Source of the DNA: Perkinsela sp. CCAP 1560/9
Lineage: Eukaryota; Protista; Euglenozoa: Kinetoplastea
DNA: 64,000 nucleotides
Direction: 5' to 3'
NCBI GenBank assembly: GCA_965644495.1
Contig: CBFFSA010000014.1
Location: 124,001 to 188,000, forward strand
In this document: piece by piece, positions 1 through 64,000 of the stretch
How positions within the stretch are numbered: the stretch's first letter is position 1
Layout of the letters: the number at the start of each line of letters is the position of its first letter
Notes under the pieces: model-generated
Databases searched by the model: none
Told to the model about the DNA's origin: nothing
Seen by the model: only the letters and a program-made list of their open reading frames with translations
Position numbers and translations under genes: made by a program

Positions 1-246
1 ACGCACTCGCGGCACAGGCACGCTTGGACGTGAAGACAACGCCCGCAACGCTCGCTTAAAGTTTAGTGGTGAGGTTGTGAACGGGAAATTAAAACGAGGG
101 GAGCACTGCGGGCATCCTCTACGTAGACTCTTGCTGGGCGTGCAAATGAACTGTAGACATGTACAGGTTAGTTTAGAGTGAAATGTTTTATAAAATGGTG
201 AAGTTTAAAAAAGTGTGAAAAATGCGCACTTCTGGGCCCTTTTAAC

Positions 247-560
247 CGCTTCCACTCCTTCACCCCTTCCTGACTCACTCCCTGGAGCGAGTGTGCTTCC
301 ATCTCTCGGCCTCTCTTCCTCCCGTTCCTGCCTTTCCGAGGAGGCAATGCGTCACGGTGGCCTCCCTTGAGGACCACTAGACGTGTCCTCCGCCGACGAG
401 ACTCTCGGCTCTCTGCACCTGGCGGTCACCCAGCTCTCTGCACCTTGGCCCTGTCGCAGCTCTCTGCACCCGGATTGCCCCCGAAACTGTAATATGGGGA
501 TTACGCATCCGGCTCTCTGCGCCTGCACGAGATATGCTTCTTTGCATTTGTTTTTGTGTA
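247..560 (+). mobile_element. Diverged relative of the structured SINE-like element (conserved head plus a short GCTCTCTGCACC repeat array)
   Basis: 247-385 aligns to the reverse complement of 2573-2709 (shared core ATGCGYCAYGGTGGCCTCCCTTGAGSACCACTRGRCGTG). GCTCTCTGC(ACC) occurs at 408, 433, 459 and 512. The right boundary is approximate. Confidence 0.6.
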
Positions 561-1575
561 GGAATGGCATGGAATGGTACCGTTTTCCCCCCTTTTGCTA
601 AATAGAATTCAGACGGCTGTGGCGCTTATCTCCTTCGCTGAGCATGGGTTGGCTTACCAAGGTCAATAAGTAAAAAGGATATCGGTTGGAGATAAACGAA
701 GTGCGACGCTTGCCACCTCCGTGGCATTAAGTGGAGATATAAATTTATTACCTCCCTAGGTAATCTGGAATGGTAATGAGATCCACAAAAGTTCTTGTGT
801 TAAGAACACAGTTCAGTAATAAACACAGAACCATTACATACAAGTGTAAGTACCGGGGCACTCAAGCACTGCAACTGTACTTCTCAACGATATTAAAGCA
901 CTGTCATGAAACAAGCATCAAGGACTTGAACCTTTCCATGAGCACATCAATATGTCTTCTCGTAGTTGAATAGAAACTCGAAATCCGGTAATTTCTGAGT
1001 GCAACTCCGAAGGCTTTAAGTGTAGTACCCCTTTCATTGGTGAAGTCCAATGATCGGAAAAAAGGCGCGCTCTCAACCGGGTCATGTGTCTAATGGAAAC
1101 GAATGAAGAGTTAGTCAGACCATCCCTTTCGGATACGAAAATGCATATACATGTACATACATGAGATTCAAAAAACAACAATATCAAAGAATACTTTGTA
1201 TTGCATTCAAAGGTAGGTACGGATTCTGTGACATGTTATTTCCGACCATAGGCCTACACGAGAGAGTAAAAAAAGAGAGTAAAAAAATGGAAAATGATGA
1301 GAATTGAAAAAAATTGGACTGTGCATTGAAGATTTAGTTCAAATATCAAAATTGACGCGTATTAAATCCGTAATATTCCATAATAAATATGGAATAAGTT
1401 GTACGGAAATGTCTATTTTGCTTCGATTTTAGGGGCCGTATTTCTTGATTTGAATCTTCTTGCTTAATGCTTCGTTAATGCTTATAAAATAGGTTAAAAA
1501 ACACTTTATTTGCACTCAATGTTCCTTTGTTCTGTCAATGGGTTATGGTACAATCGAACGTTGTAAAAGAAAAAA

Positions 1576-2184
1576 GGGTAACCGGCACTATAAATGTAGG
1601 TTAAAATCCATTTTTTTCTGATGATTTTTTTCCGCTCGAAAAAACTTTTACGTGACTTTTTAAAATGTTTCCACTCATACTCATGACGTTCCAACTTATA
1701 TTTCAATGCTTGGAATACTCAATGGACCGCCCAGGATATGCTACATTGGTCTACTACATTGGTCTACTTGGTATTGGTGACCTGTAAAAAGGATAAGGTG
1801 CGCTCCCAGACACTCCCATCCAGTTTGAACCCTCTTGGAAGCCACCACGGCTACCCCCTTCGCGTTGAGAACTGTTTCCGCGTTTAATGAAGAGACTAAA
1901 AAGGAAAAAATTGCGAAACGATCCAGAATAATCCAACTTTTGGTACAAATACCCGATTCTCCCCATATTTCGTATTCTCCCCATATTTCGGACGTTTTTT
2001 GGGGTCTTACCATTAGAGGTAGGGGGCACATCTGATCGAAAAAACGTGTGGTCTGGTAAGCTAAAAAAATAAATAAGAAAAGAGATCAACGAAAGATCAA
2101 AAACTTTTTCCTGAGTCCTTTTGGGCATGATTGTTCAAACAAATTTTACTTGTTTTCAACCTACATTTATAGTGCCGGTGAGCC
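1576..2184. mobile_element. Non-autonomous Merlin-type DNA transposon
   Basis: TIRs GG(GTA/CTC)ACCGGCACTATAAATGTAGGTT at both ends, with 8-bp TSD AGAAAAAA (1568-1575 and 2185-2192). GG termini plus an 8-bp TSD are typical of Merlin. Confidence 0.7.
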
Positions 2185-2324
2185 AGAAAAAAATACACAA
2201 AAAATAATTTTTTGATGTTCATGCGCTCGTTGGCGCAGAGATACAGCCCTTGATGCGACAGCCGATATCATCGGCACAATCCGTATTGACGGATGTCGCA
2301 CCAAGGGGGTTTAGCTCGGACTCT

Positions 2325-2543
2325 GTCGGTAGAGGGGGTCCAGGCAACTCGCCCTCTCTTTACGCAGCCGGAGGGGCGCACTGCAACCGACTCGGTCCCA
2401 GTCGGTAGAGGTGGTCCAGGCAACTCACCACCTCTTTACGCAGCCGGAGAGGCGCACTGCAACCGACTCGGTCCCAGTCGGTAGAGGTGGTCCAGGCAAC
2501 TCACCACCTCTTTACGCAGCCGGAGGGGCGCACTGCAACCGAC
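2325..2543. repeat. 76-nt tandem repeat, 3 units
   Basis: Units GTCGGTAGAGGTGGTCCAGGCAACTCACCACCTCTTTACGCAGCCGGAGGGGCGCACTGCAACCGACTCGGTCCCA start at 2325, 2401 and 2477. Confidence 0.95.
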
Positions 2544-2833
2544 CGCTGCCTCGCGATAAGACGAGGCAGAGCCACGCCCAGTGGTGCTCAAGGGAGGCCA
2601 CCATGGCGCATGGCTCCCCGGGAAGGAAAGGGCGCGAAGGGAAGAAAGCCGGGGAGGGAAGAAAACCCACTCAAGGAGTGAACCGGGGAGGGGCGATGGG
2701 GTGGAAGCGCGTCCCCTACTTCGCCGAGAAAGAGGGACAGTTTCGGCCTTAGTGCCGGCCGGCAGCGGGCATATAACAGTAAGACTATGCCCGTTGCCGG
2801 GGAAAGAAAAGATGAACTAAAGGGAAAATGTAC

Positions 2834-2861
2834 CAACAAGGTACAGAAACTGTATCTTTAT
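2834..2861 (-). other. Spliced-leader (mini-exon) 3' segment
   Basis: Minus strand reads ATAAAGATACAGTTTCTGTACCTTGTTG|GTAC. It contains the kinetoplastid SL core GATACAGTTTCTGTAC with the terminal TTG at the correct spacing. Confidence 0.85.
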
Positions 2862-3209
2862 TTGAAGAGTATGAGGCAAATAAACGAGATGCAGCGCACC
2901 TTCGATTTTACCAAGGCCCAAGAAAGCGTTTTTAGCTTTGGGAAAAAGTTCCACTTCATTAATGAATCTTCCCATGTACTTAAAAACGGAGGGATTCGGA
3001 TCCCATTCGAATGGTTTCTTCCAGTTTAGCTCCGATACTTCGCCTCTTTCATTGCACTTCACGTAAGCCCACTCACAGGCTGGGGTACTACTCTTCCATG
3101 ACGGATGCGGATTCGTAATATCTTGCACAAGATCCGCAAGTTCTAGTTCTTGTGGGCGATTCGCAGAACTTACCTTAGCGACACGAGGCGTGACTTCTGG
3201 AACATCCAT
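2862..3209 (-). pseudogene. LRR-family gene truncated by the SL-headed element
   Basis: Family N-cap PQE..L...HPSW....ACEWAYVKCNERGEV..LNW and first repeat LPHTLQ, after which the sequence switches abruptly into the SL. Confidence 0.8.
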
Positions 3210-3743
3210 GAGATAGAATAAATAAAAGAAGGGGTAATCTAATATTAGTATATTATATAGGGGTGTTGTATTATCCAAAAGAAGTGCTGTGTAGAAAGTA
3301 TACATACAGTGATGTTGAGCGGCATTTCTCGCTTTACAGATCGTGAATGTTCTTTGATCTCGAAGATATTTTGTGTACAACCGTTTTTCGATCCCAGCGT
3401 TCCATATCCGCTGTCCTTTTCACTCCAGTGAGTGACTTACACAAAGTGTAACAAACACAGAAAATAGGGTTATACATTTAGATGTGTTGACGCCTGGGCT
3501 CAATGATGCGAATTACGTCCCGCTTGCAGTCAAGCAGTCAAGAGGATTTTGCAAGCTTACTTCGATCTTGTTTCTTAAAAATTAGAATTGAGAATATTAT
3601 AAAATTTGAAAGATTCGATCAAAATAAAAGTTAGCCCCCGAACCCCGTAGCGCACGAAGATTTAATGATTCCTACATTTTGGGAAAAATAGGCGGTTAAA
3701 TCTTTTTGGAAGCGAAACATCCCCTGGTCATAATATTATCAAA

Positions 3744-4361
3744 TTAATAATTCAGTTCGCGACGGAGGAAATTTTTCGGGCTTTGCAGCCAGGCAAGTGA
3801 AGTGACTTGCTTCTCTCCCCACATGCGAAATAAGATGGCGAGAAACACAAAGGGGAAGGCTATTGTGTGAAACACACAGTCAAGAAGCAGCGTAAAAACG
3901 GCGAGCCCTACCCAACGTGGGTGCTGCAGAGCTATTCGCCCAAAGATAAAACACAACACCGCGGCCCCGGCCAGGAAATACGTCGGACTAAATCGCCACC
4001 GGGCCCAGTGCCAATACCGTGGCATCTCATCCAGATTTCGGGCGATCCACTCAGGGAGAAGGCGGTAGTAAAAGTGTTGAGTGTCGGAGAGTAAGTTGCG
4101 ATAACGTTTGTCATTGCTGGGGGCCTGGCTGATAAACACGTAAGCGTTGTCGACTTCTCTCATACGATTCGCGTCTCCAACACCATCCGCAGCCAGTGTG
4201 GGGTTGTACTTATTCATTAAGTCATTGTAGCGATCGCGCAGTTCCGCGGTGGAAGCCCCACGACGTAGATTCAATACGTCCCATGGGTTGTACTGCGGAC
4301 CCGTGGAGAGAAGAAGAAATTTCGAAGAACGAACTTTTGTGCAGAGTGTTCTAAGAAGCAT
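3744..4361 (-). CDS. J-domain-like membrane protein lacking HPD, probable mitochondrial presequence
   Basis: NPWDVLNL...AELRDRY..L..KYNP...MREVDNAY J-domain pattern with NPT in place of HPD. Starts MLLRTL; hydrophobic C-terminal segments. Confidence 0.8.
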   Translation of the reverse strand: MLLRTLCTKVRSSKFLLLSTGPQYNPWDVLNLRRGASTAELRDRYNDLMNKYNPTLAADGVGDANRMREVDNAYVFISQAPSNDKRYRNLLSDTQHFYYRLLPEWIARNLDEMPRYWHWARWRFSPTYFLAGAAVLCFIFGRIALQHPRWVGLAVFTLLLDCVFHTIAFPFVFLAILFRMWGEKQVTSLAWLQSPKNFLRRELNY

Positions 4362-4662
4362 AAGTAGTTTTTCAGTAAAATAAATCTAGACTCAATAATA
4401 AAAAGTGATTTTCGTGCTTAAGACATTGCGCTGTAATAATAAATTATGCCGCATGTAGGCAGGTAGAAAAACTGTATTCTGATTTACGAGATACATACCA
4501 ATCAAACTTCGTTTCAAGCAAAAGCACGCACATCACACACAAAACAAGTAATACAGAAAATAATTATTTACGAAAAATTATGAAAAAGGAAGACACTGTT
4601 TACTAAACGTTGACTTATTAACTGACTCAAAAAAGATAAAAAACGCGCCAAGCTTCCTACAT

Positions 4663-6288
4663 TTAATCTGAATCCGAATCCAATTTCGTGGACGCTTTAT
4701 TTTGCATTGGTGTCGGAGCCTGTCCGCCTCGTCCACGAGGAGCACCCCCACGGAATCCCCCACGGTCTCCCCCACGAAACCCTCCCCGATCTCCTCCCCG
4801 AAACCCTCCCCGATCTCCTCCACGAAACCCTCCCCGGTCTCCTCCTCGAAACCCTCCCCGGTCCCCTCCACGAAACCCGCCGCGATCTCCCCCACGAAAT
4901 CCACCGCGGTCACCTCCACGAAACCCACCGCGGTCTCCCCCACCTCGGAATCCCCCACGGTCTCCCCCACGGAACCCCCCACCCCGGTCCCCTCCACGAA
5001 ACCCTCCCCGGTCTCCCCCACCCCGTCCCGCAGGGGAGCCATACCCTGCACTGCTGTTCCGGCCATACCCCCCGGTGGAGGAACCCCCATGCTCATTTCG
5101 ATCGTTCCGCGATCGGTGAAACGGCGAAGGCGTCTCCCCCTCTCCCTGACCCCGAGCAACCTTCCCCGAGGCGCCGCCGTGGTCCTCCTCGGTCTCACGA
5201 CTCCGTTTCTTGATCATCATTTGTTGTTGTTGTTGTTGTTGTTTCTGTGTTTCTTCATTACTCTCCCCCGAGGATTCACTGTCCTCCTCGGTACCCCGTG
5301 CCACAGCCTCGGTGGCGGTACGTGGGGGTGGGCGCGCCCCGGAGTGCGCTCCCTGATGTTTACGCATAAACGGGTCGTACCCCTCCCCACTCTCATCCGT
5401 GCTCCCGCTACTCTCCGAGTCACTCGGGAGTGCGGGCATAGGGGAGCGGCCAGCTCCTTTAGTAGCGTGTTGTTGCTGGCTTACCTTTGACACGGATGGG
5501 GAAGCCGAAGTGGAAGAAGACACGCCTTGGGCGTTCTTGTGGCTCTTCTTGTTGTTCGTATCCCCGGCAGGTCGGGGAAGGGAGTCGGAGAGGTCACTGT
5601 CACTTTCACTACCGCTGGGGGAGGGTAGCTTGGGGAGGGGGGTGGTTCGTTTTGTCGTTTGTGGGTGTACCGTCCCTTTTTTCTTTTCAGTTTTCCCCCC
5701 CTCACTGGAGGAGAGATCACTGGAGAGGTGATCGCTGTCATGGTCCAGTTTCGGCAGCGGGGTGGGTTTGGAGGGGGTTGGTTTTTGAGCCGGGCTTCGC
5801 GTGAGACGTGGCTTCACGGGGGGGAGGTCACTCTCGGAGCTGTCGTCGGAGTCCGGGGAGGGGGGGAGACGTGCGGGGGGTTTCTTGTGGGAGGGTTTGG
5901 CTGCGGAGGACCCGGGGGAGGGGTGCGGGGGCTTTGCCGCGACGGGGAGTGTGGGCTTACGAGATACCGGAGGCAAGACCGCGTCGGAAAGATCGCTGGA
6001 GTCTTCCGGAGCGGCGGGGGCTCGCGGTGGGATTGGTTTTGTGCGAGGCTGGGGCTTGTCACGGGAGTGGGCTTTGGGCTCCGCGCGCGGACTGGGTTTG
6101 GGTAGAGAAGCCGCCGGGAGTCGCGGGGAGGGTTGGGTCTTCTTGGAACTCGTCTTCGGAAACAACTGAGAGGAAAGCGCCACAATGTTCGGTGAAGTTT
6201 TTTCTACCGCCCGAACCACCTCGTGGAGCTGCGCATTCACACTGTACTTGTAGAAATAAGCCTCCAGAAATTCGTTACGGTCAGGCAT
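4663..6288 (-). CDS. Nopp140-like nucleolar protein with C-terminal GAR/RGG domain (NoLP-like)
   Basis: Short LisH-like N-terminus, alternating acidic-Ser and Pro/Lys tracts, about 11 GGFRGGDR repeats, and a TKLDSDSD end. Confidence 0.75.
4745..5015. repeat. Coding ~24-nt tandem repeat (GGFRGGDR)
   Basis: Repeated CCACGAAACCCTCCCCGRTCTCCY-type units. Confidence 0.9.
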
Positions 6289-6546
6289 TACGTTAAGAAA
6301 ATGTGCGTTTTTAGAAATGATTCTATAAATATGACTCCAAAAAATGATCTTTAGTGCATCTTACGCACGAAAATAGCATGGCTAAAATGGGAACTGCTTA
6401 AGGCAAGAGGTCTTATACCTTTAGATAGACTGATCAATGAATACTGCGTCTTGATAAAAGCGTATATTGCCATGGTTGCATAAATACTGCTCGACCCTCG
6501 ATTATTGAAAAAAGAATATACACATGTAAACAAAAACAGTGAAAAC

Positions 6547-6921
6547 GGTGAAAGGGAACCGGTCTTGCGCCAAAATTTAAATTTTTCGAAAAAGAGTCAT
6601 AATTATTCTAAAGAGTCATTTTGAAGCAAATACATCAGTTTGTCTGATACTTTTCCACCTTTTTGGCGACTTTGGACATAAATTGTCGGCAGTGCGCTTA
6701 TTTTTCTTGTACCGACAACTGGTCATACACAGTTTTGGCAGCGATAAGCGAAAGGGACATTATGTAATGGCTATTGGACCACAAGCTTGTATACCAACGT
6801 GTAGAGTGTGCTAAAAGCCTTGAGCCGAGTAAAGTAGAACATTCAATTAGTGATGAGAAAAGAAGAAAAAAAGTAAGACTTCTTGGTATTTTTTTTGGCG
6901 CAAAACCGGTTCCCTTTGACC
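6547..6921. mobile_element. Non-autonomous Merlin-type element
   Basis: TIRs GGT(G/C)AAAGGGAACCGGT(C/T)TTGCGCCAAAA with a perfect 8-bp TSD GTGAAAAC (6539-6546 and 6922-6929). Confidence 0.8.
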
Positions 6922-6952
6922 GTGAAAACATAAAGAGGAATACAGCAATATA

Positions 6953-7010
6953 CTGTGACCCCCCTTTATACTTCGTTTTTTCGTGTGATCCCCCCGAGGG
7001 GTCCGAGTTT
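6953..7010. mobile_element. Solo terminus of a pogo/Tc2-like element (same family as 43602-44590)
   Basis: TA|CTGTGACCCCCCTTTATACTTCG matches the ends of 43602-44590. Confidence 0.6.
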
Positions 7011-7779
7011 TTTTAAATTTTCGTAAATTTTACAACACAAATTATGAAGAAGGTTCTAAATATTCATATTAGCTTCCGAACACATTTTTGTCGATATTTT
7101 CCCACATATTTTTGTGATGTGCCCATGATAGCACGTGGTAGAATCACAGTGACTTGATAGCGAAAGTTGCGACGAAGTTATCTTAGATCCAATGACTACA
7201 TATCCTTGGGAATGGAAAGGTGATGGAGACAAAATTAAACACTCAAAAGTGGGGTCCAGGAAAAGAAGAAAAGATAATTCTTCTGTTCTCAGCAGCGAAA
7301 AGTCGCCACACGAGACGTTTCAAAGCTCAAAAAAAATTGAAAAGTGCGCACCCAGGACACGAAACTGTTTCTTCTCCGTCTTCTTGTTTCAAACAGAGCG
7401 AAAAGGTTTACTCCATGCTTCACGAGACATGCTCTCATGGAATCGAACAGGCAAACTCTAAACACATATTAATTGACTCGGACGAGAAGGATTTTTCACA
7501 CTTCGACGAAGAAAAGACAAGAGTCGAGTGGAAAAAACTTCAACGCTGGGGTCGTATGATACCGGATACCTCGTGTTCACGAGTTTTAAGGCTCTACAAT
7601 GACTACCATTCGTCGGAAAATATTTTCAGTCGAAAAATATCGAGTTTAGAGTCTAAAGAGACTGGAGTTTCGATAGGAGAACGAGACCTATCAAACGCGA
7701 TTAAAATGAGCGAAAATGCGAAACATATGATTTCTTAAAAAAGAAAAAATGTAAAAAAAGTGGAGAGTTCCAGAAAAAT

Positions 7780-7935
7780 GGTATCCAAAAACCATGTCTT
7801 TTGGACCCAGGGGGCCTCCATGAAAAAAAGGCTGCCAAGCTCTTCGCTAGGACAACAAGATCTCTCAAATATTACAAAGATGAGTAAAGACCGGATAAAA
7901 AAGTAAACTTTCAGCGAGGGGGGGCAAGATTTCTG
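7780..7935 (-). repeat. Dispersed repeat (related copies at 23290-23450 and 48875-49000)
   Basis: Shared TTTTTTATCCG...AGATCT...GAGCTT...CCCCCTGGGTCCAAAA pattern; probably subterminal TE sequence. Confidence 0.55.
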
Positions 7936-8034
7936 TATCAGAGAAAAAAGTTCGGGTCAAAATGGGTGAAAATGTACCAGAATAGGGTAATTTCTTGTTT
8001 CGTTTCTCCATTTCATGCCAAAGAAGCGTTAAAC

Positions 8035-8480
8035 CTACGTTACGGGCTTTAAAGCAGTATTCTCCCCCATGGCTATGGGTCTATATGAGGAGTGGTGTCC
8101 GGCCGGGGCGTCCGGTTTAGTAAATAGTTTCAGGGCCACCCCTGTTAGTAGCTCCCTCATAGAGGGGGGGAGGGAGTTAGTCACTATGCCCTGGATTATC
8201 CACGTAACACAATCCCGGGGTCCCTCCTCCAAGAGGACTGGGATCAGAAGCTCCTTGGTCCATCCCGTGGGACCAGGGGCACGGAGAGGTGCCAGGCTTT
8301 GGGCCTTCCTGGCCACGTCCGCTGGGGAAGGTAGAGGGCCGTGACGGTCTTTATTGTATTGGAATAGCCCCGCAGTGTAGGGCCCTCCCGTGGGGTGGAG
8401 TCGCTTCGCCTGTTCTAGAGCGGCCTGGGGGTTGGCAGGGGGGTTAAGAGGTGCCTCGAGGGTTTTAGCAGCTCTCGAGA
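8035..8480 (-). mobile_element. Fragment of a CRE/SLACS-clade non-LTR retrotransposon (RT domains 0-2)
   Basis: RAAKTL...KRLHP upstream, then APGPTGWTKELL...LFTKP...YRPIAMGE; truncated. Confidence 0.7.
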
Positions 8481-8924
8481 AGCATTAATGTTAGTTTGAA
8501 CGTCTTAAAGAGTCTTTATATACGCAATTCTGCTGCGAAAGCCAATGGAAAAAGAAAAATAGCAAAAACAAATCTGGTAGTAAATTTTCATTCTTTGGTA
8601 CATTCTCGCCCAACATTATACAAAAGTTCTTTGCAGTATTCATGTGTAATACATACAATGTAGTATTCATGTGTATACTAAGTGTGATTCCACTGATTCT
8701 ACATCAAAACAACTACACTACACAGGAGGAGAGTATAAAATAACTATATTGCACGAGAAAGTACTACTACACAGAAAACCATAAAATACAAATGTGTTTA
8801 TGTACCTTATATACATAACCTTACGTATCTTTCTTTATGTATTACATGAAGATAAAAATACATAAATTTTACCACAATTTTATCCATAATTATTTCGACC
8901 CGTCTTCTATATTTTATGATAATT

Positions 8925-9560
8925 TTAATCGGCCTGTATGGTGCTAACTGTGATCGAAGTTCTCTCAAACTCATAGTTTTGCAACGATGCCGGCAAAACA
9001 TTCGGCATTATAGTCCCGTATAAACCATTGTTCCACTGCAAATGAAGTACAGAAAGCCAAGGTGGAAGGGAATGAAATTCAACAAGTCCACTGAAATTAT
9101 TGTGGTTTAGACGCAAGTCTTCTAAAGACTCAGGGAGTTGAACCAAGTTTACATTCCCGTAAAAGAGGTTGTTACCTAAGTCAAACTTGATGAGCCTTGG
9201 AGGCAACTTGTCAAAAGGTACCGTTCCCTCAAAGAAATTTTCAAGTTCGCCACAGTAAAATACGATGTCCGCAAGATTTAGTTCGAGTAAGGTTTGGGGA
9301 AGATCCTGGAAAGCGACTGTGCCTTTTAAACCCTCGCCAGGCCAACTAATTGAAGTGATCTCTCCGTGCTCTTCGCATTTTACACCTTTCCATGTAGAGA
9401 CAGGCTTATCAACCTTCCACGAAATGTCTGGATTTTGTATTCCTTGGATAACCTTTTCCATTACCAACTCTTGTGGAAGAGTGAACCGGCGGGCCTTCCC
9501 CAGAATGGTAGACTTGACCTCTGCATCTGCACCTTTTACAAAGTTTAAACACCCGTTCAT
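8925..9560 (-). CDS. Leucine-rich repeat protein (tandem paralogue)
   Basis: N-cap W.GV.C...GEI..I.W and LP..L..L.L..N.F.G repeats; near-identical to 9925-10554. Confidence 0.9.
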   Translation of the reverse strand: MNGCLNFVKGADAEVKSTILGKARRFTLPQELVMEKVIQGIQNPDISWKVDKPVSTWKGVKCEEHGEITSISWPGEGLKGTVAFQDLPQTLLELNLADIVFYCGELENFFEGTVPFDKLPPRLIKFDLGNNLFYGNVNLVQLPESLEDLRLNHNNFSGLVEFHSLPPWLSVLHLQWNNGLYGTIMPNVLPASLQNYEFERTSITVSTIQAD

Positions 9561-9924
9561 GAATACTGATCAAGATATTGATATGCTAAGTAGGCTATGG
9601 AAAACAGAAATGCTGCATATTTGTGAGCTTTATTTCTAAAGCATGAGGCAATACAATGTAGCTAAAAATGTCAAATACAGAGGGCAAGCTAAATTTGATT
9701 CACCTTAAACATACATCATATACACATGGGTATGATTTAACATAATTTTATGGTTCATGCAGTAAACTGCAGATATTAAGGCAGAAAACGATAGGGAGTT
9801 TCCCCGTTAGTGCGCCTAAAACGCACTTTATTCTTTGGCTTGATCGGCTGACTAAAACGTAAAAAAACAAATTTAAAAATATATGAATTGGCATGCTTCC
9901 CCTAGTTTCTTACGGGAATTCACC

Positions 9925-10554
9925 CTACGCAACAATAATCGCAGTTTTTCTAAAATGATATATTTGCAATGATACAGGCAAAATGCTTTTCTTGACAGTC
10001 CCGTATAAGCCTTTGTTCCATTCCAAATGAAGTACAGAAAGCAAGGGTGGAAGGGAATGAAATTCTACAAGTCCACTGAAATTATTGTGGTTTAGACGCA
10101 AGTCTTCTAAAGACTCAGGGAGTTGAATCAAGTTTACGTTCCCGTAAAAGAGGTTGCCACCTAGGTCAAACTTGATAAGCCTTGGCGGCAACTTGTCAAA
10201 AGGTACCGTTCCCTCAAGAAGATTTTCAAGTTCTCCACAGGAAAACACGTTTTCACCAAGATTTAGTTCGAGTAAGGTTTGGGGAAGGTCCTGGAAAGCG
10301 ATTGTGCCTTTTAACCATTCGCCAGGCCAACTAATTGAAGTGATCTCTCCGTGCTCTTCGCATTTTACACCTTTCCATGTAGAGATAGGCTTATCAACCT
10401 TCCACGAAATATCTGGACTTTGTATTCCTTGGATAAACTTTTCCATTACCAACTCTTGTGGAAGAGTGAAACGACGGGCTTTCCCCAGAATGGTAGACTT
10501 GACCTCTGCGTCTGCGCCTTTTACAAAGTTTAAACACCCGTTCATGAATTGCAT
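9925..10554 (-). CDS. Leucine-rich repeat protein (tandem paralogue)
   Basis: Same family; likely start MQFMNG at 10554. Confidence 0.9.
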   Translation of the reverse strand: MQFMNGCLNFVKGADAEVKSTILGKARRFTLPQELVMEKFIQGIQSPDISWKVDKPISTWKGVKCEEHGEITSISWPGEWLKGTIAFQDLPQTLLELNLGENVFSCGELENLLEGTVPFDKLPPRLIKFDLGGNLFYGNVNLIQLPESLEDLRLNHNNFSGLVEFHSLPPLLSVLHLEWNKGLYGTVKKSILPVSLQIYHFRKTAIIVA

Positions 10555-11182
10555 TACACGAACGAATAGTTGAAAAAATGAACCGAAGTTCAGTAGATTC
10601 TGCTTAGAAATGTGTACCGCGAAAACTATCGCTTGGAAAGCTTTCAATAAAAATGTATACTCATCAATGTAGATCAAGAGGTCCTACAAAAAAATAGTAT
10701 TTCCCAGTTTTTGTTGATGCCCTGGACTTAGCTCCGAGTAAATTAAGCATCATGAGCACAGCTAAACATTTTTCGCTTCCATGTGTAAGTAAAATTATGT
10801 TTCGTATATACACTGTATATTATAATGTGTACCTGGTTGGGCATAATGCATGTATCGGCTCTCCACGTGAATAAGAAGTACATAGTGTATATAATGAAGT
10901 GAATAAGAAGCAATTCCCTATGAACACACCAAAAAGAAAAAAAAACTAAATGGAAGATATTATTTTTTAGGAATAGTAGGAATTGCAAGACTTACTTTGT
11001 ATCTTATCTCCCTCGCCCTACGTGGCTGAGTTTTAAACAAAATAGCATTGCAAGCGTAATGTACATCCGCGTTGTATATCGCAATGTATCCGCGCTCCCC
11101 TTTAAATAAGGGCAGAACGATGGTAGTGATTATAAGTCGTTGAATAAATGATAATTTCATAAAACGACTGATATGTGCTTGG

Positions 11183-12022
11183 CTAGAAAGATGATACCTC
11201 ATGGCATATAGTGCATTCCATTAAGAGCGTTTGTTTGTCTTGGTACACTCCAGTAATCTTTGTTTCGGCCGGATCAAAGTGGTTCTCCTCGAAAATAAGC
11301 GTGTAACCAGCAGGAACTGGGCATAACACCTGTAGTAGCCCCCAAAAATGATTTTCTCTAGCTTCCAAAAATAAATTGGGTGATACAGGCAGACTAGTGA
11401 TCAAGACATGCCCAGTGCATCTATTCCTGGCTAAAGAAAGATGTAAAATTCCTGATGGAAGAAAATTAAAATCTGGTGTCCCATTGAATTTATTCGCTGT
11501 AAGTGTGAGTCGACGAAGGACTTCGGGTAGAGATACAAGAGATAAATGCCCTTCCAAATAATTTCCATGAACGTCAATTTCGCAGATGCTTGAAGGAAGT
11601 TCGTCCAAAGGAAGTATACCCAAATGTCGATTTCGCCGAACTATAACGGTTAGAATCCCTAGAGGAAGTTGCTGAAAATCGAGAGTACCCCCAATAAACA
11701 CATTTTGTGTTATTTCTATGGTCTTTATGGTTCGAGGCGCAGAGCCCCAAACTAGACTGCCTTTGAAACCACGGCGAGACCATCCAATACGTGTGACCTC
11801 TCCATCCCAGTCACATGACACGCCATACCACGAACAGATAGGATTCGTTTCGTTCCAAGAGGAATGCGGGTTTTCAATTCTAGAAAAGAATTGACGCAAG
11901 AGAAATTCATTTGGAAGCAGCGATACCCCAGTTTTTCCTCGGAGTGCAGGCGCCCGGGTGCCTGAGGTATGAGGTTCATCACGACTACAAAGGAATTGAA
12001 TCGGTAGACACAACCCGGACAT
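11183..12022 (-). CDS. Leucine-rich repeat protein
   Basis: HSSW...ICSWYGVSCDWDGEV N-cap plus about six LRRs. Confidence 0.9.
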   Translation of the reverse strand: MSGLCLPIQFLCSRDEPHTSGTRAPALRGKTGVSLLPNEFLLRQFFSRIENPHSSWNETNPICSWYGVSCDWDGEVTRIGWSRRGFKGSLVWGSAPRTIKTIEITQNVFIGGTLDFQQLPLGILTVIVRRNRHLGILPLDELPSSICEIDVHGNYLEGHLSLVSLPEVLRRLTLTANKFNGTPDFNFLPSGILHLSLARNRCTGHVLITSLPVSPNLFLEARENHFWGLLQVLCPVPAGYTLIFEENHFDPAETKITGVYQDKQTLLMECTICHEVSSF

Positions 12023-12314
12023 AATAAAATAGAATTTACTACTCCAACCAAAAATAAAACAAGACTGAAATTAAATTTAGACTTGAATATTAAAACTGTA
12101 AATGAATTTAGACCCCACTTTTTCTACTCGTAGCACTCTTGATAGTCAAATTTGTGCAATGCGGGGTCAACGAGATTGCACCTTCAGTGACTCATGCATA
12201 CATCGCAGGAGGTACACTTGGCATTCGTGCATTTCGTCAGGTATGTAGAACACGCACAATATAGCCTCCTGGGCGAACTCCTTTTCCAACTCTGGACATT
12301 TCTTTCATTATGCG

Positions 12315-13076
12315 TTATTCACCCCCCAACTGTCTACCTTTTCCCCAATGTGTTGACCTGCGAGTGCCCAACCACCCCGCTGAATGAGACGTAGGGTTTG
12401 CTGAACTCACCCCGGTGGATCCTTGAAACCGACGTGGGTCATGTTGCCTTGTCCCCGGGAACAGCTTTTCCACCCATCGGGGAGTGCGTAGCGGATTGAA
12501 CCGCGTGAGCTGCGGAACCACATCCCGTAAAAAGAAGAATACGTGGCCCGTGACAATCCCCACCACGTCATCCGTCGGGGTCCCGCCCATAAGAAGGTGG
12601 AAGGCGACCATCACCCACGGGAAGTGACGTGCGCGGAAGGCAAACCCATAGAGTGTCACGAGCTGCTCCTCGTGACGTTTGCACCAGACCCACAAAAGGG
12701 ACATGGTCAGCGGAATTCCCAACCATCGCAGGGGGAAGAAAACGGAGAGCGTGAGTAAACCGGCGTACATCGAAAGAAGACAGAAGAGGTAGTCCGGCAT
12801 GCGTCCCCGGTAGTCCTCCTCTAACCGTTGTTGATAAATCACCAACATGGCAATATTAAGGAGAGTGGGGAAATTTAGTGGACCGAGGAACAGCCCAGAG
12901 GTAAGGGGACGCCAGATTTCTCCCTGAAGAGTACGATGCCAAGAAAGCATGAGTTGCGTAGGAGAGAGAACCCCGAGACGGGTGGCCACTGACAGTCCAG
13001 CGGACCCTATTAATGTTGTTCGCGTGAACGGACCCAGAGAAACCCACCAGGATTCAAAGGATTGTGCCATAGACAA
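12315..13076 (-). CDS. Derlin (Der1-like ERAD membrane protein)
   Basis: GPFTR, GEIWRPLTS, LEE, FPWV, GIVTGHVFFFL, PLRTP and WGKGRQLG (SHP-box-like) motifs. Confidence 0.92.
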   Translation of the reverse strand: MSMAQSFESWWVSLGPFTRTTLIGSAGLSVATRLGVLSPTQLMLSWHRTLQGEIWRPLTSGLFLGPLNFPTLLNIAMLVIYQQRLEEDYRGRMPDYLFCLLSMYAGLLTLSVFFPLRWLGIPLTMSLLWVWCKRHEEQLVTLYGFAFRARHFPWVMVAFHLLMGGTPTDDVVGIVTGHVFFFLRDVVPQLTRFNPLRTPRWVEKLFPGTRQHDPRRFQGSTGVSSANPTSHSAGWLGTRRSTHWGKGRQLGGE

Positions 13077-13194
13077 AATAGAGTAAGATCTGTTGTCTAA
13101 TCACATACAATGTACACTGGCCTGCCGAAATAAAGAAGGGCACGTCGAAACATGTAGATATTTTATTTTCTGTGTAAACTAGTAATAGAATCGA

Positions 13195-13444
13195 TTTTGG
13201 GCCAAAATGGCCAAATCTTTGTTACTGGGGGATGTGCTTTTTGGGTGAGAAAGGACCTTTTTTGTTCATGAGCGTGTTGATTTTCGGCCTATCGAACCCC
13301 ACAACCACGGCATTCGCTCCCGCGCAACCACCCTCACCCCACCCGCCCAAACACCCCCCTTCCAACGAACCTTCCTAGCTAAATGCTTGTTACTGGGGGT
13401 AAGCCGGAAAAGGGTCAAATCCTTGTTACTGGGGGGGTCTACGG
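13195..13444. mobile_element. Right end of a Tc2/pogo-like element
   Basis: TTGTTACTGGGGG three times, ending GGGGGGTCTACGG|TA; related to 43277-43596. Left boundary is approximate. Confidence 0.55.
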
Positions 13445-13556
13445 TATATGCATCATAAATATGCCGTATAAATATGCGTTATAAAAATGCTGATGGGGGA
13501 AATAAGATGACCGCATGTGGACCACAGCTTAAATTACTTCTGTTGGATTGTAAATA

Positions 13557-13735
13557 CTGTCCCCCCTCCCCTTAAGCGCACCCGGTCAGACCCCCCTGTT
13601 TAAGCGCACATAAAGTTGAGGTGGAGTCTCCGGCGCCGCGAAGCGGCGCCAAATTTTTTTTATGTACTGATTCAGACCCCCCTGTTTGAGCGCACTTTTC
13701 ACGGAAAACGAGGTGCGGTTAAACGGGGGGGACAG
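13557..13735. mobile_element. pogo/Tc2-like MITE
   Basis: TA|CTGTCCCCCC...GGGGGGACAG|TA, internal CAGACCCCCCTGTTT repeats and a GAA-loop hairpin. Confidence 0.8.
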
Positions 13736-13861
13736 TACTTTACTTTTGTAAATATCAGAATTTCGTGGTACCCAGGAGTTGCAGTCTTCTATGTCACACA
13801 CATTTTACCAAAAAACTTGGGACTCTAGTTGCAAAAGCATTTTTTTTTAAATTCAAAGATA

Positions 13862-14029
13862 CTACCCCCCCTATCCTAGCGTTGCCTGGTTTGGGAAAAA
13901 GCAACGCTAGGAGGGGGGGTCAAAAAAAAAACATTCGCCGCTTCGCGGCAAGAGAATCTTGAAGAGACAGTCTAAAAAGCAACGCTAATGAGGTGGGGGA
14001 CTGAGGCAACGCTAGGATAGGGGGGATAG
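13862..14029. mobile_element. pogo/Tc2-like MITE
   Basis: TA|CTACCCCCCCTATCCTAGCGTTGCC ... GGCAACGCTAGGATAGGGGGGATAG|TA. Confidence 0.8.
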
Positions 14030-14114
14030 TAACTTTAAATTTAAAAATAACTTGAAACTTAACTTAAAGAAGTAAAATATAAGAGTGCGGTGGCAGATCG
14101 ACTCAAACTGCGTC

Positions 14115-14961
14115 CTACACCACATCTATCTGCGTATTTTCCACTTCTAAAACAATTCCCTTGGGTAAATCGGCTAGTCTCATGCATCCACATAAGTTCG
14201 TATTGTCCTTTAGCCAACAATAATAAATGTCTTTTGGCCAATGCTCCACGTTAATCAATAGCTCAAAATTATTGTCATTCGCGTATAACTCGATTAAGTA
14301 ATCTGGGAGATTACGAAAATCCAGTCCCAGAAAACTGATTGAGAGAAAAGTCCAAGACACGTAACGTTAATGGTAAGTGACACAAATCAACCTCCCCTTC
14401 GAAATGATTGCTTTCCAACCACAATTCCACTAAATTTGGGGGCAAGGTCGAAAGATTTACATGTCCGGTAAATTCATTATGATCAAAGTAGGCTGTCTCG
14501 AGCATTCGAGGCAACATTTGCGTGTCAACCTGGCCGAAGAAGCGGTTATCGCTAAGAGCCAATGTCTTGAGCTGTTTTGGAAGACAATCCAATTCAACGT
14601 TACCTGTCACTTCACTGTTTCTCAAATGTAAAGCCATGAGAGTCAATGGAAGATACTTCCAAAGCACTGAACCACTTAATGCGTAAGTTGTAGTCCAGTT
14701 TATTGCTGTGACTTCACCCATGTCATTACACGTCACACCTGCCCATTCACATGCTGTTACGTTCGTACACCATGTGGGATGCAGACCTTCCATATTTTCA
14801 ACAAAACGAGCTAAATCGTATTCTTGTGGTAGTGTGGCACCACGAATTCTACCCGGCGCTCGCAATGTGGAGTGCGATGGGACAGCACCTGGTAATGGTA
14901 CCATTGCCTCACGTCGAATAGGTGCGTCGTCAGCTGACGTTACTGATGATAGGCGATGCAT
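14115..14961 (-). CDS. Leucine-rich repeat protein with a frameshift near 14325 (pseudogene or assembly error)
   Basis: LRR frame ...NQFSG continues as LDFRNLPDYLIELYANDN in the 14115-14360 frame. Confidence 0.8.
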
Positions 14962-15359
14962 ATACAGATTTTACGTCTGTGGTAGAGAGTATGTAATGAT
15001 ACGTATGAATTTGTGATAATAGGAGCAGAAAAGGCTCTTCAATAAAGTCCTCCTGTACGAAAAAAAATGCTTTTTTAATCTTTTAATACTGAATACTTTT
15101 TATACTGAATATAACCTTTTAGTACGTTTGTTTACTTCGCCATATAGGTACATACTCGTATTACGAAAAGAGCTTAGTGATGAAAGAGTTAAAGACATCC
15201 AACAAAAAAAGAATATAAGAATTATCCGGATTCGTAAAAGAAACGGATCTAATGCACTGTATTATTATGTTACGAATCCTGGTAGAAAACTAAGAGCTTC
15301 TAGAGTCACAAATTAGAATAAAAAGGGATGCAATTACAAAATCACGGACATCTACGGGT

Positions 15360-16286
15360 CTACACTCTCATTCTCATAAAATTTCTAATGCTCTTCGCAG
15401 ACGGAAACCTCGGAATTCCTGCGGCGGTGTATCTTTGAAAGCGCACCGTGACCTTCTTTCCCACCAACTCCTTCCTCTTCGTCCACCAGTACCGGCGCAT
15501 ATCCTCATCCACCCCGGGATTCGCACAAAACTTCTTCCCCTCGGAGGTGACACACACAAAGGACCCCAACGTGCCTTTAAACTTCCCTTTACCCTGTTTC
15601 GCGTCATACACGTCAAACTCTTCCTCCATGACCGGGACGTATTTCATCAAGTCCCCGCTACGCTTTCCGGGCTCGTAGCGCCCAATCGGGGTCCGCACGA
15701 TCACCCCCTCCATGCCACGGTCCAGGTACTCGTCCAGGTGCGTCTCCAGCTCCTCCTGGGTACGAAACGAGCGCACCGGGACCAACGTAATCGAGGGGAA
15801 ATTCTTTTTATGCCTCTTTACCGTCTCCTGGAGGTAATACTGCCGCTGGACGTACGGGTGCTTCCCGGGATCATTTAAAATCGTAAAATCAAACAGATGA
15901 AATTTAATTTGCTTTTGAAGTTTGTAATCCTCCGCGGTGGCGTGCTTGTGGGTCTTCTTCACCGCACTCACGATGCGCTCGAAGGGGAGGTTGGGGCCGG
16001 AGAAGTACAGCTCCCCGTCGAGGTGAATATCCCCATGAGGGCAGAACGCACGCAGGGCTCGGATGAAGACCTGGATGTCTTTATGGACGTGGTCACAGCT
16101 TTGGAATTGGATGGAGTTGCGGGAGAACAGACCCTGGGTCGACCCGACGCACCGGATGCCGTCGTACTTGGGGCAACAGTATAACTTGGGAAGGCTTCCG
16201 GATTTCACGGCCTGGAGAACGTAATCTTTTCGCTCTTGCCATTTCGTCGCAAGCATGGCGCTAAGGGGCTCAATACCGCGAGTCAT
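15360..16286 (-). CDS. Small ATP-dependent DNA ligase, kinetoplast ligase k type
   Basis: Motifs KYDGIR, LDGELY, FHLFD, EGVIVR, RSGDLMKY and PRFP; likely start MTRGIEP. Confidence 0.88.
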   Translation of the reverse strand: MTRGIEPLSAMLATKWQERKDYVLQAVKSGSLPKLYCCPKYDGIRCVGSTQGLFSRNSIQFQSCDHVHKDIQVFIRALRAFCPHGDIHLDGELYFSGPNLPFERIVSAVKKTHKHATAEDYKLQKQIKFHLFDFTILNDPGKHPYVQRQYYLQETVKRHKKNFPSITLVPVRSFRTQEELETHLDEYLDRGMEGVIVRTPIGRYEPGKRSGDLMKYVPVMEEEFDVYDAKQGKGKFKGTLGSFVCVTSEGKKFCANPGVDEDMRRYWWTKRKELVGKKVTVRFQRYTAAGIPRFPSAKSIRNFMRMRV

Positions 16287-16887
16287 GGGGAAGTAAGAGT
16301 GATGACAAAAGTGTGGTGTACAAGATGGTTTCAGTTCTATGAGTTTGAATGTACTGTTCAAATCGTTTGTGCGTTGACACGGATAAAGTGATGAAAATTT
16401 GTAAATAATGATGCAAAAGGATAAAAAAACGTTATGTTCATTAAGTACTGTATGAGGTAGTTGTGTATCTACACTCCACACCTGTATACATACAGATTCT
16501 ACATTTCAACACCTGGATCACATCTACATTTCAACACCTGGATCATCCTCATAAGGACATCCTCTAATTCTAAATTTGAACAAACGTCATAGACTTTTGA
16601 ACAAGTCTGAAATAATAAGCTGAAATAAGCTCTAACATGGTGGCGTTTACAACCTAATCTACCGCCGTCTTATTTCTACTATGTCATGGCAAGATTTATG
16701 GCAAGATAAAAAAGTCTTTATACCTCTTTAATTTCAGCCCCATAATTGTACTACATTTCTAGCAAATCAGGGTGTCACCACCAATACGACTACCGGGATC
16801 TTTGGTACTACAAACGTTGTGGCATTCTTCTACGCACCATACACATACATCTACACACATGTACACAACGTGTACATGTATTCGTTC

Positions 16888-18159
16888 TTATGTCAACGCC
16901 TGGTGCCGCAGGATCTTGTTCTCGACATATCGCGTCAAAGTTTGCCTTGGAGGTCTGCCTTTTGCGCCGGCGTCAGAGGATTTATCGAATGCACCAGAAT
17001 TTGTGACAGTTTCATCCTCATCCTCATAAAGACTCTGGAGCTCGGCCTTGTATTCTATCATATGCGTGGCGATTTCTTTTCGCCATGAATCCGGTACTCG
17101 GTCGTCGCTGAGCAAACCGTGTATAAGTTGGTAATCCCGCGCGGATGGCTTTTTTAAGTGGCGCACCCTACACGCATTTTCCAACCCAGACTTTGAGGGT
17201 TTCCCATTCTTAACGCTAGTTTGGCTTCCATAACCTTTTTCACTAAAAAAATCACTTGAGTGAAGTCCCAACCACTTGATTCGGGGCGTGGTGCTCGTAA
17301 CCCTTGTCGGAGAAAGCGACAAAGGTTGTTGTGTTCCTTCTTTACCGCCATCCTTTGTCCCTTCCAACCCTTTCCTTCGTTTTTTCACAGTACGTCCCCC
17401 CTCCTCCCCAAGCGCCTCCTCATAACAAAGCAACACACGCAACCCCGCAGGGTTATAATCCACCAACATATACGGCTCCAGACCATATTTCAGCACCAGA
17501 ACACGCACCAGCGCCCGTGTCGCGACATCAGGAAACCCACAACCCGTAACCAGCACCATGGGCAGGCGATCCCATAACATAGACACTCCGTAAACCCCCC
17601 CTTCCTCACCCACATAGTCCCCCGAAACACTCTCCTCCACCAACCGTTGCAACACACACTCCTTTTCCACAATCACTAAATACCGTGCGTGGGTGTGCGT
17701 AACATCCCCTGCGGTAAAATCCCCCGGAATCGGGGTTAGCCACGGCACCACCGTGACCCCCGGCCCCCTTCCCTGCCTCCTGCTCCCGATCCCCAACGGC
17801 ACCTGCCGCAGCACCAGCCCCCCCGTGACCCACCCCCTCGCGCGGGCCCGGATCCCGAGGCTGAGACGGGGGAGCGCGAGCCGTGCGCACAGCTCCGCCA
17901 CGGCCCGGTCCGTGTCCCGCTGCGTGACCGCGTGCCGCGGGGAGAGCCGGTAGTAGAGGTCGCGGAGGGAGCAGGCGGTGTGGGAGGCCACGTTGTGGTG
18001 GACGAGATCGAGCACCGCGAGACGGAGCGCGACGGTGGAGGGGCTGGAGCGTGTCCAGGACGCAGGGGGGGTGTGGTGGAGGAAGAGGGTGGAGAGGAGG
18101 TCGTGGATGTGGCTCTCGAGACGGGATTGGGTTTCGGAGGGGGAGGTGGGGGTGTACAT
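16888..18159 (-). CDS. SPO11: Meiotic topoisomerase VI-A homologue, SPO11-2 type
   Basis: SLRDLYY catalytic Tyr, IVEKE TOPRIM Glu, LVTGCGFPD, VDYNPAG (DxN form as in SPO11-2) and KAELQSL. Confidence 0.93.
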   Translation of the reverse strand: MYTPTSPSETQSRLESHIHDLLSTLFLHHTPPASWTRSSPSTVALRLAVLDLVHHNVASHTACSLRDLYYRLSPRHAVTQRDTDRAVAELCARLALPRLSLGIRARARGWVTGGLVLRQVPLGIGSRRQGRGPGVTVVPWLTPIPGDFTAGDVTHTHARYLVIVEKECVLQRLVEESVSGDYVGEEGGVYGVSMLWDRLPMVLVTGCGFPDVATRALVRVLVLKYGLEPYMLVDYNPAGLRVLLCYEEALGEEGGRTVKKRRKGLEGTKDGGKEGTQQPLSLSPTRVTSTTPRIKWLGLHSSDFFSEKGYGSQTSVKNGKPSKSGLENACRVRHLKKPSARDYQLIHGLLSDDRVPDSWRKEIATHMIEYKAELQSLYEDEDETVTNSGAFDKSSDAGAKGRPPRQTLTRYVENKILRHQALT

Positions 18160-18912
18160 GGGGGGAGGGAAGAAAAAAAGGTTTTTTAGCAGTTTATGAG
18201 AAAAAGGGGATGGGTTGTTTATAACTTCCCCCTTCCACCCAAAGAAAAGTCATTCCCTGCTTTTTTTTTGTGCAAGTGTCCGTTTGAGCTGATTTTTGTT
18301 GCATTTTGCAGATCTCAACACAAAGACTTTGCGCGTGAAGAAACGAAACAAAAAGAAGCGAATACGTACATTGTAAAGAAGAATTCCCATTTTGTTAGTT
18401 TTATAGAAGTTTTATACATTGTTTAAGGCGAAAGTCAAAGCTTAATACCGTATTTCTCGATCACGTTTTGGGGATGACGTAGACTCCCCCTATTATATGC
18501 TATAATGTGCTTATTTTATGCAATTTCAAAAAATGCGGGGATGGAAGGAGTAGGATTGAATATCGCTCCAATGAAAGTCAATCTTGTCTTTTTCTTTCGT
18601 GTGATCCACAAAACATCGAAATTAATTCACAGAGACTCATTTCAATCCAAAAATGTGACTTGGTGAGTCTTGACAGTGCGGTCATTGAGAGTAGAGACTT
18701 GTAGTCGATGTCTAACTGATCTTTCGAATCTGTTTCTGAGTCAGATAGGTTTACGAAGTATCACAACAAACATACTTTGTAATCGCGCTAGACAGGTCCG
18801 TGTGGCAAAAGGCTTACTCGCTAAACACAAGATCTACATGTGTGATTTGATCGTCATAAATTAATTACAATGGTATTTTTAGTTGTCCAGAATTTCGTAC
18901 ACTTGACGAGTT

Positions 18913-19200
18913 TTATTTAGGAATAGATCGAAATTTGAGTCCTAACCATGCGTCCCAAGGTGCATCCAAGATACTGCGTCGGCGCTGTACCTCAAGTGGA
19001 TCTTCAATTGGAGGGGAAAAGAACCTTTTCACAACGCCTTTCGTCCCTCCATGTAGTTCGCGCAATGCGTATAACTCATAGTAGTTGTACGCGTAAACTG
19101 CAGGAAAGAGGAATAACGGCGTTCCCAGCAGAGAAAACAGCGCAACTTTGTGCCAAAGAACATTGCGGGCGTGTCGCCGAAGGTCGGAAGTGAGTTTCAT
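18913..19200 (-). CDS. Small single-pass membrane protein, hypothetical
   Basis: ATG ORF co-oriented with the cluster; one hydrophobic segment; resembles 24915-25187. Confidence 0.6.
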   Translation of the reverse strand: MKLTSDLRRHARNVLWHKVALFSLLGTPLFLFPAVYAYNYYELYALRELHGGTKGVVKRFFSPPIEDPLEVQRRRSILDAPWDAWLGLKFRSIPK

Positions 19201-19514
19201 GTAAAGAAGTATAAGACGTCAAAACAGATTTTTAAGCTACATCAGCATTTTCAAGTTTCATTTTTCGCAAATAAAATATGAAAACACAAGTTTTGTGTAA
19301 TTGTTTTAAAAATTGTTTAAAAATTGAACTTTCAAATCTGTCTGTGAAGGGTCTGTCTTGCTAGTGACCGTCCGGAGCAATCCGGAATGATTTGGATGGA
19401 TTGGATTGCTCCCCCGTCGATCAGCTTTTCGATGAAACGCTTCAGGCATAAGGGAAAATAGAGTGTCCGAAAACCATATTTGTCCAAGCGACATCGAAAG
19501 CTTCGGATGGACTT

Positions 19515-19656
19515 GAGGGGCTGCGGGTATGATCTTGCATGATCTCACGTGATCTCGTTTTGAGGTCATCCAACCACCCTCCCGAACCAAATCCGCTCTC
19601 GATAGATCTCGCGTGATCTCACATGATCTTGTCTTGGGCCTCACCCGCAGCCCCTC
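19515..19656. mobile_element. Sola2-like MITE
   Basis: TIR GAGGGGCTGCGGGT, 4-bp TSD ACTT on both sides, internal GATCTC repeats. Confidence 0.6.
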
Positions 19657-19749
19657 ACTTCTCTACTGCCCATGAGCACTGAACAGTCCATGAGATGAAT
19701 GTACAGATGAATTCACATGTGCAGCAATGTACAGTAGAATTTTCGAATA

Positions 19750-20655
19750 CTACATTGGTCGTTGAATCCGACTATTCATAGAAGACTTCCCTATGGTATA
19801 CTTGTCGCCATCTTTAACAGCGATTTTGGTATTTCCATGAAGCCAAAATATGTCGTCTGGTAGATCCGCCCGGTCAACTTTTCCACTAAGCTCCGTGTTG
19901 TCATTCAAAGTTAGCTCCTTTAAGCCCACTGGAAGAGAATCAAGAACTACAAAACCGTCAAACATGTTCAGACTTAGATATACTTCCTCCATTGTAGCAG
20001 GAAGGTGATTCAGGTCTAAATCCCCCGATAAACGATTCCCTGAAAGTGCAAGAGTTACAAGTTTCGGGGGTAACATCTGCAGCTGCAGTTCGCCACGAAG
20101 CTGATTGCCCTGAATAGATAGGTATATGAGAGACGTAGGTAAAGAAGTCCAATTGGGACAATTTCTAAAAAGGTTCTCATCTAGAATCACTTCCTGTAGT
20201 GTCTGTGGGGCATTCTCTAAATCGGCTGTCCCGTTGAATGCATTATAGCTAAGTTTAAGTACTTCAAGCTGCGGAGGCAGACTACCAAAATCTACGTTCC
20301 CCGCGAACCCGCTTTCGACTAGGGTCAAGGTAGTCAGAGAGCCAGGTAGAAGGTCGACCATGAGCGTTGTACATAGCTCCTCAGTAGGCATGGGCCCTAA
20401 ACTTTCCCATTCAATTTTCTTTACTATACCTTGCTCGTCACAGGTAAGTCCCAACCAATCACACGCCGGATTTGAGATGTTCCAACTTTCATCGAACATT
20501 GCAATTGTACCCACGAATCGTTCTAGCAGGTATTCCTGCGGTATATTGCATGTATTTACTTTTGCAATGTGACTTTCATTGCCCTGCCTTCGTTTTTTCT
20601 TTGGTGGTTCGTTTGCATCTGCTGCTCCGATCCAGTTCCCAAGTGATACCATCAT
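19750..20655 (-). CDS. Leucine-rich repeat protein with NLS-like PPKKKRR
   Basis: Family N-cap plus about seven LRRs. Confidence 0.9.
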   Translation of the reverse strand: MMVSLGNWIGAADANEPPKKKRRQGNESHIAKVNTCNIPQEYLLERFVGTIAMFDESWNISNPACDWLGLTCDEQGIVKKIEWESLGPMPTEELCTTLMVDLLPGSLTTLTLVESGFAGNVDFGSLPPQLEVLKLSYNAFNGTADLENAPQTLQEVILDENLFRNCPNWTSLPTSLIYLSIQGNQLRGELQLQMLPPKLVTLALSGNRLSGDLDLNHLPATMEEVYLSLNMFDGFVVLDSLPVGLKELTLNDNTELSGKVDRADLPDDIFWLHGNTKIAVKDGDKYTIGKSSMNSRIQRPM

Positions 20656-32233: not shown

Positions 32234-34192
32234 TTACCCCCTTAAGTTCTTCAACCCCACATTTCGGTGCAAATCCTTCGGGTCGTGCCCTTGAGCTAGT
32301 GAGAGACTACGTGTCTCGATGGGAATAAACGGGTTGTCGGGGCTAATCTCCTTAAGCATCCCTGGGCACGAGATCCGGTGAGTGTCCCAGGCTCTCCACT
32401 GGAGTATCTTACCACAATCAAAGCACCGAACGAACGTGTGCCGCTCCGCGTGACTCTCCCACAGCGGCAACGAAATCCCAACATCACACTCGTCACACCA
32501 GCGACTTTCTGCAATACAACGATTCCAGTGGGCGGACTCAAAATTCGGCGACGCGATGTTTGTTTTACAGTTACGGCAGTACCTCATTGGATTTGGATGC
32601 ACTATATTATAGAGCTCCTCAAAAGCAATCTTGGTCGGCTCATGTATCACCCCAGGTCGCTGGAGGTACTCCCGCAGAAGTGTTGGACTTATACACGGCG
32701 CCTCAAGCGCACTGAGCGTGCGCCCGAGACTGTTCACCTCCAGTACCCAGCGCGGGTCGAATTCGACATACTTCACAGGGCTGTGTGCCTTTTGTATCGT
32801 CAGCACGGACACCAGATCACGTGGAACCAACGGCAGTTGGGACATCTCCAGCGAAGCGTCTGGGTAGTCAGGGTGGTAGACCCGAATCCGCATCGCATGA
32901 ACCACCTCCTTCCGGTCTCCTTTCAACGGCAGTCGCACCGTGACACTGTGGTCCCGGACTTCGGTCACCACCCCTAGGTCCCCTGTCTCGATTGTCGTGC
33001 CGTTGCCATAGTTAAACTGCACCAGCTGGTTCACCTCTACGTCCAGCCGTCCGACAAACCCCACTGCCTGACGGCATGCCACCTTCATCAGGGACTCCTG
33101 GAGAACGCCTCCAATCTCGGTCAGCCGGAACCCTCCTTTCTCTCCACGATACAGGGGGGCGATTCGTCGGTGATACTCCTGAGTCGCTCGAAACCGCGGA
33201 AATATGGTGTAACACGCCCGTACTCCCCTGATTTTGTCCACAAACGGAGAGGGGGGAATACAAAAGGAGCGAGCCCCAACGAGAGAAAACGCCTCCACGT
33301 CCGCGTCGGTGAGACACCCAAAATGAGCCTTCTCCACCAACACCCCGTACGTATCCCGCCGTCGCAACGCCACCGTCTGCTCCAACGGAAAGGTCTCCCG
33401 CCACAGTGGGTGCTGGAACAGAAAACCCGTAAGCCCGGCCTCCGCGGTGGGGCTGAGCTCAAAAAAATTCCCCGCCACCACCAGCTGTATCCCCCCAAAC
33501 GGGAGATCCGGATCCCGCGCGGCCCGGGCGGTGGCGTCGAACGCCTCAAACAGCGCCACCGAGACCTCCTGGATGTCATCAATCACCACGACATCGACAT
33601 TCTCCACCGTCGGGAAGCACTTGAACAGCCTCTCCCGCATGTGCCGCCGGTGGCGCTCCATCATCGCGGTGAGCTGCTCCCTGCGGCCCTGGACGGCCCC
33701 GAGCCCTTTGAGGCCCAGCAGCGTGTGCAGGTGGATCCCGCGCATGTGCCAGGCCCCGTGGGCGGTGGCCCCGGTGAAGGCGACCCGTTTGTGGGCCACC
33801 GAGAGCAGCGCCTCCCCGATGCGTCGCGCGAGCCGGGTCTTGCCGCGGCAGGTGAACCCGGTGATGAAGAGGTGGTGGCCGCGGAGCGCGAGGGCCTCCG
33901 CGAAGGCCTCGTCCCGGGAGTACGCCCACGGGGGGGTGGGGTCGGTGGCGTCGGAGGGGAAGCCGTGCTCCTTCATGACCTCGTAGTGGAGGTGGTGGGA
34001 GGAGGGGGTGGGGGAGGGGGTGGTGGGGGTCATCGTCGTAGTCGTAGTCATGGTACTACTACTACTACTACTGGAACTCGGGGGTGGGGAGGTCGCGAGG
34101 GGGCGAGGAGAGGTGAGGAAGGGGAGAGAGGCGTGGGAGGCGCGGGAAGGGAGTGAGCGGAGTCGTTGTGCGGAGCGAAAGGCGTGGATCAT
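32234..34192 (-). CDS. Divergent mitochondrial PIF1-family helicase (PIF8-like) with three C-terminal zinc fingers
   Basis: Presequence; degenerate Walker A GFTCRGKT, VVVIDDI and PFGGIQLVVAGNFFEL; CxxC-x11/12-H-x3-C/H three times. Confidence 0.8.
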   Translation of the reverse strand: MIHAFRSAQRLRSLPSRASHASLPFLTSPRPLATSPPPSSSSSSSSTMTTTTTMTPTTPSPTPSSHHLHYEVMKEHGFPSDATDPTPPWAYSRDEAFAEALALRGHHLFITGFTCRGKTRLARRIGEALLSVAHKRVAFTGATAHGAWHMRGIHLHTLLGLKGLGAVQGRREQLTAMMERHRRHMRERLFKCFPTVENVDVVVIDDIQEVSVALFEAFDATARAARDPDLPFGGIQLVVAGNFFELSPTAEAGLTGFLFQHPLWRETFPLEQTVALRRRDTYGVLVEKAHFGCLTDADVEAFSLVGARSFCIPPSPFVDKIRGVRACYTIFPRFRATQEYHRRIAPLYRGEKGGFRLTEIGGVLQESLMKVACRQAVGFVGRLDVEVNQLVQFNYGNGTTIETGDLGVVTEVRDHSVTVRLPLKGDRKEVVHAMRIRVYHPDYPDASLEMSQLPLVPRDLVSVLTIQKAHSPVKYVEFDPRWVLEVNSLGRTLSALEAPCISPTLLREYLQRPGVIHEPTKIAFEELYNIVHPNPMRYCRNCKTNIASPNFESAHWNRCIAESRWCDECDVGISLPLWESHAERHTFVRCFDCGKILQWRAWDTHRISCPGMLKEISPDNPFIPIETRSLSLAQGHDPKDLHRNVGLKNLRG

Positions 34193-34629
34193 AGGCAGGG
34201 TGAGAAGAAAGGGGAAAGATAGTTTTGAAGATAAAGGTAGTTAGAGGTAAAGCTACTTTAGAGGTAGTAAAGGTAGTTAGAGTTAAAGGAAAGGGTATTT
34301 AAAGGAGAGAAGGACTTTTTTCAGTAGTCGAACATTTTTCAAAAAAAGTTCCCAAAGGGTTGACTATGGTTACGTCAACAGGAGTTATCCTCCGTCCGAA
34401 TTGGAAGGATGTGTCTGGGCCTCGACCGTTGTCGAATCTGTAGGTTCGTAAAGGTCGGGGGAGAATCCGTATTGGATTAGGAGGTTACGAAAGGTCTCCT
34501 TGACTATCTTGTGGTGGGAGGCTTGCCCCGGACCTTCTTGCAGTCCAGTGCGTGGACGCAGAACCCCTCATTTCATACCTTTTGTTTCATTGAACCAAAT
34601 CTATTTTGGGCTAGTTGAGTGGTTAATTG

Positions 34630-34835
34630 AACCACTTTTGGAGGCTGGATATGATGACATGTTGTACAGCTACGCTGAACTAGACGACTGTAATAACAGG
34701 GACCACATGAGTGAATTATTCATAATTTAATCGTTTTATGTTATCTTTTATCTGGGCATTGCCCCTCTGGATGGCCACTCCGAAGGCCTGATGACGTATC
34801 AAACGTCATCTGATGACGTTCGAAACGTTGTTGCT
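34630..34835 (+). mobile_element. Possible Penelope-like 3' remnant with degenerate hammerhead
   Basis: ORF end LLEAGY...NNRD, then CTGATGA...CGAAACGTTG. Confidence 0.35.
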
Positions 34836-34975
34836 TAAGATCATCTCAACGGTACATGATCATCTCAACGGTCTTGTACGGAACAGTATACGTTATGTGA
34901 GTACACTCGTTACCCAACAGCCAATACTCGTGACTCAGCAGATGAGTCCAACCATGTTAACTCGTATATTATATA

Positions 34976-37900
34976 CATCTCCTTAGTACGGATAGTACGT
35001 ACTAAGTACCGTATTATCCGTACTAAGTACGAAAGTCCGTACTTTTTTGAAAAATATTTTATGCCAAAGTGGGACCTTGACTACGAATTTCAATTAAAGA
35101 AAAGCTCATCTTTTTCATTGGAAAACAATGTTGGGATCGCATTACTTAAACTAATTTATTATTCCGTTACTTATAGCATTTTCTTTTTAATTTTCATTCA
35201 CTTTTCTCCAGCACCATGTCTAGGAAGTCAGACCGAGGTGAACAGGATGGAAGCGAGGTAACTCCCGAAAGAACGGTCTCTCGCACTCATCACGCAACGC
35301 CGTCTAGCGTTCTACGCGAGAGGGGGCGGTTCCCCTTTTTGCTGTCGTACGTTACTCGGCAAAATTTCATCACGACCATGATGCAATGCCCGTTGACGGT
35401 ATGGGGCATGAATGTCATTACAAATGCATGGCCCCTGGCTGCCATTTTGAATCTCATTGCAAGACTCGTAATCATTATTAACAACACCGTAAGCACTGCG
35501 ATCTTCGAATTGATAAGGAGAAACTTGACGCTGTTCAAATGGCTATGTCGTGTGAAAGGGAAACCGAACTTTACGCCACACGAATAGTACCCAGCATGCA
35601 CGCTCTCATGAGCACTCCTTCTCAGCAATTTCTTACTTTTGTTCGGTCGCTCCTGGAGCAATGGCCTCCAAAGGCTACCATTGAACAGTTTCTAGCCTTT
35701 TTCCCCAAAAAGACCGGAAAATTTCACGAATGTGAATCTGTTCTCGCCGATGAGTTATGGGAAATTTTCAAGTCGGACATAAGTGTACATACTTTGGGGC
35801 TTCCGTTGACGCTGGTATCGATCGGATGAAGGAGAACATATACTATTATGTGTGGTATATGTCGGCCCTGAGGAATATGTTCTTCCCCCTATGTACTCGC
35901 CTCAGTACAAGGCATTTGACGGGAAGCTCATGGCTGAAACCCTGGTGAACAGTATGACGATCAACATCGGATGTGAACGACTGAAAAAATTAAAGTTTTT
36001 AATGGTTGATGGAAGTGCTGTAAATCATGTAGCTCGCTTGTATTGCGAGGGACATTTCCGTGACATCTATGAGAAGACAGATTACATTGGAGTTTACAGA
36101 TGAAGGCAAAGACAAAGATTTTACAGAGTAACCACCCTCTCATTGGACTAATTTAGGGTGGTTTTTCGTAGTATTAAACTAAAATTTATGGAATCTTGTA
36201 ATACTATTCGAATGTATTGTTTTTGAATATGTTGAAATCATTGAGTGATCAAGGTGGAAGATGGGACTTTAAGGACAATATTTCATGCGGCATTAACTAT
36301 ATTATTCCATGGGCGATAACTGAAATTGATGTATGATGTTGATTGCGTACCTTTGTAAAAATATACAGCATTCTATACAGGGGGGGTCACGAAAAGAGTG
36401 GGGGGTCTAAAATTTGTACCGTGCGAGCTTTTAACCTAATTCCTTCGGCATTCAACAGATCTCGAAATTTTAAGACTACGTGAGTTATAACTACTTAGGC
36501 ATATAAGGTTGAGTGATAATGGTGAGTCGGCAAAAATAGGTTTTTTTGTTTTTTGCATATTTGGATTTTCTCATTATTTCATTATTGATCCCCCGTTTTT
36601 TTCTCGAAGAAGTCTGATTCGGGACGGGAAGCTCGTCAAAGTATTATTATACGATGCTTTCATATCAGATAATAGATAATCAAGCGCTTTTGGAATTGCA
36701 GCTTGTAGTTCCTTACGGTTTGTGGGGCGGAGAGTAAATTTTATGTGGTGATCCATCATGCTCCACAAATTTTCAATTAAATTTAAATCCGGCGACTTGG
36801 CAGGCCAATCAAGAATGCTGATACCCATGTCTCTGCCGACGCGGCGAGCGTGATTATGGCCCGGAGCGTTATCCATGATCACTGTTGCCGCTGGTTTACG
36901 CTTTAACCAGTTGTAGAAACCATTTCGTTTTGTCATGGCAGAGAGAAACGTTTCATTAGTGACCGTCTCATTCTCCGCAAACTCATGAAAACAGTGAACC
37001 TTGGGAACCCCCCATTCAAGGCTCACCGCCATCCAAATATGAACCCCCTTTCCTCCGAAATATTTCTCAACATCTTTTGGTACCTCAAGGGGTTCATCTG
37101 ACCTTTTGCAAATGTACCAAATATTGCGTGAGTGGTACCCGCATTTAAAAATCTTTTCATCCGTCCACAGAATACGGGCGTATTGAAAAGGGGTGAACCT
37201 CTCCAAACGATTTGCCAACTCCAGGCGGTCGAATTTGTGCTGAGGCGTGAGATGAGGAACTTTCCTCATTTTTCTGCTTATGTACCCGCTCCTTTTCAGT
37301 GATCTTTTCACAGACGAAAGAGAGCATGGGTACTTGGTTTGATCGAAGATGGACAGCCAATGGGACTACGTTGATTTTCTTCATCTACAATAGATTCTAA
37401 TATTATTCGAAACTCTTCATTATGAATCGCATTCTTACGTATGTATTTTATACGTTCTAACCCTCCTGTCTCCCGGTGGCGTTTAACCCATCGAGAGACA
37501 GTTGCTTCACTGCATTTCATAAGAGCAACAGTGTCTGTAATCGAACGTCCCTGGTTTTGTACCTCATGGACGCAAATTACACGTGTTTCATAAGTGATTT
37601 GTTGCGTCGAGAGGGTGCGCCTCTGGCGGCGAAGTGTTTTTGGCATAAAATATGTGTTAGAAAGAGTTAAGTGGTATTTTATTCATAGATTAATGGGCTA
37701 AAATGATAAAAAATGATAAAAATCCGATTTTTTGCAGAATTTTCAGGTAAAAAATTCAGTAAAATTTTATCATGACGTCATATCAGCTTCAGGGGCGGCA
37801 ACAATGGTGCCAGTAGTCTTAAAATTTCGAGATCTGTTCAATGCCGAAGGAATTAGGTCAAAAGCTCGCACGGTACAAATTTTAGACCCCCCACCTTTTT

Positions 37901-38360
37901 CGTGCCCCCCCCTGTATATTCAATGAAAATAGCTTCTAAAAGTTCTTAGATCACTTTCACTTTTCCTTTCCGTTCTCTTATACATTTTTTGGGCGGGTGT
38001 CGGCGATCACCTATTTGTTAGTTCATAGCAAGTGAGAAAATAGTGATAAATATAGAGTGTCTTTTGATTCAAATTTTTATGCCTTCACCGTATGCTTCTT
38101 CTATATTCCTTTTAAATTACTTCTATAATTGCTTTTATTTAGTGAGTGTTAGCATGTATGCCCTTCATGACAGAGGTTGCAGCCCTTCAGCGTCACATGG
38201 TACACTACTTCAGTGTGGTTTCTTTATTTGAAATTGTTAGACAAACTGCATGAAGTACGGACTTTCGTACTAAGTACGGATAGTACGGTACCTAGTACGT
38301 ACTAGTACGAAATACGGGGTCCGTACTACGTTTAGTACGAAGTTCCGTACTGCGGAGATG
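34976..38360 (+). mobile_element. Decayed hAT-like DDE transposon with GTAC-rich TIRs, interrupted by a Tc1-like element
   Basis: Ends CATCTCC..AGTACGGA are inverted, with AGTACG arrays. Broken ORF 35360-36103 has a CMAPGC...HRKHC finger, FGASVDAG and FLMVDGSAVN. Confidence 0.6.
36378..37914 (-). mobile_element. Tc1-like transposon, D,D32E transposase with one frameshift (37308-37646 plus 36574-37311)
   Basis: TA|CAGGGGGG ~100-bp TIRs; HTH, WTDEK, MDNAPGH and WPAKSPDLNLIE. Confidence 0.92.
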
Positions 38361-38452
38361 TATGTATATATCAACCGCACAAACGAACCAGTTTTCGAAG
38401 CAGAGAAGGGACAGACCGCGATGCCGCATCGGCGAAATCACGAAGACTGAAT

Positions 38453-39060
38453 TTGACGTGTCAGCTCCTCCGAGTGGACCCGGACAACGTTTTCGCACCC
38501 AACCTCCAACGCGCCGTTTATCCCATGTGGACGGAAACAACGTGGACTACTCGAGAGCGAATTTGGACGTTCCTCAATCAGTTTTGCGACCAAAGGCGCA
38601 TTCAACTGACGGCGTTGCACGTAATTTTATTTCTCGATTCCCTGGATGTCGCAGTAAAGGCGCACCTCACGTACGCACGGGGTCTCCATACGATTTACAC
38701 ACACATGAGCGAAGACAACACATCACTACAGATCTATGCGAAGGCGCTACAAGCGCAGGGAGGGTTGGAACCCCAACGGCGAATGGAGCCGCTAACTCCG
38801 TATTCGCTCCAGAAACTGTGCAGCAGTATCACGTACTCACAAGCAATGGCTGTGTTGCTATGTTGGAAAGCGGCGGCTCGGTGGACCGAATGCGCCGAAT
38901 TATGCCGCAAGAAATTCTTCAGCGTGTCGCCCATGGAAATAGTGATTTACTGGGGAAGAACCACAAAATTGACTCGACTCAATCCTTATCGCCCGTACAT
39001 AAATGCAGTAATCACGGGTCCGGGGACGCCGGAATTACCGTTACCATTTGGGCGCCCAAC
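38453..39060 (+). mobile_element. Tyrosine-recombinase fragment of a TATE/VIPER-like retroelement
   Basis: YAKALQAQGG..P...EPL, LLCWKAAARWTE (catalytic Arg) and TTKLTRLNPY; C-terminal HxxR/Y missing. Confidence 0.65.
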
Positions 39061-39248
39061 GCATTTTCTGCGTGGGGGCGGCCTTTTCTCCTGGGACAAC
39101 TCACATCTTTTGATGTGTATCATTCGTATTAACATACATTGTTGTTCTGAGAATAAGAACACGTTCTGGTTCTCAGAACCAAAGAACACTGTTTTCAGAA
39201 CGTCGAGAACACGTGGATTTAACTCAGCGGTCGTCATCTCCTCTTGAG

Positions 39249-39274
39249 AAAGATACAGTTTCTGTACCTTGTTG
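39249..39274 (+). other. Spliced-leader 3' segment at the 5' end of a LINE
   Basis: AAAGATACAGTTTCTGTACCTTGTTG, identical to 2834-2859 reverse-complemented. It is followed by AATT (no GT donor), a 39-nt UTR and ATG at 39314. Confidence 0.85.
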
Positions 39275-42200
39275 AATTATTTTCAATTTTGTACTAAACT
39301 TATCTCTCGGAGCATGTCCTCCAATGTTATCACATCTGCTCCCGACGCGCACGACGGCCTCCCTCGAGGACCTGTCAGCGCGAGGCAACAGAATTTCCAC
39401 TTCATCCAGAGTCGCGCGGTACCAGTGAAACTTCGACTCGCTTCAAGCGTTCAGTGGTCATATTTTCCGGATGCACACGCCGCGGCTGTCTTTCTTACCG
39501 ATAAGAAGTTCTTCTCGAGTGTACACACTGCCGAAGCTTCCCTAAACAAGACTCTAAAAACAGAGAACAAAAGAAGTGACGGGCTAGTCGTCGATAAATG
39601 CACAGTACAGAATGTTATGGACCATGGCGCATGCGAATACCTGGAATATAAAGAGAAGAAACCACCTCACCGCACTTTCCGCCACGCCAGCTGGACGTCC
39701 GCTTTTCACGACTCGGAGATGTGTCTCGACTCGCATTATTCGTCTCCCCAAAACTTAAGCAAGGCAGTGATGAAAAAACTAAACGGCGACAATGTCCCTG
39801 GACTGTCCCAGTATGAAATAAAACATGTAGCGCGAAGCACTGAGTCCACAAACGGGACTTGGCTACAACATCAAATCATCTACGATGCTGCATACAGGAT
39901 TCGGGAACAGCCAACAGGACCGGAAACCTCATCACAACCTACAAAGCCACGTCAACCATGCAACCACAAATGTCGCGACAAAAACTCATGCCTGCATGCG
40001 TGCTGTAAAGTCACCGCCGTGGTTAATCCGCCCACAGAAGCTACCGCCGTGGGACCGAATAGTACGGAAAGGGAGGCACCACTTGTCACAACAACGAACT
40101 CCATCCGTCACCATACGAATACGGAGACGCGAAGACCTTGCAAGCACACCTGTCGCGACAAAACAAAATGTCTACACAGTTGTTGCAAAATCGGTGTGCT
40201 CGTATCCAAAGACGAACTGATGGTACACCACGACTTGCATTCCGCACAGCCTCCAATGGATCAACCGGTTACACATACGAACTTTACCCCTGCCCACTCG
40301 ATCGATGCCCTCCCCGATATGACGACGATCACATGCACGAACACGGAAAATCGCATACACGCACATGCAATAGAAACTAACAGCTCGGAAAGGAGTCTCG
40401 CAAGACCAACACGACTTATGCCCCACACACAACCACCGCCACAAGGGAGCAACAGCGATCCTAACGCAACAGAGACGGCCAACCGGGACAACTACCGTCC
40501 ATGCAAGCATCAGTGTGGCAATAAGACTCTATGTAAGCACAAATGTTGCAAGGAGGGAGTCCGCATCAGTCCAACGGCGAATAGAAACCACTCATGGTCA
40601 TTGCGAAATCTAATTCCGTGGACATCGGCTTCCACGGATGTAACCGAAATTCCCACAGCAGAGACGCCAACCACGCGAACGGAGACCACGGAAGGGACCA
40701 TGGGAGAAATTCCACTTCCCAACACCCAGCCTCCCGGCACCGCCCCCAACGAACCGTCCCCCAGTAACGAAAATGACGTATCACGAGACGCAAGACCACG
40801 TCGTCCCTACAAGCATAAGTGTAAAGATAAATCGCAATACCAACACGCCTGCTGCCAAAAAGGCGCGCTCGTGAGAGCTGGAGAAATCGCCTGCTCTGCA
40901 ATATCCTGGACTGTACGAAACCTCCTTATACTCGATAGACCGACCCAACCGACCGCACTGCCTGCCCCCCAGGAAGTTCAACCATCCTCACAACCTGAGC
41001 CCCTCGCCGACCGCTTTCCAACAACCCCCGTCTCAGATTCTCCCCCGCATCCTGCAAACGCCGCACTGTCTACTGAACGACGCCCAGATCCGATCTCAGA
41101 CCGCTCATACCACTACGGTGCCCACACTATATTCCAACGAACCCCACGAACAAACGCATCGCATACCACACCACCCTGTCCACGCTCGGAGCTCGAGAGT
41201 TTGCTTGAAACATTCCGCACCATTCAAGGTGGACGTGCCCTGGTGCACTTTGACACTAGCCAATGGGATCTCACCATCTCAAGAATTGAAGGACGTTGCA
41301 ATGCATTCATGCACCCTCCTCGAAGTAAAGAAGACGCACTGTTCCAAGCTGAAGTCATCTCTGCCATCTTGGCTGTATCCGTCTACGAAACTGCGAAAGA
41401 GATTAACCCCACACGCGGGTTTCTACTTCGAACCCGAACAGGCAGGTCCAAACGTAGCTCACGCCCCCTTGCCATCGACCGTACCGTCAAGTCATTAAAT
41501 CTACACGTTCGTCAATTAAAACGATCACTGACCTTTATGCACGGCCCAGAGCGAAATGCCCAAAGAGGGAGGATAAAAGATAGATGGACCCACCATTGCC
41601 GCAGCCATATCATCAAAACGTTCGGGGGCCGCTCCGGGGTCAGATACCATAACCAACATCTTGTTAAAGCGTTGCCCTTCCATCTACTCGGTCGTCGCGC
41701 AGGTATTCAACGACATACTCAAATTCGGCGTATGCCCGCCGACATGGAAAACGGCCGTCACCCGACTGATCCACAAAGGAGGCGACACTAAACTCATGGA
41801 AAACTGGCGCCCAATTAGTCTTACCAGCTGTCTCGGGAAACTTTTTCACTCAATCATAAGTCATCGCATCCTCCGCCACGCCCTCGATTCTCACGCCATA
41901 GACACGTCGATACAAAAAGGTTTTCTCCCCCACATGAATGGTACTGTAGAGCACACTCAAGTTTTATGTGAACTCCTCGAATACCAAAGACGCCACAAAC
42001 GACAATACTGCCTAGCACAGTTCGACATCAAAAATGCTTTCGGGTCCGTACCCCATACTGTGCTGTTACAGGCTCTAAAATGGGCGCGCGTATCTCCAAT
42101 TATCGTTCAATACATAGAACAACTCTACGAGAAAGCATCCATCCAAATCAAGTGCGCTGAAGGTCTTACAAAACCCATCTCGATAGATCGAGGTGTATTG

Positions 42201-42610
42201 CAGGGCGACACTCTCTCCCCCATACTATTCAATCTTGCAATGGAGTTGGTTCTGCGTTTCGTTCGATCAAGCTGCCCACAATATGGGATCACATGGGATG
42301 ACAAAGAGACCTTTCTCAAAGCCTTCGCCGACGACCTTACCATCATTACGAATACCCCCAGGGAAATGCAAAATGCCACCAATGTCCTTGGAAAAGGCCT
42401 TTCCGACATTGGGATGAACCTCAACGTTAAAAAGTGCCGAATTCAGCACATGTCAATGACGCAAGACTCGGGTTATATGACTCGGCGTCCTCAGCTCACG
42501 ATCAATGGAGCTCCGATTCCCCAGATATGCGACAAAGGAAGCACCTTCTTAGGGATGACGCTTGCTCCAGGTGCACAACAAGGCAAGATTCTCTTCCAGA
42601 AAGGTAAAGT
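39249..42610 (+). mobile_element. Non-LTR retrotransposon (RLE-type, HERO/NeSL-like RT), internally deleted and 3'-truncated
   Basis: ORF from 39314 with four CxHxCxxKxxCxHxCCK motifs. RT frame from ~41585: APGSD, WRPISLT, IDTSIQKGF, FDIKNAFGSVPH, GVLQGDTLSP, AFADDL, FLG. Confidence 0.88.
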
Positions 42611-43276
42611 AACTAATCAGATAAACATTATTATCCCCCTTTTGGAAGACGGTACCTGGATTTCACCATGAAAAAAATTTCTTGTCAGATGTTTTTAAAA
42701 AATATGTAGCTTTTTTTCATTTTTTTAAAGACAGCTAAAAATATCGGGAACGTGTAGATCTCGAAATTGTGAACGAAAAAGTGCTATCATAACCTCCCTA
42801 GGCTCCTTCATGCAAAAAAATAGGGGGGGGGGGTGATTTATTCGTGTCCCGGGGTTTATACGTTTTGTACATAATCGTTTTTGTACATATTTTTGTACAT
42901 AATTCATAAGCCAGTTTTTCTTAACTGACTATGGGTCAGGAGCATTGTTGGAAATCTGTGATATGAGTCAGATCCTTTGACAATGTTGGGGCTTAGCGAC
43001 CCCCTCCTTTCCAGCTACGTCCACAGCAACGTTTATACTTTAATTTTTGTCGTAACTGAGTCTTTCTGTGGTTTTACTCGGTGTTATCTAAAACCTCGGT
43101 ACAATTATCCATGGATTTCACTCTACGCGCGCTATGAAGTCTAGTCAATTTTTTTTAGAAAACAAAACAACAGCAACTTATGACTTCTTTAGCAAGTATT
43201 ACTTGCTAAGACTATTACTTAGTAAGATGTATGCTTTATTTGCGTGTCGTACACCATTATTTTTCATTTTAATCTA

Positions 43277-43596
43277 CCGTATACCCCCCCCCAATAAGGT
43301 ACCCCCCCAGTAAGAGAGATTTGGCCTTTTTTGGGCTGACCCGCAGTAAGAGAGATTTGGCTTGGGAGCCCAACAGGAGGAGTATAGGGGGTAGGGGGTG
43401 GGTGTCTGCATGTTGGGGGCCTCGGGGGTAGCCCAAATAAGAGTTTTAACACGTTTTCAGAAGAAAAAATAGAAAAAATAGTCAAAAAAATTGGGAGAAA
43501 AGAGGAAACTGGCCAAAAAAGGTTACCCCCCTCAGTAAGAGAGATTTGGCCATTTTGACCCAAAACCCATTCTCTTACTGGGGGGGGGGTATACGG
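43277..43596. mobile_element. Tc2/pogo-like MITE
   Basis: TA|CCGTATACCCCCC ... GGGGGGTATACGG|TA; CAGTAAGAGAGATTTGGC three times. Confidence 0.85.
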
Positions 43597-43601
43597 TATT
43601 A

Positions 43602-44590
43602 CTGTGACCCCCGCTTTACACTTCGCCCGTTTTGAGCAGTAACGAAGTATAAAGGGGGGGTCTGAATTTTTTTCCCCGCTGTAAAAAAAAACAGAAACCC
43701 CAGCCCCGTACAACCAATAAATAGCTCCGCGAAGGAATCAAATAGTAGAAATTCTAAATCAGAAACGCACAAACGTGCCCGATCAAAGGCCAAGCAAACA
43801 AGAAGTTTGCCCAAAAAGGCTCCAGAATAATGAAAAACAACGTGTACAACGTAAAACCAAGGTTTTCGTACCTACAGTTACGACGCGCACTCCACAAATT
43901 AAACGATTACATTGTGAGGAGGAATGTACTGCACAAAAATCTACGAGGAGTTCTGATTGAACAAATGAGGACTGAATTTTCATGCATAGGGAGGTGTTTG
44001 AATGCGCTCATTATTATTTTCTTTCTTTTCAAAACATACATACCCTTTTTATATACACTGGTTGCGTAAACAAGGTTTCGAATTAACCACGCGTCTCGCT
44101 CTATGCCCTAGGCAAAAACAGAGGTGTAGAGCCAACAGGTCAGAAGGTCAAATGAATATGAAGGCGAGTTGCTGGAAGACACATTCACCCTAAAGAGGCA
44201 TTTCCAAAGAAAGTAACTAAGATACATGGATGGCAGGGCTGTGGAAGGTGCTTCATCGCGTAAATTTTAGGTGATATTGTATTTTTGTATGTTTCGTTAC
44301 TAGTATGAACTACAAATCCGTTAACTGATATTTCAATATCAGTGTCTTTGTTGTTGTTGTAAAAAAAATGCCGCGCCGCTTCGCGGCGCGGCTCGTCCAG
44401 TTTTCCACTTTTTCCTTTTATATCACCTTCCATTTCTAGAAGGGAAGACTTGGAACATTCTTGTTTTTTTTTTAAAATAAATAGAAAAATTACGAAAATA
44501 AATAAAAAATCGCCCCCCTTTCGGGGGGCGCACAAAAAACGAAGTATAAAGGGGGGGTCTGACCAGCGAACTATAAAGGGGGGGGCACAG
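43602..44590. mobile_element. Tc2/pogo-like non-autonomous element
   Basis: TA|CTGTGACCCCC ... GGGGGCACAG|TA; subterminal CGAAGTATAAAGGGGGG repeats; GAA hairpin at 44370. Confidence 0.8.
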
Positions 44591-45324
44591 TAAATGAATT
44601 AATGCCTCCTTCATCGTACTCTACTTCATAAGGATAAAAAAACATCATCCCGAGGCCTTGAGTTCGGCCAAAAAATCCCAGAGCGACATGAAAAGTAGTT
44701 CCAAAAGTACTCGATGAACAGAATTCGCCACTTCGATGAATTCATCGAAGTGACTCACCTTTCGATGAACGTTCACGGAAACGTATGCATAGCCATTTTT
44801 TTGATATCCTTATGGTGACATTCGAATACTACGACTCGGAATCGGACCACCCGAGAGAACTTCGGTGTGAACCAGACTCGACCGACGACACTTCTGATGA
44901 CGCTTCTTCTGAAACAATCGGCACAGATTCCAAGACTGATTCGGAAAGAAATGATCCCGATTGGGATCCCGATGATGAATTTTCTGTCTCCTCGATTTGT
45001 GACACAGAGGATTGGGGCGAGGAGGAAGGTCTCAATGCTCTCACTAGCCTGAAAAATGTGTGCATATTTCCAGGCGAACAAGACAATGATTTTGAAAGCC
45101 GCTGACTTACAAGCTTACAAAAAGACAATCGGGAAAATTAAACATCATTTCCTTCCTCAGAATCTGCAGATCCTGTTTTAACCCCAATAGTATATGAAGG
45201 CCAACTTTTGAACCTTCTCAATGACGAAAATCATACCACAATTGAAACGGCCGAGGGAGCTCCAGGTGGATTGATGTACATGGTAGAAGAATCGAGTGCG
45301 GATGTACGTGAGAATAAAAATATA

Positions 45325-45470
45325 ACTTCCACGATGGAAAATGCGGAAACACAGCCCGATCATAAGGGGATGGCGGTGGAAGTGCGGATGTACGTGAGGG
45401 TGAAAATGCTACTTCCACGATGAAAAATGCGGGAACACAGCCCGATCATAAGGGGATGGGGGTGGAAGAC
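45325..45470. repeat. Local duplication, period 86
   Basis: ACTTCCACGATG..AATGCGG.AACACAGCCCGATCATAAGGGGATGG at 45325 and 45411. Confidence 0.85.
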
Positions 45471-46834
45471 TGCGAAAAAAAGGTTTACTCTTTGCGAAAA
45501 TCTTTATACCCAAAAAATAAAACCATAAGTGCGCTTCCTCTAGCCCCCACCCCTCCACCGAGGCTGTGGGGTTACATTAGCTCTTTATCGAGGGGCTGAA
45601 GAAGGCGAGGTCGGACCTAGAAGTCCGTGCTAAGACCCTTGACAAGTCCGGCGCTTGTGCCCGCCAGACGGGATATGTGCTTATGCGATGAGTGCATTTC
45701 CTTACGTGCGCATCACAGAAAAGACCGCGCACGTGCGAAGACGCAACCCCCCCGGGATCCCTCCTCCCCTCTCTGCTTCTTCCAGATCCTCTCGGCACCG
45801 GTCGGTGACCCGTAGACCCCCGCGCTCTATCTCTCCTCGGAGCCGCTCCCAGAACAGAGCTTGTACCCTTCATGCGAAAGCCCCTTTTCTGATTTTAAGG
45901 GGAAGCTGTTGGGGAAGCATCCGGCACGTCAAACCACTCCGGAAACCCTCGCTGACCGTCCGCCACATGTCAAACAATTGACCCTCAAAGAATCATACCA
46001 AAAGATAAGCAAAACACAGAAGGAAACTTTGACATCCTTGGAAGCCCTATCGGATCCCACGAATACTGCGCTGAGTATCTCATGACGCATGCGATCGAAC
46101 CAGCCGAAGATACTTTAGATGCTTCCAATTTAATTGAGGACCCACAGGTCGCCATGTCACTTGTACGACATGTGCCGGCTTTTGTCAACTGGTTCGTGCT
46201 CTACGTACAACACCTCCACAATGTCTACAACGCGTTTGTGAACGTCTAGACAATTCACTGCTGAGCACAACTGAAGAGATACATGTACTTTGCCCACTGA
46301 ACACCCCTGCCCGTGCTCAGATCCAACGCCTCAAGAGACACGGAGGTTTCGTTCTGCGTTCATCGGAACGCAAATTCTCGAATTTCTCTATTCGGTCTGC
46401 GTTCATCGGAAATATACTCTTCTGCAAATTACGTAGCATCTGTTGTGTTCGCAGCAAGCAAAGACGGGTGAAATCCACTGGACGGGGAAAGTCAAAGGGA
46501 GAGAAAGTGAGAGAGAAAGAGGGAAAAGTGGAAAATTGTTTTTATTTGCATAAAAACAAAGTGCAAGTGCTAATTTGATTGCTTGTTTTCAAATCATATA
46601 CCCCCTCCCCCCAATGGACCTCCATGGTTCAAGTACTGGGTAAAAATATGGAGACAATGCCGCGTTTCATACTTTAAATTTACTAATTTAATAGCAAAAA
46701 AATAACTTATTTCTACATGTCGGTATTTCATACATGTATGTATTTATTGGAAAATGCCCATTGTTCTTGTTTTGCGAGCCTTATTCTACTGTGCTCTAAG
46801 AATCTGTTCCTTCTTTCCTTTTTCTTTCGTACAA

Positions 46835-48581
46835 ATGCCTGACGTCTCGGTCCAAACCGTATCAGAGGAAATTCAGACCTAGCTTGGTCTTCCGGAAAAG
46901 TACATAATGAAATGGAAGGCAGCGATACAAAAGCCTTTGAAGCAGTATCGCTTTGCTCGCGGGAACATCACGCTTCTTCAAGGTGACCCGGACGCAATTG
47001 ATCGTGTTCTAAATCGCTGTCTGAGCCCGGTTACGTTTTATGACGATGTGCATATACAGGGGTGAAAACCTCGTGGTGGGGGGGTCTAAAATTCGTAAAA
47101 ATTATCCAATTTTGGAAAGTAATAGCGCATTCGAGAGCTCTCACAGAGTTGTATGTTTTAGCACTATTTGCGGCCTGTGACTCAACATGAAACGATGAGA
47201 CAAAAAATATCATGATTTTGTTTCTTGCCCAAATTTACGTTTTTTCAGTTTTTAGCTGTTTTTCAGTCAATATTAGCACTATATGCCCCAGAAACGGATT
47301 CGTTCCCGAACCTCACGTGGTGTACTCAGCGACAGGTCCTATTCCTCCCCCGCACGGGTGATACCAAGTCACCGTATGCTTCTTGTCTCAGATTATCTTG
47401 AGACAGGGTCCTATTCTCGGACAGCCCAAAACTTCGGCGTCCACGAAAATACAGTAAAACGTCTTGTGATACGCTATGAGAACACTGGAGACGTGGAAAG
47501 CTCTCCTATTTCACGCCCATCTCCTGTCAGTACCCCTGCGCTGCACGAAGCAGCTATCCGCCTCATTGATGAGGGATACCGTGACCTCCCGTACGGGATT
47601 GAGAACTGGTGTGCACTCCATAGAGTTGTGCTTTCTCTTGGATTTCAGTGTTCAAGACCAACTTTGGTTAACGCCATGAAGAGCCATGGTATGATCATGC
47701 GAACTTTAAAAAGAAAGCCCGCACTGACCGATGAACACAAGAGGAAACGAGTGCATTTTTGTTCTGAGATGTTCACTTGGTCAGATACCCAACTGAGACA
47801 AATTGTTTTCTGCGATGAGAAGAAGTTCACTTGCGGTAGGGGACGAAACAAAATTACTTACCTTTGCCGGAAGACTGACCCCGCCAAGGAACAGCAGGGA
47901 GAGCTAGAACCTTGGTATCCTTGATAATTGTCCTGTTCATAATTCTGCGCGAACAACCTTTCGCAACGAAGGTATTAATGTACTCTCTTGGCCTGCAAAA
48001 TCCCCCGATTTAAACACCATTGAAAACCTTTGGGGGACCATGGACAGGATCAAAAATGATCTTCGACCCAAGAATCGGGCTGAATTAGTATCGGCCATTG
48101 AGACAGCGTTCGAAAGAATACAATCAGAACGCAAGCAAGAATGTATTAACACGATGAGCAGTTTCCGCAAGCGTTGTCGCATCGTTATTGAGCGAAACGG
48201 TTCTTCCTGTGGGTATTAAGGGTAATGTTTGACCATTTTTTACAGTTTTTCAAATTTGCAAATCGTGTTTTTGACCCTTCCATCAAAGGGGGGTACCCCC
48301 CTAACCCCCGCAAACTGCCTATCTTAAAACATACAACTCTGCGAGAGCTCTCGAACGCGCTATTATTTTCCAAAATTGGACAAATTTTACGAATTTTAGA
48401 CCCCCCCCACCATGGGATTTTCACCCCTGTATGTGGTGTCCCGCTTCTAGCCATAGGGATCGCACAATTGATCCTTAATCTCATCACATATCGTGGTGGG
48501 TGGCTAGGTGCGGAGCACGTACGAGATGGCTTAGCGAAGCCAGTCTGGAACTTCGTTCGTCGACGAACTCAATTCGTCTGA
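46835..48581 (+). pseudogene. Unknown ORF split by a Tc1-like insertion
   Basis: Removing 47057-48429 plus one TA restores the frame ...FYDDVHI|CGVPLLAIG...; one internal TAG remains. Confidence 0.5.
47057..48429 (+). mobile_element. Tc1-like transposon, D32E type, internally deleted
   Basis: TA|CAGGGGTGAAAA ~105-bp TIRs; HTH and FCDEKKF (47283-47924), then LDNCPVH...WPAKSPDLNTIE in another frame. Confidence 0.9.
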
Positions 48582-49052
48582 TCCAGAAGTTGAATGCAAG
48601 GCATTCGCTGGTCGTGTTTGGGCGTACCTTGCAGGCCAGAACATTCGATTGAGTCGCCGTTCCCAGATGAATGCATCTCAGGAAGGCGAAGCATTATCTG
48701 TTATGTCTGTAACTGTTCCTTCCCCTTCTTCTCACTTAGATGTCGCTCAGGATCCTCTGCAAATCGCCCGTCCCCCTCAACCCGTCAATGTAAATTTCCC
48801 CAAGAAGAGAGGACGACCCATAGGTCCCCAGGCACCGCCGCGCAGCGTGCAGGAAGATACAGGAGTGAACAGAAACCCCCCCACCCCCTGAGGAAAACTT
48901 ATTTTTTTATCCGTTTTTGCCCACCTTTACTGCATTCGAGAGATCTCTTTGTCCTAGAGCTTTCCCGCCTTTTTTCATAGAGACCCCCCGGAGCTCATAC
49001 GGCGACCCGGAAAACAACCAAAAGCAACCTCTTAATCTGGCTACTCGTATTG

Positions 49053-49354
49053 TTTTTTGATGTTCATGCTCTCGTTGGCGCAGAGATAAATCCCTTGATG
49101 CGACAGCCGATATCATCGGCACAATCCGTAATGACGGATGTCGCACCAAGGGGATTAGCACGGAATCTGTCGGTAGAGGGGGTCCAGGCAACCCACCCTC
49201 TATTTACGCAGCCGGAGGGGCGTACTGCAACCGACTCGGTCCCAGTCGGTAGAGGTGGTCCAGGCAACTCACCACCTCTTTACGCAGCCGGAGGGGCGCA
49301 CTGCAACCTACCGCTGCCTCGCGATAAGACGAGGCAGAGCCACGCCCAGTGGTG
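49053..49354 (-). mobile_element. Second, 5'-truncated copy of the structured SINE-like element (two 76-nt units)
   Basis: Colinear with 2208-2586; same A6 end; units at 49169 and 49245. Confidence 0.85.
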
Positions 49355-49474
49355 AGGAAGAAAGAGGAAGAAAGCCTAGACGCAGAAAAATGTCAGAAAA
49401 ACACCTTCAATGGACGTAAAATATGATACAACAACATTTAGAACACAAAAAAATACAAAAAGCAAGTATTGCTT

Positions 49475-49500
49475 ATGTGAAATAATTCTTCACTTTCACC
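49475..49500. mobile_element. Solo Merlin TIR
   Basis: AATAATTCTTCACTTTCACC matches the 27074 terminus; followed by GAAAGACG. Confidence 0.6.
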
Positions 49501-49699
49501 GAAAGACGTTGTAAACTCACTGCAAAACTCCTTGTACGCGTTGCACAAAGTGGATGGATGAAAGGCGACGTTTTTTCCGTCTCATGAAATATACTAATAC
49601 TATTCTCAGTTGCTAAACGATTCAAAATTACCAACAGCAATCATTGTTGATGATCACACGACGCATCGCACTGATGATGTACCAGAAACCTCGATTACG

Positions 49700-50760
49700 G
49701 GCTCGCAGCCCCTTCGACCGAAGAGCATTGTCAACTGACTGGGGGGATAAGTGAATGATACGTTCATTAGGAAATTCTGTACGCGAAGTTGCGGGGGAGC
49801 ACAGGTTCAGTGTAGGATTTGTTTCAAAAGTTAGGAAAGCACATCTTTCTCATACAGTTAAATCAAAAGGTGGACGTCCGTGCAAGATCACAGACACATG
49901 CTCCCGACGAATAAAACGTCTCATAGTATGTGGTGAAGAGAAGAATGTCTTTTACTGTAACTCTACTCCTCCTCTCATTGATATACACTTATCCCCCCAG
50001 TCAGTTCGCAATGCTCTGCGCTCGAAGGGGCTTACGGGCTGCGAGCCCGTAAGCGTTCCAAGAAACCGAAGTTGACCCGCCACCAAAAGAAACAGAGATT
50101 GAAGTTCGCCTTCCGACACCAACATTGGACCTTCGCAGATTGGTCCAGGGTGCTATGGTCAGATGAGACGAAACTTTGTCGTTTCGAGAATGCTGAGGAT
50201 ACCTACGCGTGCAAGTTTCCGGGAGAAGGTTTGAGTGAGCGAATCACTCAAGGACAGTGAAGTATAGAAGAGACTCTATCACGCAATGGACATGTACGGC
50301 ACCTACGACGCCGAAGCGTCGATGGGAACATGAATGCAGATCAGTACGTTCCCTTTCTTCGCGAGAATCTTGAAGTTTCTTTCGAAGGCCTTGGCCTGAA
50401 GAAAATGTTTATAAATAAATAAACATTTAAGAAATACATTTAAGAGACATTTAAGAAATAAAACGATCCGAAGCATACAAACAAATTGGCAAAGAGCTTC
50501 TTTGCTGATGAGTCGTTCTACTGGAGTGGCCTCCGCAGTCTCCCGATTTTAATCCCCTTGAGAACGTGTGGTATCACCTGAAAAAGGCTTTAGCCGGTCT
50601 CTCAACCCCACCCGCAGGTGTTTTGGAACTCTGGGAGTGGACCCCAAAAAGAATGGGTAAAAATTCTTGAAAGTCTGTGCCGCTCTGTGGTGGAAAGCAT
50701 GCCTCGGCGAATAGAGGCAGTAATAAAGGCGAAAGGGGATGTTACGAAGTACTAAGAGGT
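49700..50760 (+). mobile_element. Decayed classical Tc1 transposase
   Basis: GRPCK, RLKFA..H..W...DWSRVLWSDETK, NDPKHT, WPPQSPDFNPLE and SMPRR; multiple frameshifts. Confidence 0.85.
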
Positions 50761-51136
50761 AAGTCGAAAATTCGTTTTTATGTCAAAGCATCTTGTGTTC
50801 TCTGCAAAAAAATCGAAAATTGCAAAAAAACTGTTCACATGTTTTCTTTCACTTGCATGCGATCATACTTCTATTACAAAGCCGATCAAGTCGTAAGATC
50901 AAGTCTATGGCAACACAGTGTCCATGCATACACTACTCTGATATACTACTTCAATACACACGACACCTGGCTACAGGGAAACACGAACAACAAAAAAGTG
51001 TCCAACATGTGAACAGTTTTTTTGTAGTCCATTTTTGTAGTACTTTAAAGCGTTTAAAAAACTTCTACCCTGTGTTCCCGGAATCGTGTCCCAGACCTCT
51101 CTGGGGAAATCAGGAGACTGGTCTCCTGGTTCAGGA

Positions 51137-52415
51137 TCTGACCCGGTAATTCCTGTCTTACGCATAATGAGGAATAAAAATAATAATCGAATGTTAACAA
51201 CAATAAACGAGTCCCGCCCCTTTAAGAGAAAAATATTAATAAGTATGCTTGGCAGAAATCTAAGAGACTTTTCTTCAAAATACAACTTGTATATTCAGTG
51301 CAGGTCCGTGTGATTTCTCTCATGGTGTTGTCGGTAAGTGTGTGATGCTATGTTGTGTGTTATTCATCATAAGAGAAATTCAATAAAGCAAGTATACAGT
51401 ACATGTATGTACGTATGCATTTTTTCATGTAAGTAGTACAGGGGGATGCACGAAAATAAGGGAGTTCTAAATTTTGTAAAACTTTGCCAATACATGTAGG
51501 TATAGGAAAGTTGGACCATTTTTACCCTATAATGACATTTGTACCCCTTAATGACATTTTTACCCCGAAATATCTTTTTCGTCAATTCAGGAGTACCTTA
51601 CAAAAGACTGGAAGCAGGAGGCTGTAATCAAGAACGATAAATACATGAATCCTAGGGTCTCATTTCTGTTCCCGGTAAGGCCCCGTAGTGCGTGAAGGCC
51701 TCCATACCCCACAACTACCACCTTCCCACCTATTTAGCGGGGATCGCGCGAGCAACTCCTGATAAATGAGGCCCCCGTTTGCGAGCAAAACCCAACTGTG
51801 AGCGTGGCCCGGGGACATAATTATATTTTTTTAGCGACCCCGCGCGCTCCAGCTGACACGCCAGCTCTGTCTGATATTCATCGTCCAGTTTATCGCTAGA
51901 CAACCCCCCATACCATTGAGTGAAAAATCGTTCCGCTTTGTTAGTTTCATTGCATGTGATGAAAGAGCTGGGGGAGAAGGTATACGGATAGGAATCATGT
52001 GCCCCCTTCCACGAACAGATGTGCACATTTCACATTTCCTAGTTTTACTACGTCACAAGACTAGGGGGAAGCAAACTCACTCCAAGGGAACCGGGGAGAG
52101 ATGAAGGGATAAAGCATCGACAAGAGGAAGCGTTCAGACGTGGTCTGACCCGATAATTCCTGTCTTACGCATCAGGAATAAAAATAATAATTGAATGTTA
52201 ACAATAAACGAGTCCCGCCCCTTTAAGAGAAAAATAAGTATGCTCGACAAAAAATCTAAGAGACTCTTCTTCAAAAAGCAACTTATAAATTTATATTCAG
52301 TGCAGGTCCGTGTGATTTCTCTCATGGTGTTGTCGGTAAGTGTGTGATGCTATGTTGTGTGCTATTCATCATAAGAGAAATTCAATAAAGCAAGTATACA
52401 GTACATGTATGTACG
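51137..52415. repeat. Pair of ~280-bp direct repeats (51137-51415, 52144-52415)
   Basis: TCTGACCCG.TAATTCCTGTCTTACGCAT ... AAGTATACAGTACATGTATGTACGT at both positions. Confidence 0.9.
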
Positions 52416-53985
52416 TGTATGTCAATATTTTCCATTTTCTTGCGCTACTGTACTCGGTCATGTCCCAGTTTTATAAATTTGGCTACATCAGAGTGTATTT
52501 CAATTTCACATTTTTCGGATAACGAAAGTTTGGAGCTTTCAACCTTTGTTCACCGCAGTACAGCAGTCACGAAAGGAGTAGGATGTCTATTGAGGTGACC
52601 CATTCCTTCTGACTTTGAAATCCACGCCAAGGTACAGAACAAGTAAGGCAAGTAAGTACATTCAAGGGAAACAGGCCACGTCTCTTCCTGTTGATGGTGA
52701 AAATACGGGAGTAACATTGGCTCCCATAGGGCTTCGTAACGTGCAAGAGGTAACCTCCAACGACAAAGAAGGCATGACTGTTTTTCTTTTCGGTGCTTAC
52801 GAAGTTCATAATAGAAAAGTTCCTCCCCCTCCTCCTACTGTAGTTCACATTGAGTGCAGAAGATGAAAAGTCCCGTTCACTACGAGACGCTCGACGTCAT
52901 GTTACAACGTTTTGAAGACATACGTAACTTCGACTAGGTGGATGAACAGTCAAGTATTTGAAGAGATCAAGCTTCCTTACTTGGAGGTTTGCAACCTGCG
53001 ACAGCTCTTGTGGTGGACGAGTACACTGCCCATCGGGTTCATAAGTTAGAATCCCCAGTAATTGTGACTTGCACAGAATTCTTGGGGGTTGTACTTATCA
53101 CATTCCAGTACACGACCTTCGGGTTATTGTATTTTTCAAAAGAGAATACGAATTAGCCTTACGGCTCTGGCGCCTAAAAGCTGGTGATCACATAAAAGTG
53201 AATCGTCATGTAGTATTAGAGCTGATTACGGTTGCTCATGAGGTTACTTGGGCAAAGGATGGCGACCAGATACAAAAAATATGCGAAACCCATCTCTTTG
53301 AGCCGATGACCAAATATCCATGGAATTGGAACTCTAAGGATGAAACATCAAACTCAAGGCGAAAACTGAAAAAGAGTGCCAAGGCATCGGTTCGAAACGA
53401 AAGCGATATGAAATCGAATAAGATACCGATCAACAGAAGCGGACGTGATGACGATGAAATTCCTGTATAACAGTGGGACGAGTATTATAAAATAGTTTTT
53501 ATAGTTTTGCGGACCTCTGGTTAAGACAATCTACCGGGTATAGTTACCATTTTCAGAAAGGTAGAGAGGTGAAGGGGGTTGAGTGGGAGGGTTATTTATC
53601 ATGCCTGCCCACAGTCGGTACCGTCCTCGGAGAACCATAAAATGAAAAAGAGTAAAAAATCTTCAGAACGGAGCTGTCATGTTATAAGGTGCTCGTGAGG
53701 CATGTGGTACATCAATGGAGTTCTACATTAAGGACAACAATGACATTAAGGACAATTAAACTTAAAACAAAAAAGTTTAAAGCGCCTCACGCCCAAGACT
53801 CCGTCATAAAGGACAATAAATAAGTTGGGGGTAGGGCTATGACAACTAAGTAGGGGGGGAAGTGTTTTGTTGTACCGCGAAAGCCCACTGCGGTATCGGC
53901 GGGTCTCATGTGCCACGACCCGTGTGGCCTCATATAAGTTTAGTCAGAAATCTCCTCAACGTTTTTTAGCCTGAACTCTCCCATT

Positions 53986-54624
53986 TTATATTTCACATAT
54001 TTTCGTACCTTTCCAACTACGATAACCAGGCTTTAACGAGGGGGGAAGCGACGAAATTTGCACAGTGCCAGTCAATAAAGAATTTGCAGTAAGATAAACG
54101 GCTTCAATTTGATCAGGCAAACCGGAAAAATCAACCTCCCCGGAAAATCGATTAAAAGATAAAAAGAGAGTTTTCATTGTCCGTGGTAGTTTTTCAAAAG
54201 CAATCTCACCTGAAAATTTATTGTTTCCTAAGTCCAATAAATTTAGTTGAGGCGGAAGACAGACAAAATTCACCGTGCCGCTCAATGAGTTGAAACCCAG
54301 TACAAGCGCTTCGAGAGTAGAAGGAAGATATTCCCAATGCAAAGATCCACGTAAGCTACAAGTAGTCCAATCAATAATAGAAACTTCACCCTCGTCGTTG
54401 CACTGTACACCAGGCCATTCACAAGCGGGGGTTGCCGTATCGCACTTAGTAAGGGCCTCTCGTAGATCAACATCGGATGCAAACCGCGCAAGGTCGAATT
54501 CCGGAGGTAAAACAATGCCCCGCTGTCTTCCTGCATGTGAGCTCGAAGAGAAACAATCCTTTTCCGAAGTTGATTTGACGGATTCAAATTCCGAGCAGGA
54601 AAACTGGCGCCAAAGATCGAGCAT
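53986..54624 (-). CDS. Leucine-rich repeat protein
   Basis: ACEWPGVQCNDEGEV N-cap plus about four LRRs. Confidence 0.9.
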   Translation of the reverse strand: MLDLWRQFSCSEFESVKSTSEKDCFSSSSHAGRQRGIVLPPEFDLARFASDVDLREALTKCDTATPACEWPGVQCNDEGEVSIIDWTTCSLRGSLHWEYLPSTLEALVLGFNSLSGTVNFVCLPPQLNLLDLGNNKFSGEIAFEKLPRTMKTLFLSFNRFSGEVDFSGLPDQIEAVYLTANSLLTGTVQISSLPPSLKPGYRSWKGTKICEI

Positions 54625-54909
54625 GAAAGTAGTAGTATTCAACAATACGTGAAATTTTTAAGAGTTTTTTTTAAGTGTTGACGTGCTGGAGGCGTACAAC
54701 CAGTGTTTCTAAGATCTGTTACACCCCTTTTATATACACAAAATTTTTATCTTTTTCTCACCAAGATACACAAGTTAACCTACTGTACCCATGGTCGCAA
54801 CCCCCCCCCCCACATGTACACCTATGCAACAATTTCTTCAGTACAGCCTAACTCAACCTTTACCCCCCATATACCTTTACACCTTTTCCCTTCCAAAACC
54901 TTCCCCCCA

Positions 54910-55875
54910 TCACCCTTTCCCCCCCTCCCCCCCCAACACCCTCTCCGTCCCCGGCAGCACCCCCTCCATCCGATCCAGCCACGCCGCCACCGGCCCCACC
55001 CCCCGCACCACCTCCCGGTACACCCGGTGCCCCCGGAGCGACTGCAGCACCCCATACACCTCGGTGTCCGCGACGTTCGGTCGCGCCCCCCCGTGGAACG
55101 GGCGCCCCCCGAGCCCGGCCGTGGCCCACTCCTTCAGGACCCCGCGCAGGGCCTCCGCGGGGGTCACGCGCTTCGGATCGTACCCGTCCTCGCGGATCAG
55201 GGCGGGGAGGGTCTTGTACCGGGCCACGAGGTACATCACGGGGGCCCCGAGGAGTTTCAGGAAGAGCTTGTTGTGGGGGGGGATGGTGTCGTGGGCGTCG
55301 ATGTAGGCGTAGCCCCGCCAGGATTCGATGAGGGAGGGGTTGAGGTTGAGGACGAGATAGCGCACGAGACGGTGGGAGGCGAAGGCACGCCAGGGGGTGA
55401 CGGTGGGGTCGTGGAGGGCGGCTTTCCAGGCGGGGGCGCCGGGGCGGGTGTCGGGGAGGGCGAGGCTGAGGGTGTCGATGATGGCGTCGGAGTCGACGAG
55501 GAGGAGAGGGGGGGTGGAGTGGGGCGAGAAGCGGAGTTGGGGGACTTTGTGGTACCCGTGGGAGGAGATTTCGCGTTTGAAGATGGGCTCGACCTCGACG
55601 CACTCGTGGGGGATGTGGTGGAGGTCAAGGAAGGTTTTGACTTTGGCGCAGAAGGGGCAGGTGGAGTAGCGGTAGAGGATCGGGGGGTCGGCTCCGCCTT
55701 GGGTGGAGAGGGCGGTGTGGATGGCGGTGCGAAGGGTGGGGAGGTCCTGGGCCGCGTTGAAGGCGGAAGCGGTGACGGAGGCGTTTTGTTTTAAGCGGTA
55801 GCGGTAGATCATGCTGGCGGCCCCGAGGGCAACGGCACCCCCGACGGCGGTGTACTTGGCCACACGACGGAGCAT
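54910..55875 (-). CDS. Prostaglandin E synthase 2-like glutathione S-transferase
   Basis: LYRYSTCPFCAKVKTFLD, VEVEP, YHKVP, DSDAI and FHGGARPNVADTEVYG motifs. Confidence 0.92.
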   Translation of the reverse strand: MLRRVAKYTAVGGAVALGAASMIYRYRLKQNASVTASAFNAAQDLPTLRTAIHTALSTQGGADPPILYRYSTCPFCAKVKTFLDLHHIPHECVEVEPIFKREISSHGYHKVPQLRFSPHSTPPLLLVDSDAIIDTLSLALPDTRPGAPAWKAALHDPTVTPWRAFASHRLVRYLVLNLNPSLIESWRGYAYIDAHDTIPPHNKLFLKLLGAPVMYLVARYKTLPALIREDGYDPKRVTPAEALRGVLKEWATAGLGGRPFHGGARPNVADTEVYGVLQSLRGHRVYREVVRGVGPVAAWLDRMEGVLPGTERVLGGEGGKG

Positions 55876-55979
55876 TGGGTGGTGGGAAAGTTTCGTTATA
55901 GAAAAAAGGATGAAGAAAATTTCTGGGTTAGGAGCCCAATTTGCTCGTATTTCTTTCGCAAAATGTACAAAATTTAATA

Positions 55980-56729
55980 CAGTGGTGATCAGCCTCTTTT
56001 ACCCCCCCTACAGGTCTTGTATTTTGTTCGATTTTGGAAATATTTTGTATGGGATTGTTTTTCGACCCAATCGTTCCGAATCCGAGGTCCTTTTCACTCG
56101 TGGACACTTGTATCATTCCTAAACTGAAAAACACTGAGAAACTCGATAATTTTTTAGAGAGTACATTTTTTCCTAAATTGATACATTTTCTGGTGATTCA
56201 TGACGAAGAAGCACCAGCCCCTGTATTTACTTTCCTCTGGCGTGCGCCCCGAGATGCGCACGGCACTCGCGATTGAATACGAGCGACTTAAGTCCTATAG
56301 GGCAGTTGTAAAACTTAATAAACTTAACCCCGGGTCTATCATTGAAACTTTTCGTTTTTTTCTGAAGATCAACCAGAAGCGTTTAAGAATATCTTCCGGG
56401 ACCATCGTAAGTGTTTACTCTTGGTTAAGGAGGCCAAAGGGCATATGACTAAATACTAGAGATTACTTTGCACCCCTTTTCCGCGTCTTCTGACGTACTT
56501 AAAGTAAGACCTACACGTACTTTACTACTGTTGTTCATTCGAAACACCCCAAAAAAATGTAATTAACTTTTTTGACCCCTACCTGGCTAGGAGGGGTAGG
56601 GGGTCGCTCGAGTGAAAAGGACCTCGGATTCGGAACGATTGGGTCGAAAAACGATGATCTACCAAATATTTCCAAAATCGGACAAAGTACAAGACCTGTA
56701 GGGGGGGTAAAAGAGGCTGATCACCACTG
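55980..56729. mobile_element. Non-autonomous Tc1-like element
   Basis: TA|CAGTGGTGATCAGCC ... GGCTGATCACCACTG|TA with ~120-bp TIRs. Confidence 0.88.
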
Positions 56730-56973
56730 TAGACACTTTTCTTTGTTTTCAGTAAAATAGAGATGTTCCCAAAGAAGGGTATGTAAATAGTGATGTTCCC
56801 AAAGAGTTTGAAGATCACGAAAGCCCAAATAATAAGTATCACCGTTCACTTCACATTTACTGTTGCCGCGCTACACGTAAAATTCCGTTGTTTTATTTCA
56901 ATAGTGAATCGCGCAAGAGCAAACTGTGAGGTATGTGAAACTAATTCAATGATACGTCATTAGTTAATCGTAA

Positions 56974-58320
56974 TCAGATTGACACTGCATCTCGAACATT
57001 GGGTACAATTCTCACTGCTCGAAAAGGACTATCTTGCCCCGTAATTCGTGATGTATCGTCTCGAATGCCAAAACCTGCAAATTGAGCTCCCACAATCCAT
57101 GAGCCGATGACAGGATGCATACCTTGTAGCGGTTCTTCTTGCAAAAGCTCCTGAAAGATAACCTGTCGATCGTGAAATTGCCCATTAGAGCTCTCGACCG
57201 GATGAGACACATTTCGCGCAGAGTGCAAGGATACGTTCTCTCCACACCGACCTACAATTGGTTTACGAGCGTATCCACTACGAATGAGTTCAGGTGTGGG
57301 CCTCCATGCGGCGGGAAGCAGATTGGGGTGCCCTGGAAACATTTCCCAGAGGATTACCAAAAGAGCTTTGTTGCTGGTGATAATCTTCCAAAGTGGTTCA
57401 ATAATTTCCATGGCGGGATCGCTCAAAAACATTTCAGAAAGAGAGGGAGCTCCACTCCTTGCACCATTCGTGCTGAGTGAACGAGGTGATTTTATGGCAT
57501 TCTGCAAAATTGTATCCCAGGCCCACATTTTCCATACAATGCGGAGGGGCTCCCCGTCCTCATGGCAGAGTGTAGTATTTGACCCGTTGAGGTTCTTCCA
57601 CCCCAGCGAGGATGTCCCAACACATAATTTCGTGGAAACTCCCGCAAGAGATGCGAGTTCTTGCATGAACGTTGCATTATACACTTCTTCCGGGTCGTCA
57701 TCGACAAGAAAATGCACAGGTTGTGTAGCAGGAATCTTCATACCTCTCCAGGCACGCACGACGGATTCCTGCAACGACGTCCCGGCGTCGGTTCCAACAT
57801 TTCCTATACCCACAGCTTCACTCCACTTACCTTGGACGCGACCACACTCGAACAAGGTTCCCGCGCTGTCGGCGTTGTACTCTAACAGTTTTACGCAGTC
57901 TCGCGTGTGTGGGGTAGCCGAAGAACTCGAACTCACAGGAAAAGAAACCCCGAAATCGAATCTTCCTGTCAGTGTACGACTGCGGTGCTTCTTCCACGAG
58001 TGACGAACGTGGGCCCAGAAAGTACGAGGAATAGCAAAACGATCCAATAGGGTGTCGGATGCAATTACCTTTTCCGTCGCCGATAGACACATGGCGTGTA
58101 GCTCCTCCGATGTACGGGTAATTTGGGTACTCAGGTCAGAACTGACACGGTAATAACCACAGGCTGTCTCCACGGCGCGATTTACTCCTACACCATACGT
58201 CTCGCCAAATATTTGCTCGCTGCGGACCTTGCGGTTGAGGTAGGAAACAGCAGAGGAAGTTTTTGGATGGAAAGGAACGCGCTGCATAAGGATAGCAAAA
58301 ATGTGTTGTGTTTCATTCAC
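56974..58320 (-). CDS. Glutathionylspermidine/trypanothione synthetase, synthetase domain only
   Basis: GRFDF, LLEYNADSAGTLFECG, VWKMWAWD, EPLWKIITSNKALL and KPIVGRCGENV motifs. Confidence 0.9.
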   Translation of the reverse strand: MNETQHIFAILMQRVPFHPKTSSAVSYLNRKVRSEQIFGETYGVGVNRAVETACGYYRVSSDLSTQITRTSEELHAMCLSATEKVIASDTLLDRFAIPRTFWAHVRHSWKKHRSRTLTGRFDFGVSFPVSSSSSATPHTRDCVKLLEYNADSAGTLFECGRVQGKWSEAVGIGNVGTDAGTSLQESVVRAWRGMKIPATQPVHFLVDDDPEEVYNATFMQELASLAGVSTKLCVGTSSLGWKNLNGSNTTLCHEDGEPLRIVWKMWAWDTILQNAIKSPRSLSTNGARSGAPSLSEMFLSDPAMEIIEPLWKIITSNKALLVILWEMFPGHPNLLPAAWRPTPELIRSGYARKPIVGRCGENVSLHSARNVSHPVESSNGQFHDRQVIFQELLQEEPLQGMHPVIGSWIVGAQFAGFGIRDDTSRITGQDSPFRAVRIVPNVRDAVSI

Positions 58321-58567
58321 ACATAACAGAATATCTTCATTAATTTGAAATAACTTTGTAGTAGTAACTGATTAAACAATATGCAAACCTGTCTAACTCA
58401 CATACTGAGCATAATTCTGAAACGCTTCTGAAACCGTGTTTTATTAAATTTAGCCGTTGTTACACTGTAAACGAAGCAATAGTACACCTAAAGGCTCACT
58501 TATCCTGTTTTACACTGTACGACAGCCAACATTGCATCTACGTTTGGGCTATCGTCGACGGGTGACA

Positions 58568-60072
58568 TTACAAGTCCTGAAGCGGCACGACGTGCCCCTT
58601 CTCCCCCGTCGGACGATTGCCACTTTCCCGGGACCCTCCCGGAGATACTTCACGGTTACACACCTCCCTGCAGCCCACTCCTCGGGGGCCACGAGCACCG
58701 CGCGCTCGGCACCCGCACTATCCGCGTACGCAAACCCCTGACGAACCTTTCGTCGGTCCTCTAGAATCAAATCCGCGCATCTCCCTTTTGCTCGAAGCTG
58801 GGTGACCACTTTCACAGCCACCTCCCGCATAGACTCATCAAAGGGAATCACCACATCATGGAGAACCCGGGGAAGGGCTGGGAGCTTTTTCTTCTCTTTC
58901 AGCAGCTCCAGAATCACACAGTCGCCAAACCCGAACCCGCAGGCCGGCATCGGGGTGGGAGCCCCGTAGGTCGTGAGGAGCGCATCGTACCGCCCCCCTC
59001 CACAGATTGCCCGGAACTTCCCGGGGCGATCCACGACCTCAAACACTACTCCAGTGTAATACGCTAGGCCGCGAACCACGGAGGGGTCGAACACAACCCA
59101 GTCACCTAAACCATAGGCCTCAAGTAGCTTAAAAAGCCTCTGTACCTCTGCAATTGTGTTCGTGAGTGTTCCTTTTTCGAGCCCATCGTACCCCGGCTGG
59201 GATTCGATCAGTTGTTGCAGCGCACCCAAATCCGGCAACTCCATCGCCACCAGAAGGGTCTCTATCACCTGCGGGGACAACTCTAACTCCCCCAAACTCG
59301 TGACCATCTCCTCCCTCGTAATCTTATCCCGTTTATCCAACACCACACACACGGAGACGAACCGCTCGTTCGGGACCTCACACGCCTGCAGCAACCCCTG
59401 CAGCACCTGGCGGGAGTTTATCCTCACCACCACCTCGTGCGAGGACAGCTGCAGCCTCGACAAGGCCGCACACAGCGCGGCAATCAAATCCGCCTCCGCG
59501 CCCACCCCCTTAACCCCCAGGATATCCGCATTCCACTGGTAGTGCTCCCTTCGCCTTCCCCGGGTAATATCCTCATGGCGCCAACACTGCGGCAGGCTGA
59601 ACCATTTCGCCGGGAGGCTGAGCGCCGGGCCCTTTCCGAGCACCAGCCGCGCGAGGCTCGGGGTCATCTCCGGACGCAGCGCCACGCGGTGGCCGGACTT
59701 CGTCACGAAGTTGTACATTTGCTTGGTGATCTCCTCCCCCCCTTTGCGGAGGTAGAGCTCCTCGGGCTCCAGCACCGGCGCGTCGTACTCTTGGAAGCCG
59801 AACCCCGCGCTGATCTCACGGAACACAGCGAACAGGTAGCTCCGGGTGCGCATCTCCTCCGGGGGGAAGTCGCGACAGCCCTGGACGGGGTCGGTGGAGA
59901 TGCGGGAGGGGGCGGACTTCTTTTTGCTCTTTTTGGATAACATGCCCGGGGGCGTAGGCGTAGGGGGCGGCTGCGTAGGTAGTGGTGTGGGATCGGTGGT
60001 GTTGTGGTGCAACGAGAGTGCGGCAAAAAGCCGCGACAGTTTGTAATGGGGGTTCACAGAAAAGGAGTTCAT
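58568..60072 (-). CDS. HARS: Histidyl-tRNA synthetase (single-base frameshift near the C-terminus)
   Basis: [36 protein letters not shown] and ICGGGRYD motifs. The -1 frame gives the plausible end [12 protein letters not shown] at 58568. Confidence 0.95.
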
Positions 60073-60239
60073 GCGGGATATTGTGGGGAGAAAAGTGAAG
60101 AGAGGGAGAAGAGGTCTGGAGAAAGGTCTAGAGAAAAAAGGAGAAAATTTCAAGTCAATGAACTGAACGTTTGTCATGAAAAAATGGTGTCACCTCTTAA
60201 TATCTTTCTAATTTCTTACGTTAAACGGCACCGTTCTAG

Positions 60240-60540
60240 CCTTGTTGGATAATTACACGGTGCACAATTGGGCTAAGACAAGCTTTCAAGAGACAGGAAT
60301 TCCTGTTCTTCCTTGGCCAGCAAAATCACATCAGCTTATGTTGGTTGAAAATTTATGGTCCATAGTGGACGACTTCAAAAATGGTTTAGCCCCTCGAAAT
60401 CGTGCAGATTTGATCAGTGCGATCGAAGCAGCTTCAAGATCTTCAAATAATACTTTATGCGGCCTCTGAAAGCGCTATGAAGAGCTTTCGAAAGCGATGC
60501 CGTATTGTGATTGAGAAGACGGCGGTAATTGTAGTTACAA
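60240..60540 (+). mobile_element. Remnant of a D32E Tc1-like transposase C-terminus
   Basis: LDNYTVHN...WPAKS...VENLW. Confidence 0.75.
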
Positions 60541-61177
60541 TTTTTTTTCGATATTTTCTAGTATTTTAGAAACAGTAGTCAACCCGCTAGCTCCTTCTTA
60601 CGTGGAGATGGAGAGCAAAGCGCCTGTAAATACCCTTGCCCGGGCAGAGGCCACGAAGCAGTACGACACTCTCGCAGCAACACGCGGAATGAAACTCTTC
60701 CTGCTAGCCTTCTCGGAAATGAGACTCTTGCATTTCCACGGAAGTGCGGAGGGTACACCTCGGACAGAGACGGCCTTCTCCGCCATGCTATGGCCCTTGA
60801 CATCGCCATATAGCGTGGCAAAGCCCAAATAATTTCGGCCGGATAATAGTGGGAAATGAGTATCTTGTAGAGAGAATTGAATAAAATTCATCTACATATT
60901 ACATCTACATGGAAGTGCCTATTTATACACTGTATTTTCACTGTTTTAGTTCACTTTTTTTTCAATACTCGAGAGTAGCGCGGTAGATATGCAATCATCA
61001 CAATGTACACCACCACAATACAATAGCAATGTATAGCAATATTAGGAGTGACAAGAGGGCTCGTTTTAGAAGATAACCAATGAATATTCCTGCCTCCCTC
61101 GGAAGATTACTACCACCGCCATAAGAGTGACTGACTTATTAAGTGGAGGGCACAGTACATTATTTTAATGAGATGGC

Positions 61178-62143
61178 CTACGTTTTCATGCGTGCTCCAC
61201 GTTGTAAAGTTTGTCTAATTTCTTCGTTTAACTTGTCATAGGTGTATAGACGATTGTGTATGGGCACGCAAGAGGCACCCCCACTCAGAGGCCATTCACT
61301 TTCAATGATTTGCAGTAAGTACTTCAATGTACACTGGTCCCTTGATGACCGACAGTATCGCTCCGCGTATGTCTTATTCGAATCGGTCTCACTAATAGGC
61401 TCTGTACTTTTACCAAGAGTTGATTCAGCAGGGCCTGACTCTTTTTTAAGAAAGGGAAGATCGGTGTCTTTTCTGAGACGAAACTCAAAGGGTTGATGCA
61501 AGTGCATGCGGGCGGCGGCCAGAGCAGGTTCTAAAAGGTGCCGCGGAATCGTACGAGAAAGAAATGTTCGCTTTCGAGGATCTATGCGGCCCTGTGACTC
61601 GTAGAGCGCTTCTACCACTTGGTACTCCCCAAGTCGTTTTGAAAGTTGTGCGTACTGCTGGTGATATAACTTGGCTAGTGGCCAAAAGGCTTCCTTATTC
61701 CACTTACATGTCGAGTGAAGTAGTGTGTTGCTTTTCTGGGCGTGCACTTCATTCGAGGTTTTTTGTTGACCGGAAATGGGCTTGTACTCGTTCGGATCCC
61801 AATAATGCCCCCCTCCCCTGCCTAACTCAGGCTCTGTTCCTGCCAAGGATTTACTATCCGGCCGTTTTCGCATAATTTGAACAATAGTGTAAGCGGCGTC
61901 ATGCACTTCTTGTAGGTACGCCTCCACAGTAGCTAAGCTAAGGGTTTTGCATGCGGCCTGTTGAGAAGGTACCGTGCTTTCGTTGCACTTGTCTGCTCTG
62001 CAATAGTTGTATCGCGAAGTGGAAAAATCTCGAACATTTTTGAATAATAAGGTGCCGAATCCCGGTGGCACTAGCAGGAGTAAAGTACGTTTGTAACAGG
62101 ACTGAAGCGATTGCGTAACACGTACTTGGCAAGACAAGCGCAT
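61178..62143 (-). CDS. Hypothetical protein
   Basis: 321-aa ATG ORF co-oriented with the cluster; no recognised motif. Confidence 0.65.
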   Translation of the reverse strand: MRLSCQVRVTQSLQSCYKRTLLLLVPPGFGTLLFKNVRDFSTSRYNYCRADKCNESTVPSQQAACKTLSLATVEAYLQEVHDAAYTIVQIMRKRPDSKSLAGTEPELGRGGGHYWDPNEYKPISGQQKTSNEVHAQKSNTLLHSTCKWNKEAFWPLAKLYHQQYAQLSKRLGEYQVVEALYESQGRIDPRKRTFLSRTIPRHLLEPALAAARMHLHQPFEFRLRKDTDLPFLKKESGPAESTLGKSTEPISETDSNKTYAERYCRSSRDQCTLKYLLQIIESEWPLSGGASCVPIHNRLYTYDKLNEEIRQTLQRGARMKT

Positions 62144-62634
62144 GGTAAAAAAGTTTCAACGAAACGGTGAAGAAACACGTGTAAATTTATGCATGAAAGT
62201 GATACGTGATGTGTGCATGCATATTCACCCAAAACTCAGCCCTGTTTTAAAACGGTTTTAGACAGTTCTAAAAGTCTTAAAAAATGTTTAAGGTGTATAA
62301 GTTTATACACCTTCTTGGCGTTCAGAATTTTGAAATGCACACATTAACATTACTTTTAGTAAATTTTTCAAGGAGTTTTCTTTTCAGAAAAAAATTTAGC
62401 ATAAACATTTTTTGATGAATGCAGTCGAAAGCATTCTTTTGATTTATGCGAAGCGTTCTTTTGATTTATGTACACACATACTGTACCCCCGTAGTTAGCA
62501 CACACGTCACCCCCCCTAGTTATCTGTGACTTTTTAAAAATAGTAGTTTTAATAATTAAAGTTAAATAGTATAGAGTAAAGCAATTGCAAGAAAAAGAAC
62601 TCTTTTTCACGTTTTCTGACCCTTTTGAAAAATC

Positions 62635-63278
62635 ATGGATCACGCAGAAGGAGAGGAAGATCTAAAAGAGTGTCTCAAGCTTGTTGAACCTGTTCCGGTA
62701 TCTCACGGAGATTTGTTTGACATCTTTGCAGCTTCGACGAAACGAGTATACGTGAAGCGCAAAGATGTATTTACTAGACCTTGTTTGACGATCAGTGAGG
62801 AAGAATTAAATTCCAAAATTGAGGGCATTACGGATCGTGTGGGGCGATCCTTAGACACTTTTCTGCACGGGAAACGAATCCTGTGTGGCGTGTCCGTGAC
62901 GCCAAAAAAGAGCGAAAAGCGCTACACCTCATCGATCGTCGTGGTCATCTTATTCTAGATGAACGTCCTCGAGCCGTGTACTTTCTCGTGGAAGCAGCTC
63001 AGGACCTTGAAAAACATCTTTCAGAGAATCCTCTGTACGCCCCAGTTCGAGCAAGTGAGGTTCAAGACTTCGTTCTGAGCTTTTGGCGCACATACACGGG
63101 AAATCGCTCTCTCGCATGCGCACAATGGCGAAAGAGTCGTTCTAGTGGCGTTGCGGAAAGTGAGTGTGCTCAGCAGGACGAAGACGCTCCCCAATCCTCC
63201 CCAGTAGCTCCATCCCGTAAACGTCGTAATATTGTGTTCCCGTGTGGGATGCTAATCCCCAAGTGGGACGTACTATAA
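62635..63278 (+). pseudogene. Two overlapping ORFs joinable by a -1 shift, downstream of a TA|CTGT terminus at 62481
   Basis: A AAA AAG at 62904-62910 lies in the overlap; probably TE-derived. Confidence 0.35.
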
Positions 63279-63486
63279 AACGTAGTCGAGTTTTTTTCTG
63301 TAAAACATGATAAAAAACGTTTACAAATGCCCCATTTATAAATATATTTTCGCAGGATTACGTTGAGATGTACTTTTAATGTGAAGACATTACAACCTAT
63401 CATGTAAGCAAGTAAACATAATGTTGGATAAACACGTACATTTCAAATAATCCTAGCCGTAAATTTCAAAGCAAAATTATCGCACT

Positions 63487-64000
63487 ATGACTGATCTGCC
63501 CTCTCTGCTTTCGCTCTCTCGCCTCGGAAAGTTCGTAGCTGAGTGTAAGGCCGGGGACATAATAGCGGTGGCCTGGTCCTCAGATAAGGTTCCCCGCGGA
63601 GAATTGTGGAAAGGGACAGTGAAAACGGTCGGAGACGAGAAGACTACCATGTCCGTAGATTATGGGAAATTCGGAGATCTCGCTTTCCCCCTACCAACGC
63701 AAGTGTCCACGCTGTTGACAAGCTTCCCGGAGATTCGTACTCCGCTGCGATGGAGAGAGTGGGAGGGCGCGAGACGGGCACATTTGAACCGTTGGAACTG
63801 ACGACCTATGGGATGTTCCTTGATTGCCCCCCCCGAAGCGCGTGATCGAAGTTTTGTGGAGCTAGATTTGCATCTGCGCCGCTATTTTGGTATCGGTGCA
63901 GCGGAACGGAATGCCCCGCGGTTCCATCAAGACGAACATAGAAAAAATGATCTCCTACTGGCTTTCCTCGCGTGGTCGCGAAATTCTATGAAAATGGGGA
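63487..64000 (+). pseudogene. Broken ORF with Tudor/SH3-like N-terminus, possibly ORF1 of a TATE-like element
   Basis: IAVAW...WKGTV...VDY..FG...FP pattern; frameshifted; antisense to the cluster. Confidence 0.3.

What the first reader, a model, noticed from the sequence alone, without database searches (positions are those of the whole stretch)
2208..2861. Spliced-leader-headed, non-coding structured retroposon (SL-SINE) inserted into an LRR gene
Seen: on the minus strand the LRR codons ...CCT CAT ACT CTT CAA switch directly into ATAAAGATACAGTTTCTGTACCTTGTTG. This is followed by GTAC, a pyrimidine tract with an AG (TTTTCCCTTTAG), ~600 nt of back-to-back hairpins with no credible ORF, and CATGAACATC-A6. 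A second copy (49053-49354) ends at the same A6 in a different flank. Known: GATACAGTTTCTGTAC...TTG is the conserved kinetoplastid SL core; described trypanosomatid short retroposons (RIME, NARTc, SIDER) carry the ingi/L1Tc 77-79-nt head instead. Inference: a SINE-like family whose head is the SL. It could be (a) cDNA of a trans-spliced RNA that keeps a spare internal acceptor so each copy can be re-spliced out of the polycistron, or (b) an SL-RNA-derived SINE, since the SL is followed by GT.
Basis: partly seen in the sequence, partly recalled or inferred. Interest (0 to 1): 0.9.

Follow-up and report, generated by a model that had tools for sequence, protein, structure and literature searches.

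The report
Spliced-leader-headed SINE targeting LRR genes
Window 2208-2861 is one copy of a short non-coding jumping element whose DNA begins with the cell's own spliced leader, which is copied by R2-like retrotransposons carrying the same head and tail, and which lands at one fixed point of leucine-rich-repeat coding sequence.

Summary
On the minus strand, 2861-2834 is nt 11-38 of this genome's own spliced leader (SL). The real SL RNA gene lies elsewhere and has a different intron. After the SL come GTAC, a pyrimidine tract with TAG, about 600 nt of strongly folded non-coding RNA (z = -8.8) and a short A-rich end.

It is a SINE-like family. Subfamily A has 55 3' ends in the genome, and full-length copies average 97% identity. 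About 500 SL cores lie scattered in this 21-Mb genome.

R2-like LINEs (RT, zinc knuckle, apparent restriction-like endonuclease) carry the same SL head and the same two 3' hairpins as the SINE, so they are its likely drivers.

LINEs and SINEs insert 9 nt upstream of the conserved Asn codon of LRR repeats. They make no target duplication.

Variant copies have the SL joined after internal AGs: SL|TTCATC, and SL plus relic nt 23-38. This supports reading (a), a cDNA of trans-spliced RNA that can be re-spliced. Reading (b), an SL-RNA-derived SINE, is not supported.

How the main SL|GTAC junction is renewed is unexplained: I found no SL-less master copy. No RNA data were available.

Other agents of this scan reported the same SL-headed, LRR-targeting elements on other pieces of this genome. 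I found no published report for kinetoplastids.

The parts
2834..2861 (-). Spliced-leader relic, nt 11-38 of the 38-nt SL, forming the 5' end of the element
   Evidence: Identical to the exon of the true SL RNA gene on contig 1. 106 genomic copies have the SL followed by GGT.
2817..2833 (-). GTAC plus pyrimidine tract plus TAG: a conserved internal 3' splice-acceptor-like signal
   Evidence: G, A, C of GTAC and the TAG are invariant, and the T is kept in 9 of 10 aligned copies spanning the subfamilies. Variant copies have the SL joined right after this TAG.
2573..2816 (-). Conserved, structured 5' module. It holds a long hairpin (2800-2787 with 2772-2759) and GAAACTG (2744-2738), which is complementary to SL CAGTTTC (2852-2846).
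   Evidence: Alignment and RNAalifold: 54 predicted pairs, 12 with compensatory changes, for example CG/AU 5:5 in the long hairpin.
2325..2543 (-). Internal 76-nt tandem unit, 2.9 copies here and 2 in most copies
   Evidence: TRF, 95% matches. Typical copies are 575-584 nt against 654 nt here.
2219..2324 (-). 3' module: an upstream hairpin and the terminal motif TCTCTGC-stem-loop-stem-ATGA (2241-2219)
   Evidence: Shared with LINEs L085 and L080. Both stems show compensatory changes.
2208..2218 (-). Short terminal tail ACATC plus A6
   Evidence: Tails are subfamily-specific (ACATCAAAA, TCATAACC, TAAAACA, ACGAACAA).
2862..3380 (-). Upstream flank: N-terminal part of an LRR protein gene, cut off by the insertion
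   Evidence: ORF 2817-3380. LRRNT_2 scores E = 7e-4, 20.3 bits, just under Pfam's 20.7-bit cut-off. An LP motif ends 12 nt before the junction.
49053..49354 (-). Second, 5'-truncated copy of subfamily A
   Evidence: blastn 95% to query 276-654, same terminus.
247..528 (+). Fragment of a sister subfamily (C type) of the same SINE superfamily
   Evidence: 88-92% identical to C-type copies in L025, L049, L035, L064; 76-78% to subfamily A.
39246..42602 (+). SL-headed R2-like LINE (SL from nt 13, 5' UTR, ORF1, RT). It is damaged and 3'-truncated here, and its upstream flank looks LRR-like (VDLT codons).
   Evidence: 98% copies on contigs 9 and 7. The full copy has ORF1, ORF2 with RT and zf-RVT, and an RPDG...E...K region.

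Best explanation
The element is a non-autonomous, SINE-like retroposon of a kinetoplastid. Its RNA carries the cell's spliced leader at the 5' end because it is trans-spliced like an mRNA. It is copied into DNA by R2-like LINEs that encode RT, a CCHC knuckle and an apparent restriction-like endonuclease, and that have the same SL head.

The LINE protein is inferred to recognise the two 3' hairpins shared by LINE and SINE. It is inferred to nick LRR-coding DNA 9 nt upstream of the conserved Asn codon of LxxLxLxxNxFxG repeats, and to prime reverse transcription there.

The cDNA runs into the SL. Joining at the 5' side usually loses the first 9-11 nt of the SL. No target duplication is made.

Inserted copies can be transcribed again and trans-spliced at internal AGs, which gives variant heads.

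Shown here: the family, the SL identity, the shared ends, the fixed LRR site, the variable 5' boundary, and the AG-dependent variant junctions.

Inferred: recognition by the LINE protein, target-primed reverse transcription, and trans-splicing as the source of the SL (no RNA data were available).
For: - The true SL RNA gene has an identical exon and a different intron.
- Full-length copies at 92-97% identity all begin at query nt 1-5 (30 of them span the element; 52 matches listed in all).
- Subfamily A has 55 3' termini in the genome.
- Complete SINE-type copies begin within the SL, mostly at nt 10-12 (26 of 43), range 3-20.
- Copies more than 99.4% identical differ in SL start (10, 11, 12, 15) and in junction type, so the 5' boundary is set at each insertion.
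- Junction variants lie after AGs. SL|TTCATC occurs in at least 5 copies of two subfamilies among the first 100 places listed. SL joined to relic nt 23-38 occurs in 8 copies against 0 in the control, and one of these heads a C-type SINE.
- LINEs at window 39246, at C9:686780-690417 and at C1:3742178-3747240 start with the SL and end with the same terminal motif and upstream hairpin as the SINE, with compensatory stem changes.
- ORF2 has RVT_1 and zf-RVT, and its best solved relatives are R2 proteins at E = 1e-32.
- 23 of 43 copies have a strict LRR motif on at least one flank, with the Asn codon 16-19 nt (one at 13) after ATGA. The background is 1-2%.
- Reconstructed empty sites show no duplication. 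The LP-to-Asn spacing I tallied from the offsets is about 25-31 nt, against 30 expected.
- A retroposed SL RNA starting at nt 3 shows that SL-bearing RNAs are reverse-transcribed in this genome.
Against: - No RNA evidence. No listed run is on record as RNA holding the element, and the one possible RNA run gave no contig.
- No SL-less source copy with AG directly before GTAC was found, so the origin and renewal of the dominant SL|GTAC junction is unexplained.
- Some junction variants (SL|TACATT, SL|ATTTTCC) do not follow an AG.
- The endonuclease is inferred from a sequence motif only: Pfam and PDB gave no hit for that region.
- The 3' motif of subfamily A itself was not seen on a LINE in the DNA I could read. 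The match shown is for subfamily C and for the window's LINE family.
- The window copy has no LRR sequence downstream, and its junction lies 12 nt after the LP motif against 16-22 in typical copies.
Confidence: 0.75

Rival explanations
1. SL-RNA-derived SINE. The head is a retroposed SL RNA, exon plus the start of its intron, fused to an unrelated body. It would be propagated from an SL-RNA-like gene rather than by trans-splicing.
For: The SL is followed by GTA, as in the SL RNA (GTATGAG...). GGTAC can pair with GTACC of the SL, as in stem-loop I of the SL RNA. SL RNA itself is retroposed in this genome.
Against: Only 3 nt beyond the exon are shared. The intron-versus-body alignment is not significant: 32 of 500 shuffles score as well. 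The partner LINEs have the SL joined to AATTAT... without GT. Only two sites in the assembly have the SL gene's upstream sequence, and both are followed by the true intron. The SL|TTCATC variants need a splice acceptor.
Confidence: 0.05
2. The SL head comes from master copies embedded in SL RNA genes. An ancestral SL-gene-specific element sits right after the exon of an SL RNA gene, is transcribed from the SL promoter with the exon attached, and seeds all dispersed copies without trans-splicing.
For: CRE/SLACS/CZAR elements of trypanosomatids live in SL RNA genes (PMC12278014). The SL array here is assembled as only two units and may be collapsed, so masters could be hidden. No AG-preceded master was found elsewhere.
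Against: No such chimeric gene is in the assembly. Many unrelated families would each need their own master at the same exon boundary. Variant junctions after internal AGs and SL-relic duplications are what trans-splicing predicts.
Confidence: 0.12
3. The SL is added during reverse transcription. The enzyme reaches the 5' end of an unspliced element RNA and switches template to an SL RNA or to another capped mRNA.
For: 5' junctions show short duplications of SL pieces, such as repeated ATAAAGATA in L007, L008 and L009. Some junction variants do not follow an AG. These are typical of template jumps.
Against: In 37 of 43 complete copies, and in many LINE families, the junction lies exactly at the 3' end of the SL exon. 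That is not an RNA end an enzyme would normally jump to. AG-dependent variants fit splicing better.
Confidence: 0.08

Closest known systems
LINE/SINE pairs that share a 3' end (stringent recognition), and trypanosomatid non-autonomous retroposons RIME, NARTc and SIDER
   Same: A short, non-coding, multi-copy element that shares its terminal RNA structure with an autonomous LINE and depends on it. Like RIME and NARTc, it also shares the LINE's 5' head.
   Different: The head is the cell's spliced leader, not a tRNA/7SL/5S promoter and not the 77-79-nt ingi/L1Tc hallmark. The partner carries a restriction-like rather than an AP endonuclease. There is no target duplication. The target is a fixed point of a coding repeat.
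CRE clade: SLACS, CZAR, CRE1, CRE2 of trypanosomatids
   Same: Kinetoplastid non-LTR elements with RT plus restriction-like endonuclease, site-specific and tied to the spliced leader (PMC12278014). From my own memory, they cut the SL gene between nt 11 and 12, close to where the SL relic of these copies usually starts (nt 10-12).
   Different: CRE elements sit inside SL RNA genes, make target duplications and end in poly(A). The elements here carry the SL as their own 5' end, sit in LRR genes, make no duplication and end in a short A/T-rich tail. No named CRE protein appeared among the best 120 relatives of ORF2.
R2 and other target-specific restriction-like-endonuclease LINEs (R4, NeSL, Utopia, HERO)
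   Same: The best solved relatives are R2 proteins. Other shared features are a C-terminal zinc knuckle followed by an endonuclease-like region, a structured 3' UTR without a long poly(A), strict target specificity for a multicopy sequence, and blunt or slightly deleted targets. One SINE copy sits in (TG)n, a known target type of this group (PMC4640811).
   Different: The target is a protein-coding repeat defined by degenerate codons (AAT..TT....GG......GAT), not an RNA gene or a microsatellite. The 5' end is made by SL addition rather than by co-transcription and ribozyme processing.
Dinoflagellate retrogenes with relict spliced leaders
   Same: DNA copies that begin with the SL because trans-spliced RNA was reverse-transcribed (PMC6050394, PMC12014239). 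Here 8 copies stack a fresh SL on a relic cut at an internal AG; from my own memory, dinoflagellate retrogenes show the same kind of stacked relict leaders.
   Different: Those are host genes recycled by unknown enzymes. Here the SL-headed RNAs are the retrotransposons themselves and their non-coding partner, in a different eukaryotic lineage.

Membership tests
SINE-like non-autonomous retroposon dependent on a LINE | Short, non-coding, dispersed, multi-copy | tested here: met
   575-654 nt, with ORFs of at most 113 aa. Full-length copies on many contigs and 55 subfamily A termini.
SINE-like non-autonomous retroposon dependent on a LINE | 3' end shared with an autonomous LINE | tested here: met
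   The terminal motif and the upstream hairpin are shared with LINEs L085 and L080/L081, with compensatory changes. An exact 21-nt match is seen for subfamily C. Subfamily A differs in the stem.
SINE-like non-autonomous retroposon dependent on a LINE | Head derived from a Pol III gene with an internal promoter (classical SINE) | tested here: not met
   The head is the SL exon. Rfam found no tRNA, 7SL or 5S match in the window. It is therefore SINE-like, not a classical SINE.
CRE clade (SLACS/CZAR/CRE) | Insertion at a fixed position inside SL RNA genes | tested here: not met
   Both flanks of many copies are continuous LRR coding sequence. The two SL RNA genes in the assembly are uninterrupted.
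CRE clade (SLACS/CZAR/CRE) | Target-site duplication and poly(A) tail | tested here: not met
   There is no duplication; my tally from the offsets puts target loss at about 0-5 nt. Tails are 7-11 nt and subfamily-specific.
CRE clade (SLACS/CZAR/CRE) | RT groups with the CRE clade in a phylogeny | not tested
   No reference CRE sequences were available by reference. No named CRE protein is among the best 120 hits.
R2-like LINEs with a restriction-like endonuclease | RT related to R2, followed by a zinc knuckle and a PD-(D/E)xK endonuclease | tested here: inconclusive
   RVT_1 at E = 4e-31, zf-RVT below cut-off, and R2 proteins as best PDB hits at E = 1e-32. The endonuclease is read from an RPDG...E...K motif only, with no Pfam or PDB hit.
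R2-like LINEs with a restriction-like endonuclease | Sequence-specific insertion into a multicopy target | tested here: met
   The insertion lies 9 nt upstream of the LRR Asn codon. A motif is found downstream in 16 of 43 copies and on either flank in 23 of 43, against a 1-2% background.
SL-relic retrocopies (dinoflagellate type) | DNA-encoded SL at the 5' end, joined at the exon boundary | tested here: met
SL-relic retrocopies (dinoflagellate type) | Stacked relics from repeated rounds, cut at an AG inside the SL | tested here: met
   8 copies have the SL joined to relic nt 23-38, that is, after the CAG at nt 20-22. The control gave 0.

The most novel reading that the evidence does not exclude
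The SL is a working part of the element, not a passive scar. The body carries an anti-SL stretch (GAAACTG) that pairs with the SL core and closes the 5' domain, and the conserved internal acceptor lets inserted copies regain a fresh capped SL.

The usual loss of SL nt 1-10 would then reflect an endonuclease that still cuts the SL near nt 11/12, as CRE-clade enzymes do. On this reading, these LRR-targeting elements descend from SL-gene-specific ancestors that escaped to a protein-coding repeat by carrying their old target as their own head.
Probability: 0.15. Interest if true: 0.85.

Novelty: new variant of a known kind. Interest (0 to 1): 0.68.

Why it matters
The element shows that, in a kinetoplastid, retrotransposons and their non-coding partner can use the host's trans-splicing to obtain a capped 5' end, and that the leader is written back into DNA hundreds of times. 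The DNA copies then act as a natural record of splice-acceptor use and of how far the reverse transcriptase reads into the capped leader. Many copies stop at nt 3.

The fixed insertion point in LRR codons would be an example of a restriction-like-endonuclease LINE aimed at a protein-coding repeat. Known targets of this group are mostly RNA genes and microsatellites. It offers a testable case of how such enzymes read a degenerate target, and a possible force behind turnover of a large LRR gene family.

The link to SL-gene-specific CRE elements of trypanosomes could also be tested by phylogeny.

Tried and rejected
- **Rfam:** a scan of the whole window at gathering thresholds found no family, so no ribozyme, tRNA or SL model matched.
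- **SL-less master copy:** searches for a copy with AG directly before GTAC found only chance-level hits. The one look-alike on contig 2 did not continue as the element.
- **SL RNA intron against SINE body:** no significant similarity.
- **RNA and population evidence:** no listed run is on record as RNA. Laying contigs of four runs gave no RNA coverage and no empty site. It showed only that a related organism has a copy with fewer 76-nt units in another flank.
- **Clade of the LINE:** ORF2 relatives are unnamed metagenomic proteins at about 30% identity. The endonuclease region has no Pfam or PDB match.
- **LRR downstream of the window copy:** none found in 1-2207.
- **Further SL stacking:** none found in the loci at hand.
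- **Literature:** searches for this SL sequence and for SL-headed retroelements in kinetoplastids found nothing. This is a limited search, not proof of absence.
- **Limits on genome reading:** Later genome work therefore used only counts and the short strings that pattern matches return. The 5.2-kb-spaced subfamily A termini at C1:394832-406849 could not be read.
- **Skipped check:** I did not run the count of structure pairs, because it would have needed a long typed structure string.

Full report
**1. Observation**

On the minus strand, the LRR codons end at 2862. From 2861 to 2834 the sequence is ATAAAGATACAGTTTCTGTACCTTGTTG. It is followed by GTAC (2833-2830), ATTTTCCCTTTAG (2829-2817), about 600 nt without a credible ORF, and CATGAACATC plus A6 ending at 2208.

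The RNA folds far better than shuffles, with z = -8.8. It holds 2.9 copies of a 76-nt unit at 2325-2543.

The copy at 49053-49354 is a 5'-truncated member with the same end. A fragment of a sister subfamily lies at 247-528 on the plus strand.

**2. The head is the organism's real spliced leader**

The window is part of a 21-Mb genome in 110 contigs. On contig 1 there are two tandem 297-bp units. Each carries AACTTTAACGATAAAGATACAGTTTCTGTACCTTGTTG followed by GTATGAGAAGCTTCG..., a typical SL RNA gene. Only these two sites have the gene's upstream sequence.

The element's head is therefore nt 11-38 of the true SL, and the sequence after it differs from the SL RNA intron. An alignment of the intron with the element body is not better than shuffles: 32 of 500 score as well.

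A genuine retroposed SL RNA, starting at nt 3 and ending in an A-rich run, lies on contig 2.

A DnaJ-type ORF in the window has its best named relatives in the EukProt entry PhF_6 (54%) and in Perkinsela (45%). That PhF_6 is a free-living prokinetoplastid is my recollection, not a tool result. This rests on one protein and is a lead, not a placement.

**3. A family**

Full-length copies at 92-97% identity all begin at query positions 1-5; 30 of them span the element. Most have two 76-nt units and measure 575-584 nt.

Subfamily A has 55 3' termini in the genome. Full-length A copies average 97% pairwise identity, up to 99.8%.

Several subfamilies share a conserved 5' module and a 3' module but differ in the middle.

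In all, about 500 SL cores are scattered through the genome: 383 and 319 in two partly overlapping counts, each of which sees three quarters of its class.

**4. Autonomous partners**

The genome is full of reverse transcriptase genes: 1072 candidates. One LINE lies in this window. At 39246 the SL, from nt 13, is joined to AATTATTTTC..., a short 5' UTR and an ATG. The RT lies at about 41770-42560.

Copies 98% identical on contigs 9 and 7 show the full plan:
- ORF1 of about 350 aa;
- ORF2 of 1139 aa with RVT_1 and a zinc knuckle;
- a following region with an RPDG...E...K pattern, which I read as a restriction-like endonuclease.

The best solved relatives of ORF2 are R2 proteins at E = 1e-32.

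These LINEs, and a 73%-identical family at C1:3742178-3747240, end in the same terminal motif as the SINE: TCTCTGC, a 4-bp stem, a 5-6-nt loop, the return stem, ATGA, then a short A/T-rich tail. An upstream hairpin precedes it. Both stems change by compensatory substitutions:
- terminal stem: GCGC/GCGC, GCAC/GTGC, GCAG/CTGT;
- upstream stem: TCCG/CGGA, CCCG/CGGG, CACG/CGTG, CGCG/CGCG.

For subfamily C, the last 21 nt match the LINE at all but one base, a C/T difference in the return stem. The SINE thus shares both its head and its tail with the LINEs.

**5. Site-specific insertion**

For many copies of all subfamilies, the two flanks join into continuous LRR coding sequence. With strict motif tests, 16 of 43 complete copies have N-x-F/L-x-G downstream, with the Asn codon 16-19 nt (one at 13) after the ATGA. 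In total 23 of 43 have an LRR motif on at least one flank. Background is 1-2%.

The junction lies 9 nt upstream of the conserved AAT. The downstream consensus is .T.....A.AAT...TT..C.GG.A...T.GAT, while the upstream side is barely conserved. This suggests recognition downstream of the cut.

From the offsets I tallied a reconstructed LP-to-Asn spacing of about 25-31 nt against 30 expected, so there is no duplication and at most a few nt are lost.

The LINEs sit at the same point. Other copies lie in (TG)n or in other repeats.

The window copy is atypical. Its junction lies 12 nt after the LP motif, against 16-22 in typical copies, and its downstream flank is not LRR.

**6. How the SL got there**

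- Many elements of other families begin at SL nt 3, often right after another element's A-run. This fits reverse transcription that stops near a modified cap (inference).
- SINE-type copies begin mostly at nt 10-12 (26 of 43), with a range of 3-20.
- Near-identical copies differ in this boundary, so it is set at each insertion.
- In most copies the SL joins the body exactly at the exon end.
- Variants have the SL joined right after the conserved TAG (SL|TTCATC). This is seen in two subfamilies and in copies 99.4% identical to ordinary ones.
- Eight copies have the SL joined to relic nt 23-38, after the CAG inside the SL. One of them heads a C-type SINE.

These are the products expected if inserted copies are transcribed and trans-spliced again. 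From memory, they parallel the stacked relict leaders of dinoflagellate retrogenes (for the SL relics themselves see PMC6050394, PMC12014239).

**7. What remains open**

- No copy with AG directly before GTAC was found, so the source of the dominant junction is unknown. Possibilities are lost or unassembled masters, masters in the collapsed SL array, or collapse of the 16-nt duplication during reverse transcription.
- Some junction variants do not follow an AG.
- No RNA data could be laid on the element.

**8. Structure of the 5' module**

Across ten copies of six subfamilies, G, A and C of GTAC and the TAG are invariant, and the T is kept in 9 of 10. RNAalifold predicts four features:
- an SL hairpin, GTACC with GGTAC;
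- a helix that sequesters the TAG;
- a 16-bp hairpin with a 5:5 CG/AU swap;
- a closing helix between SL CAGTTTC and a conserved GAAACTG about 100 nt downstream, kept in 8 of 10 sequences.

Twelve of the 54 predicted pairs show compensatory changes. The SL side cannot vary, so the closing helix is untested by covariation.

**9. Comparison and verdict**

This is a LINE/SINE system of the restriction-like-endonuclease type. It has two unusual traits: a host spliced leader as the inherited 5' end, and a protein-coding repeat as the target.

It is not a CRE-clade member by the target, duplication or tail criteria. Phylogeny was not tested.

Other agents of this scan reported SL-headed elements and the fixed LRR point on other pieces of this genome. 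I re-derived these points here on independent loci.

My limited literature searches found no published description for kinetoplastids.

Noticed in passing
L061:2250-2700 (contig 1, about 661.3 kb), minus strand: The SL RNA gene is assembled as only two 297-bp units. Each is preceded by what looks by eye like a divergent tRNA gene. The array is probably collapsed in the assembly.
   Followed up: partly
L062:1075-1185 (contig 2, about 801.6 kb): A retroposed copy of the whole SL RNA, from nt 3 to near its 3' end, followed by an A-rich run. It shows that small SL-bearing RNAs are also reverse-transcribed.
   Followed up: partly
Genome-wide: About 120 elements carry the SL from nt 3. Many lie directly after another element's A-run, in head-to-tail arrays. 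Many unrelated families share AATTATTT right after the SL. Both points may bear on target choice or on a common 5' module.
   Followed up: no
Contig 1, 394832-406849, minus strand: Four exact subfamily A 3' termini are spaced 5.2, 5.2 and 1.6 kb apart. They may be tandem LINEs carrying the subfamily A tail.
   Followed up: no
window 2852-2846 and 2744-2738, minus strand: SL core CAGTTTC is complementary to a conserved GAAACTG in the SINE body. The predicted 7-bp closing helix is kept in 8 of 10 aligned copies spanning the subfamilies.
   Followed up: partly
L007, L008, L009, L016, L017 5' junctions: Short tandem duplications sit at the 5' junction. They involve SL pieces (ATAAAGATA repeated) or the upstream flank (a 14-nt repeat in L016). 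They suggest template jumps during 5' joining.
   Followed up: no
window 41580-41790: Compared with its 98% relatives, the window's LINE copy lacks about 290 nt, which breaks the ORF. It also ends at about 42602, where unrelated repeated DNA begins.
   Followed up: partly
Run X5, organism B: A related organism or strain carries a copy of the same SINE at 95-99% identity in a different flank. It skips 152 nt, that is, it has two fewer 76-nt units.
   Followed up: no

What the first reader, a model, noticed from the sequence alone, without database searches (positions are those of the whole stretch)
39249..39316. The same SL 26-mer caps an unrelated LINE: retroposition of trans-spliced RNA
Seen: AAAGATACAGTTTCTGTACCTTGTTG, 26/26 identical to the SINE head, lies 39 nt before the LINE ATG and is followed by AATT rather than a GT donor, which is the layout of a mature mRNA. 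Both SL copies lack the first third or so of a 39-nt SL. Known: CRE/SLACS/CZAR insert into SL genes, but this RT is not CRE-like, and cap-4 methylation impedes reverse transcription near the SL 5' end. Inference: this LINE propagates through SL-trans-spliced transcripts and may be the enzyme mobilising the SL-SINE, forming a LINE/SINE pair that uses host trans-splicing in place of an internal promoter or ribozyme.
Basis: partly seen in the sequence, partly recalled or inferred. Interest (0 to 1): 0.85.

Follow-up and report, generated by a model that had tools for sequence, protein, structure and literature searches.

The report
Retrotransposon headed by spliced-leader relic
A broken jumping gene of the R2/CRE type in this kinetoplastid genome starts with a DNA copy of the last 26 letters of the cell's own mRNA leader. 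This indicates it was copied back from leader-tagged RNA, a habit known from dinoflagellate genes; I found no report of it for kinetoplastid mobile elements.

Summary
The 26-mer occurs twice in the window, at 39249-39274 (+) and 2834-2859 (-), against none in shuffles. It lies 39 nt before the LINE ATG and is followed by AATT. It is the 3' two thirds of the host spliced leader (SL): true SL genes elsewhere in the genome carry it followed by a GTATGAG intron.

The LINE is a dead copy of a 4985-bp element, with a 290-bp internal deletion and the last 1347 bp missing. Four other copies at unrelated sites carry the SL at the same joint, and none has SL intron on its 3' side. One sister copy has a 26-28-nt head followed by a 16-nt SL relic that starts just after the AG inside the SL. 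That is the footprint expected from a second round of trans-splicing and copying.

- The enzyme is R2/CRE-like: it has a CCHC knuckle and a restriction-like endonuclease.
- Cap-4 does not explain the truncation, because other retroelement families keep 36-38 nt of SL.
- The LINE/SINE link rests on a shared 3' box (TCTCT, hairpin, ATGA) found across the whole LINE clade, not on this family alone.

How the head is renewed, and why it starts near SL nt 12, stays open. The scan has reported SL-headed elements before in other windows of this genome.

The parts
39249..39274 (+). SL relic: the last 26 nt of the host spliced-leader exon, forming the first bases of the LINE copy
   Evidence: Exact match to the SL gene exon. 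It ends at the exon's last base.
39275..39313 (+). 39-nt 5' UTR: AATTATTTTC start, TACTAA box, pyrimidine run, and an AG one base before the ATG
   Evidence: The same UTR occurs in sister copies and in 60-73% related families.
39249..42602 (+). Whole LINE remnant: element positions 1-2323 and 2614-3638 of a 4985-bp element
   Evidence: blastn against the C9 copy, 98% identity.
39314..41579 (+). N-terminal part of the single ORF, with four Cys/His motifs at 39959-40006, 40139-40186, 40502-40549 and 40808-40855 (the last one degraded)
   Evidence: No Pfam family matched.
41579..41580 (+). Break point of a 290-bp internal deletion, which shifts the reading frame
41769..42557 (+). Reverse transcriptase domain (RVT_1)
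   Evidence: Pfam E = 6e-33. The best solved relatives are R2 proteins.
42602..42603 (+). 3' truncation point. The last 1347 bp (end of RT, CCHC, endonuclease, 3' box) are absent from the window
2210..2861 (-). SL-headed SINE, 652 bp, with a 28-nt SL head at 2834-2861 followed by GTAC
2207..2250 (-). SINE 3' terminal box (TCTCT, 4-bp hairpin, ATGA), shared with the LINE clade
49053..49354 (-). Second copy of the same SINE, 5'-truncated and without a head

Best explanation
The 26-mer is a DNA copy of SL nt 14-39 that heads a dead copy of a roughly 5-kb non-LTR retrotransposon of the restriction-like-endonuclease (R2/CRE) type. Shown: the SL piece is part of the inserted element. It sits at the same joint in five copies at unrelated sites and in at least six related families, and it always ends at the exon's last base. 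Inferred: the copies were reverse-transcribed from element RNA that had received the SL by trans-splicing, and the DNA copy regularly begins about 11-14 nt inside the SL. Headed copies can be transcribed from outside, spliced again at an AG inside the old head, and copied again. One sister copy carries such a 16-nt relic under a new head of the usual length, which suggests the head length is set afresh at each round. The SL-headed SINEs use the same clade's machinery, since they share the 28-nt head and the 3' terminal hairpin box. Not explained: where the SL is added to give the TTG|AATT joint (most likely in a headless source copy with an AG just upstream), and what makes the copy start near SL nt 12.
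For: - The 26-mer occurs 493 times in the 21-Mb genome (up to 1 mismatch), against only 7 loci with SL intron.
- In the copies read here, the SL heads the element at the same joint, in unrelated flanks, with no SL intron on the 3' side: window, C9, C7, L077, L081.
- Head length in the LINE clade is 25-29 nt, n = 14, across families down to 40% protein identity. The head matches the SL exactly or with one mismatch, while the adjacent UTRs differ.
- L081, 99% identical to this family, carries a 26-28-nt head, then a 16-nt relic starting after the internal AG, then the normal UTR.
- Genome-wide there are 8 sites with that 16-nt relic and 2 with the 22-nt relic that follows the other internal AG.
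- All 7 SL-intron loci have an intact exon/intron joint.
- The 3' box shows covariation: 96.9% of cells paired against 65.6% in shuffles, with 0 of 500 shuffles reaching the observed value.
Against: - The genomic joint TTG|AATT has no AG, so a headed copy cannot regain the same joint by canonical trans-splicing.
- No headless source copy of this family was found: a 44-nt UTR pattern with up to 3 mismatches hit only headed copies.
- Head length is specific to the element type (25-29 nt here, 32-38 nt in other retroelements), which also fits a head inherited as part of the element.
- The 16-nt relic could formally be a tandem duplication. A different kind of tandem head piece, not ending at the exon end, exists in L084.
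- Four of the five family copies are broken. L081 keeps one long ORF despite an in-frame 336-bp deletion.
Confidence: 0.68

Rival explanations
1. Captured once and inherited. An ancestor of the clade picked up the last 28 nt of the SL by one retroposition event. Since then the head has been ordinary element sequence, kept by selection as part of a 5' structure or start signal. Element RNA begins at its first base through an internal start site or self-processing.
For: Head length is fixed by element type: 25-29 nt in the LINE clade and a mode of 28 in the SINEs (7 of the 11 read; 54 copies genome-wide), against 32-38 nt in other elements. There is no AG at the joint. Three SINE copies share the same 6-nt duplication inside the head. 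SINE 5' regions fold with the head paired to downstream sequence, z = -5.8 and -6.9. In L084 the stuttered head pieces suggest that the RNA template really ended near SL nt 12-13.
Against: Across families that have diverged to 40% protein identity the head differs from the host SL by at most one base, while the neighbouring UTR changes freely. Two independent indels abut the head/UTR joint exactly: the C7 copy, and L024 versus L078. L081 has a new head over a relic. Two to four SINE copies have heads of at least 33 nt where about 0.05 would be expected by chance. No known ribozyme family matches.
Confidence: 0.22
2. SL-gene targeting, as in CRE, SLACS and CZAR: the SL piece is target DNA left beside an element that landed in an SL gene or in another element's SL tag.
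For: The enzyme is of the CRE/R2 type. The 28-nt head starts at the very position (nt 11/12) where CZAR and SLACS insert in SL genes (PMC5814959). In L063 a LINE 3' end abuts a SINE head directly.
Against: The flanks upstream of the heads are unrelated to each other and are not element 3' ends, apart from that one case. No copy has SL nt 1-11 upstream or SL intron downstream. All 7 intron-bearing SL loci are uninterrupted at the exon end.
Confidence: 0.04
3. SL capture by the reverse transcriptase without trans-splicing of the element RNA. At the 5' end of the element RNA the enzyme jumps onto the 3' end of a free SL exon, the first-step splicing intermediate, or onto another SL-bearing RNA.
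For: R2-type enzymes are known for end-to-end template jumps (established knowledge, not tested here). Stuttered head pieces (L084) and partial heads stacked upstream of full heads (L012, L030) show that template switching happens at these 5' ends. Some UTRs hold 11-14-nt stretches antisense to the SL that could hold an SL strand nearby.
Against: It needs a rare RNA species as acceptor. It does not explain the relics that start exactly after AG. It does not predict a copy that stops at nt 12.
Confidence: 0.06

Closest known systems
Relict spliced leaders on dinoflagellate retrogenes (recycling of processed cDNAs; PMC6050394, PMC5585692, PMC12014239)
   Same: A DNA-encoded SL sits at the 5' end and ends at the exon boundary. 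Stacked truncated relics start after an AG inside the SL. Both are read as retroposition of trans-spliced RNA.
   Different: Here the tagged sequences are the mobile elements themselves (LINEs, SINEs and other retroelements) in a kinetoplastid. The LINE has no poly(A) tail. The head is regularly cut to the last 25-29 nt.
CRE clade (CRE1/2, SLACS, CZAR) of trypanosomatids (PMC12278014, PMC5814959)
   Same: Single-ORF LINE with reverse transcriptase, a CCHC knuckle and a restriction-like endonuclease, with an intimate link to the SL sequence. The head starts at the SL position these elements cut (nt 11/12).
   Different: The copies are dispersed, not in SL genes. They carry the SL 3' part at their own 5' end instead of being flanked by both SL halves. 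There is no poly(A) tail. The N-terminus has four CxHxCx5CxHxCC motifs instead of C2H2 fingers. No phylogeny was done.
R2 elements and their non-autonomous partners; stringent LINE/SINE pairs sharing a 3' stem-loop
   Same: The best sequence and fold matches are to R2 proteins. The 3' end is a short conserved hairpin shared by LINEs and SINEs. Host-derived bases at the RNA 5' end recall R2 RNAs that keep 28S bases.
   Different: The element is not specific for rDNA. The host-derived 5' bases come from the SL, not from a co-transcribed target. No 5' ribozyme was detected.
Pr77 hallmark of ingi/L1Tc/NARTc/SIDER (PMC8190864, PMC5814959)
   Same: A short 5' module shared by autonomous and non-autonomous retroposons of kinetoplastids that solves 5' end formation under polycistronic transcription.
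   Different: Pr77 is an element-encoded promoter and ribozyme, and its transcripts lack the SL. Here the shared module is the host SL itself.

Membership tests
Restriction-like-endonuclease (R2/CRE/NeSL-type) non-LTR retrotransposons | Reverse transcriptase followed by a CCHC knuckle and a PD-(D/E)xK endonuclease, with no N-terminal AP endonuclease | tested here: met
   RVT_1. Invariant or nearly invariant C..C..H..C, RHD, RPD, E-L-T, K..Y in 10 relatives. The model (pLDDT 73) has seven top fold hits, all R2 proteins, E = 5.5e-6 to 1.6e-3. This was shown on sister copies, because the window copy has lost this part.
CRE clade (CRE1/2, SLACS, CZAR) | Site-specific insertion in SL RNA genes between SL nt 11 and 12 | tested here: not met
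   Five copies lie in unrelated flanks with no SL halves around them. All SL-intron loci are intact at the exon end.
CRE clade (CRE1/2, SLACS, CZAR) | Poly(A) tail at the 3' end | tested here: not met
   All copies end in ...ATGATAATAT without an A run.
CRE clade (CRE1/2, SLACS, CZAR) | Groups with CRE1, SLACS and CZAR in a reverse transcriptase tree | not tested
   No reference sequences could be obtained. The protein search returned no named trypanosomatid element.
SL-relic retrocopies (dinoflagellate type) | Genomic SL at the 5' end that stops at the exon's last base | tested here: met
   All 33 distinct heads sampled end at TTG.
SL-relic retrocopies (dinoflagellate type) | Stacked truncated relics that begin after an AG within the SL | tested here: met
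   8 + 2 sites genome-wide, and one copy of this very family, L081. The window copy itself has a single head.
LINE/SINE partnership through a shared 3' end | SINE 3' terminus homologous to the LINE 3' terminus | tested here: met
   The box TCTCT, 4-bp stem, loop, stem, ATGA occurs in 10 LINE tails and 6 SINE tails. All 4 pairs show compensatory changes, and no shuffle or slid control comes near the observed value. It is met for the clade. This family is not the closest one.

The most novel reading that the evidence does not exclude
A whole clade of CRE/R2-type LINEs and their SINEs has given up living in SL genes and instead lets the host put the SL on its RNA. Each new DNA copy then starts at SL nt 12, the same bond that CRE-clade endonucleases cut in SL genes. 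This would mean the element's own SL-recognising protein trims or marks its SL-tagged RNA or cDNA at that point. An old target specificity would have been turned into a device for forming the 5' end.
Probability: 0.15. Interest if true: 0.85.

Novelty: new variant of a known kind. Interest (0 to 1): 0.7.

Why it matters
Kinetoplastids transcribe polycistronically, so a mobile element has to find some way to obtain a defined, translatable 5' end. The known answers are to sit in an SL gene (the CRE clade) or to carry a promoter and ribozyme (Pr77). An element family that takes the host SL by trans-splicing and writes it back into DNA would be a third answer. It would also leave a datable tag on every insertion, and stacked relics would count rounds of copying. 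The tag gives a direct handle on the source-copy question, on which enzymes read how far into the capped SL, and on how CRE-type elements relate to their SL target. My literature searches found this described only for dinoflagellates.

Tried and rejected
- Known RNA families: a gathering-threshold scan of the window found nothing. Permissive scans of the SINE and of the LINE 5' region found no ribozyme or SL family.
- Upstream ORF 38453-39247: I tested whether it is a recombinase element that landed in the SL tag. Its kin are only 72% alike, they stop at 39033, and 39034-39248 has no relative, so there is no sign of that.
- Direct 3' tail similarity between this LINE family and the SINE: a local alignment was not better than shuffles, with 58 of 1000 reaching the score.
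- A 21-nt exact block shared by the SINE and the sequence after the L080 LINE tail looked like a partner signal. The sister copy L084 lacks it, so it is a local junction feature, not a family tail.
- A head-to-UTR hairpin in this family appears in single-sequence folds but not in the alignment fold. One row of that alignment (L033) was given with wrong coordinates, so I make no claim.
- C-terminal domain against solved structures by sequence: no hit. The fold search was needed.
- Headless source copy: not found.
The ten relic sites and the two odd SL loci could therefore not be read.
- No consensus of the element was built.

Full report
OBSERVATION. The 26-mer is present exactly twice in the window, at 39249-39274 on the plus strand and 2834-2859 on the minus strand. 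None of 100 dinucleotide-preserving shuffles gave a match. The plus-strand copy is followed by AATT and, 39 nt later, by the ATG (39314) of a long ORF. The minus-strand copy is followed by GTAC and heads a 652-bp non-coding repeat.

WHAT THE 26-MER IS. The genome (21 Mb, 110 contigs) holds 493 copies of the 26-mer with at most one mismatch. Only seven loci continue into a typical kinetoplastid SL intron (GTATGAG...), and all seven have the exon/intron joint intact. Two of them lie 297 bp apart next to a 5S rRNA gene. They give the exon as 38-39 nt, and the 26-mer is its 3' end. The window LINE therefore keeps SL nt 14-39, and the SINE keeps nt 12-39.

THE LINE.
- Two more copies in the genome, on C9 and C7, are 98% identical. 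They define a 4985-bp element with no poly(A) tail, ending in ...ATGATAATAT.
- A public assembly of the same organism (ENA ERZ24900291) contains those two loci again (L082, L083) and two further copies (L077, L081).
- The window copy covers element positions 1-2323 and 2614-3638. It has a 290-bp deletion at 41579/41580 and lacks the last 1347 bp.
- The protein has four CxHxCx5CxHxCC motifs with no Pfam match and an RVT_1 domain.
- In sister copies it also has a C-terminal block with the invariant CCHC, RHD, RPD, E and K residues of restriction-like endonucleases.
- The best solved relatives by sequence are R2 proteins, E = 1.5e-32. The top seven fold hits of the C-terminal model are all R2 proteins.
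It nevertheless fails two defining CRE features, residence in SL genes and a poly(A) tail (PMC12278014). No tree with CRE references could be made.

DOES THE SL BELONG TO THE ELEMENT? Yes. All five copies of the family carry it at the same joint, in unrelated flanks, and none has SL intron or SL nt 1-11 beside it.
- Head lengths in this family are 25 (C9), 26 (window), 26 (C7), 28 (L077) and 26-28 (L081).
- Related families, with 40-73% identity in the enzyme, have heads of 26-29 nt: L021/L063, L024, L078 (both strands), L079, L080, L085, and three more genomic copies.
- None of these 14 heads reaches 30 nt.

ONE ROUND OR MANY? The head always ends at the exon's last base, in all 33 distinct heads sampled. 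This is the mark of splicing.
- Genome-wide, 8 sites have the SL end joined to the 16 nt that follow the AG of ACAG inside the SL. Two sites have it joined to the 22 nt that follow the other internal AG.
- L081, a 99% copy of this very family with one long ORF, reads: flank, 26-28-nt head with one mismatch, 16-nt relic, then the normal UTR.
- The simplest reading is that a headed copy was transcribed from outside, trans-spliced at the AG in its old head, and copied again.
- The new head again has the usual length although the spliced RNA must have carried a full SL. This argues that the length is set at each round.
- A plain 16-nt tandem duplication cannot be excluded. L084 shows that another kind of repetition exists: three stacked 11-nt head pieces that do not end at the exon end.

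WHAT REMAINS OPEN.
- The joint TTG|AATT has no AG, so a headed copy cannot regain a single head by canonical splicing. A headless source copy with an AG before AATT would solve this. Relic-bearing heads are only about 2% of all heads, which would then be the second-generation copies. No such source was found.
- Two indels abut the joint exactly: C7 lacks the first 12 UTR bases, and L024 lacks 11-13 relative to L078. These hint that the joint is re-made.
- The start near SL nt 12 is not due to cap-4. Retroelements with LsmAD and RNase H ORFs keep 32-38 nt of SL, often right after a poly(A) run.
- The start coincides with the site where CZAR and SLACS cut SL genes (PMC5814959). This is a coincidence I could not test.
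- No known ribozyme matches, and RNA reads were not available.

THE SINE.
- Fifty-four copies have the 26-mer followed by GTAC. The mode is a 28-nt head. Six copies have at least 30 nt, and two to four have at least 33 nt where about 0.05 would be expected by chance.
- The tail of this LINE family is not significantly similar to the SINE tail in a plain alignment.
- However, the last 35 nt or so of 10 LINE tails from eight families and of 6 SINE tails share an invariant TCTCT, a 4-bp stem, a loop and an invariant ATGA.
- All four stem pairs show compensatory changes. 96.9% of cells are paired against 65.6% in shuffles, 23 cells have double changes against 6.8, no shuffle out of 500 reaches the observed value, and all slid controls are far lower.
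- The SINEs are therefore partners of this LINE clade, sharing both ends. The driver family is not identified.

COMPARISON AND NOVELTY. DNA-encoded SL relics are well known on dinoflagellate retrogenes (PMC6050394, PMC5585692, PMC12014239). In kinetoplastids the known links between LINEs and the SL are insertion into SL genes (CRE clade) and SL-less Pr77 transcripts (PMC8190864). Three full-text searches found no report of SL-headed mobile elements in kinetoplastids. Earlier agents of this scan described the same phenomenon in other windows of this genome. Two points were re-tested here independently: their 3' hairpin and their statement that some copies were spliced and copied more than once.

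Noticed in passing
window 36374-37918: A 1.55-kb element with terminal inverted repeats of about 105 bp. At least ten copies elsewhere are 95-97% identical. It is probably a DNA transposon or a non-autonomous derivative.
   Followed up: no
window 38453-39247: A degenerate ORF directly upstream of the SL relic. By eye it resembles the start of a tyrosine recombinase. There is no Pfam hit, and relatives are only 72% alike at four loci.
   Followed up: partly
window 43274-43601: A repeat of about 325 bp with more than 40 copies at 86-94% identity, just downstream of the truncated LINE.
   Followed up: no
L007, L019, L027, L028, L029 (contig C1): Other retroelement families with near-full SL heads (36-38 nt), often directly after a poly(A) run. 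Their ORFs carry an LsmAD-like motif or an RNase H domain. In 13 of the 14 heads that reach that position, the base before CTTT reads T where SL genes have A or G.
   Followed up: partly
L064 (C1:659000-664000): Two SL RNA genes lie 297 bp apart next to a 5S rRNA gene. Only seven SL-intron loci exist in the whole assembly, so the SL arrays may be collapsed or missing.
   Followed up: partly
G000 C20 near 10936-10983 and C49 near 34378-34425: SL loci with the intron and SL nt 6-39 intact but a different first five bases. They may be interrupted or retrocopied SL genes. They were not read because no more genome DNA could be fetched.
   Followed up: no
L084:1890-1950: The 5' end of a related LINE shows three stacked 11-nt pieces of the head, each ending in ACAG, before the full head. 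This looks like repeated template switching at an RNA end near SL nt 12-13.
   Followed up: no
L078 minus strand and L079, 5' UTRs: Stretches of 14 and 11 nt exactly antisense to SL nt 7-20 lie between the head and the ATG (p <= 0.003 against shuffles). The SINE has an 8-nt antisense block at +90.
   Followed up: partly
L063:6540-6600: The 3' end of a 73% related LINE abuts the 28-nt head of a SINE with no spacer. It could be a chimeric copy or a targeted insertion.
   Followed up: partly
L080:7166-7186: An exact 21-nt block of the SINE interior follows the LINE 3' box and precedes a (TG)n run. It is absent from the sister copy L084.
   Followed up: yes
window 39959-40855: Four repeats of a CxHxCx5CxHxCC motif in the LINE N-terminus. 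No Pfam family matches. It may be the DNA- or RNA-binding part that replaces the zinc fingers of CRE and R2.
   Followed up: partly
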